From NCBI GenBank assembly GCA_951406725.2, contig OX597832.1:51770001-51834000 (forward strand): a stretch of 64,000 nucleotides of DNA, written 5' to 3'. Below are positions 1 through 64,000 of this stretch, one piece after another. A model generated the notes under the pieces. It was given only the letters and a program-made list of their open reading frames with translations. It had not been told where the DNA came from and did not search any database. Position 1 is the first letter of the stretch. Every line of letters begins with the position of its first letter. The stretch is from Octopus vulgaris (lineage: Eukaryota). The translations under genes and the position numbers were made by a program.

Positions 1-105
1 CTAAAAGAGATTGAAATGCAATAGATCGATTCTAGGGTCATAATTATGGATGACAATTTCATATGACACCGCTAGAAAAAATTGCCGTTCAAACCGAAAA
101 GATCC
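1..105. mobile_element. Right end of Merlin-like MITE (left end outside window)
   Basis: Ends GCCGTTCAAACCGAAAAGATCC, as do the complete copies at 3227-3646 and 26110-26544. Confidence 0.8.
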
Positions 106-430
106 AACTGAAGTTGTATGTGTGTGTATGGCAGGTTTGGTAGCCTTCAACTAACACTATCTCCTCCGAGACCCTGCGGCGCAAGTTGACCAAAATTGCA
201 CCATGTTAACACCAAAAATTATTTACATCAAAAAGTGCTTTTTTTTCTATGAAAATCCCTATTTTTTACGATTTTTTTACTGCTGTGTCACCATTTTTCG
301 GTGTATTTCAACCAGAAAAATGTTCACTCAAAGAGAATAACAAGCTACATAATGCAACATTTTTACTTTTCAAAAATTCCAATTCTAAAGGGTCGAAACA
401 AATCCGAGCAACGCCGGGCGATACTGCTAG
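106..430 (+). mobile_element. Non-autonomous Helitron, family 1 (5' tip missing)
   Basis: Ends CCGAGCAACGCCGGGCGATACTGCTAG (GC hairpin + CTAG); body matches 37734-38128. Confidence 0.75.
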
Positions 431-1020
431 CGGTAATTAAGACAGTTTAGTTAGTTTTACTTAATCACACGGGCCCGAGTTGGCTCATATAATATTATGG
501 CATTCTTAAGTTATGAGTACCATTCAAGTCAAGCTGGACCACGTGCATTTGTTTACATTTGAAGAAGATTGTCACTTTCCGTAAAAATTAAAAAATTTTT
601 TTTATATATGTGGGGTGGGGGTGAGGGTATCTTTTCAAGTCGGCGTAAAAGCGAGACAGAGAGCGCGCGCGAATGGATCGGGGAAGTTCTTTTGAAGTTG
701 GCGTTTCTAGAAGTTACGAGGCAACAAATCCGGGTGAGGGGAGGTCACGTGTGTAGGAATGCCATATTCCGTGGGTGTGGAGAGGAGTTTCGGAAAATTC
801 ACACGAGTTAGTTTTAGTTCCTGATTAGCTTCCAAGAAAACGTTGATTCTCTTATTGAAATTTACTACTAACACCTTTCAGACTACGTAAATTACAATTA
901 TATCGGAATTTAATATGAAAAGAAAAAAGGAGGGGGGGGGGGCTCGCATACATTCATACTGACACATGTCACGTACATCTGCAAAATGAAACTTGAAATT
1001 TCAAAGAAAAATTGCGATGC

Positions 1021-1213
1021 ATAATAATATGATATAATGAAATTATTGTATACAGTGCTCAGGTGCACCACAACTTGTCAAAAGTGCGTATAAAGCATAT
1101 GCAGTAATGTACAAATGTCTGGGAAATGAACAGTGTATGAGTCAGATACATGCTTGCGTGTGTATGGAGGGAAGAAAATCAGGTGTAAGTGTTGGCGAAT
1201 CTCAAGAAGCATG
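1021..1213 (-). mobile_element. 3' UTR fragment of CR1-type LINE
   Basis: Reverse complement of 61880-62060, including the (ATT)n tail. Confidence 0.8.
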
Positions 1214-1229
1214 TGTGCTTATTCTTTTT

Positions 1230-1882
1230 CGATTAAATAAGTACCAGTTACGCACTGGGGTTGATGTAATCGACTTAATCCGTTTGTCTGTCCTTGTGTG
1301 TCCCCTCTGTGTTTAGCCCCTTGTGGGCAATAAAGAAATAGGTATGTCATCTGCCGTTACGTTCTGAGTTCAAATTCCGCCGAGGTCGACTTTGCCTTTT
1401 ATTCTTTCGGGGTCGATAAATTAAGTACCAGTTACGCATTGAGGTCGATGTAATCGACCTAATCCGTTTGTCTATCCTTGTTTGTCCCCTCTGTGTTTAG
1501 CTCCTTGTGGGTAGTAAAGAAACAGGTATTTCATCTGCCGTTATGTTGTGAGTTCAAATTTCGCCAAGGTCGACTTTGCCTTTCATCCTTTCAGGGTCGA
1601 TTAAATAAGTACCAGTTACGCACTGGGGTCGATATAATTGACTTAATCCGTTCGTCTGTTCTCTCTGTGTTTAGCCCCTTGTGGGTAGTAAAGAAACAGG
1701 TATTTCGTCTACCGTTACGTTCTGAGTTCAAATTTCGCCAAGGTCGACTTTGCCTTTCATCCTTTCGGGGTCGATTAAATAAGTACCAGTTACGCACTGG
1801 GGTCAATGTCATCGACTTAATCCGTGTGTCTGTTCTTGTTTGTCCCCTCTATGTTTAGCCCCTTGTGGGCAATAAAAAATAA
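1230..1882 (+). mobile_element. SINE family B (OR1-like), head-less tandem of about 3.5 body units
   Basis: Repeated ~175-bp units containing GCCTTTCATCCTTTCGGGGTCGAT and ending GTAAAGAAA(T/C)A. Confidence 0.85.
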
Positions 1883-2165
1883 ATACTGTTTAGGATTTGT
1901 GTGATTTTGTATCGTTTATATATCATATACAAACGTGTTATATATGTAACGAATCTTTAATGTTTGTAAATAAACAAAACTTAAAAGTTAAAAAACGTTA
2001 CTATTAGAATTGTCACCTTTAGCTGCCATTGGAACCTACAGTCATAGATTCAGTTATTCTATTATATTCAGTTATAAATTTAGTTGTGAAAACTATTTAT
2101 AAAGACAGTTAAAAATGAAATGCAATTAAATTTGTTTTCATTGATTTGGAAAATAAACATTTTTC

Positions 2166-2742
2166 GGCGACTTCCCCTCACCCACCAAAAAACCACCCTT
2201 TAAAAAAATTTCTTTTTTTTTTTCGACACAAACCCCCACTTTTCGGCTACGGGGAATACGAATCTGCAAAGAAATTGGCAAAAATCGACATTTCTAAATT
2301 ACCACCCTCACCCCAAACCCATTTCCTTCATTTTTAACTTTTTTTCAAAATTTTTTTTTTCAAAATATGCGGAAAAAAATTTCCAAAAATCTTTGTAAAA
2401 TTTTTTTTAAGAATTTTTCTTTTTTTGTAAATATGCGGGAAAATACGGACATCATGATTCGGACAAAAATTTCAAAACATTTCTATACTTACGGTTACGG
2501 TTTTGGGGTTAGGGTTAGAGTTTTAGGGTTAGGGTTAGGGTTTTAGGGTTAGGGTTAGGGTTTTAGGGAAAAAGTCAAAATTGAAGAAGTTGGAAGGGAA
2601 AGGGGAGGAAATTTTTTCACAATGCCGATTTTTGGCAATTTTCTGGAACCTCCGTATCCGAAAACGGGGATTTATGGCAAAAAAATTACAAAAATAAACA
2701 AATTTGGGAGAAAATAGGTGAGGACGGGCTGAAGTCTTCCCC
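2166..2742. mobile_element. Probable MITE with subterminal inverted repeats and internal (TTAGGG)n
   Basis: AAATTGGCAAAAATCGACATT (~2273-2293) is inverted to 2621-2641; TTAGGG/TTTTAGGG array at ~2505-2568; no clear TSD. Confidence 0.5.
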
Positions 2743-3102
2743 ATTTTTCTGCTTAAATTCCGATATAATCGTAATTTTCATATCTAATATATTATATATA
2801 CATCTTTTGTCATTTTTTATAAGATCTTGAGATGTGCTAGAAACAACAGCCAAATTAACTAAACGTTTATTTACACGAAATAAAATTACCAGAGAACTTT
2901 CATCTAACTCTTCTAAACCTTTCTGTTAAAACTGTATCGAAACCTATTAATAGTTATCGCCAAGCTAACATGGCAGTCCAGAAAAATAGGACGAATGCTG
3001 CCGTTGATTAACTCCAAGAGGCCATCGCCTCTAGCTAGCTATGTGACACATAAACCTGTGTCGATCAGGGGAGGTCAGCCGTTTCCCCTTGCTGGTCTGG
3101 CA

Positions 3103-3145
3103 GCTACAGACAAGTTTCAGGGTATTTGCCCCTTATCAATGTCGC
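3103..3145 (-). ncRNA. Minimal type-I hammerhead ribozyme-like motif (U3-A8 variant)
   Basis: GCGACA-TTGATAA-GGGG CAAATA CCCT-GAAA-CTTG-TC-TGTAGC: stems I and II, GAAA, GUC site. Confidence 0.55.
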
Positions 3146-3226
3146 ACACCACACTACATGTTAGGTGACTATTGTGTTTTGGTAACCACTTAAAATTTCT
3201 ATAAAATATCACTAAAATCAGAAATC

Positions 3227-3646
3227 GGATATTTTCGGTTTGAACGGCAGTTTTTTTAAATAATTTCCACGTAACTAAACACTTTTAAACTTCGTATACT
3301 GGTAGAATGTGTTTATAAAACATCTTTTTCTCTTGGCTTTATTGAGAAAATTCTATAGTTTGTAAGCTATTTGTTGTATTTTTTCTTCAATTTCTGCAAT
3401 TTCAACCAATCAATCACGTGTATTGAGGTGAAAACATTCTGTGCCGTATGAATATGTCCCTCGTTTAAGAAACAGATTGGGTTTATTTACATTTGTGAAG
3501 AAAAAAAGATACCCTTCCCCCCACCCCTATCCCTAACCCTAACCCTAAAACATTGAAATGCAATAGATCGATACTAGGGTCATAATTATGGGTGACAATT
3601 TCATATGACACGCTAGAAAAAACTGCCGTTCAAACCGAAAAGATCC
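3227..3646. mobile_element. Merlin-like MITE, complete
   Basis: TIR GGAT(A/C)TTTTCGGTTTGAACGGCAG; perfect 8-bp TSD CAGAAATC (3219-3226, 3647-3654); internal CCCTAA repeats. Confidence 0.85.
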
Positions 3647-3786
3647 CAGAAATCACGAACTATTCCTGGATTAAACAACAGCCTCGAAGTGGTCTCGAGA
3701 CGTGCTAAAGATAGCAGTCAAATTCCCTTTAAATTGTACTGACCATTTAAAATAAAAACCCCCACACGAGATAATATAGGCATGGA

Positions 3787-4734
3787 GGCATAGTTTCGGT
3801 TGTAGTAGCACAGATTTCTGTCGATTTCCGTAAAAAACTTTTATTTTTTTACATAAGTAATGAGAGCGAAAGAGACTAAGAGGAAGCGATTTTACGACGA
3901 GAAGGTTTCACTTTGAAGTCGGCCTGTGTGTGTTTGATGGGGTGTGGGAGACAGACAGTATGTTGTGTAAGTGAAGTGCTTCTGTTAGTGTGTGTGAAGA
4001 GACAGACATACATATACACATACACCGAGTAAAAAATTACTATGAATCGGCCATACATACATACATACACACACACACATACATAGATACATACACACAC
4101 ACATACATACATACATACACACACACATACTTACACACACACACACACACATAGATACATACACACACACACATACATGCAGACATACATATACACATAC
4201 ACCGAGTAAAAAATTACACTGAATCGACCATACATACATACACACATACATACATACACATACACACATACATAGATACATAACATACACACACACACAT
4301 ACATGCAGACATACATATACACATACACCGAGTAAAAAATTACGATGAATCGGCCATACATACATACATACACACACACATACTTACACACACACATACT
4401 TACACACACACACATACATAGATACATACACACACACACACATACATGCATACATACATATACACATACACCGAGTAAAAAATCAGTTATCTCTCTCTTT
4501 CACACATTACTCTCTCTGTCTCTTCACACACACTAACAGAAGCACTTCACTTACACAACATACTGTCTGTATCCCACACCCCATCAAACACACACAGGCC
4601 GATTTCAAAGAGAAACCTTCTCGTCATAAAATCGCTTCCTCTTAGTCTCTTTCGCTCTCATTACTTATGTAAAAAAATAAAAGTTTTTTACGGAAATCGA
4701 CGGAAATCTGTGCTACGACATGCGAAACTTCGCC
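3787..4734. mobile_element. Foldback element with ~220-bp inverted arms and internal minisatellite
   Basis: 3787-~4005 is inverted to ~4515-4734; four internal units anchored on CACCGAGTAAAAAAT. Confidence 0.75.
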
Positions 4735-4882
4735 AAAAAAAAAAACCAGTAAATATTATCAGACGAAAAAGTGTACGATTTAAGGAAGATTTGGTTGTTG
4801 TTTCTAGCATATCCCATGACCACCTTCCTTGTTTCTTTCTCACTGACAAATATTCATGTTTTTCAATGTTTTCTCCCACTTA

Positions 4883-5115
4883 GGGCGGCGAGCTGGCAGA
4901 ATCGTTAGCACGCTGGATGAAATGCTTAGCAGTATTTCGTCTGCCGTTACGTTCTGAGTTCAAGTTCCGCCGAGGTCGACTTTGCCTTTCATCTTTTCGG
5001 GGTCGATAAATTAAGTACCAGTTGAGTACTGAGGTCGATCTAATTGAGTGGCCACCTCTGTCTGTCCTTCTTTGTCCCTTCTATGTCTAGCCCCCTGTGG
5101 GCAATAAAGAAATAA
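4883..5115 (+). mobile_element. SINE family B, full monomer
   Basis: Head GGCGGCGAGCTGGCAGAA, B-box-like GAGTTCAA, core, tail AAAGAAATA. Confidence 0.85.
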
Positions 5116-5249
5116 ATATTTCCCCCCCATTAATAGCACAAATTCATTTACGGAAAGCCTATTTCTGAAAATCCCCATCAAAATGGAGAAATTCCAACTT
5201 ATGTGGGCCACCTATCGCTGACGTCCGCCAATACACACGCACACATACA

Positions 5250-5269
5250 TGTGTGTATACGTATGTATA

Positions 5270-5300
<31 letters not shown>

Positions 5301-5394
5301 ATGTATATGTGTGTGTGTATGTATATATATATATATATATATGTATAAATATATGTATGTATATAAAAATAGGGGACATGTATACATACACATG

Positions 5395-5461
<67 letters not shown>

Positions 5462-5462
5462 G

Positions 5463-5493
<31 letters not shown>

Positions 5494-5570
5494 TTATGTA
5501 TATATATGTATGTATTTATGTATGTGTATATATGTATTTATGTATGTACATATGTAGATATATGTATGTT
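5250..5570. repeat. Compound (TA)n/(ATGT)n/(TG)n microsatellite
   Basis: Direct inspection. Confidence 0.95.
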
Positions 5571-5790
5571 ATAAAATGAGATAGGGGTTGAAAATTCAAC
5601 CCACCATGGGATAATATATATCCAATATACTGCTAAACATACTTAAATCAGTAAAACATCAACTATCATCGGATAGTTGATGTTTTACTGATTTAAGTAT
5701 GTTTCTCCATTCTCTAATTTTGTAGTTATATATATGTATGTATATATTTATGTATATATGTATATATGTGTATATATATATGTATATATT

Positions 5791-5832
<42 letters not shown>

Positions 5833-5854
5833 CGTGTGTGTATATATATATATA

Positions 5855-6245
5855 AGGAAATTGTTTCAATGCAACGTATCAGCTACTGGGAAAGACTGAA
5901 AGAATTTAAACTCTTCTCCTTAGAACGAAGGCGGGAAAGATATGCAGTGATATGCATCTGGAAAATCCTGGAAGGCCTTGTGCCAAACTTTGGCATTGAA
6001 AGTTACTCAAACTGCAGAACGGGGCGCCACTACATAGTGCCAAAGATCCCAGCATCGCCATCAAAATACAGGACCAGATACTCAACAGCTTGTGTTTCAA
6101 GGACCCACAGCTCTTCAATATCCTTCCAAAATGCGTAAGAGACCTGCATGGTGTGGATGTAAGTGTCTTTAAAACAAAATTGGATCTCTTCCTGTCAAGG
6201 ATTCCAGACGAGCCTACCTCACGGCAGAAAATACGGATGAGGGCA
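5855..6245 (+). pseudogene. CR1-type LINE ORF2 C-terminal fragment
   Basis: SYWERLKEFKLFSLERRRERY...IWKILEGLVPN, then frameshifted PQLFNILPKCVR...FKTKLDLFLSRIPDEP. Confidence 0.8.
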
Positions 6246-6780
6246 GAGGGATAGGAAAATTAAGGAGGCTCCGCCTCTACCTCTCTCTCTTCTCTCCAAA
6301 CGTTACCGGTGTTCGGCCAAGCCTGACCTGTCTTGGTTCGACTACCATCCGTGCAACAAGATCTATATTCCTCCCTGTGCCTGTCAAACCTCATGTCCCT
6401 GCCGTAAGGCTTTACTTCCACACCCGCCAGCTTAACTTAATTCGTCTTCAGTCGAAAGACACCCGTTGTATATGTCCTGTAATTTGTATTTTGTACCATT
6501 TCTCCGTTTTTTTTTCCGTCCTTGTTTTCGTATACATTCACTGCTTTCTTCCAAGGAATCTAGTGCTCTTAGCTTAATTTTTTCCTTGGGGCTGGCCACA
6601 TTGGCGCAATCTCGAGTATAACCAGCTGAAACTGCAAAGATAATCTGGAACTCGGCTGAGGAAAGAAAACTCCGAATGACGCGTCCTTGTTTTCTTTGTA
6701 TCGTCTATCTGGATGTTTTGTTGTCCCCTTTTTTGTATTTGTTTATATAGCGGCGTACGTTCACTTTGGTCTCTTATATG

Positions 6781-6892
6781 TAGGAGTGGCTTAGGAACCA
6801 CATGGTTCCGGGTTCAGTCCCACCGCGTGGCACCTTGGGTAAGTGTCTTCTGAGTGGATTTAGTGGCCGGAAACTGAAAGAAGCCCGTCGTA

Positions 6893-6923
<31 letters not shown>

Positions 6924-7138
6924 GTATGCGTGTGTATATGTTTGTGTGTCTGTGTTTGTCGCTTGAAAACCGATGCTTGTGTGTTTACATCTACGTAACT
7001 TAGCGGTTCGACAAAAGAGACTGATAGAATAAGTATTAGGCTTACAGAGAATAAGTCCTGGGGTCGATTTGCTCGACTAAAGGCGGTGCTCCAGCATAGC
7101 CGCAATCAAATGACTGAAACAAGTAAAAGAGTAAAGAG

Positions 7139-7139
<1 letters not shown>
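6781..7139 (+). mobile_element. SINE family A (OR2-like), with deletions
   Basis: B-box GGTTCAGTCCC, CCTTGGGTAAGTGTCTT, internal (TA)n, tail ACTGAAACAAGTAAAAGAG. Confidence 0.85.
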
Positions 7140-7188
<49 letters not shown>

Positions 7189-7311
7189 CATATATATATA
7201 AGTGTATATAATATATATATATATATAAATATATATAATATATATATATATATAAATCCTTAAATCCTTAAAAAATATTTTAGCCCGAAGGCCGCGGCCA
7301 TGCTGGGGCAC

Positions 7312-7381
<70 letters not shown>

Positions 7382-7669
7382 TGTGTGTGTGTTGAGTTCT
7401 ATTTCAGCCTTTACTTTGGGGGTTCCAAAGTTCGATTTCTAATAAAGATTCCTCATATTAAATTGGTAGATTACTATTGTAAGTATTTTTTCGAATATGA
7501 AAATGTTACAAGTATAATTAAAGATGGAGAAGAGAATGTTTTAAAAAATAAAAAAAGAAATTTTTATTTTTAAAACTTTTAACACCTCTTCTCCATCTTT
7601 GTTGAGTTTCTATTAGCATACGTGGTCTATAAATGCTCATTACACACCTTATACTTATGGATGCATGTT

Positions 7670-7702
7670 TGTATGTATGTATGTGCGTGTATGTTTGTGT
7701 GG

Positions 7703-7774
<72 letters not shown>

Positions 7775-7942
7775 GTATATATATATATATGTATATATAT
7801 ATACATACATACATATATATATACATACATATATATACATATACATATATATACATATATATTTATATACATATATATTTATATAGATATACATACATAC
7901 ATACATACATACATACATGCATACATATACATATATATATAT
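7670..7942. repeat. Compound (TA)n/(ACAT)n microsatellite
   Basis: Direct inspection. Confidence 0.95.
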
Positions 7943-8904
7943 CAAGATTTCTGAATGTATGAATGTTTCGTTTTTGTTACCATAGTAAAATTGACAAACC
8001 GTTTGGTTTAATTAATTAGTTTCACAATAGGAGAATATATGCAAAACAGAAAAATTACATTTGAAATAAAAAAAACTTTTATGTATCTGGGAACATAGGT
8101 CCCAAGTTCCTCTACGTTTATAACATTTAAAGACATTGATACATTACAAAACTACATTAATATACAAATCCAAAACTGATCAAAACGTGAATATGAGCTA
8201 AGAAAGAGAAAGTAGCGAAAACAGAAGCGGAAAAGTTGAAGTAAGGAAAAGAAAAAAACATCAATTCAACGCCAAGCACCTCAATTTGTCGTACAGCAAT
8301 TTATAATTAAATGGACAATTTAATGAAAATATATATAAACAAAATGAAACTCATCGAAAATATAAAACGTAAAAATAAGAGAAAATTAAAAAACATCGAT
8401 AAATACAGCGTACTCCACTGATCGTTAAAAATTTTGAGAAAAACCGTACTTCTGGTTTTAAAAACAGAGAGAAAAGGACTTAAATGATTAATGAATAGAT
8501 AGGGGTTGTCCAGTGAAAACGGAATCATAACAAGCTGAAAGTAAAAAAAGGAAGTAATTGAAAGTAAAATACTACAAACCTGAATGAATTTACACTTAAA
8601 AGAAAATCCGAGTAAAAAAAAGTCTTCTTGACACTCGACAGCTATGAGTCTTAATGTGTGTGACAGCTAAGATATAGGTAGATATATAATAGTATCGAAT
8701 GCATTATGTATAAAGCGTTGGCTTGTGTAGGTGTGCGGGGTCTTCCAAGCATTCTTTTATTATGATAGCAACACTAACATGTAATTTGCCATGTGGTTAC
8801 ACACACACACATACCACACCACACACACGAACATGCACAAAACTAGTTTCAGCTTCAGAGGTGTGGCCATGCTGGGGCACCGCCGTTAAATATATATGTA
8901 GATG

Positions 8905-8942
<38 letters not shown>

Positions 8943-8989
8943 ATTAAACACAAATACACATATAAACATATAAGTTATCTTCATGTGTA

Positions 8990-9030
8990 CATACATACAC
9001 AAACACACACACACACACATACACACACAC

Positions 9031-9063
<33 letters not shown>

Positions 9064-9201
9064 CATTCATACATACATACATACATACATACATACATTC
9101 ATACATACATACATACATACATACATACATACATACATACATACATACATTCATACATACATACATAAATGCATACATACATTCATACATACATACATAC
9201 A

Positions 9202-9237
<36 letters not shown>

Positions 9238-9245
9238 TATATAAA
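8990..9245. repeat. (ACAT)n microsatellite
   Basis: Direct inspection. Confidence 0.95.
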
Positions 9246-9353
9246 TATAAAGGGCTTTGTATGATTGTGTATAGAGGGATATATATTCTTCAAAGCAATT
9301 CCAACTCTGTTTTTTATGTTTTATTTATATTTTTTATAATAATAATGTAGAAT

Positions 9354-9785
9354 ACTCTTTTACTCTTTTACTTGACTGCGGCCATGCTGGGGCACCGCCT
9401 TTTTTTTTTTTTTTAGTCCAGCAAATCGACCCCAGAACTTATTCTTTGTAAGCCTAGTACTTATTCTATCGGTCTCTTTCGCTGAACCGCTAAGTTACAG
9501 GGACGTAAACACACCAGCATCGGTTGTCAAACGATGTTGGTGGGGGGGCAAACACAGATACAAACATACATACACACACACACACACATACACCCAGAAA
9601 CCCCCCCCATATATATATATACGAGGGCTTCTTTTAGTTTCCGTCTACCAAATCCACTCACAAGGATTTGGTCGGCCCGAGGCTATAGTAGAAGACACTT
9701 GCCTAAGGTGCCACGCAGTGGGACTGAACCCGGAACCATGTGGTTTGTAAGCAAGCTATTTACTACACAACCACTCTTACGCCTA
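9354..9785 (-). mobile_element. SINE family A, full length
   Basis: Matches 51794-52193 on the reverse strand. Confidence 0.9.
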
Positions 9786-9975
9786 TATATAGAATATATA
9801 GTATAAATAGTATATGTAGTAAAATGAAATGAAGTATTGATTGTCTTATTGAATAGATGAAATACTGAATATAAAATATTAAGGGAGTCTTAATATCAAA
9901 GCAGTCTTCAAGGTCCCAGGTTATGACAGTATATATATATATATCTATATATATATATCTATATATACATATATC

Positions 9976-10052
<77 letters not shown>

Positions 10053-10163
10053 GGCCTGCTCGCTTAGCAAACGGGGTGGCGCCATTCGAAGGCTAAAACA
10101 ATGCGAACACATTGTGACCAGCGATGTGTGACTACATCTGATGGACTGGTCGGTCACGTGATC
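10053..10163 (+). mobile_element. 3' part of SINE family D
   Basis: Matches 57494-57605. Confidence 0.75.
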
Positions 10164-10650
10164 ACATGATATATATATATATACATACATATAAATGCAT
10201 ATATGAATGTGTGTGTGTGTACTGAAACAGGAACTCTAGGATGTGGCACTTCATTCTAGGGCAGGTGTCAACTATATTCATGTTGACATGTACACACATA
10301 CACACACTTAAAAATGTATGTATATATAAGTGTGCGTATAACACCTGCCTATGGCTGTATCTAACTACATATATATATATATATATATATAAATACACAT
10401 ACATTCATATATTTAAACATTTATAAGTGTGTGTGTGTGTGGTGAGAGAGTATAAATATATGAATGTGTGTATGTGTGTGTTTATATATGTAGTTAGATA
10501 CATGCATAGACAGGTGGTATACAGACTGATAGATAAAAATTGTTTGGGTTTTTTTTTTTCAGATCTAATTCATGGTTCAAAAATATTACTCCCCAATCCA
10601 GTATTTTCTTGCAAAATGATATATGATTACATACATGGAATACAGATCAC

Positions 10651-10686
<36 letters not shown>

Positions 10687-10756
10687 GCGCGCACGCATGC
10701 ACACACACATATATGAGCAGATACATACATACATATATACACACACACATATATAC

Positions 10757-10796
<40 letters not shown>

Positions 10797-10832
10797 TTGT
10801 GATCATCGTGACCGACCAGGCTATCAGGTGTT

Positions 10833-11080
10833 ATAATAATAATAATAATAAAAACATTGTGTACAGTGCTCAGGTGCACTACAACTCATCTAAAGTGTAT
10901 ATATAATCAGGTGTAGTTTCGGCGGATTTCGGAAAGCATGAGGGCCTTAAAGGATGCAGTGTCATGGCAGTCAACAACTGACGCAGGCAGTTTATTCCAT
11001 GCTTCAGCAACTCTGAGCGTGAAAAAATGTTTCCGAAAGTCATGAGAGCTGTGTTGTTTTCTGACTTTGTAGGCATGTTT
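10833..11080 (-). mobile_element. CR1-type LINE 3' fragment nested in a family-D SINE fragment
   Basis: (AAT)n tail and GTACAGTGCTCAGGTGCAC shared with 1050-1068; the flanks (10805-10832, 11081-11105) are contiguous family-D sequence. Confidence 0.7.
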
Positions 11081-11243
11081 TTGCTACACATCGCTGGTCA
11101 CAATGCATTATCTACTGATTGCTCTAATCAAAATTTATTGGTCTCAATCTTTATTAGCAAATAAATCTGTGAAAGTACAGAAGTAAAGTCAGCAGCCTGG
11201 GAGTGCGAGATACCTTAGTCTTTGTTCAGGCATCTCTCTAGAA

Positions 11244-11566
11244 CAGGGTTTCTCAACCCCATTTTTTAAAAATCTATGGACCCCTTTGAGTACTGTTCTA
11301 TTTTGGTGGACTCCCATAGCCATTCAGTGTTTAAAAGCTAGTTTTATAGAAACTTCTTTGAAATTTCTATTTTGTTTTTCACCTGTGTAGGTTGACCCAT
11401 GTAAAATGCCAGGAAAAGAAACCTAGCAGTTTTTTGCAATACATACCAATAAATTAAAAGCAAAATTTTTTCAGGGGTCCTTTAAATGTTTTTGTTGATC
11501 TCCAGTTTAGTATTTTGTTGTGTAGGCCCCATAAAATCTTATATGGACCCTAGTTGAGAACCCCTA
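11244..11566. mobile_element. hAT (Charlie-like) MITE
   Basis: CAGGGTTTCTCAAC...GTTGAGAACCCCTA; 8-bp TSD CTCTAGAA. Confidence 0.8.
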
Positions 11567-11574
11567 CTCTAGAA

Positions 11575-11879
11575 CAGTGGTTCCCAAAGTGGGCTGTATT
11601 GGCAACCCCCTGGGGGAGAGGTGGAAAGTTCCAAGGGAGTGTTGAAGAAAAGTGGGGCGATAATGGGGTAGTGATTCATGTAAAAAGTGGGGCAATAATG
11701 GGGTAGTTATATAAAAACAACAAAATAATGGGTTCATTAGGTTAACTTTTGTTTATTAAATACAGTTGCTTTGAATTTGCTTCAGAAAGTGGTCTATGTT
11801 TGTGATGGTTAGTTGGGGCACTAGGAATGTGACCTGGGTGTCAAGAGGGCGACAGCCTGAAGAAGTTTGGGAACCACTG
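11575..11879. mobile_element. hAT (Charlie-like) MITE
   Basis: TIR CAGTGGTTCCCAAA...TTTGGGAACCACTG; flanks CTCTAGAA/CTCTCAAA. Confidence 0.8.
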
Positions 11880-11916
11880 CTCTCAAAGGATAGCGCTGAT
11901 GTACAATTGTGACTTT

Positions 11917-12300
11917 CATCATCATCATCATCATCATCGTTTAGCGTCCGCTTTCCATGCTAGCATGGGTTGGACGGTTCAACTGGGGTCTGGGAAGCCA
12001 GAAGGCTGTACCAGGCCCACTCTGATCTGGAAATGTTTCTACAGCTGGATGCCCTTCCTAACGCCAACCACTCCGTGAGTGTAGTGAGTGCTTTTACATG
12101 CCACTGGCACAGGTGCCAGGCGAGGCTGGCAACAGCCATGATCGGATGGTGCTTTTTACGTGCCACCAGCACGAGGCCAGTCGGGGCGGCGCTGGCAACA
12201 GCCACATTCGGATGGTTTTCTTACGTACCACCGGCACTGGTATCACAGCTGCAATTTCCATTGATGTTGATCGATTTCGATTTGGATTTTGATTTTATTT
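11917..12300 (-). mobile_element. RTE LINE 3' UTR (family C), 5'-truncated
   Basis: (GAT)n tail, GGTTGGCGTTAGGAAGGGCATCCAGCTG, repeat modules. Confidence 0.8.
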
Positions 12301-12774
12301 GCATCTAATGATGTACATTTGTTCTCCCTTTTGGGGCAAATGCATTGGTTGTTTAGAGAGTAGGACTTGTTCTTTGCAAGGCCTTTCCTCATTTTCAAAC
12401 ATATTAAAGTACAAGCATCACTTGATTTTGAACATCTTCATTATGAGTTAGACGCTACGTCTGGCTACGGCCTAACACTCGATGAAAGATCCCATGACGG
12501 AATTAAGGCATGTCAGCATGGGTGGCAAATCAATGAACACCTGCTACAAGAGGTGTCCATCATTGCCACAACTGCACAAACATATGCATCTCCATAGCAC
12601 ACACATGAAAAGCCACATCTGTGCTGCTCATGTTTAAGAGAATGATCAAACAATAAGCATTGCTTGAAATTGTCTTGCAGCCATCATTTATTCATTCATT
12701 CCTGTATGTTCATCTCCGTCTCTTTTTTTCATTTAGAGTAAATTTTGACTGACCACCTACATGGTAGCAGGGTT

Positions 12775-12991
12775 CTTTTACTCTTTTACTTGTTTCAGTC
12801 ATTTGACTGTGGCCATGCTGGAGCACTGCCTTTGGTCGCGCAAATCGCCCCCAGGACTTATTCTTTGTAAGCCTAGTATGTAGTCTATCGGTCTCTTTTG
12901 CCGAACTGCTAAGTTATGAAGGGACGTAAACACACCAGCATCGGTTATCAGATGTTGGGGACAGAAACACATACACACACATATACACACG

Positions 12992-13037
<46 letters not shown>

Positions 13038-13155
13038 TACATATATACAACATATGATGGGCTTCTTTCAGTTTCCGTCTACCAGATCCACTCACAAGGC
13101 TGAACCTGGAACCATGTGGTTGGTAAGCAAGCTACTTACCACACAGCCACTCCTA
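12775..13155 (-). mobile_element. SINE family A (internal deletion)
   Basis: Similarity to other copies. Confidence 0.85.
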
Positions 13156-13329
13156 GTGAACATAAGCATCTTTGTTAGTCATTCTTTAAATCGTAAGAAG
13201 GTCTTGCAGATTTTAATAATCCCTGATATCGTAATCATTTGTAGAGTACAGATTAAGGATTTGCTTTCTCTCCCTAACATCTCAAGGCCAGCCATACTTT
13301 GCTTCAGACAGGCCGGTATATATCCTGGT

Positions 13330-13586
13330 GCATGTATGTATGTATGTATGTATGTATGTATGTATGTATGTACGTATGTATGTATGTTTGTATGTATGTA
13401 TGTATGTATGTATGTATGTACGTATGTATGTTTGTATGTATGTTTGTATGTATGTATGTATGTATGTATGTACGTATGCATGTATGTATGTATGTATGTA
13501 TGAATGTATGTATGTACGTATGTATGTATGTTTGTATGTATGTATGTATGTATGTATGTATGTACGTATGTATGTATGTATGTATG

Positions 13587-13620
<34 letters not shown>

Positions 13621-14140
13621 TGTATGTATGTATGTACGTATGCATGTATGTATGTATGTATGAATGTATGTATGTATGTATGTACGTATGTATGTATGTT
13701 TGTATGTATGTATGTATGTATGTATGTATGCACATATGTATGTGTGTATGTATGTACGTATGTATGTACATATGTATGTGTGTGTGTATGCATGTATGTA
13801 TGTATGTATATATGTATGTATGCACATATGTATGTGTGTGTATGTATGCATGTATAAATGTATGCAGGTATGTACGTATATATGTTTGTATGTATGTATG
13901 TATGTATGTATGCACATATGTATGTGTGTATGTATATACGTATGTATATATGTACATATATATGTGTGTGTGTGTATGTACGTATGTATGTTTCTATGTA
14001 TGTATGTGTGCATGTATGTACGTATGTATGTACACATCTATGTATGTATGATTGTATGCATGTATGTATGTATGTGTGTATGTATGTACGTATGTATGTA
14101 CGTATGTATGTATGTATGTATGTGTGTATGTATGTATGTC
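13330..14140. repeat. Long (ATGT)n microsatellite
   Basis: About 800 bp of degenerate tetramer; source of the MYVC ORFs. Confidence 0.97.
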
Positions 14141-14493
14141 TGTTTGTCTATTTGTCTGTCTCTCTGTTTTTAACTTAGAGTAAATTTTCTTTGGTCCTCT
14201 ACTTGGTATCAAGGTTTTAAAGGTTAGCATCTTGTTTTGGTCATCATGCTTTAAGTCTTAAAAAGGTCTTGCAGACTTTTATAGTTATCATTTAGAGTGT
14301 ATGATTTAAGGGTTAATGCGTGTGTGTGTGTGTGTGTCCATGCTTATATGTTTGTAACAAAACAAAAGATATGGAAAAGAAAAATGATATGTTTTTAATT
14401 CCATGTTCAGATAGTGCTTTGTAAAACATCTTCATCTATGTAACTTCAAAATTTCTCCATTGTAATGTTTACACAAACATGAGTATATACAAA

Positions 14494-14850
14494 CATACAT
14501 GCATACATACATACATACATACATACGTACGTACATGCATGCATGCATGCATACATACATACATACATACATACATACATACATACATACATACATAAAT
14601 ACATACATACATACATACATACATACATACATAAATACATACATACATACATACATACATACATACATACATACATACATACATACATACATACATACAT
14701 ACATACATACATACATACATACATACATACATAAATACATACATTACATACATACATACATACATACATACATTACATACATTACATACATACATACATA
14801 CATACATGCATACATACATACATACATACATGCATGCATACATACATACA
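14494..14850. repeat. (ACAT)n microsatellite
   Basis: Direct inspection. Confidence 0.97.
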
Positions 14851-15003
14851 TGTACACATATACACATATGCAAACATGTATATATATATATATATATACA
14901 TACACAAATGTATGCTCATACAGATACATACAAATATACACTCATGTAGGTATATACAAATGGATACATCAGTATACACATCAGCCCAAACACACACACA
15001 CAA

Positions 15004-15040
<37 letters not shown>

Positions 15041-15306
15041 ACATGGATTATGACTCGTTATACACATGAAGGACCAAAGCACTTGCCTGAATGGGATTTC
15101 TTCTCTGAATATCTTCTGCTGTTCAGCTCCCTTGAGAGTTTCTTACCACCAGTGTATGTACCAGTGGCGTACGGTGGTAGTCGGATCGGACGTGCTGCAA
15201 CACCAAATGCCACGAAATTTTTTTGCAGGGTTATAACAGAAATTTCCCACCCCTTTCGTTGCTGTATTTATTTTGAGATGCTCTGTGTTTCTTTTAATTA
15301 CTTTAA

Positions 15307-15525
15307 CCCTTTAGCGTTCAGATTATTCTATCAAACATAATGCTTATTGATTCACATTGATTTGAATTAATCATGCATTATCTCATATCTTCAAGATCTT
15401 GATGGTGTAATTACTTAATGTAGAATAACATTGTAGGGCAGGTGTGAGGGCCTGGATCTGGTCAGTTTGAACATAAAACAGATTAAATATTTTGGCCGGA
15501 TATGGCCGGTTTAAATCCTAAAGGG
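15307..15525. mobile_element. piggyBac-like MITE
   Basis: TTAA|CCCTTTAG...CTAAAGGG|TTAA; related copies at ~25929-26109 and ~45248-45465. Confidence 0.75.
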
Positions 15526-15559
15526 TTAAATATAACAAAGAATTTAGTAGAATAACTTA

Positions 15560-15878
15560 GGTGTCTTCTACTATAGCCTCGGGCCGACCAAAGCCCTGTG
15601 AGTGGATTTGGTAGACGGAAACTGAAAGAAGCCCGCCGTATATATGTATATATATATATGAGTGTATGTGTGTCTGTGTTTGTCCCCCTAGCATTGCTTG
15701 ACAACCGATGCTGGTGTGTTTATGTCCCTGTTACTTAGCGGTTCGGCAAAAGAGACCGATAGAATAAGTACTGGGCTTACAATAGAATAAGTCCCGGGAT
15801 CGAATTGCTCGATTATAGGCGGTGCTCCAGCATGGCCGCAGTCAAATGACTGAAACAAGTAAAAGAGTAAAAAGAGTT
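15560..15878 (+). mobile_element. SINE family A, 5'-truncated
   Basis: Similarity to other copies. Confidence 0.9.
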
Positions 15879-16589
15879 ATCATTCAGCTAGTGTTAGGAA
15901 CATAAATTGTGACTAAAGCTTGGTGGAAGATTTTAAGTCAAAACTTATGAAAACAAGACAATTTATACTGAGAGCCAGAGCCGGTTTCAGCCGGGTTGGT
16001 ATCGAAAGGGTTAAGATTTGTGATAAAATTAATGAAGTAACGTTTATATTCATAATGAATTTGTCATTTTCGATGGGTGTACAGCACACACCTAGCACAC
16101 CTGGAATATACACCTCTGGCGTGTGTATGTGTGTGTGTGTGTGTGTGTATGTGTGTGTGTGTGTGTGTGTGTTGTGTTGTGTTGTGTTGTGTTTTAATGC
16201 ATTCACAAAATTTCTTTTAATTAGACAATTTTAATCTATTACGCCTTATATCAATCAAATTTCTTCTCATTTTATTATCAGAAATACTGATAACAAAATA
16301 TATATATTTTTTTTTTTATATAATCAGTAAAACAGGATATATTACAATTCTTTGTGGGTTTCCGTTAAATGATTTCTTTGTATTTTTCTTTTAAATTGCC
16401 AGTTTAGTTATAAGACAGAAAAAGATTTTGCTTTTTCTCAAAAAATATTTTTCTATTTTTTGCATATTACCCTTACCAAAACTTTACAATTAAACCGATT
16501 GTTTCTTTTTACAATGAAGACAACACGACAAAACATTCATTCAGAAATCTCTCTCTCTCTCTTTATACACGCACACATATATATTCTTT

Positions 16590-17020
16590 CTGGACTGTAG
16601 CTATGCTGGAGCACTGCCTTGAAGGGTTTTAGTTGAACAAACCAAACCCCAGGACTTATTTCTTAAGCCTAGTACTTAATCTATCAGTCTCTTTCGCAAA
16701 ACCGCTAAGTTACGGGGGATATAAACACACCATGACCAGCTGTCAAGTGGTGATTGGGGGGGGGGGGGACAAACACAAATGCACATAGATATACATATGT
16801 ATATATATAAATATATATATATCCATGTATGTATGTATAATGTATGTGTGTGTGAGAGACGATCTTCTTTCAGTTTCGGTCTACCAAATCCACTCATAGG
16901 GCTTTAGTCAGCCCTAAGCTATAGTGGAAGACACTTACCCAAGATGCCACAAATTGGGACTGAACCCAGAACCATGTGGTTGGGAAGCAAGCTTCTTACC
17001 ACACAGCCATGGTCGTGCCT
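16590..17020 (-). mobile_element. SINE family A, diverged
   Basis: Similarity to other copies. Confidence 0.8.
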
Positions 17021-17076
17021 ATATAATATATATATGTGTATATGTATATGTATATGTATGTGTATATATCTATATC

Positions 17077-17109
<33 letters not shown>

Positions 17110-17125
17110 TTGTATGTATGTGTAT

Positions 17126-17188
<63 letters not shown>

Positions 17189-17190
17189 TA

Positions 17191-18401
17191 TTGGGTTGGC
17201 AAGAAAGTAATTTTTCGTTTTCCACAAACAGATTGAGTTACAATTTTTTTAATGACTTTTGTCAATTTTTTTCCCTTTGGCATTTGATTGGTATTACTTA
17301 TAGTTTACTTTAGAAGCAAACTGCACATAATTTTGTTTACAGCTGTTAGTTCAGTGTCAATTTTAACATGGAGTGCAAAACCAAACATTTTCGCTATATC
17401 TTGCTTTTTTATTTCCGTAAAAGTAAGAAAGCAGCTGAGGCTCACAAAGCAATATGTGAAATTTATGTTGTTGATTACTTAACAAAACACTCATGTCAGA
17501 AATGGTCTAAAAAATTCCATTCTGGAGATTTTTCACTCAAAGGTGACCAATGTTCTGGTTAACATACTGCAGTTGATGTAGCCATAATTGAATCTGATTG
17601 TCATATAATTGTGCGAGAGATTGCAAAGAGGTTAAATATATCACACACAATTGAAAATCACTTAAAATGGACTCATTAGGAAGCTCAATATTAACACAAC
17701 AAATCAATATTTGTGATATGCATCTCAAATGCAATGAAACTGACCTTTTTTTTTAAATGAATCATTACTGGTGATGAAAAATGGATTGTCTACAATAACA
17801 TCAATCAAAAACGATCATGGTCCAAGCATAATGAACTAGCACAAATGACATTGAAAGCTGAATTGCATAAAAAAAAGACATGCTGTCAATTTGGTGGGAT
17901 TACAAAGGTGTTGTGTATTTTGAGCTGCTTCCAAGGAACCAAACAATCAATTCAGATGTTTACTGTCAATAACTAATGAAACTGGAGGACGCAATCAAAG
18001 AAAAACAGCCAGAATTGGCAAATCGTAAAGGAATCATATTCCACCATGACAACACTAGACCACACATGTCTTTCTTAACTTGTGAAAAATTATTGGAGCT
18101 TTGTTGGAAAGTGATGTCACATCCACCATATAGCCCTGACCTTGCACCATCAGATTACCATTTATTTTGAAATTTGCAAAATTCTTTGAATGGTAAAACT
18201 TTCAATAATGATGATGACCTGAAATCACACTTGCTTCAGTTTTTGACTGGTAAGGACCAGAAGTTCTATGAGTGCAGAATCATGAAGTTGCCAAAAAGAT
18301 AGCAAAAGGTCATCAAACAAAGTGGTTAAAGTTCATTCTTTGTATGAAAAAAAAATTACTTTTATTTCACAATAAATAATTGAAACTACTTTCTTGCCAA
18401 C

Positions 18402-18405
<4 letters not shown>
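17191..18405 (+). mobile_element. Near full-length decayed mariner, mellifera-subfamily-like
   Basis: TIR TTGGGTTGGCAAGAAAGTA with TA flanks; broken transposase from 17368: HFRYILLFYFRK, ITGDEKW, HHDNTRPH, HPPYSPDLAPSDYHLF. Confidence 0.92.
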
Positions 18406-18436
<31 letters not shown>

Positions 18437-18438
<2 letters not shown>

Positions 18439-18638
18439 CCGTGTGTGTATCGTTGGTGATTTTCTTCCTCCATCTTCCCTTCCTTGGATCTTTCTTTTTC
18501 CTATGTTTCTGATGAAGAGCTCCACTCAAAACATTAAATCCTCAATCTTTCTTTCCTTTCCTGAACGTCCAATAACACTATACTTGTTCCACGTCCTCGT
18601 GTTGTGTTTTCTCTTTGTGTTTTCATGTTTAGATTAAC
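18437..18638 (+). mobile_element. Hammerhead-bearing ~210-bp element (family H) within (TA)n
   Basis: Homologous to 21308-21515 and 34753-34965; decayed hammerhead at 18505-18539. Confidence 0.75.
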
Positions 18639-18655
18639 TATGTATATATATATAA

Positions 18656-18940
18656 ATATATGAAAAAACAAGTCGAGATAGAAAATGCTAAAATAATTTT
18701 ATAAAAACATTTCAGTACCGGTTTTGGTCATTTTGAGACCTTTTAAACTGTAACGATTAAATAATTAAATTTAGAAAACTTAAAAAGAAAAGTTTTTTAA
18801 AGGAATATTTTAAAGTTTTCTAAATTTAATTATTTAATCGTTACAGTTTAAAAGGTCTCAAAATGACCAAAACCGGTACTGAAATGTTTTTTATAAAATT
18901 ATTTTAGCATTTTCTATCTTGACTTTTTTTTTCATATATA
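18656..18940. repeat. Near-perfect palindrome with ~128-bp arms, probable inverted Penelope-type terminal repeat
   Basis: 18656-18783 is inverted to 18809-18940. Confidence 0.85.
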
Positions 18941-18997
18941 TCAACTCGTGTGTTCCTTTTCACCCTTATATATAAATATATATATATATATATAATG

Positions 18998-19137
18998 AAG
19001 GGCATCCAGCTGTAGAAACACTGCCACATCTGACTGGCCTGGTGCAGCCTTCGGGCTTCCCAGACCCCAGTTGAACCGTCCAACCCATGCTAGCATGGAA
19101 AGCGGACGTTAAACGATGATGATGATGATGATGATGA
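18998..19137 (+). mobile_element. RTE 3' end (family C)
   Basis: GGACGTTAAACGATGATGAT tail. Confidence 0.85.
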
Positions 19138-19152
19138 AACATTGTGTAGAAC

Positions 19153-19901
19153 ATATTGTATAAAGGATCGTGAGTAAGGCCAGAACAATTCAAAGTAAAT
19201 GCAAGGTAAATCACAAGAAAACAAATATATGAATTAATGTAGACTTACCTTGCATTCAATATTTTGGGGGTTATGACCCCATTTTCAAGAAATCAACGAA
19301 TGTTGCCAATGTGTACATGCACATGTGGAGTGGACATGTGCGGAAAGGTGTTGCTATAGCAATCAGCTAGCTTCCTGTTATTCTCTACTATTGTTGATAT
19401 TTGGTTTTCTTTGGTGTAATAGGATGGCCTCAGAGATTCTAAGATTGCCCCTGTCCTGATGTGTTGCCCTGATATGCACTGTGAAATCCTGCGTCTGGCA
19501 TTTCCGTAGATGTTTCTTCACGGAAGTGTCTGTCTGCATGTATTCCTTTATGCATATATGCAGTTTCCTTCTTGTGCTTCCCATATAGGCAGTGCCACAT
19601 TTGCCACAGATGATCTCGTATACAACATAGGTCCTCTGGCAAAATTCAGGGTCATTCATGGGGCAGTTCGATAAAGTGCACCCCTCGGAGTAGTGAGAAG
19701 TGTTGTTCTTGGACAGAGCTAGCTGGTTGCTATAGCAACACCTTTCTGCGCATGTCCACTCCACACATGCACATTGGCAACATTTGTTAATTTCTTGAAA
19801 ATTGGGTCATAACCCCTAAATATTGAATGCAAGGTAAGTCTACATTAATTCATATATTTGTTTTCTTGTGATTTGCCTTACATATGATCCTTTATACAAT
19901 A
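19153..19901 (-). mobile_element. Penelope-like element 3' fragment: GIY-YIG endonuclease between inverted pseudo-LTRs
   Basis: VVYEIICGKCGTAYMGST.RKL...H...C...LRISEAILLHQRKPNIN (stop at 19378); 19153-19372 is inverted to 19717-19901. Confidence 0.85.
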
Positions 19902-20305
19902 TATATGTGTGTGTGTGTGTATGTGTGTGTGTGTGTGAGTGTTTGTGTGTGTGTGTGTGTGTGTGTAGGTATTTGTGTGTGTGTGTGTGTATGATTAGTT
20001 ACAGGATTAACTAGACTCTAGGTGTATCAAGAAGTAGGATGGCAGGAGTGGCCTGGGTACTTAATATTGAGCTCACAGTAAGATAAAACTATCTTCAATT
20101 GTCAGTTGTTGGTAATATACTGTAAGGATCCAATACACACACACACACACACACATACGTAGGCTGACTAAGTTACTCTCTTGGGATGTGATTAAATTGA
20201 CCTTTATTTTTCAACAGTTTCCCCTGCAGATACAAAGATACACACATATACACATGCCCCAGCATGGCCACAGCTTCGAAGCTGAAACAGTTTAAAGGTT
20301 TATAT

Positions 20306-20824
20306 CAGGGGTTGCCAAACTTTAGCCACTTCTTCCTCCGCATCGACCCCCCCTTTAGCCAATTTTCTTTCTGCATCGACCGCCCTCTTCGTTTAAAATA
20401 TCCTAATACCCTACCCTACCATATCTTAAATGCATACCAGGTTCTGATGCTGGCAATTAAATTGTTTGCTAAAATACACAGGTATGACAAATTAAGAAAT
20501 TCTTTTGAAGATGACATATTTTTTACATTTAAAACTAAGTGTATGAATATACAATATTAAGCTTTCAATTTTTATGAAATTGTTTTCACATTTAGAAAAA
20601 GTGAAGAATGCATCATATCACTGGGATATATATTATTAAAACTGACAACATCAATGTGAGGGATAGGCATGGCGCTGACTAAGTATTTCAAGCAGTTCAT
20701 CTGGGTGATATGGTCTTTCGCAAGCCGACCCCCATTCGACCACTTGGCTATCATCGCCCCCCCACCACTGTAATTCCTTGCCAACCCCTAGGGGATCCTT
20801 CAGACCCCGCTTTAGCGACCCCTG
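20306..20824. mobile_element. hAT MITE
   Basis: CAGGGGTTGCCAAA...TTAGCGACCCCTG; TSD GTTTATAT/GTTTACAT. Confidence 0.75.
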
Positions 20825-20895
20825 GTTTACATATTTATATGACAAGCTTCCAAACAGTTTCCACCTCCCAAATTCCTTCATACATGTATACATAC

Positions 20896-20930
<35 letters not shown>

Positions 20931-21048
20931 GTTATATCCAAATATATGAAGTTAATCCAAACAAGAAAACAAAAAGACAACAACACAAGGATGTAGAACA
21001 AATAAAGTATTATTGGACGCTCAGGAAAAAAGGGAAGAAGGAGGGTTT
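20931..21048 (-). mobile_element. Family H 3' part
   Basis: GTTAATCCAAAC...TATTGGACGCTCAGGAA matches 21308-21392. Confidence 0.65.
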
Positions 21049-21058
21049 ATATTTATAT

Positions 21059-21092
<34 letters not shown>

Positions 21093-21216
21093 AGCCGAAA
21101 TTGCGAGGATGATCCGGTTCTTGACTGAAGATTGAAGGCTTCGAATGTCCCGTCCGTGTTTTTGTATCGTCTTCTAAATGTTTTGCATTCTTGTCCCAGG
21201 TAGTATTTTTTTACAT

Positions 21217-21307
<91 letters not shown>

Positions 21308-21311
<4 letters not shown>

Positions 21312-21515
21312 ATCCAAACATGAAAATACAAAGAGAAAACACAACAACGCGAGGACGTGGAACAAGTATAGTGTTATTGGACGCTCAGGAAAGAAAAGAA
21401 AGAAGGAAGATTTAACGTTTCGAGTGGGGCTCTTCGTCAGAAACATAGGAAAAGGAAAGATCCAAGGAAGGGAAGATGGAGAAAGAAAATCACCAACGAT
21501 ACTCACGCAGTCACA
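21308..21515 (-). mobile_element. Family H element with intact hammerhead core
   Basis: Homologous to 18437-18638. Confidence 0.8.
21410..21444 (-). ncRNA. Minimal type-I hammerhead ribozyme motif
   Basis: GTTT-CTGACGA-A-GAG CCCCA CTC-GAAA-CGT-T-AAAT: intact CUGANGA and GAAA, palindromic ACGU helix III. Confidence 0.65.
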
Positions 21516-22189
21516 TGGCAACTAAGTTCCCATCATGGTTTTAAATTTTGGAATCTATTTTCTTCAAGAATTCTATTTTTGAATCATTTTGGAATCTATT
21601 TTGTTTATTTTCAGTTAATTTTAGTTATTGTTATATTTTGGAATGGTCATTTTGCCAGTTTAGCCAATAAAAACACACGCACTATATATTTGGTGTTATT
21701 TTGCTTCAGTGTTATTTATTTTTACATTAATCTTAATCTTATTTCGGCCAGAGTTCTTTTGTCACACTCCTGTGACCGTATCAGTGGTCCTTTGTTTTCT
21801 TCTTTCTTATTTGTGTCTCTCTTTACTAACCGTCAGCCATTTTGTATTTCTATTGTATGTCTTCATTTGTGCATGCGTATATCTCTATGTGCGTCTATGT
21901 TTATTTAATGTGTGTGTGTGTGGGGAGAATGCCTGTAATATTTGTATCTTCTGTTTACATATGTTCATGTAATTTGTTTTTGTTGTTGTTGTTTTTGTTT
22001 ATTCTTATTTTGTTCATGTGCTTACATCCACTTATTATTATTATCATTACGTATGCTTGTATGTATGTATGTATGTATGTATAACAACAAATATATAACT
22101 TTAGTTAATTTTTATTTATTTTCAGATCCCACATGCTAATGTGAGGCAAAATGGTAGCTTGCCTTGTACTACATCATAAATTGATAACT

Positions 22190-22650
22190 GGAGTGGTGAT
22201 CTTCGAACGTGCGGGCCTCATGAGGCAATGACAAGTGACTGAGATCTTTGATGATATGCTGTGCTTGAGGAGACTCATCAAGCAAAGTGAGATTGTAGTC
22301 GTGGCTGATGCCGGTGTCATTGGGTGATATGTTGTGCTTGAGAAGACCTGTCAAGCCAAGAGAAGTCATAGCCATGGCTGATGTCAGTGCCAGTTGATTG
22401 GCACCCATGCAAGTGGCATGTATAAAGCACTATTTGAGCACGTAGTCAATGTCAGTGTCATGTCAGTATAAAAAGCACTCACTACATTCTTGGAGTGGTT
22501 GGCATTAAGAAGGGCATCCATCCATAGAAACCATGCCAAACCAGACTGGAACCAAGTGTAGTTCCCCGGCTCACTAGTTTTTCAGTCAAACCGTCCAACC
22601 CATGCCAGCATGAAAAACAGATGTTAAATGATGATGATGATGATGATGAA
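22190..22650 (+). mobile_element. RTE LINE: decayed ORF end plus family-C 3' UTR
   Basis: DLRT..EAMTSD..YAVLEETHQAK* runs into the family-C UTR and (GAT)n tail. Confidence 0.7.
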
Positions 22651-23244
22651 GAGCGGTGTAATGTGCATATCAACAAATACCACTTTTTTACACTTCGCTG
22701 ATCTCAAAATTACAAATTTGCTCACAAACACTAAAAAAAGATATGAAGTAAAATAGAAGATAATTTATACATTGTACATGGTCCATCAGATAATCCCCAA
22801 GAAATTTGCTGGAATATTTCAAATAAACGTGACATCTTTACCTAATTTATACTATGGATTAAACATGAGTATCTTCTGTCATAATCTCTTTATTTTCCTT
22901 TGCCCACTTTAAGCAAACATATTTGTATGACAATCATTATCTTTCAGATTTGTCTTTATCACCTACAAACCCTCATTGTCTATATGCATTCATGCATATG
23001 CTTGTGTGTTTGTCTCTCTCTTCTCTCTATATATGTATGTGTGTGTGTGTGTGTGTATTATTATTTCCTGCGTTACCTGTGGTTTTATGGGTTTTTTTCC
23101 ATAAGCAGTTCAATGAAGTTTCCTCCCTAGTGAGTAAGGAATGCTTATTATTAAAATTTCATTACTACTTCTTATTTGTTTGTTAAAACTGTTTCCACAC
23201 AAAGCCCTTGATCCAACACACACACATACATACACGTACACTTA

Positions 23245-23657
23245 ATGCGTTGTCCTGTACCATCATACCCATCATGGCTCCCCATCTGATAAGGGTATAC
23301 CCAGCACATTTCATTACAACCATATGTATATGACACAGTGACCTCATATCAAGATAAGTAATGCATGATTTTGCATGTGAGGCCCAGTTTGAATTTTCTT
23401 TCAGTCTAGCAGCCCATTCTGTTTCAAAAGTCCCTGAATAAGGGTTGTTTAAGGATAATGAATGAAACACCCACTTTTTCAGAGGTGAATTATTTAAGCC
23501 CCAACGAATTCCTCTCAACACATGGTTACCATGCTCCCCTACTAGTCCTGCTTGTGATCAGAGATATACATGTCACAAGACACTAAGAGACATGCTCAAC
23601 TGATTAAGGTCAAGCAACTGAGAAGCAAATCTGCAGTATCGAGCAGAATATTTACTG
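23245..23657 (-). mobile_element. Older partial copy of family E
   Basis: Similar to 24245-24640. Confidence 0.75.
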
Positions 23658-23660
23658 TGT

Positions 23661-24090
23661 AGGCTTAGGAGTGGCTGTGTGGTAAGTAGCTTGCTTACGA
23701 ACCACCTGGTTCCGGGTTCAGTCCCACTGCGTGGCACCTTGGGCAAGTGTCTTCTACTATAGCCTCAGGCTGACCAAAGCCTTGTGAGTGTATTTGGTAG
23801 ACGGAAACTGAAAGAAGCCCATCGTCTATATGTATATATATATATATATGTATGTATGTATGTGTGTGTGTGTGTATGTTTGTGTGTCTGTGTTCCTCCT
23901 CCCCCAACATCACTTGACAACCAATGCTGGTGTGTTTATGTGCCCGTAACCTAGCAGTTTGGCAAAAAGAGACTGATAGAATAAGTACTAGGCTTACAAA
24001 GAATAAGTCCTGGTGTTGATTTTCTCGACTAAAGGCGGTGCTCCAGCATGGCCACAGTCAAATGACTGAAACAAGAAAAAGAGTAAAGAG
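23661..24090 (+). mobile_element. SINE family A, full length
   Basis: A box TGGCTGTGTGG, B box GGTTCAGTCCC. Confidence 0.9.
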
Positions 24091-24184
24091 AGTCCCTCTT
24101 TTTACATCAAGACAGAATAAGTACATCTTAACATTTCCAATCTGGTACTGCATTAGGGTATTTATTATTATTATTATTATTATT

Positions 24185-24730
24185 GAGTGAGCGAGCAGAG
24201 CATGCCATCGAAGTGACACTGGGGTAAAATATACGAAGCCCAGTATACCCATCATGACTACCTGTCTGATAAGGGTACACTAGGCACATGCATCACAACC
24301 ATATGTGTGCGACATGGTGATCTCATATCAAGATAAACAGCGCATGACCTTGCAGGTGGAGCCCAGTTAGAATTTTCTTCAGGTCGAGTAACCCATCCTA
24401 CTCAAAAGGTCCCTGAATAAGGGTTGTTTAAGGATGTTGAACGAAACACCCATGTTTCCAGAGGTGAATTATTCAAACCCCAAAGAATCCTTCTCAACAC
24501 ATGGCTATGATGTTCCCCCACTACTTCTGCTCGTGATCAGAGATGCACATATCGACAGCCACTAAGGGACACGCTCAACTGGTTAAGGTCAAACAACTGA
24601 CAAGCAAATCTGTGGTATTGAGCAGAATATTTGCTGTAGCCCATCTTTTATACCAAGACAAAACAATGTACATGATAACACTTCCAATCAGTTAAGATCA
24701 GAAGCCATGAGAGCCACTGCCTGGTACTGC
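24185..24730 (-). mobile_element. Family E ~546-bp element embedded in (AAT)n
   Basis: Near-identical to 63135-63680 with the same termini; strand inferred from the tail. Confidence 0.8.
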
Positions 24731-24839
24731 TATTATTATTATTATTATTATTATTATGGCTGTTAGCTGAGGAAGCCATGCTTGACCTTGGCTCTGTATT
24801 TCGTTTTCGAAAATTTTACTTTTATTTTTATTTTTTTTT

Positions 24840-25212
24840 TTACTTTTATTTGTTTCAGTCAGTTGACTGCAGCCATGCTGGGGCACCGCCTTTAGTTGAA
24901 CAAATTTACCCCAGGACTTATTCTTTGTAAGCCTAGTACTTATTCTATCTGTCCCTTTTGCCAAACTGCTAAGTTACAGGGATGTAAACACACCAACATC
25001 AGTTGTCAAGTGATGGTGGGGGGACAAATACAGACACAAAGACATATACATATATATACAATAGGCTTCTTTCAGTTTCCATCAACCAAATCCACTCACA
25101 AGGTTTTAGTCGGCTGGGGCTATAGTAGATGACACTTGCCCAGGTGCCACGCAGTGGGACTGAACCCAGAACCATGTGGTTGGTAAGCAAGCTACTTACC
25201 ACACAGCCACTG
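24840..25212 (-). mobile_element. SINE family A
   Basis: Similarity to other copies. Confidence 0.85.
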
Positions 25213-25391
25213 TCAATTTTCTCTGGAAAATAGTGGTACTTTCCTGTCATTTTCAACCAAGGTGTAGAATAAAGGATCCTTCTTCTGCTGGTGAGCTCCT
25301 TTTTTGTTAAAAGTCCCCCTATATCTTGATCGGCATCAGCGTGATTTGAACTCAGAATGTAACAGACTGGAAGAAATACTGCAAAGCATTC

Positions 25392-25812
25392 TCTCTTATT
25401 TCTTTGTTGCCCACAAGGGGATAAACATAGAGGGGACAAACAAGGACAGACAAAGGGATTAAGTTGATTACATTGACCCCAGTGCATAACTGTTACTTAA
25501 TTTATCGACCCCGAAAGGATGAAAGGCAAAGTCGACCTTGGCAGAATTTGAACTCAGAACGTAGTGGCAGACAAAATACCTATTTCTTTACTACCCACAA
25601 GGGGCTAAACACAGAGAGGACAAACAAGGACAGACACACAGATTAAGTCAATTACATTGACCCCAGTGCATAACTGGTACTTATTTAATCGACCCCGAAA
25701 GGATGAAAGGCAAAGTCGACCTCGGCGGAACTTGAACTCAGAACGTAACAGCAGATGAAATACCGCTAAGCATTTCGCCCGGTGTGCTAACATTTCTGCC
25801 AGCTCGCCGCCT
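25392..25812 (-). mobile_element. SINE family B, head plus two body units
   Basis: Junction AAAGAAATA|GGTATTT. Confidence 0.85.
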
Positions 25813-26109
25813 TAAAGGTATTCTCTCTGATGCAGAATGTAATCTAGGAGGATATATAAAAAGATGAAAATTGTAATACTGAAAAAAGTATTTTTGGCAT
25901 ATGTATCTGACTGTCACATGAACCTAAACCCTTTAGCATTCAGATTATTCTGTCAAATCTAAAGCTTCTTATCTCATGGCTTCAAGATTTTGATGATGAG
26001 ATCATTTTTAGAAAGAAGTTGTAAGGGAGGTGTTGGATTTGGCCAGTTTGAACATAAAGAAGGCAGACTATTTTGACCGAATAAGGCCAGTTTAAATGTT
26101 AAAGAGTTA

Positions 26110-26544
26110 GGATCTTTTCGGTTTGAATGGCAGTTTTTTAAAATAATTTCCACGTAACTAAACACTTTTAAACTTCGTATACTGGTAGAATGTGTTTATA
26201 AAACATCTTTTTCTCTTGGCTTTCTTGAGAAAATTCTATGGTTTCTAAGATATATGTTGTTGTTTTTTCTTCAATTTCTGCAATTTCAACCAATCAATGA
26301 CGTCTATTGGGGTAAAAAAACATTCTGTGCCGTATGAATATGTCCCTCGTTTAAGAAACAGATTGGGTTTATTTACATTTGTGAAGAAAAAAAGATACCC
26401 GTCCCCCACCCCTAACCCTAACCCTAACTAACCCTAACCCTAAAACAGATTGAAATGCAATAGATTGATACTAGGTCCATAATTATGGGTGACAATTTCA
26501 TATGACACCACTAGAAAAAACTGCCATTCAAACCGAAAAGATCC
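26110..26544. mobile_element. Merlin-like MITE, complete
   Basis: TIR GGATCTTTTCGGTTTGAATGGCAG; perfect TSD AAGAGTTA; (CCCTAA)n at ~26409-26442. Confidence 0.88.
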
Positions 26545-27239
26545 AAGAGTTATGTTTTGTTACATTCTTGAGTCCTATCCTTGATGTTTTAAATATCTCA
26601 AACCTCTGTCCACCATTGTTTACCTCCACGCTTGACTGATTTCAACTACATTATGAGTTCAAATTACTTCAGGACTGATAGAATGTGTGCCAGTGGAGCA
26701 TAGTATAATCAACAAGCCCCGTTCCCCACAAATTTAAGGCTTTATGCCTATAGTAGAAAAAAAAAACACGCAAAAAAACTAAGTATTAAAAGCAAAAATA
26801 TATTTCCCAAAAAGAAATATTTACTCTGTTAAAACGAAAATAAGACAAAAAACATAACTCAGTGACCAGTGACATATAGGATGAAGGAAGTTAATTAAAA
26901 CATTTCTCATGCAATACTAATTTTTGATTTAATAAAATTGTCTGCAGTGTGGGAGAAGGTAAACAAACACCTAATAGCATATTCATGCAATAATAAATGT
27001 CGCTATTGACACTGTTGCAACCTTGATGTGCAGTGATGAGTCATTTTCTAAGAAATATCAATTTCATTTTTTGATATAAGGTTGTGACAACCAACAGTCT
27101 TTCTCACACCATGTGCAATCATCAGTAACCACCCACGCACTTTTTCATTCTTTCCTTTTTTTCTTCCTCTCCTTTAGCATATCTCTACACCTAAAAAATG
27201 CCTAAAAAAACAAAAAAAAACAAGAAAGAACAACACATC

Positions 27240-27548
27240 AGCCCCGGGCCGACCAATGCCTTGTGAGTGGATTTGGTAGACGGAAACTGAAAGAAGCCTG
27301 TCGGATATATGTATATATATATATGTATGTGTGTGTATGTTTGTGTTGTGTGTCTGTGTTTGTCCCCCTAGCATTGCTTGACAACCGATGCTGGTGTGTT
27401 TATGTCCCCATCACTTAGTGGTTCGGCAAAAAGAGACCGATAGAATAAGTACTAGGCTTACAAAGAATAAGTCCCGGGGTCGAGTTGCTCGACTAAAGGC
27501 GGTGCTCCAGCATGGCCACAGTCAAATGACTGAAACAAGTAAAAGAGT
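27240..27548 (+). mobile_element. SINE family A, 5'-truncated
   Basis: Similarity to other copies. Confidence 0.88.
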
Positions 27549-27917
27549 ATGGTTTAGGGTAAATTGTTTCTGAACATTAGAGTTTTCTTTTTCATTTTTT
27601 CATTTATTATCAGAGCACTAATGCATTGTAATATATCCTCAATTTACAGTGACACTAAATATGTGGGACTAAAGAAGGAATAAGAACTTCTGATATATGC
27701 ACATTCACCTATTATCTATTTTTCAATCTACGATGGCATTGTTTACCTCGTTTACAGGCTCTAGTTTCTAAAGCAAACTTGTAAGAGAAAACTTAAAAAA
27801 GTGATTCAATTACACAAAACACGTGTAAGACACAGTATTGACTGATAAAGTCTTAAATATACTTGTTAGTGTATAGTAGATGTGCAACAAAATACTCTAT
27901 CCTTGCCAGCAATTGTA

Positions 27918-28436
27918 TAGTGTGGGGCAGAGAGGACGGAAGTTTTTGAAAAATTCTCAAAATCATTAATTTTAGACGCGAACAGATTTTATTGACATCA
28001 ATGTATTCATATTGAATTAGCATCTGTCAGAATCAAATGTGGAAGATAACATGTCATGTGGTGTCTGTTCTTATTGATGCATTTCTGAAGACGTTCCGGG
28101 GTCGTACTGTTTGTGGCACCCCCACCGGTCTCTTATTCATTAGTGTACCATGTGTATGAAGTGCATTCACCCAGCATAAGATCATGTTATGGGTGGAAAC
28201 AGCCTGATTTCGGTGAATGTTGAAATGGCACCGAAACTCACACTGAACTGCTGTGACAGACTTGTTATTCTTCACGCAACTGTCATAGGTAAACACATGA
28301 TGCTCTATCATCTGCAGTGCCATGGCTTCAGCTGAAGGAAACAAAAAATGCTAAGACACCACAGACTGAATGTCCCTCCCACTGGAGCTGAGTAATAACC
28401 AGTTCAAAAACGTCCATCCTCCCTGCCCGACACCTG
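27918..28436 (-). mobile_element. Internally deleted Tc1/mariner element (N-terminal HTH only)
   Basis: Imperfect ~33-bp TIRs with TA flanks; SVTAVQCEFRCHFNIHRNQAVS..MILCWVNAL..GTL resembles a DUF4817-type HTH. Confidence 0.75.
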
Positions 28437-28793
28437 TACGTTCTAGTTGCCAAGAATGTTTTTAATATGTAAATTGATCCATCCAACTATGCTACACCAC
28501 TAAACTTAGTGACTATTTAAGCAATGTGTTAGTGGATAGTTAGTGTGTTGCATGTGGTACTGATGAAGGTGCAAGAACTCCTAAAATATGTATATACACT
28601 CATTACCTATTTTTCTATATCTGATCACATTGTTTACACAGATACATTTATATACAAAATATAACTTTCAGTGCTGGCTCTAAATTCTATAGAAAATCTA
28701 TTGAGGTAACTTAAAAGTTCTAATAACATAAGTTTTTCTATGAGAAAAGGTTGCTAACGGCTTTTTCAACTTTTCTCCATTATTAGATAGGGA

Positions 28794-29180
28794 AAGGCAG
28801 TGAGCTGGCAGAATCATCAGTGTGCTAGATGAAATGCTTAATGGTATTTTGCCCGTCACTGCGTTCTGAGTTCAAATTCTGCCGAGGTTGACTTTGCGTT
28901 TCATCCTTTCAGGGTCAATAAATTAAGTACCAGTGAAACACTGGGGTTAATATAATTGACTTGTTCCCTTCCCCAAAATTTCAGGCCTTGTGCCTGTGCC
29001 ACATAAAAAGCACTAAGTCCATTCTGCTGAGTGGTTGGTGTTAGGAGGAGCATGCAGCTATAAAAAATCCTGCCAAAGCAGTCACAGAAGTCTGGTGCAG
29101 GCTTTGGCCTGGCCGGTTCTTGTGGAACTGTCCCACCCATGCTAGCATTGAAGGTGGACATTAAACGATGATGATGATGA
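28794..29180 (+). mobile_element. Diverged family-B SINE followed by family-C RTE tail
   Basis: Family B to ~28990, family C to the (GAT)n tail. Confidence 0.7.
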
Positions 29181-29221
29181 AATGCCTATAGTAGAAAGGA
29201 TTATTAGATAGATAAATAGAC

Positions 29222-29475
29222 AGATCACCAAGCATAGATTGGCATATTTTGGTCATATTATACGGAGAAAATTCCTGGAGACGGACATCATGCTCGGAAT
29301 GGTCAGTGGCAAGAGAGGAAGAGGCCGACCAAGAACCTGCTGGCTTGACACCATCAAGAGTGATACCGGAATGGACATAGCCAATCTGAAAGAAGTGGCC
29401 CAGGATAGAACTGACTGGAGGACACTGATCCATCGAGTAACCGAGAGTCGACTTCGACTGAGCGGATAAAAGAAA

Positions 29476-29480
<5 letters not shown>
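29222..29480 (+). pseudogene. RTE (BovB-like) LINE ORF C-terminus
   Basis: LAYFGHIIRR...GKRGRGRPRTCWLDTI...DRTDWRTLIHRVTESR. Confidence 0.85.
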
Positions 29481-29515
<35 letters not shown>

Positions 29516-30175
29516 ATAAGTGGTCCACTGTGACCCTTCTTGTGATGAAATGCAACTGATTGAGAGAGGGAGAGAGAAAGCAGAAGAAAATATCAGCACC
29601 CCTACCTCAACTTAACTGGTACTTTATTTAGTAACTGTGGAAGGATGAAAAATGAAGCTGACCATGTTGGGATTCAAACTTGGAATACAGTGAGCCAGAA
29701 CAAATACCACCAGGTATTTCCATTTGATGCTCAAATCTAAATATCTCTCACTGTTAATTCACCACCTAAAATCACACCCTACCATCTTTTAAAAAAGGAC
29801 ATGTTCCATTATCTGATCTTAGCTTCCTCTACACACAGGATAAAAACAGGATGACCACAGCTAGAATGTTTTTGATCATGGGGTTGCTCAAACTGATCTG
29901 TCTTAGGCAGCAACGGTGGTCCTTCGCATATGGTATATCAAAACCGAAACTGTTTGTTCGGCAACTTCTGCAAAAATTTTTATTTCTTTAATTTTTTTTC
30001 AGTTGAATTGCTTATATTTCTGTACTTTTTGTGTATGTATGTATGTGTTTATGTGTATATATATTTGTTAATGTAAATATATATATATGTATGTGCATAT
30101 TTGTCTATGTATATTTATGTAAGTATATGTATGTGTGTGTTTATGTGCACACACACATATATATATATATATATA

Positions 30176-30684
30176 TCTATATATATATAACTCTAGTTGT
30201 GTGAGTGTCTGTCCCCTTAGATTTAGATTCCTAACTCCTCCCACATTTTGCGGTGCAGTTTAACCAAATTCGGGTATCTTATAGTTGTGATTCATATCGA
30301 GCCCGTCTGGCTATTAGCGCGCGTCAACGATGAGTCTACGATTTTAAAAATAATTTAACATCATTTTTTATTCCATTTTAATGCATAATTTTTCGTGTGT
30401 CGATGACGGCGGAGTTGGCGTCCATGGTCACACCTGCACCTGTTTGCTTCTCCCCCTTCCCTCCCTCATGAAGCTGTGGGGAAGGGAGTGTAAAGAAATC
30501 AACATCATAATGCGTTGTCAAGGAGACCAGCGTTCTTTTAGAACAACGACTTCATGGCTTGAAGACACCAAAACAGAAATGGCTAAGAAAGCCCGAATTG
30601 GCATCTATAAGGGAAGTAACTCTCTAAAAATGCTTATATAGTTATTTCCCTTACAAACCCGAGCAACGCCGGGCGATACTGCTA

Positions 30685-30685
<1 letters not shown>
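30176..30685 (+). mobile_element. Non-autonomous Helitron, family 2
   Basis: A|TC start; hairpin + CTAG|T end. Confidence 0.82.
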
Positions 30686-30722
<37 letters not shown>

Positions 30723-30726
<4 letters not shown>

Positions 30727-31103
30727 TCGTCATCATCGTTAAACGTCCGTTTTCCATGCTAGCATGGGTTGGATGGTTCGACCGGGGTCTGGGAAGTCAG
30801 GAGGCTGCACCAGGCTCCAGTCTGATCAGGCAGTGTTTCTACAGCTGGATGCCCTTCCTAACGCCAGCCACTCTGTGAGTGTAGTGGGTGCTTTTACATG
30901 CTACCAGCACAGGTGCCAAGGGAGGCTGGCAGCAACCACAATTGGTTGGTGCTTTTAATGTGCCACCGGCACGGAAGCCAGTCAAGGCAGCGCTGGCATT
31001 GGCCACGTTCAGATGGCGCTTTTTATGTGCCACCAGCACAGGTATGACAACTACAATTTCCATTTGAATTTTATTTTGATGTTGATGTACTTGACTCAAT
31101 AGG

Positions 31104-31108
<5 letters not shown>
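30723..31108 (-). mobile_element. RTE 3' UTR (family C)
   Basis: Similarity to other copies. Confidence 0.82.
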
Positions 31109-31152
<44 letters not shown>

Positions 31153-32786
31153 TTAAAAACAGGATAAAATCTTTATAAGAAATTATCAAGTAGTTAGTGT
31201 GAAAAACCTCATAAGGGAAAAATTTATTAATTATTCCCTTTAAATATATTTATTTATATTAAGGGGGCGGCGAGCTGGCAGAAACATTAGCACGCTTCTG
31301 AAAAGACCCTATGAATAGTGGGTAACAGAATGGATGGATGGGTGGAATCATAGCTCAGACATTCTCATTGCAACTCCTGCAGTAACAATGAACTCTTACG
31401 AAAGACAGATGAATTTAAATATTCATATTGAAAAAATTACAGACACATAATGAAAATATTCTGAGATTGAATGAAAAATATTAAACAGTAAAAAAAAGAA
31501 TTAGTAAAATGTAAAGGAAGGGTGACACTGATCGTGGTATAAAAAAAAAGAACTAATTGAAATATATCGTATCCTGATGACAACCCCCCCCCCACCCCAC
31601 CCCACCCCACCGAAGGCAGAATATGTCTTAATTGTGATAAACTGCTGAAATGTGTCCAAATAGTACACCGCAAACATTCCTTAGCTACATCACGGTTTTA
31701 GTCCAACAACTAGGTCAGTAATTTCCTTAGCATTTTAGCTCATTTCTGCCCAAAATTACAGTCATATGGTATTGTTTTTGTCAATAATTAGCGTGATATT
31801 GCCATGGAAAATGTTGTCAAACAAATGATAGTAGCTAACAATTGTGCATCTAAAGAGGTAGATTTATTGGTAGTCAAGTTTTTGTGTAGTACATAGCATT
31901 TATTTATTTCTTAGTGAATTTCTTGTATTAAGGTCAATGGAATCTTAATCGGTTACATTCCAGGCTCTTTCTGTTGTAGGAACAAGACATAAAATTTGTG
32001 GGGAGCAGGCTACTCAGTTTCACTGACTCCAGTGCATATTTATTTCTTTATTGCTCACAAGGGGCTAAACATAGACGGGACAAACAAGGCACTCCAGTGC
32101 GTAACTGGTACTTATTTAATCGACCATGAAAGGATGAAAGGCAAAGTTGACCTCTTGACACTTCTTAGTGATCCTGACAGTTGATCTTCTAGGATTTCTC
32201 AGCTGAGCATTAATGTAAGAAACATCATTGGCTCAGTTGAGCTCTTCCACTACCTCTTTACAATCCAGCATGCTGCAGTCCCTGTACAATTATGGGTTGC
32301 CCTTTGGCAAGGCATAGCCCCCCCCCCCTTTAACCACTCTGCCAGGGATGTAGAGAAGTCAATGTAATAATAAAGAAATTTAATGCACTTATTCATCGTC
32401 CACTACCACCGAAAGTTAAAATTTAATAACTTTCTCATTGGAAAGTTTAAAAAGTGACGTTTTGTTTTGCAAAACAGGAAATTCTTAGAAAACTGAGTTT
32501 TGCTTTTTGTGTATTTTTATTTATATTTTATTCCCCCCCACATTTTTTTGGTGTGTGGGTGGAATGTAATATACATATGCAACAGGATACATATTTAACA
32601 CAACTAAACACCCACCAATTAAAATAAATGAAAACAGTGTATTTAAAAATGAAATATTTATATTAAAAGCAATAATGCACTTATGTACTTCACCCTGCAT
32701 TTCAAAAATAATGGAAACTGTAACTATTAAAAATGATGGAACAATAAGTTAAAACCATATAGTTTTAATATATCCTAACCCCTCCT

Positions 32787-33010
32787 CATCATCATCATCG
32801 ACATCATCATCATTATCATCATCATTTAGTGTCTGTTTTCCATACTGATATGGGTTGGACAGCTTGACAGGATCCAGTAAGCCCCAGGGTTGCATTGAAC
32901 TCCAGGGTCAGCTTTGCCATGGTTTCTATGGCTGGATGCCCTTCCTAACACCAATCACTCTACAGTAAGTACTAATTGCCCCCATTTTTTTTCATTCCAC
33001 TGGCACCAGT
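32787..33010 (-). mobile_element. Diverged family C
   Basis: GGCTGGATGCCCTTCCTAAC motif and (CAT)n. Confidence 0.7.
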
Positions 33011-33169
33011 GAGGTGGCCAGCTAACTTGCAAGAAGAGAAAGGACATGAAAAAGGAAAATGTAAAAAGACCCTTCAACCAAGTGGGGTGGAGAGTATTTG
33101 AGAGGGGGTGGAGTTTTATGCCAGATGTCAAGGGGCTGGTTTATATATACATGTGGCCGATGATAGTAC

Positions 33170-33630
33170 CACCTGTTTGGCACTTGTGCCAGTGGAACGC
33201 TAAAAGCACATCCGAGCGTGATCGTTGCCAGGGCCATGGATTGGGTCCTGTGCTGCTGGCACATAAAAGCACCATTCGAGCGTGATTGTTGCCAGCGTTG
33301 CCTTACTGGCACATGGAAAACAACATTTGAGTGTGGTCCTTGCCAGTGCCGCCAGACTGGCTCCCGTGCAGGTGGCACATAAAAAATACCTTTTGAGTGT
33401 GGTCGTTGCCAGAACCACCTGAGTGGCCCTCGTGCCGGTGGCACGTAAAAGCACTCACTACACTCTCAAAGTGGTTGGCGTTAGGAAGGGCATCCAGCTG
33501 TAGGAACTTTGCCAGATCAGATTGAGCCTGGTGCAGCCTTCTGGCTCACCAGTCCTTAGTCAAACCGTCCAACCCATGCCAGCATGGAAAGCAGATGTTA
33601 AACAACAACAATGATGATGATGATGATGAT
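33170..33630 (+). mobile_element. RTE 3' UTR (family C) with five modules
   Basis: GTGC.GGTGGCAC..AAAAGCAC repeats and tail. Confidence 0.8.
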
Positions 33631-33840
33631 TAAGGTGGAGAGAAGTTGTAGAAGAGGAAGACTCATGAAGACATGGGATGAAATATTGAAGGCCGATCTC
33701 AAAACACTGAGCTTTATGAAGAAGATAACAAAAGACAAAGATATGTGGCACATTGCTGGTATGGTCCCTGGCCATGCCTGTCCAACATATTCCAGCATGG
33801 AAAACAAACATTTAATGTTGATTTTGATGATGATGATGAT
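33631..33840 (+). pseudogene. RTE ORF C-terminus with short family-C-like tail
   Basis: RRGRLMKTWDEILKADLKTL...DKDMW, then GTCCAAC...CAGCATGGAAAAC...(GAT)n. Confidence 0.7.
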
Positions 33841-33847
33841 TATTATG

Positions 33848-34470
33848 GGATCTTTTCCTTTTGAACGGCAGATGTCAACACAATTTCTTGTTAACTAAAC
33901 ACTTTTAAACTTCGTATACTGGTAGAATGTGTTTATAAAACATCTTTTTCTCTTGGTTTTATTGAGAAAATTCTATAGTTTGTAAGATATTTCGTCTGAA
34001 AATCTGAGCATTTCGGCAATTTTAACCAATCGATTACCTCCATTCAACTAAAATCATTTGCTGCGTCTAAAACTGAGACATCCTGTAACCTCCCCCCTAA
34101 CCCTAAATTTTTTTTCTTAATTGTTAAATTAATTTAATTCCATTGCTTTAGTTTTTTTTACACGCGTAACAATTAAATTAATTTAACAATTAAGAAAAAA
34201 AAATTTGGGGTTAGGGTTAGGGTTAGGGAGGAGGTTTAGGGTTAGTTACAGGATGTCTCAGTTTTAGATGCAGCAAATGATTTTAGCTCAAAAGAGAGCA
34301 TAGGATTTGTTAAAATTCGAAAAATTAAACTACGTCAAACAAACAAATTACAATTTTCTCAAGAAAGCCAAGAGAAAAAAATGTTTTATTTTGACACATT
34401 CTACCAGTATACGAAGTTTTAAAGTGTTTAGTTAACTAGAAATTGTCTGCCGTTCAAAAGGAAAAGATCC
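33848..34470. mobile_element. Merlin-like foldback MITE
   Basis: TIR GGATCTTTTCCTTTTGAACGGCAGA; TSD TTATTATG/TAATTATG; arms inverted almost to the centre. Confidence 0.85.
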
Positions 34471-34752
34471 TAATTATGTGTTAAAAGCTGCAGAATAGTT
34501 ATTCATTAAATGACATAAATTAGAAATCATATAACACTCGTTCACCTTTTTTCTCTTTTTTCCCATCAAAATATATAAAAATGGTGTAATTTAAAAAATG
34601 ATGAAATAAAACATTTAAAACTAGATAATAGGAAGAAAAAGGATACATACCTCCTTAATTATTGAAACTAGGACATTTCTGACATGTCTTTGAGCCTTCT
34701 TATGTCACATGAAACCAACTAAACACTGTTATCATGTTAATATACAAGCATT

Positions 34753-34965
34753 CAGAATGTGACCGTGTGTGTACCGTTGGCGATTTTTTTTTTTCCTCTG
34801 TCTTCCCTTCTCTTGATCTTTCCTTCTCCTATGTTTCCTACGAAGAGCTCCGCTCGAAACGTTAAACCCTCCTTCTTTCCTTCCTTGCTGAGCATCCAAT
34901 AATACTATATTTGTTCCACGTCCTCGCGTTGTTGTGTTTTTTTGTGCTTTCTTGTTTGGATTAAC
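34753..34965 (+). mobile_element. Family H element with 16-bp TSD
   Basis: TTAATATACAAGCATT at 34737-34752 and 34966-34981; hammerhead at 34833-34867 with core mutated to CCTACGA. Confidence 0.82.
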
Positions 34966-35176
34966 TTAATATACAAGCATTTGTATAGTTGTCTATACTT
35001 ACCTTCCCTTTTTGTCAGTATTTTGTAGTGACTCAATTTACTAGGTCAACAAAGCTGACTTGGTACTTAACTGTACAATAGTTTTACTATAGTGATAATA
35101 GTTTGCTACTCTGGGATGCAGACACCTAAAATTGCTCTAGTGTTTTTTTTTTTTTTTTTGTGACTACCACGTGGCA

Positions 35177-35397
35177 ACTCTTTACTCTTTTACTCTTTTA
35201 TTTGTTTGTCATTTGACGGTGGCCATGCTGGAGCACCGCCTTTAGTCGAGCAAGTCGACCCCAGGACTTATTCTTTGTAAGCCTAGTACTTATTCTATTG
35301 GTCTCTTTTGCCGAACCACTAAGTTACGGGGACGTAAACACACTAGCATCGGTTGTCAAGTGATGTTGGGGGGACAAACACAGACACACAAACATAT

Positions 35398-35452
<55 letters not shown>

Positions 35453-35620
35453 TATGATGGGCTTCTTTCAGTTTCCATCTACCAAATCCACTCACAAGGC
35501 TTTGGTTGGCCCGAGGCTATAGTAGAAGACACTTGCCCAAGGTGCCACGCAGTAGAACTGAACCCGGAACCATGTGGGTCGTAAGCAAACTACTTACCAC
35601 ACAGCCACTCCTGCACCTAC
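35177..35620 (-). mobile_element. SINE family A, full length
   Basis: Similarity to other copies. Confidence 0.9.
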
Positions 35621-36696
35621 ATGAAATTTTGCACAAAGTTAGAGTAAAATATGAATAACAACCAAACAAACTAGTCACGCATAAAAGTACACATTAATGA
35701 GTTATCATACTTTTAATATTTCATAATTATATCTGTCGCCGTCTTGGATCCGAAATTGGAAACTAGGCCAATGGCGGCGTGTGTATTAGACTGCTTTTTT
35801 TGTTGTGAAGGAAAGATTGTGATGTACAGAATGTTGAAACAAATCTGATTTCAGAATAAATAAGATTGTGAACTTGAATTTACATACAATTAGAGGGTCT
35901 TTTTCTTGGTTTTTACTTGAAATATTTTCACTTACTGAGACTCGTTTGCAAATCCTTTGAATTAAATGGGAATGGGGAAGGGGGTGTTATGAAGGGTAAA
36001 TTTTGTCTAACTCCCGAAGCATGTCAAATGTTAAGAAATACATGTAGTAATCTTTAAAAATAATAATGATAATGATGATGATGATGATAATAACAATAAT
36101 ACTTGTAATATTAACAAGACCAAAGAAACTCATCAATTTTCTCTCATCTCTCTCATCCCTGTCTTACACTTTATTCTTCTGCTCTCAGCCTCTTCTCTCA
36201 TGCCTGTATCTCTATCTCTCGATTTCTTGCATGCATGCATACACACATATGTGTACATGCACACACAGGCACTCCTCTCTCTCCCTCTCTCTCTCTCACT
36301 CCACATCTCTTCATTCCAACCCAGAAAATTTTGAGAAATGATAAAAGTATCCACACATGCAATCAATATTGATTCCAATCTGCTTTACTATAAGTAACTT
36401 GGACATTTGACATATGTGACATAAAACAGTTATTGATATCCTTTTTAAGCTTGTCTTCATTAACAACACTTTATGTTGGTAGCTTATTAATGATTGCATA
36501 AATTGAGTCAAATAAATACAAAGGTCCCAAAGCAGTTTGTTATATGACCAGGTTTCATTGTCCATTTGTGGCATGATAAATGCACTCAAACAATCTTGAG
36601 CATACAGTCTACAAACAAATTTCTCCACTGTGTGTACCAGACCACCTTCTACTGAGAACGTTGCACCAAATTGTTGAAAGGCTGCTTGAAAATGAA

Positions 36697-36739
36697 TTAT
36701 TTTACAGTAACTGTGCTACTACCTCCATCAGCTGGAAAC
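36697..36739 (-). CDS. Possible terminal coding exon (RFPADGGSSTVTVK*) following 38170-38416
   Basis: T-rich tract + AAG acceptor; phase-compatible with the upstream exon; speculative. Confidence 0.2.
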
Positions 36740-37162
36740 CTTTACGCATGAAAAATTGAAAATTTTATTACATAAATACACTAATAAAATGCAAAAAGAT
36801 CATTTAAACTTTGAAATAACATGTACATTCAAGATATATCACATATGTACAAGACTATAACAAGTACATAACCACAAGGCCAGGCCTATGTGGCCTTTCA
36901 CTATTTAAGATTTTGCCCACATGCCTCCCTGCCCCTCATTATGACATGAAGGAAACTCGATAGGTAAACAGTCAAGAATGACGTTAGTGTTTCGTTTTGA
37001 CTCTGTTCAACTTGAAGCCACCTCAACCATGCCATGACACGTCAACATTCAATAAGCTCATGACTAATTAGTCATCTTAGTAGATCTTGAAACCTAGCTA
37101 CTGTAGATTGCAAATTCATTTCAAATTCCATCATCTTGATGGCACACTCATTTTGGTGACCG

Positions 37163-37425
37163 TCAACTAACACTATCTCCTCCGAGAACCTGCGGCGCAC
37201 GTTGACCAAAATTAACAGTATGATAGAAGAAGGCTTGCTCTTCCTTCAGTAGTAGAAAAAATTCAAATCGGACCATGTTAACACCAAAATTTATTTACAT
37301 CAAAAAGGTGCATTTTTTCTATGAAAATCCCTATTTTTTACAATTTTTTGACTGCTGTGTCACTATTTTTCAGTGTATTTCAATCAGAAAAATGTTCACT
37401 TAAAGAGAATAACAAGATACATAAT
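37163..37425 (+). mobile_element. Helitron family 1 internal fragment
   Basis: Matches 148-352. Confidence 0.78.
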
Positions 37426-37733
37426 TTGCTAAAGCAGGTCTAACATTCCACTTACAGTGAGCAACTTATATGTAACTTAGAACTTGTAGAATAATGTAGA
37501 TGCATCTAGAGGTCAAGACGATTGTGAGAAATCAAGAAAAAAAAACAATTCAGCCATGTCGTGTCAGCCAAGCCCTTAGCCTGTCTTGACTCTACATAGA
37601 CCAACTGACAGTGTAGTATTATTATTATTTCCCCCTCCATTTTCATCTTTAGCTAAATAGCTAGAGATCTAGGTGAATATTTTTAAAAGAAATCTTGGAA
37701 TAAATAAAACGTTACCAAACATTATATCAAGGA

Positions 37734-38128
37734 CTAGAAGTATCGCTCAGCGTTGCTCGGGTTTGTTTCGACTCTTCAGAATTGGAATTTTTGAAAAGTA
37801 AAAATTTTTTGCATTATGTAGCTTGTTATTCTCTTTAAGTGAACAATTTTCTGGTTGAAATACACCGAAAAATGGCGACACAGCAGTCAACAAATCGTAA
37901 AAAATAAGGCTTTTCATAGAAAAAAAGCACTTTTTTTATGTAAATAATTTTTGGTGTTAACATGGTGCAATTTGAATTTTTTTCTTCTACAGAAGGAAGA
38001 GCAAGCCTTCTTCTATCACACTTTCAATTTTGGTCAACGTGCACTGCAGGGTCTTGGAGGAGATAGTGTTAGTTGAAGGTTACCAAACCTGCCATACACA
38101 GACAACTTCAGCTTTATATATATAGAGA
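37734..38128 (-). mobile_element. Non-autonomous Helitron family 1, complete
   Basis: A|TCTCTATATATA...CTAG|T, no TSD. Confidence 0.85.
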
Positions 38129-38169
38129 TTAGTACTGACCAATTGTACAACTGAATTCAGTTGACCCAC

Positions 38170-38416
38170 CTTCTATTGACGATGTCAGTACTAGATGCAC
38201 ATGTGCCTTGGCCTTCCAGTTCCATATTTGTTTCGTACACATCGTCAAATTCAACAAACCATTTTGCTTTTTCCACGATGATACTTTCTGGACTATTTTT
38301 TAATTCTTTCCACAATGTAGCACATTCTTTGTACTTATTGACAACATCTGCACAGCCATCTTGTGCTGTGAGCAGCGAATGCAATGTGGTATATGATTGG
38401 TCGACATAGAAATCAT
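38170..38416 (-). CDS. Candidate internal coding exon of an unidentified protein
   Basis: Non-repetitive 247-nt open frame (DDFYVDQSY...KWFVEFDDVYETNME...); acceptor TTTGCATTTTGAAAG, donor AAG|GTGGGT. Confidence 0.45.
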
Positions 38417-39651
38417 CTTTCAAAATGCAAATTAAACAACCATGGTGGCTGGTTTACGATTATTCTGAGAAGTTACTTATTTTCCCCACATTAACTTACA
38501 GATTATTTATATAATTGCTGAAAATATATTTAAAAATTTTTTAGCTTCAAGCTTTAGGATTCTCTGAATTAAAGGAACTTCCAATGCTTGGGAAGCCCTT
38601 GAGTCATGGCCCATCTTGGCCCATAGCTAAATCCAACCCTGCATCTGTATCACTCATTATAAGTGAATGTGTGATGTTGATTTGTAGTGTTGATGATTTT
38701 TATGAGAAGATGGCATCTGAGAAAAAGCAATACGTTTTAAAAACAATGAAACAATAGTAAATTATTTGTAACAGTTGAACTTGACGGACATACATCTATA
38801 AATATTTGCAAGTGAAATATATGGGTTAAAAAAAAAAACCCATGACTCACCTTCAACTTTTTTTCCATTGAAGGGTCTTTTAGTCTGATATTCTAGATAC
38901 TATCATTTATAGTTTTATCTTTTCTAGATTCTAACATTTAAAAAAAATTACCTCATATCTCCCGAAGGTTCTGAATTTTTAATATGTAAACATTTTACAA
39001 TTCTCACTGATAAGAACAAAGCCCCTAAAATGGATGGAGAAAATTCAAAGTGTTGGTTTGGTCCAATGGTAGAACATCTATCATGTTTACAGAAGATGTG
39101 GATTCCTGTCCCATGGGCAGGGCAGCCTTTGACTTTTTTTCATTCAAGGGTTTTTTTTTTTCTTTTTAGCTCCAATATTCTTCATGCTGTTATTCATTGC
39201 TTTATCTGCTTTGGTTTTCGCCATTTGAAATAATTACAGCACCTCCCTCAAATTTTCTAAATTCTTATAACATAGATGAAACAGTAAATTTAAAACAACA
39301 AATATTAAAACCACTGTCTCTGACTCCAATCCCTGCTCATTTATCTACAAAAAGGACAAGTGGCCGCATCCTACCCTCAGAAGTTAAGTAGATTAAGTAT
39401 TTAGTTGAATTATTTGTTTATAAAAAAAAGGCGGGGTGGGGAAAGCAATACATGTAAAAGGATACAGATATTAAAACAGATAAAACACTTCTTTAAATTG
39501 TCATTTTTAAAATTATAATCAGATTAAAGTTTCCATAAATAACTAACAATTAATAATTGGAGTTTGTGATAGCAAGGAGTGCTTCCTGTGCTCTCCTTGC
39601 TCAGTTTCACTATACTCACATAAAAGAACCACTTGAGCATTTTTTACCCTG

Positions 39652-39870
39652 TCATCATTATCATTGCTTAACGTCTGTTTCCATACTGGCATGGATTGGA
39701 CAGTTTGACAGGAGCTGGCCAGCCAAGGAGCTGTCCAGGCTTCAGTTGTCTGATTCAGCATGGTTTTTATGACTGGATGCCCTTCCAAATGTCAACCACT
39801 TTACTGAGTGTGCTGGATACATTTTATGTGTCACTGGCACAGGTACATTTATGGAACACCAGCATGAGTG
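39652..39870 (-). mobile_element. Diverged family C
   Basis: Similarity to other copies. Confidence 0.7.
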
Positions 39871-40009
39871 CATTTTAACTGGAAACAGCACCTGCAAAAG
39901 ACAGGCCTGTATGTATGGATGACGGTAAGTTTATTTAGCTTGACACATAAAATCACTGTCATCCACAAAATTTCATTGTGATCAAACCCATGTCAGAAAT
40001 TTTCTACTA

Positions 40010-40521
40010 AGGCGGCAAGCTGGCAGAACCGTTAGCACACCAGGCAAAAGGCTTTAGCAGTATTTCGTCTGCCGCTACGTTCTGAGTTCAAATTCCGCCG
40101 ACTTAATCCGTTTGTCCTCTCTGTGTTTAGCCCTTTGTGGGTAGTAAAGAAATAGATATTTTGTATGCCATTATGTTCTGAATTCAAATTCCGCCGAGGT
40201 CAACTTTGCCTTTCATCCCTTTGGGATCGATTAAATAAGTACCAGTTATGCACTGGGGTTGATATAATTGACTTAATCCATTTGTCTGTCCTTGTTTGTC
40301 CTCTCTGTGTTTAGCCCCTTGTGGGTAGTAAAGAAATAGGTATTTCATCTGCCATTACATTCTGAGTTCAAATTCTGCCAAGGTTGACTTTGCCTTTCAT
40401 CCTTTCGGGGTCAATAAATTAAGTACCAGTTACGCACTGGTGTTGATATAATCAACTTAAACCATTTGTCTGTCCTTGTTTGTCCTCTCTGTGTGTAGCC
40501 CCTTGTGGGCAGAAAAGAAAT
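40010..40521 (+). mobile_element. SINE family B, head plus three body units
   Basis: Flanked by AAATTTTCTA repeats (probable TSD). Confidence 0.85.
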
Positions 40522-40706
40522 AAATTTTCTATCAGCCACTGATGATTTGTAATTTAGATTGATGATATAGAGGAAGGAAATAGGAATTTCCCCATAGCCT
40601 CGATGCCATCTTCTATTATTAAAAGGATATGATAGTTGCTCTGGAATTACAAAAGCATGTGGAATTATCAAGAACTCCAAGATGTCAACACAAAGGGTGT
40701 ACAAAA

Positions 40707-40838
40707 GTTCTTCCCAAACATGTGGTCTTGGGTTCATCCCCTCTGAATAGCACTTGGGCAAGTGTTTTCTATTATAGCCTTGGGTCAACCAAAGCCTTGT
40801 GAGAGGATCTGGTAAACAGAAACTGAAAGAAGCCTGTC

Positions 40839-40905
<67 letters not shown>

Positions 40906-41265
40906 CTTTGTGTTTGTATTTGTCCTCCACCACCACTTAACAACCGGTGTTGGTTTGTTTATATCTCTGTACTGGTGACATGTAAAAGGCATCCAGTACA
41001 CTCTGTGGAGTGGATGGTGTTAGGAAGGGTATCCAGCTGGGGAAATCAAGCCAAATCTGACTACTGGAGCCTGGTGCAGCTCTCCAGGTTAACAGTTCCA
41101 GTCAAACCATCTAACCTATGCTAGCATGGAAAATGGATGCTAAATGATGATGATGATGACGTAACTTAGTGGTTCAACAAAAGAGACCAATAAACTAAGT
41201 GCTGGGGTCAATTTATTCTACTATAACCATTCAAGGCTGTGTTGTAGTGTAGCTTCAGTCCAAAT
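40707..41265 (+). mobile_element. Diverged family-A SINE interrupted by a family-C RTE tail (~40965-41160)
   Basis: Family-A sequence resumes at GTAACTTAGTGGTTC (41161). Confidence 0.7.
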
Positions 41266-41652
41266 GGTAATTAATTGAGGAAGTGGTAATTATAGGAGTG
41301 TCATTCCCAGAGCTGCTACAATTTTGTCAGGGTCAGACACATTCCTCACTTAATTAAAATATAGAATGCTAGCATCCTATTTTAACTAATTTCAATTATA
41401 ATTTTATAGTTATCTCTCCATGCTTTCCACGTGCAAAATTAATCATTATGTTAATGAGTCTTTCTCCTCAAAATGTGCATTTTTTGTTTTAACCTTTTAG
41501 TCAGGAAGGGGTGTAGTGCTCATGACCCCTTACGGGGCCTCTGAGACTGAAAGGGGTAGGGAATGAGCAAGGTATACTCAAAAACTGGAGACCAGTCCTA
41601 AAGCTTGCAAAAGAGTGGATTCTCCTAAAGGTACTCAAGATACTAGATGTTA

Positions 41653-42075
41653 ATTCTTTGTAAGCCCAGTACTTATTCTATCAGTCTCTTTTGCCGAACT
41701 GCTAAGTGATGGGGACATAAACACACCAGCATCGGTTGTCAAGCAATGCTAGGGGAACAAACACAGACACACAAACATACATGCACATACATATATATAC
41801 ATATATACAATGGGCTTCTTTCAGTTTCCGTCTACCAAATCCACTCACTATATGTATGTGTGTGTGTGTTTGTGTGTCTGTGTTTGTCCCCCTAGCATTG
41901 CTTGACAACCGATGCTGGTATGTTTATGTCCCCATAACTTAGCAGTTCGGCAAAAGAGACCGATAGAATAAGTAGTGGGCTTACAAAGAATAAGTCCCGG
42001 GGTCGATTTGCTCGACTAAAGGCGGTGCTCCAGCATGGCCGCAGTCAAATGACTGAAACAAGTAAAAGGGTAAAG
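41653..42075. mobile_element. Head-to-head inverted pair of family-A SINE 3' halves
   Basis: 41653-41848 minus, 41850-42075 plus. Confidence 0.85.
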
Positions 42076-42254
42076 AGAGAGAAAGAGTACATGCAGCTAT
42101 AACCTGTCATACTATATTATATAGAGGTGCAACATAAAAGAGATGTGTAGCATAGACAGGTGGATGTTTAGCAAGGTAAGTTAGAGATTCATTAAATAAA
42201 GTATGTTAACACCAACCAAAGTAATGGTGAATAAATGTACCTACGTAATGTAGT

Positions 42255-42488
42255 ACTCTCTTTACTCTTTTATTTGCTTCAGTCATTTGACTGTGGCCAT
42301 GCTGGAGCACCGCCTTTAGTCGAGCAAGTCGACCCCGGGACTTATTCTTTGTAAGCCCAGTACTTATTCTATCAGTCTCTTTTGCCGAACCGCTAAGTGA
42401 CGGGGACGTAAACACACCAGCATTGGTTGTCAAGCAATGCTAGGGGGACAAACACAGACACACAAACACAGACACACAAACACACACA

Positions 42489-42537
<49 letters not shown>

Positions 42538-42700
42538 GACAGGCTTTTTTCAGTTTCCATCTACCAAATCCACTCACAAGGCATTGGTCGGCCCGGGGCT
42601 ATAGCTGAAGACACTTGCCCAAGATGCCATGCAGTGGGACTGAACCCGGAACAATGTGGCTGGTTAGCAAGCTACTTACCACACAGCCACTCCTGCGCCT
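42255..42700 (-). mobile_element. SINE family A, full length
   Basis: Similarity to other copies. Confidence 0.9.
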
Positions 42701-43118
42701 ATAGTGTGAATAAAAATAAAATTTCTCATTAGCCATTGGTTACATTATATGTATGTGGACTATAATAGAGACGTGGACATTTAGTGAAGCGAGAAAAAGA
42801 TCCAATTCCAATTTCAGCCGACACTTGTTAAAACTTCAGATGAGATAACAAATGAAAAAAATCATTGTCATTGAAAGCTAACTAGAGACACAATATCATA
42901 TCATGTTATGACCAATTTCAGATATAGAAAAGAGAGAAACAAACGGCCGTTTATTAGAAAGTTAAAAATACTAGCATCAAATTTGTCTGACATTATAAAT
43001 ATTTTAAATACTTCATCTGGGCTGTGTTTCAATGAGGGTATTGTGCACCCACAAGCGAGCAACAAATATCAAGAGAGAACTATAAAGAAAACTGAGTGTT
43101 TAGAGATGTAGTTTTTCA

Positions 43119-43337
43119 TACTCTTTACTTGTTTCAGTCATTTGACTTTGGCCATGCTGGAGCACCGCCTTTAGTCGAGCAAATCGACCCCCAGGTCTTA
43201 TTATTTGTAAACCTAGTACTTATTCTATCAGTCTCTTTTGCCGAACCGCTAAGTTACGGGGACGTAAACATACCAGCATCAGTTGTCAAGCGATGTTGGG
43301 GGGACAAACACAGATACACAAACATATACACACACAC

Positions 43338-43380
<43 letters not shown>

Positions 43381-43547
43381 TATGATGGGCTTTTTTCAGT
43401 TTCCGTCTACCAAATCCACTCACAAGGCTTTGGTCGGCCTGAGGCTATAGTGGAAGACACTTGCCCAAGATGCCACACAGTGGGACTGAATCCGGAACCA
43501 TGTGGCTGGTAAGCAAGCTACTTACCACACAGCCACTCCTATGCCTA
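43119..43547 (-). mobile_element. SINE family A, full length
   Basis: Similarity to other copies. Confidence 0.9.
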
Positions 43548-43595
43548 TGAAATAAAATATTTAAACCATTCCCAATACTTATATTTTAATTACAA

Positions 43596-43925
43596 CTTCT
43601 TCTTCTTCTGTCTTTAACCCTCCAACACGGAGTATAGGCCACTTATAATTGAATTCCATGACGCATAATTTTTCGCTTCTGTACTTATACTCTGCCATGA
43701 ATGTCCCCCTTTCTCTAGTTCCTTTTCTGTTGATCTATGCCACAAGTTCTTAGGCCTACCTTTCTTTCTATATCCATCCGGTTTCCACTGTAAAGCACTT
43801 TTCGCTACATTTGGTGTGTCTTTTCTAATTGTGCTACCAATCCACTTCCACTTTTTCTTAAATATTTGCTCCCTAATCGAAACTTAATTTGTTCTTTGCC
43901 ATAGCTCCATATTGCTTTTGTGTTC
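43596..43925 (-). pseudogene. RTE LINE ORF C-terminus with (GAA)n tail
   Basis: KWKWIGSTIRK...ALQWKPDGYRKKGRPKNLWHRS. Confidence 0.8.
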
Positions 43926-43930
43926 GGGCC

Positions 43931-44200
<270 letters not shown>

Positions 44201-44904
44201 AATAATAGATTTTTAACCCTTAATGATAATATTCATTGAGTCAGCTGGTCATGCTTGGGAATCCAGCTGCGAAGTGCAATGATGGTTGTTCTGATAAGAA
44301 CCTACGGAGGAGGTGCTTGAGGACTCTGCCTGCCTCAGCCCCTCCAGGAATGGTGGGCAATAAAGATGGGTGGATGGATGGATGGATGGATGGATTGATG
44401 GAAAGATAAAGCTGTCGGAAACATAACTTAGGAAAACATTGCAGTAAAAATCTTGTTCAAATTAGTTTTCTGCCACTGAGATGACCAAATCAAGTCAAAT
44501 CAGGCAAAATATTACAGTTCGTCATCTATGTGTCACATAATGTATATACACAGTTCATAGGCCAGTTATACTGCAGTATGTATCCAGAGATAACATCTGT
44601 AATAGGCTTGTTGTGCTAAAATACAATAAATATCAGCTTGGAGCATGATACAGCTTTCTGGCTTGCCAGTCCTCAGTCAAACTGTCCAACCCATGCCAGC
44701 ATGGAAAACGGACGTTAAACAACGATGATGATGATCAGTCACTGGCTGCTGCTGGGATGAAATTTTGTCTCTCTCTGATTTTTTTTTTTTGTTTTTAACA
44801 CAAGTCCATAAGGGATGTTATCTTCGGACAAATACAGCAGTGACTGGCCTATCGACTGATTATATACGCTATTCATACATGGATGGCTATTTTAATTAAA
44901 TACT

Positions 44905-45132
44905 TATTTCTTTACTACCCACAAGGGGCTAAACACAGAGGGGACAAAGACAGACAAACGGTTTAAGTCAATTACATCGATCCCAGTGCGTAACTGGTAC
45001 TTAATTTATCGATCCCGAAAGGATGAAAGGTAAAGTCGACCTCGGCAGAATTTGAACTCAGAACATAATGCCAGACGAAATACGGCTACACATTTCGCCC
45101 AGTATGCTAACGTTTCTGCCAGCTCGCTGCCT
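44905..45132 (-). mobile_element. SINE family B monomer with 17-bp TSD
   Basis: TATTTTAATTAAATACT at 44888-44904 and 45133-45149. Confidence 0.9.
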
Positions 45133-45654
45133 TATTTTAATTAAATACTGTCTCAGTTGTGTATACTGGATTGTAGCTAGTGCCATTCAAATGTGTATAT
45201 ACACCAGTATTTTAATACTCAATCTAATTTTATAGTGCGGCCTTCAACTCTGTAGCATTTAAACTGGCTGTACGCAGTCCAAATATTCTACCTGCTCTAT
45301 GTTCAAACTGGCCGGATTTGGTTTCTCACAGCCACTCTACAATGTTATTCTAAAAATAACCTATCACATTGAAATGTCAAAGCTGCAAGATAATGCATGA
45401 TTAGTTTAAAACAACATGAATAAATAAGCCTTATATTTGGACGAGTAATTTGAATACTAAATGGTTGACTGTACAGTTTGTAATTTAAGAATCATTTTCA
45501 CAAAAGGAATGTGTCCAGTAAAATGCCTGGGCATACTTAGGTATAAAATAAAGCTTTTTCAATGCATGGATGGATGAATAGATAGGTTGGTACATAGACG
45601 GTAGGTTGACTGTAAGTATGTAATTAGTTAAGTAGATAAGCACACCAGTAAGTA

Positions 45655-46004
45655 TGAAGGTGCATGGTGCAGTGGTTAGTGCATCAGGCTTGCAATCATG
45701 AGGTAGTGAGTTCAATTCCAGGATTGGGCTGTGTGTTTTGTTCTTGAGCAAGACACTTTATTTCATGTTCCTCCAGTTCTCTCAGCTGTTGAAATGAGTT
45801 GTGATGTCACTGGTTCCAAGGTGTATGTATCGGCCTTTGCCTTTCCCTGGGATAACATTAGTGGCATGAAGAGGGGAAACTGGTATGTATGGGTGACTGC
45901 TGGTCTTTCATAAACAACGTTGCCCAGACTTGTGCCTCGAAAGGGAACTTTCTAGGTGCAATCCCATGGTCATTCATGACTGAAGGGGGTCCTTACCTTT
46001 TTTG
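45655..46004 (+). mobile_element. tRNA-derived SINE (family F)
   Basis: A box TGGTGCAGTGG, B box GAGTTCAATTCC, CTTGAGCAAGACACTT core; TSD CACCAGTAAGTA. Confidence 0.8.
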
Positions 46005-46016
46005 CACCAGTAAGTA

Positions 46017-46580
46017 GATTGATTGGTAGGTAGGTAGATAAGTAGATCTTAGATTGATCTGTAGCTAGTTGTGTTAGTGGGTACTTAGATAGGTAGGGAA
46101 GATGGGTAGATAGTGGGTTGGCCTGTAGATTAGTAGGTAGATAAGTAGTTAGGTCAGTAGATAGATAGGCATGTATGTAGGTAGGTAGATAGGTAAGTAG
46201 GTAAATATATGAGAAAGTATGTAGGTAGGTAGGTAGATTGGTAACTGGGTAGGTATATAGGTAAGTCTACAGGTACAAATGTAAGCATGTAGGTAGGTAG
46301 GTACTTAGGTAAATAGATAGATAAGTAAGTGGGTAGGTAGATAGGTTGGCACTTAGGTGAGCAGATAGGTAGGTGGGTAGATATGTAGGCACTTAGGCAA
46401 GTAGATAGATAGGCAAGAGGGTAGGTAGGTATTTAAGTCTGTAGGTACAAAGGTAAGTGGGTGGGTTGGTAGGTAGGTAAGCACTTAAGTACATGGTACA
46501 TGGGTAAGTCTATATGTACAAAGGTAAGTAAGTAAGTAGGTAGGTATTAGGTCAGTTGGTAGAAAGGCAAGATGGTAAGT
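46017..46580. repeat. Degenerate (GGTA/GATA)n microsatellite
   Basis: Direct inspection. Confidence 0.85.
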
Positions 46581-46899
46581 ACAATCAATAGTGACTTCTG
46601 TCTATGAGAAGACTTCAACAAGGCAAATTTTTCTGTTGGTTGCAGCAGTGAAATCTACCTCAAAATGAAGTATCTTTTATGTAACTATATGATCTGCTAG
46701 ACAGAAATAGCAGCCAAATTTCCCTCGGAACTCATATTATCATGTTAAATAAGGAAAAGACAGGTGATTAGATAATGTATTACTACATATTATTTAAAAG
46801 ACAAGAAGGTCACAGCTGGAAGGCCTTTAATCATGGGTCTTTCTTCATTAGAAACGAGCAGCAGCAACAACAGCATCTTTTCTGCTTGGCTGTACCTGT

Positions 46900-47718
46900 G
46901 GAAATTTCAATGTTTAGTGAAAAATTTAAATATTTGGTGTATTGGTGTAATTTTCCATGCTGAATCTCAGGAGATAATTCACTTTCTCCAGAAAAAATAA
47001 AAGTTACAGAGATTTAAAGTTTGATAATTTTTGCCCAGTTAGAAAACAGGATTTGGAAGCCGTTAATTAGTGCATGACAGCCTGTATTGTCAACCATAAA
47101 CAAATGAAATATTGGCGGTATTCTGCTTTATGCATGCCAATTAACACCTCATAACATTTTTATTTTTTGGAATTTTCAGAAAATTTTTTGCAACTTTGTA
47201 TTCTACATAAAGGAATTCAAAGAATTATGCAAAAACCAAAAGAAAAAAATTTCTTCCTGTGTGTAATTTAAGGCCTATTTAGCTGTTTGTTTTTAATGCA
47301 CCTTGTACTATATATGTTTTAAGCATTTAATAAGCAACAAAAAGAACACGTAGTGAACAGCTTGGCTTGTTACTATGGAAACAGGCATCTATATGTCTGT
47401 GGCTTTGATTGGCTAAAATTACACGAATTTTGCAAAATTTAACAGCTATTAACACTTTATTTATTGATTTATGGCGAAAATGAATTTCATATCAATGGTT
47501 ACTTTACAAAACTACACAAATACACCAAATACGAAATCATTTGGAACAAAAATTGAAGAAATCGGCAGATTTTTAAAATAATTTTTTTGTAACTAAACAC
47601 TTTTAAACTTTGAATACTGGTAGAATGTGTTTCACAAAACATCTTTTTCTCTTGGCTTTCTTGAGAAAATTCTGTAGTTTGTAAGCTATTTCTTGGTAAA
47701 TTTCTTGCATTTCAACAA
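46900..47718. mobile_element. Old DNA-transposon remnant sharing a segment with the Merlin-like MITEs
   Basis: TATTTGGTGTATT.GTGTA.TTT inverted at ~46931 and ~47508-47531; 47590-47715 matches 3272-3405. Confidence 0.5.
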
Positions 47719-47929
47719 TCATGGCAAGCAGTACACCAAGGTACTCAGAAAGCTTGCCAGATCAGATTGGAGCCTGGTGTGGTCTCCTGGTTCGCCAGTC
47801 TCCAGTCACACCGTCCAACCCATGCCAGCATGGAAAACGGACATTAAATGATGATGATGATGATGATGAAACTGCAAAGAAATTTGAAAGCAATTCACAT
47901 TCACTATGACAATGCATGACCATGTGAAT

Positions 47930-48180
47930 CTTTGGAAACAATCCAGGTGAATGGCAAATTGGGCTGATCATTGGTTCCCCTATATACTGTACAGCCCAGA
48001 TCTGGTGCCCTCTGGTTTCCATCTGTGTGGTTCAATGAAAGCTGATCTTCAGGAACAGTGGTTCAAAAGTAGCTGTGAAGAAGTGGGTACAACATTGCAC
48101 TTCTGAATGCTTTCAAAGAGCTTCCAAAAGTTGCATTCAACTACGACTCAACAATGTGACTGAGAGTATGTTGAGTAATA
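47930..48180 (+). pseudogene. Mariner transposase C-terminal remnant
   Basis: YSPDLVPSGFHLCGSMKADL, compare YSPDLAPSDFHLF. Confidence 0.6.
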
Positions 48181-48525
48181 ATTTAGTATAGCGAAAGACT
48201 TCAAAAGGATTTACTGTGAGGTTTGGAATAATGCAAGAAGGTACAAAGGAAAAGAAGAAAATAAAACAAAATTGCAGTTTTACTTTGGATTTCTATATTT
48301 CGAGGTTAAAGAGAAAAAGTTACAAAGTGCGATTTCAGTTACCATTCTGAGTAGTAACTTAGTATAAAGAAAAAGTAACAAGTGCAATTTAAATTACTTG
48401 TGTCATTCAATAAAAAGGTTATGGATCAACCCTCCTATATCAGAGGTTTTTTTTTCTCATTAATTTTGTTTCACTTTGAAATATGGGTCAATGTTTAATT
48501 GTCACTCCACCTATTATTATTCATA

Positions 48526-48914
48526 TCTTTATATATAAAAGTAAGGTTGTGTGTCTGTCTCCTACGATTTAGATTCCTAACTACTCCCACATTTTGCGGT
48601 GCAGTTTAACCAAAACCGGGTATCTTATAGTCGTGATTCATATCGAGCCCTTCTGGGTATTAGCGCGCATCTACGTTGAGTCTACGATTTAAAAAAAAAA
48701 TTACCATCATTTTTTTCCATTTTAATGCATATTTTTCGCTATTATATAAGGGAAGTAACTCTCTAAAAATGTCTACGATGAGTCAAAGATTTAAAAAAAT
48801 TTACCATAATTTTTTTTCCATTTTTTTTTGGCTATTTTTTGGCTATAACTCTCTAAAAATGCTTATATAGTTATTTCCCTTACAAACCCGAGCAACGCCG
48901 GGCGATACTGCTAG
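48526..48914 (+). mobile_element. Non-autonomous Helitron family 2
   Basis: A|TC...CTAG|T; internal duplication relative to 30176-30685. Confidence 0.85.
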
Positions 48915-49782
48915 TTCAACATAAAATTTGAAATCATAATTATAATAAACAAAGATATAAATATTATGTGAATTAAGGAATTTACTTTAATCAAACGGCA
49001 ATTAAAAAAAAGACAACAACAACAACAAACAACCCAACAGAACTGAAATAAGTCTATTGTTGTCCTTTTTAAGACGGTGGGGGTGTAAATTAAATTATAC
49101 GTGACGGCTATTTTCCCACAGGTTGAGCGACCTCATAGAATAAGGAAGGTCGTGGGCGTAGAAACTCCATTGTTGGTCCATCATTCGGAGATTGGTTATA
49201 CTTTTGGGTGACGTAGACAAACGGTAAATCAAACAACCTATCATTTTAAAACCGGATGTTTACCTTTTTTCCAGGAAAAAGTTTAACAGTTAAAAGTACA
49301 AAGAAGTGAAACTGTCTCCATTGTTGGTAGCAAGAAATGTTACTCGTTGGCAATGACTTGACAGACCACAACAGAAAGGAATAACTAATTTTGTTTACGC
49401 TATTATCATTGTCGTTGTTGTTCCTTTTTTATGTTTTCCTTTTACTACTACTACTACTATTTACTATTTATTGTACTTTATTCATTTAAAATAAAGTTTT
49501 TATTTATGAATTTGGTGAAGAATTCATGGAATAAAGTTACCAACAGTTGCATTGCCCAATGCATTACGAGCAGAGTACTTGGACAAAAAGTGTTCATTTA
49601 AGGAAAGTTATATAGTCAAACATGAAAGATTGGGGTCCATGATTCTATAAGAAATGAATTTGCAAGAAATTCAGTCCGAAGTTCGGGGTTTGAAGAGGAC
49701 GAAATGTTTGTACTTAACTGAAAACAAGAAGCAAATAAATAAACTTTTGGAAACTACACGAGGACATGAGACTCTTTTTGTC

Positions 49783-50184
49783 TTTACTCTTTTACTCTTT
49801 TACTTGTTTCAGTCATTTGACTGCGGCCATGCTGGAGCACCGCCTTTACTCGAGCAAATCGACCCCGGGACTTATTCTTTGTAAGCCCAGTACTTATTCT
49901 ATCGGTCTCTTTTGCCGAACCGCTAAGTAACGGGGACGTAAACACACCAGCATCGGTTGTCAAGCAATGCTAGGGGGACAAACACACAAACACACATATA
50001 TACATATATATACATATATACGACAGGCTTCTTTCAGTTTCCGTCTACCAAATCCACTCACAAGGCATTGGTCGGCCCGGGGCTATAGCAGAAGACACTT
50101 GCCCAAGATGCCAAGCAGTGGGACTGAACCCAGAACCATGTGGTTGGTTAGCAAGCTACTTACCACACAGCCACTCCTGTGCCT
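49783..50184 (-). mobile_element. SINE family A flanked by ~330-bp direct repeats
   Basis: 49453-49785 is repeated at 50183-50552. Confidence 0.88.
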
Positions 50185-50571
50185 ACTATTTACTATTTAT
50201 TGTACTTTATTCATTTAAAATAAAGTTTTTATTCATGAATTTGGTGAAGAATTCATGGAATAAAGTTACCAACAGTTGCATTGCCAATGCATTACAAGCA
50301 GAGTACTTGGACAAAAAGTGTTCATTTAAGGCAAGTTATATTGTCAAACATGAGAGATTGGGGTCCATGATTCTATAGGAAATGGATTTGCAAGAAATTC
50401 AGTCCGAAGTTCGGGGTTTGAAGAGGACGAAATGTTTGTACTTAACTGAAAACAAGAAGCAATTAAATAAACTTTCGATAACTAAAAACATGGGTTTCCT
50501 TTTTATAATTTGTTTCCTTTTACACGAGGACATGAGACTCATTTTGTCTTTCTTGAATTTTTTTCCGCAAA

Positions 50572-50736
50572 AACTACACTCTCGGAGTGGTTGGCGTTAG
50601 GAAGGGCATCCAGCTGTAGAAACCCTGCAAGAGCAGATTGGAGTCTGGTGCAGCCATCTGGTTCGCCAGACCTCAGTCAAATCGTCCAACCCATGCTAGC
50701 ATGGAAAGCGGACGTTAAACGATGATGATGATGATG
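50572..50736 (+). mobile_element. RTE 3' end (family C)
   Basis: Similarity to other copies. Confidence 0.82.
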
Positions 50737-51007
50737 AAAAATATAGGATGTCCCCTGAAAATAAGCCCTAGTGCATTTTGTGGATGCAAAATTAATATAA
50801 GGCCGGATTTTATTTTCAGGAAAACACTGTATTATTAAGAATTGTATCAAACATTCTTAAATTATTTTGTGTATTGTATAACCAATTTATTGTACATGAT
50901 TTTTAACGACAGAATTTTACATGGGTCCACAAGGACCATATGAACCCCCAATTAAGAACCACTAATCTATAGGTTTCATCACTGGCTTATTTCTGCAAAG
51001 TTTATCA

Positions 51008-51411
51008 AGGCACAGGAGTGGCTGTGTGGTAAGTAGCTTGTTTACCAACCACATGGTTCCGGGTTCAGTCCCACTGCGTGGCACCTTGGGCAAGTGTCTT
51101 CTGCTATAGCCTCGGGCCGACCAAAACCTTGTGAGTGGATTTGGTAGATGGAAACTGAAAGAAGCCCGTCGTATATATGTATATATATATATATATATAT
51201 GCATTTGTGTGTCTGTGTTTGTCCCCCTAGCATTGCTTGTCAACCAATGCTGGTGTGCTTACGTCCCCGTTACTTAGCGGTTCGGCAAAAGAGACCGATA
51301 GAATAAGTACTGGGCTTACAAAAGAATAAGTTCCGGGGTCGAGTTGCTCGATTAAAGGCGGTGCTCCAGCATGGCCGCAGTCAAATGACTGAAACAAGTA
51401 AAAGAGAGTAA
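51008..51411 (+). mobile_element. SINE family A, full length
   Basis: Similarity to other copies. Confidence 0.9.
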
Positions 51412-51754
51412 GTGACAATGATGATGTTAGTATTGACACAATATAAATATGAAACTGTTAGTGAAGCAGAAATGTCAACAACCCATTTTTTTTACTGTAT
51501 ATTCAGTATCAGATGACAATGTTTTGTGTGTAAGTAAGTGGCCAAATTATTACAGCCATTAGAGCGCTGTTTAGATTGGTTTCTAGTACGTGTTCTGGTT
51601 CCCTGCGCTTTGAGTTCAAATGCTCTTCAGATCAGATTTCTCTTTCATCCTTCTGTAATTGGTAACACCCCCACACACATGCATATTGGTTTACATGCAG
51701 TTTATTGCTGTTAAACAGTGAAAGTAAATATACATACACAAGTATCTATATACA

Positions 51755-51790
<36 letters not shown>

Positions 51791-51793
51791 TAT

Positions 51794-52193
51794 AGGCGCA
51801 GGAGTGGCTGTGTGGTAAGTAGTTTGCTTACCAACCACGTGGTTCCGGGTTCAGTCCCACTGCGTGGCACCTTGGGCAAGTGTCTTCTACTATAGCCTCG
51901 GGTCAACCAAAGCCTTGTGAGTGGATTTGGTAGACGGAAACTGAAAGAAGCCCATTGTATATGTATATGTGTATATATCTATATATGTGTGTGTGTGTGT
52001 TTCTTCCCCCCCCCCCCAACATCGCTTTGCAACTGATGCTGGTGTGTTTACGTCCCTATAACTTAGTGGTTCAGCAAAGAGACTGATAGAATAAGTACTA
52101 GGCTTACAAAGGATAAGTCCAGGAGTCGATTTGCTTGACTAAAGGCTGTGCTCTAGCATGGCTCCAGTCAAATGACTGAAACAAGTAAAAGAG
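51794..52193 (+). mobile_element. SINE family A, full length
   Basis: GGCGCAGGAGTGGCTGTGTGG head, GTAAAAGAG tail. Confidence 0.9.
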
Positions 52194-52270
52194 TATATAT
52201 ATATATACATGCACATGCACACATAAGGTAAACAGTAACCTACATTATATACACACATACACATGTATGT

Positions 52271-52518
52271 ATCATCATCATCATCATCATCATCATTGTT
52301 TAACGTCCGTTTTCCGTGCTTGCATGGGTTGGACGGTTCGACCGGGGTCTGGGAAGCCAGGAGGCTGCACCAGGCTCCAGTCTGATCTGGCAGTTTTTCT
52401 ACAGCTGGATGCCCTTCCTAACGCCAACCACTCCATGAATGCAGTGGATGCTTTTTACGTGCCACTGGTACAGAAGCCAGTCAAGGCAGCACTGGCATCG
52501 GCCACATTCGGATGGTTC
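52271..52518 (-). mobile_element. RTE 3' UTR (family C)
   Basis: Similarity to other copies. Confidence 0.82.
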
Positions 52519-53253
52519 TTCAAAGAAGAGAAAGAGAAAATCTAATTCATGAGATACTTTATTAGTCACAACGATCGTTTTGACACATCTTGCATCATTC
52601 TCTCACAGGTGAGATTCTGGACAATTAATGGTGAGGCAGCTGTCCAGAGGAAGCAATTAAGAGTAGGTGGCATATCTGATGGCATCACCTCCATTATTTT
52701 CTTCTATTGTAATCAGCATTGCTTGGTCCGGTTGGTGGGTAGTGAGTGGTGTACCTGATTTAGCTCTTGCAGGGCAGATGTCTGCTCCAGTTTGATAGCT
52801 AGAATAGGTTGTGGGGTTACTAGAATAGGGCTGGGGATTAGTTAGTACCTTATTTGTGTTGTTACTGCTATTCACATCCAGGTTTTATAATTTTCTATTG
52901 TTAAGGCAACAAATAATCCTAGCTGTGTTAGATATGGTGGAGTAGGATTATTTAATAGACTGTGAATTGAAGATTTTCTTTAGAGTACTAGATCTTGAGA
53001 AGTGCCTTTCTAACAGTGCAAAAAAAAAGTTCGGTTAAACTATTTTGGATATTAAGGGCAAAGTGGGGCAGGAAGAAACCAGATTGCATTGCACATTCTA
53101 ATACACTTGCTGTGTTTTAAGGGGATACGAAAAAAATCCACAAACTTCTGTCTCAATAAGCCATTATTGTCCCTGAAAGTTGTTTTTTTATATTTACAAT
53201 GGATTGCTTGAAGCTAACTTTCTTCCTAAACCTCGATCCCTAGATCTTGCATT

Positions 53254-53280
<27 letters not shown>

Positions 53281-53284
<4 letters not shown>

Positions 53285-53885
53285 AGACCCGGCAGGACAA
53301 GTGAGACCATCACCCATGGCCTCAGTCCACTTATGCATACCTTTCCTTCTTGGGACACAAAACCCTACTTGTGAAGACCTGTTGAAAATCAAAAAATCAA
53401 AAATCAAAATCGATCAAAATGAATGGAAATTGTAGCTGTGATACCAGTGCTGGTGGCACATAAGAGAACCATCCGAACGTGGCTGTTGCCAGTGCCACCC
53501 TGACTGGCTTCCGTGCCGGTGGCACGTAAAAAGCACCATCCGATCGTGGCCGTTACCAGCCTCGCCTGGCCTCCGTGCTGGTGGCACGTAAAAAGCACCA
53601 TCCGATCGTGGCGATTTGCCAGCCTTGCCTGGCCTCCGTGCTGGTGGCACGTAAAAAGCACCATCCGACCGTGGCCATTTACCAGCCTCATCTGGCACCT
53701 GTGCCGGTGGCACGTATAAAGCACCCACTACACTCACGGAGTGGTTGGCGTTAGGAAGGGCATCCAGCCGTAGAAACATTGCCAGATCAGACTGGGCCTG
53801 GTGCAGCCTTCTAGCTTCACAGACCCCAGTTGAACCGTCCAACCCATGCTAGCATGGAAAGCGGACGCTAAATGATGATGATGAT
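53281..53885 (+). mobile_element. RTE: last codons (EKTRQDK*) plus complete family-C 3' UTR with five modules
   Basis: Inserted in (TA)n; absent from the inverted duplicate at ~55650. Confidence 0.85.
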
Positions 53886-54280
53886 ATAACTACCTGAAGC
53901 TCATTATACAAATGTTGCACAATGGACTCTCCTGAGCATAGCTAGTCGTTAGGTTGAAATTACCTCAGTGAAGTTTACCTTACTCTTTTTACTCTTTTAC
54001 TGGTTTCAGTCATTTGACTGTGGCCACGCTGGAGCACCGCCTTTTAGTCGAGCAAATCGACCCCAGGACTTATTCTTTGTAAGCTTAGCACTTATTCTAT
54101 CGGTCTCTTTTGCCGAACGCTGGGGTTGGATGGCAAATATTGATGTGAATGCCTATGGGTGGCAGCAGAATTTGTACCTTGGAGTTACTTCAGCCTTATC
54201 TCCCTCTGTAACCCTTTCCAATTCTGCTTTCTGTTTCTAATTCTTTCCAAATCCTCTTCCCTACCATCCAATGGTTTGAT

Positions 54281-54835
54281 ATCATCATCATCATCATCAT
54301 CATCATCGTTTAACATCCGTTTTCCGCGCTAGCTGTTCGACCGGGGTCTGGGAAGCCAGGGGCTGCTCCAGGCTCCAGTCTGATCTGGCAGAGTTTCTAC
54401 GGCTGGATGCCCTTCCTAACGCCAACCACTCCGCGAGTGTAGTGGGTGCTTTTTACGTGCCACCTGCACAGGTGCCAGGGGGGGTCCGGCATCGGTCACG
54501 ATCGGTTGGAGCTTTTAACGTGCCAGCGGCACGGAAGCCAGCCAAGGTGGCACTGGCAACATTCGGATGGTCTTTTTTATGTGCCACCGGCACAGGGGCC
54601 AGTCGGGGCGGCGCTGGCATCGGCCACGTTCGGATGGTGCTTTTTATGTGCCACCGGCACAGGGGCCAGTCGGGGCGGCACTGGCATCGGCCACGTTCGG
54701 ATGGTGCTTTTTATGTGCCACCGGCACAGAAACCAGTCGGGGCGGCGCTGGCATCGGCCACGTTCGGATAGTGCTTTTTATGTGCCACCGGCACAGGCAT
54801 CATAACTACTATTTCCATTGATATTTATTTCGACG
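54281..54835 (-). mobile_element. RTE 3' UTR (family C) with six modules
   Basis: About 62-67-bp tandem units. Confidence 0.85.
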
Positions 54836-55173
54836 ATACCTAAATTAAACAGAATAACCATTACCTTTTAATTTCACATGTCCATTTTTTTATGTGCTGG
54901 TGGTGTGTTGTGTGCAGGCAAGTGTATAAAGGTAATTTTAAATCCTTGTTATTTCCTTTTTATTTTATATTTATATATTTTCTTTTTTGCTTTATTTTCC
55001 TTACGTGCTTAATTTACCCCTCCCCTTTTTTCTCTTTATACATGTGTGTCTATAAGCACACCCATTCTTAGTATTATTTCCACTCTATGCATATTTTTTA
55101 ATATTTTTTGTTCTTAATTTATTTATTTATTTGGATTCATCATTGTGTTGTGCCTGACTTGGAAATTCCGTGC

Positions 55174-55570
55174 GAGTTGCTGTGTGGTAAGTAGCTTGCT
55201 TACGAACCACATGGTTCCAGGTTCAGTCCCACTACGTGGCACCTTGGGCAAGTGCCTTCTACTATAGCCTCGGGCCGCCCAAAGCCTTGTTAGTGGATTT
55301 GGTAGACGGAAACTGAAAGAAGCCCGTCGTATATATATATGTACGTGAGTGTATATGTTTGTGTGTCTGTGTTTGTCCCTCTAACATCGCTTGACAACCG
55401 ATGCTAGTGTGTTTACGTCCCCGTAACTTAGCAGTTTGGCAAAAGAGACTGATAGAATAAGTGCTAGGCTTACAAAGAATAAGTCTTGGGGTTGATTTGC
55501 TCGATTAAAGGCGGTGCTCCAGCATGGCCACAGTAAAATGACTGAAACAAGTAAAAGAGTAAAAAGAGTA
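55174..55570 (+). mobile_element. SINE family A
   Basis: Similarity to other copies. Confidence 0.88.
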
Positions 55571-55870
55571 AGGATTTCAACCTAATGACTAGCTATGCTG
55601 AGGAGAGTCCATTGTGTAACATTTGTATAATGAGGTTCAGGTAGTTATATATATATATATAAATGTCAGATCTAGGGATCGAGGTTCTGGAAGAAAGTTA
55701 GCTTCAAGCAATCCATTGTAAATATAAAAAACAACTTTCAGGGACAATAATGGCTTACTGAGACGGAAAGCTGTGGATGTTTTTCTTATCGAAGAATGAT
55801 AAGATGAAAAATGTTCCTTTTGTATTCCACGGTAGGCAACCAGGATTGCTGGGTGTGTGAATAAGAATGC

Positions 55871-56032
55871 AAGAGTTACAGAATGGAGTAGGAAAGATCC
55901 GGGCTACATATGTTTCATAACGAGTGGAACCTCAGAAGTGGTATACCCGTCACTTGGATTTTACCAGTTCTGAGGTTCTGCCCACTTTGAAACATGTAGT
56001 TCAGATCTTTCCAACTCCATTCCATAACTCTT
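55871..56032. repeat. Imperfect ~160-bp hairpin
   Basis: AAGAGTTA..AATGGAGT.GGAAAGATC...GAACCTCAGAA is inverted on the right arm. Confidence 0.75.
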
Positions 56033-56103
56033 GAATATATCATTATATTATTATTAGTCCTTGTGGCCAATAAAAAAGAATTAATTATTATTATTATTAT
56101 TAC

Positions 56104-56151
<48 letters not shown>

Positions 56152-56154
56152 CAT

Positions 56155-56197
<43 letters not shown>

Positions 56198-56635
56198 GGC
56201 AATATGATTCCAAACTTACAGGGAAAAATTCAATTTACTAATACTAAATCAAATTTCACAATATATAATACATGTATATAAATTAGAGAAGAACCACCAT
56301 GTAGCAATTCAACAATGATATACTTAAATCATACCATATAGAAAAAAATTAAAGATACGATAAAACATTTACCTAGAACTAAATAAAGTATGAAATAATA
56401 AATAAATAGTATATAATTATTAAATAGTTAGTATATATAAATAATTAAATAATATATATATAAACAGTGAATTAAATAGAGATTCAATTGACTATCTAAT
56501 AATTTATTTATATTATAATTTAACATAATATACTATGAATATAATATAACATAAAAAGTTATTAAAAACCAAAAAGACTAACAATTTGTTTCGACTTGTA
56601 TACATTATTTGATTTATAATATATATATATGTATA

Positions 56636-56811
56636 TATATAGCAATAAGAAAATGGAGGAGATCAATAGGTGGTTCATCAACTTTTAGACATTATATTAT
56701 GTTAACTTGTTTATTTATCAGTTTGGTAAATAATGAATAAGTTAACGTAATATAATGTCTAAAAGTTGATGAACCACCTATTGATCTCCTCCATTTTCTA
56801 ATTGCTATATA
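56636..56811. repeat. Inverted repeat with ~75-bp arms in a (TA)n-embedded element
   Basis: Direct inspection; related to 5575-5730. Confidence 0.8.
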
Positions 56812-56981
56812 AATTGATGGTAAAATATCTCTTTACCTTCATCCATTTAGTACACTAGGTAATGTATTTGCAATGCAATAAAAAACACTTGTGTATTAAT
56901 AATTGGGTATTCTACCAGCAGTATATTGGATAGATATTATCCCTTAGTGGGTTGGATTCACAACCTCTAACTTTCTTGTAG

Positions 56982-57024
<43 letters not shown>

Positions 57025-57029
57025 TGTAT

Positions 57030-57225
57030 AGTCAAATCAAATAATCGAACATTAAAAGTAAGAATAACAAAACAACAACAGATTGTGCACATAGAATGTA
57101 TTAGTTTGATGCTTGTTAAAAGGAGAGGGTTTTTGACATTTCAAGCATAGCTCTTCATCACAAAGGAAAACAGAGAAATCCGGAAAAGGAAGAATATCAC
57201 CAACAGCACATATGTAGTTACATGG
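57030..57225 (-). mobile_element. Diverged family-H relative
   Basis: TTT-GTGATGA-A-GAGC TAT GCTT-GAAA-TGTC-AAA; same overall layout. Confidence 0.55.
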
Positions 57226-57231
57226 CTTTCT

Positions 57232-57304
<73 letters not shown>

Positions 57305-57306
<2 letters not shown>

Positions 57307-57605
57307 AAGCACTATGGCCCAGTGGTTAGGGCAACGGACTCGCAGTTGTAGGATTACAGTTTCGATTCCCAGACCGGGTGTTGTGAGTGTTTATTGAGCG
57401 AAAACACCTAAAGCTCCACGAGGCTCCGGCAGGGGGTGGTTGCGATCCTTGCTGTACTCTTACGCCACAACTTTCTCTCACTCTTTCTTCTGTTGGCCTG
57501 CTCGCTTAGCCAGCAGGATGGTGTCATTTGAAGGCTAAAACAATGCGAAGCGCATTGTGACCAGCGATGTGTAGCAACATCTGATAGCCTGGTTGGTCAC
57601 AGTGA
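57305..57605 (+). mobile_element. tRNA-derived SINE (family D)
   Basis: A box TGGCCCAGTGG, B-box-like TTCGATTCCC; ends in (AT)n. Confidence 0.78.
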
Positions 57606-58394
57606 TATATATATATATATATATATATATGAGCAGTATAGAATGTGGACTCAGATAATCATGTGGATATCACAGGAAGCTCTTCTTAGGAGTTGGCTAT
57701 CATTTTTCATAGTAATCAATAACAAAGAAATGTAATGTAGAGTGTTCATGTAACTGAAAATCCATAAAATCCAATTGAAATTATTTTATGAGTAGTATAT
57801 AAAACCATAAAGTCAGGAGGTACGAGAAGTAAATATATGTTTATTTAACCATGTGACTTCCATAGGGCTGTTTCCACAGTCTTCTTTATGGCGGTGTTAA
57901 TTTCAGTACGGAAGAAATTGTGCATACATGTTTGCATTAATATGTACGTTCAGACTTATACAATATAAACTAATGCAAACAAAGACAGTTAATGCAATAG
58001 ATCACCAGAACATTATGCATACATCAATAATTCGACTTGAAATATAGATACAAAATTTCTGCTTATACATATGCAATGTATGGAAGACCAAACTGGACAA
58101 AATTAGATTGATTTGATCAGTAAGAAGAGGAAGTAAAAATAACGCAAAAAATAAATAGCATAAAAGTATATAAAAAATAAAAGCAAATAATATAAATGAA
58201 TTTTTAGCCAAAGTAATTATATATATAGATGGGTAAGTGGGGAATGACAAATCTGGAGATTTAAAGATTCCACAGAAATCATGGGTGAATGATTGGTCAA
58301 GTAAAACTAAGAAATAGTATTCAACGATAGTAAATAAGGTCAGAATACCTCATAGAAATTAAATTGAATATTATTAATTAACATGATGTTAAGG

Positions 58395-58688
58395 AGATCC
58401 ATTGAGTCAAGTACACCAACCTTGAGGAGATCCATTGAGTCACGTATACCAACATCAAAAATCATTGGAAACTGCTGTTATGATCCCTGTGCCGGTGGCA
58501 CGTAAAAAGCACCCACTACACTCACGGAGTGGTTGGCGTTAGGAAGGGCATCCAGCTGTAGAAACACTGCCAGATCAGACTGGAGCCTGGTGCAGCCTTC
58601 TGGCTTCCCAGATCCCCGGTCGAACCATCCAACCCATGCTAGCATGGAGAACGGACGTTAAACGATGATGATGATGATGATGATGATG
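58395..58688 (+). mobile_element. RTE 3' UTR (family C), one module
   Basis: Similarity to other copies. Confidence 0.85.
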
Positions 58689-59230
58689 TATTGATTATAA
58701 GATGTCACAATCCTAAGGACATACCTAACCATGGATTAACTTATGAAAGACACACTGATAAACTTTATGGCAATTGAATATTTTCCTGTTCAACGATGAC
58801 CATAAATTGATTTCCCATTTGTAATGGATAATGTATTACACTCCCATGACTTAGCAGTTTTTGCAAAAGAAACTGATAGAATAAGTGCTGGACACAGACA
58901 GAATGGAGTCGATTTGCTTGACTGAATCCCTCAAGGCAGCATACACAGTTTAATGACTGAAACAAATAAAATAGTACAAGTATATATATGTATGTATACA
59001 CACACACACGTGCATGCACGCACACACACATGCATACACACAAGGATATATAGGGAGAATTCACAAAAAAAGCAAAAGACGAAGACAGGTGGAGTAGACA
59101 ACAGATGTATTAGTTTAATGCTCGGGAAGTGAAAAAGTCTTTAATGTTTTGAGCCTACGCTCTTCCACATAAAGGAACACAGAAATAAACAAGGACAGAA
59201 AATAAAGTATGTTTAGTGGCTAGCGATCTA

Positions 59231-60161
59231 GGGTGTATAAGATATTCGAGGACAGATTTATGTTTATAAAAAACAGATATGTAATAACAGATAATTATTT
59301 ATGAAAAATACTATGAGGATAAAAATAAACCTTTTCTATAATGTTATTCAATAAAGCCACCTTCAGCTTCAGCATCTGCTTCTATATGAGATCTAAATCA
59401 TCTACATGCTCAAATCAAGTGGTCCTGGTTCATTTTGGACATTACTCTGACTATGGCAGCTTTCAAAGAATCTTTGGTGTTATGGGCATGTTCATTAACC
59501 TCTCTCTCAACAACACTCCACATGTAATAGTCCAGTGGATTGAAATCTGGGGAATTAGGAGGCCAGATGTTAGGGATTATGTGATCATGAAAATTTTCAG
59601 CCATCCATTCCTGTGCTACTAGAGCCATGTGTGATAGTGCAGAGTCTTACTGAAACATATATGGCCTTCCATTGCATACACTGTCTATCCAGGGTTTAAT
59701 TATTTCCAGGACCTCAATGTAGGCAGCAGAGTTAACTCTAAGGCCTTGTGGAATGAAGTAAGGAGGCATCACATGTTCTTCATTGCTGACAACCCCTAAA
59801 ACCTTAACAGTTGCAGGAAGTTTTGTATGCATGACACTTGGAACTTCAGAAGGGTCTGCACATAACCATCTGTCATTTCTTCTGTTAACTTTTTGATCTT
59901 GGTCAAAGTTTTTCTTGTTTGAGTAAAACCAAATCAAATCTTCTTCTGTTGGATTTTTCTGTTTGTTTAAGAGCCTTTTAAGTCTGATGTAGTGATTTTC
60001 TTTTGCTTTTTCTGACCAATTGACCTTTCCTCATCATATAAGACTTATATCTGATGTCTTCCTGGACAACATTTCCTACTGTTCCTTCTGACACATGGAG
60101 ATCTTTTGCTATTGACCTCATGGACTTTCTGGGATTGTAATCGATGGTCTGTTGAACAACC
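59231..60161 (-). pseudogene. Tc1/mariner transposase, maT/DD37D-like, 5'-truncated
   Basis: SMRSIAKDLHVS, NRRNDRW, VMPPYF..GLRVNS..YIEVLE, WPPNSPDFNPLDYYMWS; stops and frameshifts. Confidence 0.85.
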
Positions 60162-60981
60162 AAAGGGTTGCATCAGGTGTGCATCTTGCTGTCATCTTTC
60201 ACTGGCGGCCCACATTACATGCACAAAAGAACTCAAGATGCAATGACATACATTCGCTACTACGGGCGTCCCGACTTATTTATCACCTTCACCTGTAATC
60301 CTAGGTAGGGGGAGATTGAAATAGAACTTTTTCAGAGTCAGCAGGCCAAAGACAGACATAATCTCATTGAGCGGGTCTTCCATTTGAAGTTACACGAACT
60401 CATGAACTTCATCACATGTATACTGTCGAATGGCAGAAAAGGGGTCTTCCTCATGCTCATATCCTAATTTGGTTATCCACATGGATTGCATTTGATGCAA
60501 TCGACAATTTGATCTCAGCCAAGTTCCCTGACCCCTCTATTGGCAGGACTCTCTTTGAGACAGTGAAGACTAACATGATCCATGGTCCCTGCAGACGAGG
60601 ATTCAACCTTCAATCGCCTTGCATGAAAGGGTCAGTTTGCAGCAAGAAATACCCAAAACAATTCCTCCAGGAAACACAATCCGGGCATGATGGGTACCCT
60701 CTGTACAGATAAAGGAAACCAGAGGACAGTGGATTCACAGCACAAGTTGGCCCCTATGTAGTAGACAACAGATGGATAGTGCCTTACTGCCCAATCCTGT
60801 TAAAGGCATTCAATGCTCACATAAATGTCGAGCTCTGCATTTCTGTAAAGTTCATCAAATATGTGTGCAAGTACATCAACAAAGGCTCTGATGCTGTTGT
60901 GTTTGGCCTGCAACCAGATGGAGTCCACGATACCAAGTAGGCAGGTTCATAAGTAGTAATGAAACCTTCTGGCGCATGCTG
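60162..60981 (+). pseudogene. Helitron Rep (HUH endonuclease) fragment
   Basis: SFTGGPHYM, GRPDLFITFTCNP, VEWQKRGLPHAHIL, MIHGPC, GYPLYR, DNRWIVPY, HINVE, KYVCKYINKG. Confidence 0.92.
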
Positions 60982-61039
60982 GAAGGTTGCACTAAATTCC
61001 AGTCTGATTTGGTAATGCATACATACTTATGTATTTATT

Positions 61040-62062
61040 TTATTTGTTGCATATGTTAATGACATAGATGCCAACTTAAAGAATGCCAAAGTGCTGAAAT
61101 ATGCAGATGACATCAAGCTGTACCTCGAAATAAAAAGGTCAGATCCTGTACACTATAGATCTCTATTGCAATCAGACCTGGACACAATGCAGCAGTGGAT
61201 CATGGACTGGCAACTCAACCTGGCAGTGGACAAATGTACCACCATGCATTTTGGGAGGAAAAACCCAGCGTCTACTTACTCCCTCCACAACACTATTCTC
61301 AAAAAGTCTTCTTGTGAACGTGACCTGGGCGTTATTGTCGACAGCGATTTGTGTTGGACAAAACACATCGCTAAAATTGCCAAGAAGGCTGAGGGTGTCT
61401 TGGCATCACTCACCAGGTCCTTTGTAAGCTGCTCTCCGGCTATCTATCTGCAGCTTTATATAGCTATGGTGCGACCTCACCTGGAATTTGCATCACCAGT
61501 CTGGAATCCCTATCTTGCCCAGGATATTAATCGTCTGGAAGCAGTTCAGCGACATGCAACCAAGAGAATACCCTCCATCAGGCATTTGCCATAATCTGAA
61601 CGCCTTGCTTCCCTGGACATAGACACATTGAAACTCCGACGTCTGGCAGCTGACTTGGCAGACACCCATAAAATTATTAACCATCTTACAAACAATAACT
61701 CTGAGCTCCTTTTCAAACTCCACCCGTCTAATACCCGTGGACATATTTACAAAGTCAGAAAACAGCACAGCTCCCATGACTTTTGGAAACATTTTTTCAC
61801 GCTAAGAGTTGCTGAAGTAAGGAAGAAACCGCTGGCATCAGTTGTTAGTTGTCGGAGCACTGCATCCTTCAAAACTTCCATGCTTCCTGAAATTCGCCGA
61901 CACTACACCTGATTTTCTCCACTCCATACACACACAAGCATGTATCTGACTCATACATTGTTCACTTTCCAGACATTTGTACATTACTGCATATGCTTTA
62001 TATGCACTTTTGACAAGTTGTGGTGCACCTCAGCACTGTATACAATAATTTCATTATTATTA
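61040..62062 (+). mobile_element. CR1-type LINE, 5'-truncated (RT YADD through 3' UTR)
   Basis: YVNDI..KYADDIKLY, LQSDLD, ERDLGV, VRPHLEFASPVWNP; in-frame stop at 61592; (ATT)n tail. Confidence 0.92.
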
Positions 62063-62399
62063 TATATATGTATGTATGCATATACATAGACACAAAAACA
62101 TACCCATTAATATAGAAAGGTAGATAGATAGATAGACAGACAAGACAGATAGATAGATAGAGAGAAAGAGAGAGAGAGAGAGAGAGTTTCAAGTTTCCTA
62201 GAATAAATAAATGCACACAAACATTCAATTGTTAGTGCTTATAGATAGTGCATATGCACATACATAAAGAGCAATGAATCACACACATCTGTATACACCT
62301 CCCACCACCACCACCACCACCACCACCACCACGCATCACACACTTCTCTACTTCCTCGAAGAGATATTCCTTGATATGCAAGTATATCTACACACTCAC

Positions 62400-62496
62400 A
62401 TGTGTGTGTGTGTGTACGTACATATGTATGTAGGTATGTGTGTGTGTGAATATATATGTACTATATATATACACATATATATAAATATGCAATACG

Positions 62497-62552
<56 letters not shown>

Positions 62553-62554
62553 AC

Positions 62555-62590
<36 letters not shown>

Positions 62591-62670
62591 GTATATAAAG
62601 ATACATATATAGAGAGAGAGATACATATGCACGCACACACGCACACACACACACACACACACACAGATAC
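62400..62670. repeat. Compound (TG)/(TA)/(ACAT)/(CA) microsatellite
   Basis: Direct inspection. Confidence 0.95.
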
Positions 62671-63134
62671 CTGTGTGCACTTGCATGCATATGTATACTT
62701 AACGTTGACTCATTCACATTCTCAAATTCTAGGAACTATGAATCTTGACTCAAAAAAAAAATCAATAATATAAATAATAAAAATAAATAGATAAGCTTTG
62801 CCACATCTGACATAATGTCATGTCTGGATTCTATGAAGAACTGAAATAAATCTCAGAAAAATAAAAAGAATAAAAATTCATGTACATACAAATTTCTTAT
62901 TTGTATTTCCACATTTCTCTTTTTTACCTTTTAAAATTTTCTTTCCTTTTTTTTCTTTCCTTGTCATTTTTTTTTATCTTGTTTAAATATTTTGTTTATA
63001 TTTGATTGTTATCTTCCAGTAATCATTATTGTTAAAGAATTCAATTGCACTTGAAGGTCAAACAGCATTGGATGAACACAGCTGTATTTCATACTAAGAT
63101 AGAAAAAAGAGGTGTATTTTATATTATTATTATT

Positions 63135-63679
63135 GAGTGAGAGAGCAGTGCATGCCATCAAAGTGACACTGGGGTAAAATATACAAAGCCCAGTATACCC
63201 ATCATGACTACACGTCTGATAAGGATACACTAGGCACATGCATCACAACCATATGTGCGCGACATGGTGATCTCATATCAAAATAAACAGTGCATGACCT
63301 TGCAGGTGGGGCCCAGTTAGAATTTTCTTCAGGTCGAGTAGCCCATCCTACTCAAAAAGTCCCTGAATAAGTGTTGTTTAAGGATGTTGAATGAAACACC
63401 CATGTTTCCAGAGGTGAATCATTCAAACCCCAAATAATCCCTCTCAACACATGGCTATGATGCTCCCCCACTACTTCTGCTCGTGATCAGAGATGCACAT
63501 ATTGTCAGCCACTGAGGGACACGCTCAACTGGTTAAGGTCAAACAACTGACTAGCAAATCTGTGGTATTGAGCAGAATATTTGCTGTAGCCCATCTTTTA
63601 TACCAAGACAAAACAATGTACATGATAACACTTCCAGTCAGTTAAGATCAGAAGCCATGAGAGCCACTGCCTGGTACTG

Positions 63680-63680
<1 letters not shown>
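63135..63680 (-). mobile_element. Family E element embedded in (AAT)n
   Basis: Near-identical to 24185-24730. Confidence 0.8.
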
Positions 63681-63731
<51 letters not shown>

Positions 63732-64000
63732 ATTATCATTTTTCCTCAAAACAAAACGATGAATTAGCTTACTATTTGAAAGCTGGGAGGAGGAAGAGAA
63801 ATAGGATGATGATGATGAAATGAAAATAAGATAATAGCTTTATTCATATCCTGTTGAGGTCAACCTTTTGCATTTTAATCCTTTTTGGGTTGGTAAAATA
63901 AAGCACCAATCAAATCCTTGGGTGAATGTAAATTGTCTAACCCCACCTCCTCCTTCTAAATTTGCTGGCCTTGTGCCAAAATTAGAAAGAATCTTTATTA

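What the first reader, a model, noticed from the sequence alone, without database searches (positions are those of the whole stretch)
21308..21515. Mobile ~210-bp non-coding element carrying a minimal hammerhead ribozyme (retrozyme-like family H)
Seen: copies at 18437(+), 20931(- partial), 21308(-) and 34753(+), with relatives at 57030 and ~59060. Consensus GTTT-CTGACGA-A-GAGC TCC GCTC-GAAA-CGT-T-AAAC gives stem I, core, stem II, palindromic helix III and a GUU site. Copies share the 3' end (G/A)GATTAAC and similar 5' ends, show no ORF or Pol III boxes, and favour (TA)n; one has a perfect 16-bp TSD. Known: such minimal hammerheads work as dimers in Penelope pseudo-LTRs and metazoan retrozymes. 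Inference: an abundant ribozyme-bearing non-autonomous retroelement or solo pseudo-LTR; I cannot tell whether it is already described.
Basis: partly seen in the sequence, partly recalled or inferred. Interest (0 to 1): 0.72.

Follow-up and report, generated by a model that had tools for sequence, protein, structure and literature searches.

The report
Solo Penelope end repeat with hammerhead
The 210-base repeat is the terminal repeat of a protein-coding Penelope-type jumping gene, likely copied on its own thousands of times; most copies, and the youngest intact lineage, carry a changed letter in the hammerhead core that is predicted to weaken self-cutting.

Summary
The repeat and its minimal hammerhead are real, but it is not a retrozyme. 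It is the 3' pseudo-LTR of a Neptune-type Penelope-like element (PLE). A homologous repeat follows the ORF in 17 of 20 endonuclease-selected loci and flanks it on both sides in 5. About 21,000 copies are estimated; only 10 exact head-to-tail junctions were found. All 30 core-independent copies share the 3' end, and 29 lie against a (TA)-type run. 5' ends pile up at an initiator-like site (79 of 100), which suggests SINE-like amplification from a short RNA (inferred). None of 100 copies starts at the predicted cut site. 69% of exact motif matches carry U4C. So does a lineage with intact, 99.6-99.9% identical ORFs, while the rest of the core is conserved. Only one of the four close window copies has an intact core. 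Cleavage and expression are untested. The scan reported a similar reading for another piece of this genome (e1-8672774). Verdict: new member of a known kind, modest interest.

The parts
21308..21517 (-). Solo pseudo-LTR of a Neptune-type Penelope-like element (focal copy, U4 subfamily), 5'-truncated a few bases below the initiator-like boundary
   Evidence: homologous to ORF-linked 3' repeats (88% outside the hammerhead to L256)
21410..21444 (-). Minimal type I hammerhead motif: stem I 21444-21441 with 21413-21410, C3 at 21440, stem II with one C.A mismatch, palindromic ACGU, predicted cut between 21414 and 21413 (untested)
   Evidence: sequence; features of min-HHRs in PMC4209133
21214..21307 (.). 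(TA)n microsatellite at the element's 3' end, the likely insertion target
   Evidence: 29 of 30 core-independent copies have a TA-type run at the 3' end
18434..18638 (+). Solo copy, U4 subfamily, core broken (G12A, G16.2A), between TA runs
34750..34965 (+). Solo copy of the majority C4 subfamily (plus G5U), starting at the initiator-like ATTC boundary
34737..34752 (+). Left copy of the 16-bp target-site duplication (last 3 bases shared with the element start)
34966..34981 (+). Right copy of the 16-bp target-site duplication
20951..21049 (-). 5'-truncated copy, 3' half only, without the hammerhead core; starts near the predicted cut site in a TA run (a single case; no such pile-up genome-wide)
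57030..57225 (-). Diverged relative with a decayed hammerhead motif
   Evidence: nhmmer 57097-57217, E 1.4e-7
59050..59245 (-). More distant short-repeat family with a hammerhead-like motif (A6U core in better-kept copies); link to a PLE ORF not shown

Best explanation
The element is the terminal repeat (pseudo-LTR) of a Neptune-type Penelope-like retrotransposon, and the 210-bp form was likely amplified on its own from a short RNA by that retrotransposon's protein, with hammerhead cutting probably not setting the ends. Shown: the repeat flanks RT/GIY-YIG ORFs; solo copies share one 3' end against (TA)n and pile up at one 5' boundary; tandems are rare; most copies carry U4C. Inferred: an internal Pol II promoter starts a capped RNA at TCA(+1)TTC. 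The PLE endonuclease nicks (TA)n. Reverse transcription starts inside the RNA, just behind the repeat's 3' end, where full-length elements read TTTATATAC or ATTATAC and solo copies read into (TA)n, and runs to the cap, giving a roughly 215-bp insert. The hammerhead is kept by selection on the master elements, as a weak protein-assisted ribozyme or as a structural element, but insertion does not depend on its cut.
For: Linkage: L206 has RT, a CxxC linker and GIY-YIG ending about 1.1 kb upstream of the repeat. 17 of 20 endonuclease-selected loci have the repeat downstream in sense, and 5 of 20 have it on both sides of the ORF. The 1008-aa frame matches a Pfam-confirmed RT/GIY-YIG ORF at E 3e-77, and its Atlas neighbours are HTH_animal/RVT_1/GIY-YIG clusters at score 0.98. 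3' end: 30 of 30 shared. 5' boundary: 18 of 30 start within about 21 nt, 11 are truncated further in, and 1 passes it. 79 of 100 lose homology within 0-2 nt of the +1 A, and 9 of those 79 have a G there against 3 with A (my tally). The youngest autonomous lineage shows no such boundary: 93 of 100 read through (my tally). Cut site: 0 of 100 have a 5' junction in the 12 nt above it. U4C: 6,239 of 9,058; 22 C, 4 U and 4 lacking among 30 core-independent copies (read); present in five ORFs 99.6-99.9% identical. Papers: PLE promoters are internal (PMC2377424 abstract). PLE RT initiates internally, and HHR mutants do not affect insertion in vitro (PMC11167929). U4C lowers activity considerably in vitro (PMC3088659 passage).
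Against: No RNA 5' end, promoter or cleavage was measured. The 5' pile-up lies in an AT- and RY-rich head that offers microhomology to (TA)n, so it could be a truncation hot spot. The extra G is seen in only 9 of 79. The young lineage was tested over one 18-nt stretch only, and its start site could lie elsewhere. The core apart from U4 is nearly invariant across lineages whose flanks fall to 45% identity, which argues that the motif still does something. U4C keeps a viroid infectious in vivo (PMC3088659 passage). Pfam scores for this family's own RT and GIY-YIG are below the curated cut-offs. 3 of the 20 loci had no downstream repeat in the stretch fetched.
Confidence: 0.62

Rival explanations
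1. Solo copies are ordinary 5'-truncated insertions of full-length PLE RNA; reverse transcription or 5' joining tends to stop in the repeat's AT/RY-rich head, with no separate short RNA.
For: PLE insertions are mostly 5'-truncated with one terminal repeat (bioRxiv 10.64898/2026.07.22.740005 discussion). Many 5' junctions show microhomology with TA/TG runs. 21 of 100 copies do continue upstream, and 76 exact longer copies exist.
Against: The drop is abrupt: 11 of 30 lost over about 110 nt, then 18 of the remaining 19 over about 21 nt. The upstream CA-rich spacer is as RY-rich. The youngest lineage reads through the matching position in 93 of 100.
Confidence: 0.25
2. The C4 hammerhead is still a working, protein-assisted dimeric ribozyme that processes tandem PLE precursor RNA; it is needed by the autonomous masters and merely carried along by the solo copies. 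This is compatible with either origin of the solo copies.
For: 25 of 31 motif columns are invariant across 9 sequences, against 57 of 215 outside, and the best other window has 17. The youngest lineage has the GUC triplet. The Anolis PLE hammerhead cleaves only with protein (PMC11167929). Young repeats occur in pairs and one trio about 6.2 kb apart.
Against: U4C lowers activity in vitro (PMC3088659). The young lineage has a U.U mismatch in stem I, and its inactive hairpin is more stable than the open hammerhead fold (-8.8 versus -3.5 kcal/mol; -4.1 versus -0.1 for the window copy). No inserted ends map to the cut site.
Confidence: 0.35
3. A non-LTR retrozyme: tandem units are cut by the hammerhead into roughly 215-nt monomers, circularised and reinserted.
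For: Unit length is in the retrozyme range (220-240 bp in coral, PMC7229834 passage). A few dimers and one near-trimer with a 219-bp period exist. Animal retrozymes are proposed to derive from pLTRs (bioRxiv 10.64898/2026.07.22.740005).
Against: Only 10 exact head-to-tail junctions were found against about 21,000 copies, several with TA spacers or a truncated first unit. Copies have one fixed 3' end and are not circularly permuted. None starts at the cut site. The hammerhead is the minimal PLE type, not canonical, and the repeat is ORF-linked.
Confidence: 0.04

Closest known systems
Neptune/Nematis-type EN+ Penelope-like elements (PMC8557442, passages)
   Same: RT followed by a CX2-5CxxC linker and C-terminal GIY-YIG with two internal cysteines; partial-tandem pLTRs with a hammerhead near the 3' end; inverted 5'-truncated copies; (TA)n preference
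   Different: The 210-bp unit far outnumbers ORF-linked copies and has a sharp 5' boundary; the core is U4C in most lineages. Neptune versus Nematis was not resolved.
Minimal type I hammerheads of metazoan PLEs (Cervera and de la Pena 2014, PMC4209133, parts 1-2 of 4)
   Same: Short helix I, bulged nucleotide between 9 and 10.1, G10.1-C11.1, palindromic 15.2-16.2; mostly dispersed single motifs related to truncated PLEs
   Different: Stem II is 4 bp (7-8 bp in the Schistosoma examples). U4C is not mentioned in the text read, which does describe U3-A8; the supplementary alignments were not seen.
Poseidon_Ac of Anolis (Frangieh et al. 2024, PMC11167929, parts 1-2 of 4)
   Same: Internal RT initiation fixing the 3' end (inferred here), AT-rich targets, hammerhead apparently not needed for insertion, no ends at the cut site
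   Different: Different clade. Here the ORF's first conserved ATG lies about 330 nt downstream of the repeat end rather than inside the hammerhead, and no separate 30-40-bp tail was seen.
Animal non-LTR retrozymes (PMC7229834 passages; bioRxiv 10.64898/2026.07.22.740005 parts 1-3 of 5)
   Same: Short, non-coding, hammerhead-bearing, pLTR-derived, likely moved by PLE proteins
   Different: No tandem arrays, minimal rather than canonical hammerhead, fixed linear ends, no evidence of circles

Membership tests
EN+ Penelope-like element pseudo-LTR | Repeat lies 3' of, or flanks, an ORF with PLE-type RT and C-terminal GIY-YIG | tested here: met
   17 of 20 loci downstream, 5 of 20 on both sides; ORF identity
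EN+ Penelope-like element pseudo-LTR | Partial-tandem and inverted 5'-truncated arrangements | tested here: met
   L255 and L258-L262; truncated-plus-full and inverted pairs; repeats about 6.2 kb apart
EN+ Penelope-like element pseudo-LTR | Internal promoter in the repeat | tested here: inconclusive
   Indirect only: 5' pile-up at an initiator-like site (initiator consensus recalled); no RNA 5' ends available
Neptune/Nematis group | [quoted passage not shown] | tested here: met
   Visible in the translations; definition from PMC8557442
Neptune clade proper | Placement in an RT phylogeny with reference PLEs | not tested
   No reference PLE sequences were at hand
Minimal type I hammerhead (PLE type) | Core boxes, stems I and II, bulge at 9/10.1, palindromic helix III | tested here: met
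   Met in the U4 subfamily (2,819 exact matches); the C4 subfamily departs at position 4 (6,239)
Minimal type I hammerhead (PLE type) | Motif more conserved than flanks across lineages | tested here: met
   25 of 31 versus 57 of 215 invariant columns in 9 sequences; stem II is invariant there, so it gives no covariation evidence
Minimal type I hammerhead (PLE type) | Self-cleavage as a dimer | not testable with these tools
   Needs an in vitro assay
Non-LTR retrozyme | Tandem repeats of units, each with a complete hammerhead | tested here: not met
   10 exact junctions genome-wide against about 21,000 copies; the strict pattern misses diverged junctions, but 0 of 30 core-independent copies had an adjacent head-to-tail unit
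Non-LTR retrozyme | Canonical type I hammerhead with loop 1-loop 2 contacts | tested here: not met
   Minimal motif with a 3-nt loop 2 and open 4-bp stem I; no Rfam hammerhead hit
Non-LTR retrozyme | Abundant unit-length circular RNA | not testable with these tools
   Only assembled contigs were available; they cannot show ends or circles

The most novel reading that the evidence does not exclude
A Penelope lineage fixed a core-weakening U4C change, kept every other hammerhead core letter and stayed active to near the present, while its terminal repeat spun off a Pol II, cap-to-priming-site SINE of about 21,000 copies. The genome then holds natural U4 and C4 versions of one ribozyme with an intact cognate protein, which makes the open question 'what is the PLE hammerhead for?' directly testable, and it would show the motif being kept for something other than free self-cleavage.
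Probability: 0.35. Interest if true: 0.5.

Novelty: new member of a known kind. Interest (0 to 1): 0.3.

Why it matters
The class is well known: minimal hammerheads in PLE pseudo-LTRs, scattered as thousands of solo motifs. What this family adds is a natural test case. Intact, nearly identical ORF copies are flanked by a U4C hammerhead, which fits the in vitro finding that PLE insertion does not need cleavage, yet the rest of the core is conserved. It also suggests how solo pseudo-LTRs can multiply as SINE-like units. I found no paper describing this family's hammerhead (searches). Penelope-like families are already catalogued for Octopus vulgaris, with no mention of hammerheads in the main text (PMC13282606); its repeat library, which I did not open, may hold this family.

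Tried and rejected
Bare core pattern in the window: not above chance. Rfam: only microsatellite-driven miRNA noise among the 150 of 192 window hits listed, and no hammerhead on the focal copy. The repeat finder was swamped by microsatellites. First partner search with Pfam GIY-YIG (148 matches) returned other Neptune-type families. None of 64 oriented loci examined had this repeat as its sense 3' end (two had chance antisense copies). The 781-aa family ends in an unrelated U3-A8 hammerhead. A pattern asking for G/C-rich sequence upstream of the 5' boundary found 1 locus, uninformative. TSD search: apart from the window's 16-bp case, duplications were absent or were TA-repeat matches in 30 + 30 loci. 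No PLE coding remnant in the window (tblastn). Expression: no RNA holder listed on record. Contigs of three guessed-RNA runs and one other run cover the repeat but cannot show ends, strand or circles; one shallow backward joint in X1 was not interpretable. The idea that the 20951 half copy marks ribozyme-cut templates was rejected by 0 of 100. The tree is unrooted and L256 is a long branch. It groups the U4 copies at one end and the youngest C4 copies at the other, so 'U4 ancestral' is inferred from ordinary hammerheads, not shown. Pol III transcription was judged unlikely from the T5-T9 run about 35 nt into the sense strand (sequence). Lunse et al. (dimeric PLE hammerhead variants) was not held.

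Full report
Observation. The repeat is present as described. BLAST and a profile from the three full copies give 21308-21515(-), 18436-18638(+), 34758-34965(+), a 3' half at 20951-21049(-) and a relative at 57097-57217(-). The 16-bp duplication at 34737-34752 and 34966-34981 is exact. The focal copy has the minimal hammerhead layout: GUUU/AAAU stem I, CUGACGA, bulged A, stem II with one mismatch, GAAA, palindromic ACGU, GUU site. The other three close copies have a broken or missing core. The bare core pattern is not enriched in the window (5 versus 2.9 expected), so the case rests on the family. The genome is 2.8 Gb in 227 contigs; it is likely an octopus, from SINE motifs I recall, and no call names it.

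Abundance and arrangement. A 31-letter hammerhead pattern has 9,058 exact matches, 0 for the control. A 22-letter pattern outside the hammerhead has 7,976. 13 of the first 30 loci of the second pattern also match the first, which gives about 21,000 copies (probably low, since young copies match both). Forty evenly spaced 10-kb stretches held 3 near-full copies and one 3' half, consistent with that figure. An exact head-to-tail junction pattern has only 10 matches. These are short dimers, one near-trimer with a 219-bp period, truncated-plus-full pairs and an inverted pair, not arrays.

It is a Penelope pseudo-LTR. A few copies showed a shared upstream extension. A pattern for it found 76 copies; in 30 fetched, several continue through a CA-rich spacer of over 1 kb. 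In L206 the spacer leads to a broken ORF with RT (tblastn E 2e-59 to the genome's L081 PLE frame), a CxxC linker and GIY-YIG. Searching with that endonuclease gave 150 scored matches. I extended 20 of them, chosen as top-ranked or long-frame. 17 have a homologous repeat in sense downstream of the ORF, followed by (TA)n where the 3' end is present; 5 have it on both sides; L261 shows only the upstream one; L250 and L253 show none in the stretch fetched. Five copies with 1008-1009-codon frames are 99.6-99.9% identical. Pfam scores their RT and GIY-YIG below cut-off. However, the frame aligns over 728 residues, E 3e-77, with an ORF above both cut-offs, and its Atlas neighbours are HTH_animal/RVT_1/GIY-YIG clusters at 0.98. 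The CX2-5CxxC linker marks Neptune and Nematis (PMC8557442, passages); I did not separate the two.

Ends. Thirty copies picked by a motif outside the hammerhead all reach the same 3' end; 29 are followed by a TA-type run and one by (TC)n. In full-length elements the bases after the upstream repeat are TTTATATAC (L255) or ATTATAC (L258-L262), a short match to the (TA)n target. I infer priming there, in line with internal RT initiation in Poseidon_Ac (PMC11167929, parts 1-2 of 4), though that study found its start sites not homologous to the cut DNA. At the 5' side, 11 of the 30 are truncated at positions 19 to about 125, 18 start within about 21 nt of the head, and 1 goes past it. Among the first 100 of 2,210 matches that reach the head, 21 continue into template, 37 have T, 30 have C or TC, 9 have G and 3 have A before the ATTC (my tally). 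The site reads TCA(+1)TTC, like a Pol II initiator (consensus recalled; Inr-like sites in pLTRs are noted in PMC3846280, passage; internal promoter in PMC2377424, abstract and section 16). The excess of G over A in TA flanks may be a copied cap, but the count is small, and microhomology is an alternative. In the youngest autonomous lineage 93 of the first 100 of 339 matches read through the matching position (my tally). The boundary is therefore not a general property of these elements' insertions, which favours a separate short template for the 210-bp form.

The hammerhead. Across the window copy and 8 ORF-linked repeats chosen through the protein, 25 of 31 motif columns are invariant against 57 of 215 outside; identity of the window copy to the youngest lineage is 87% inside and 45% outside. 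The motif is thus under constraint in the masters. Yet 6,239 of 9,058 exact matches have C at position 4. Of 30 core-independent copies, 22 have C, 4 have U and 4 lack the position (read; the script's looser count was 22 and 5). Of 16 readable ORF-linked downstream repeats, 14 have C, including the youngest. U4C considerably lowers activity in vitro but permits viroid infectivity in vivo (PMC3088659, passage). An inactive hairpin pairing the core with helix III is predicted to be more stable than the open monomer in all three copies tested, and the unconstrained dimer folds were not hammerheads; such folds ignore tertiary contacts and protein. None of the first 100 of 4,854 copies has its 5' junction in the 12 nt above the predicted cut. 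This agrees with the finding that hammerhead mutants do not affect PLE insertion in vitro and that the PLE hammerhead needed protein to cut (PMC11167929).

Mechanism. Shown: pseudo-LTR identity, copy number, shared 3' end at (TA)n, sharp 5' boundary, rare tandems, conserved motif with majority U4C, no cut-site ends. Inferred: internal promoter, short capped RNA, target-primed reverse transcription in trans by the PLE protein, and dispensability of cleavage for insertion. I put identity as a PLE pseudo-LTR at about 0.97 and the whole mechanism at about 0.6.

Comparison. It works like, and is a member of, the PLE pseudo-LTRs with minimal hammerheads, which were described as widespread single motifs related to truncated PLEs (PMC4209133, parts 1-2 of 4; review passages in PMC6765202). 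It fails the retrozyme tests of tandem organisation and canonical hammerhead (PMC7229834, passages). It fits the proposal that such short elements derive from pLTRs (bioRxiv 10.64898/2026.07.22.740005, parts 1-3 of 5; no cephalopod mention). Supplements were not opened for any paper; those of PMC4209133 and PMC13282606 may already hold this family or the U4C variant. The scan's notes hold related PLE-hammerhead findings in this genome but none matching this sequence. I consulted them after forming my reading.

Verdict. Real, abundant, and a new member of a known kind. Interest 0.3, for the U4/C4 natural pair with an intact protein and the evidence for SINE-like amplification of a solo pseudo-LTR.

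Noticed in passing
G000 loci L071-L078 (e.g. L073:1442-3784): A second young Neptune-type family with many intact 781-codon RT/GIY-YIG frames, an overlapping upstream frame of up to 479 codons, a 3' UTR of repeated CCAAT/TGACGTC-like motifs and a U3-A8 hammerhead with ACAUGU palindrome about 75 nt from a (TA)n-flanked 3' end.
   Followed up: partly
window 59050-59245 (-); L087, L090, L108, L110, L116, L131: An abundant short-repeat family (7 hits in 5 of 40 random 10-kb loci) with a hammerhead-like motif sharing stem II arms with the focal element but with A6U in the core, a different loop and a swapped outer stem I pair; probably the solo pLTR of another PLE.
   Followed up: partly
window 21089-21215 (+): Another short repeat ending at a TA run, between the two minus-strand copies; similar sequence in 2 of 40 random loci; contains a decayed CTGAAGA...CGAA motif.
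   Followed up: partly
G000:C3:155080272-155092703: Three pLTRs of the youngest C4 lineage spaced about 6.2 kb apart, suggesting a head-to-tail array of full-length PLE copies.
   Followed up: no
L258:1350-4373 and L263: The young lineage's ORF has a proline-rich N-terminal insert; L263 has a 1392-codon frame, longer than its sisters.
   Followed up: no
window e.g. 35208-35619, 42282-42701, 43138-43547, 49812-50185; 1112-1953, 40110-40593: Several other dispersed repeat families, including SINE-like ones next to (TA)n runs and a 184-bp-period family.
   Followed up: no
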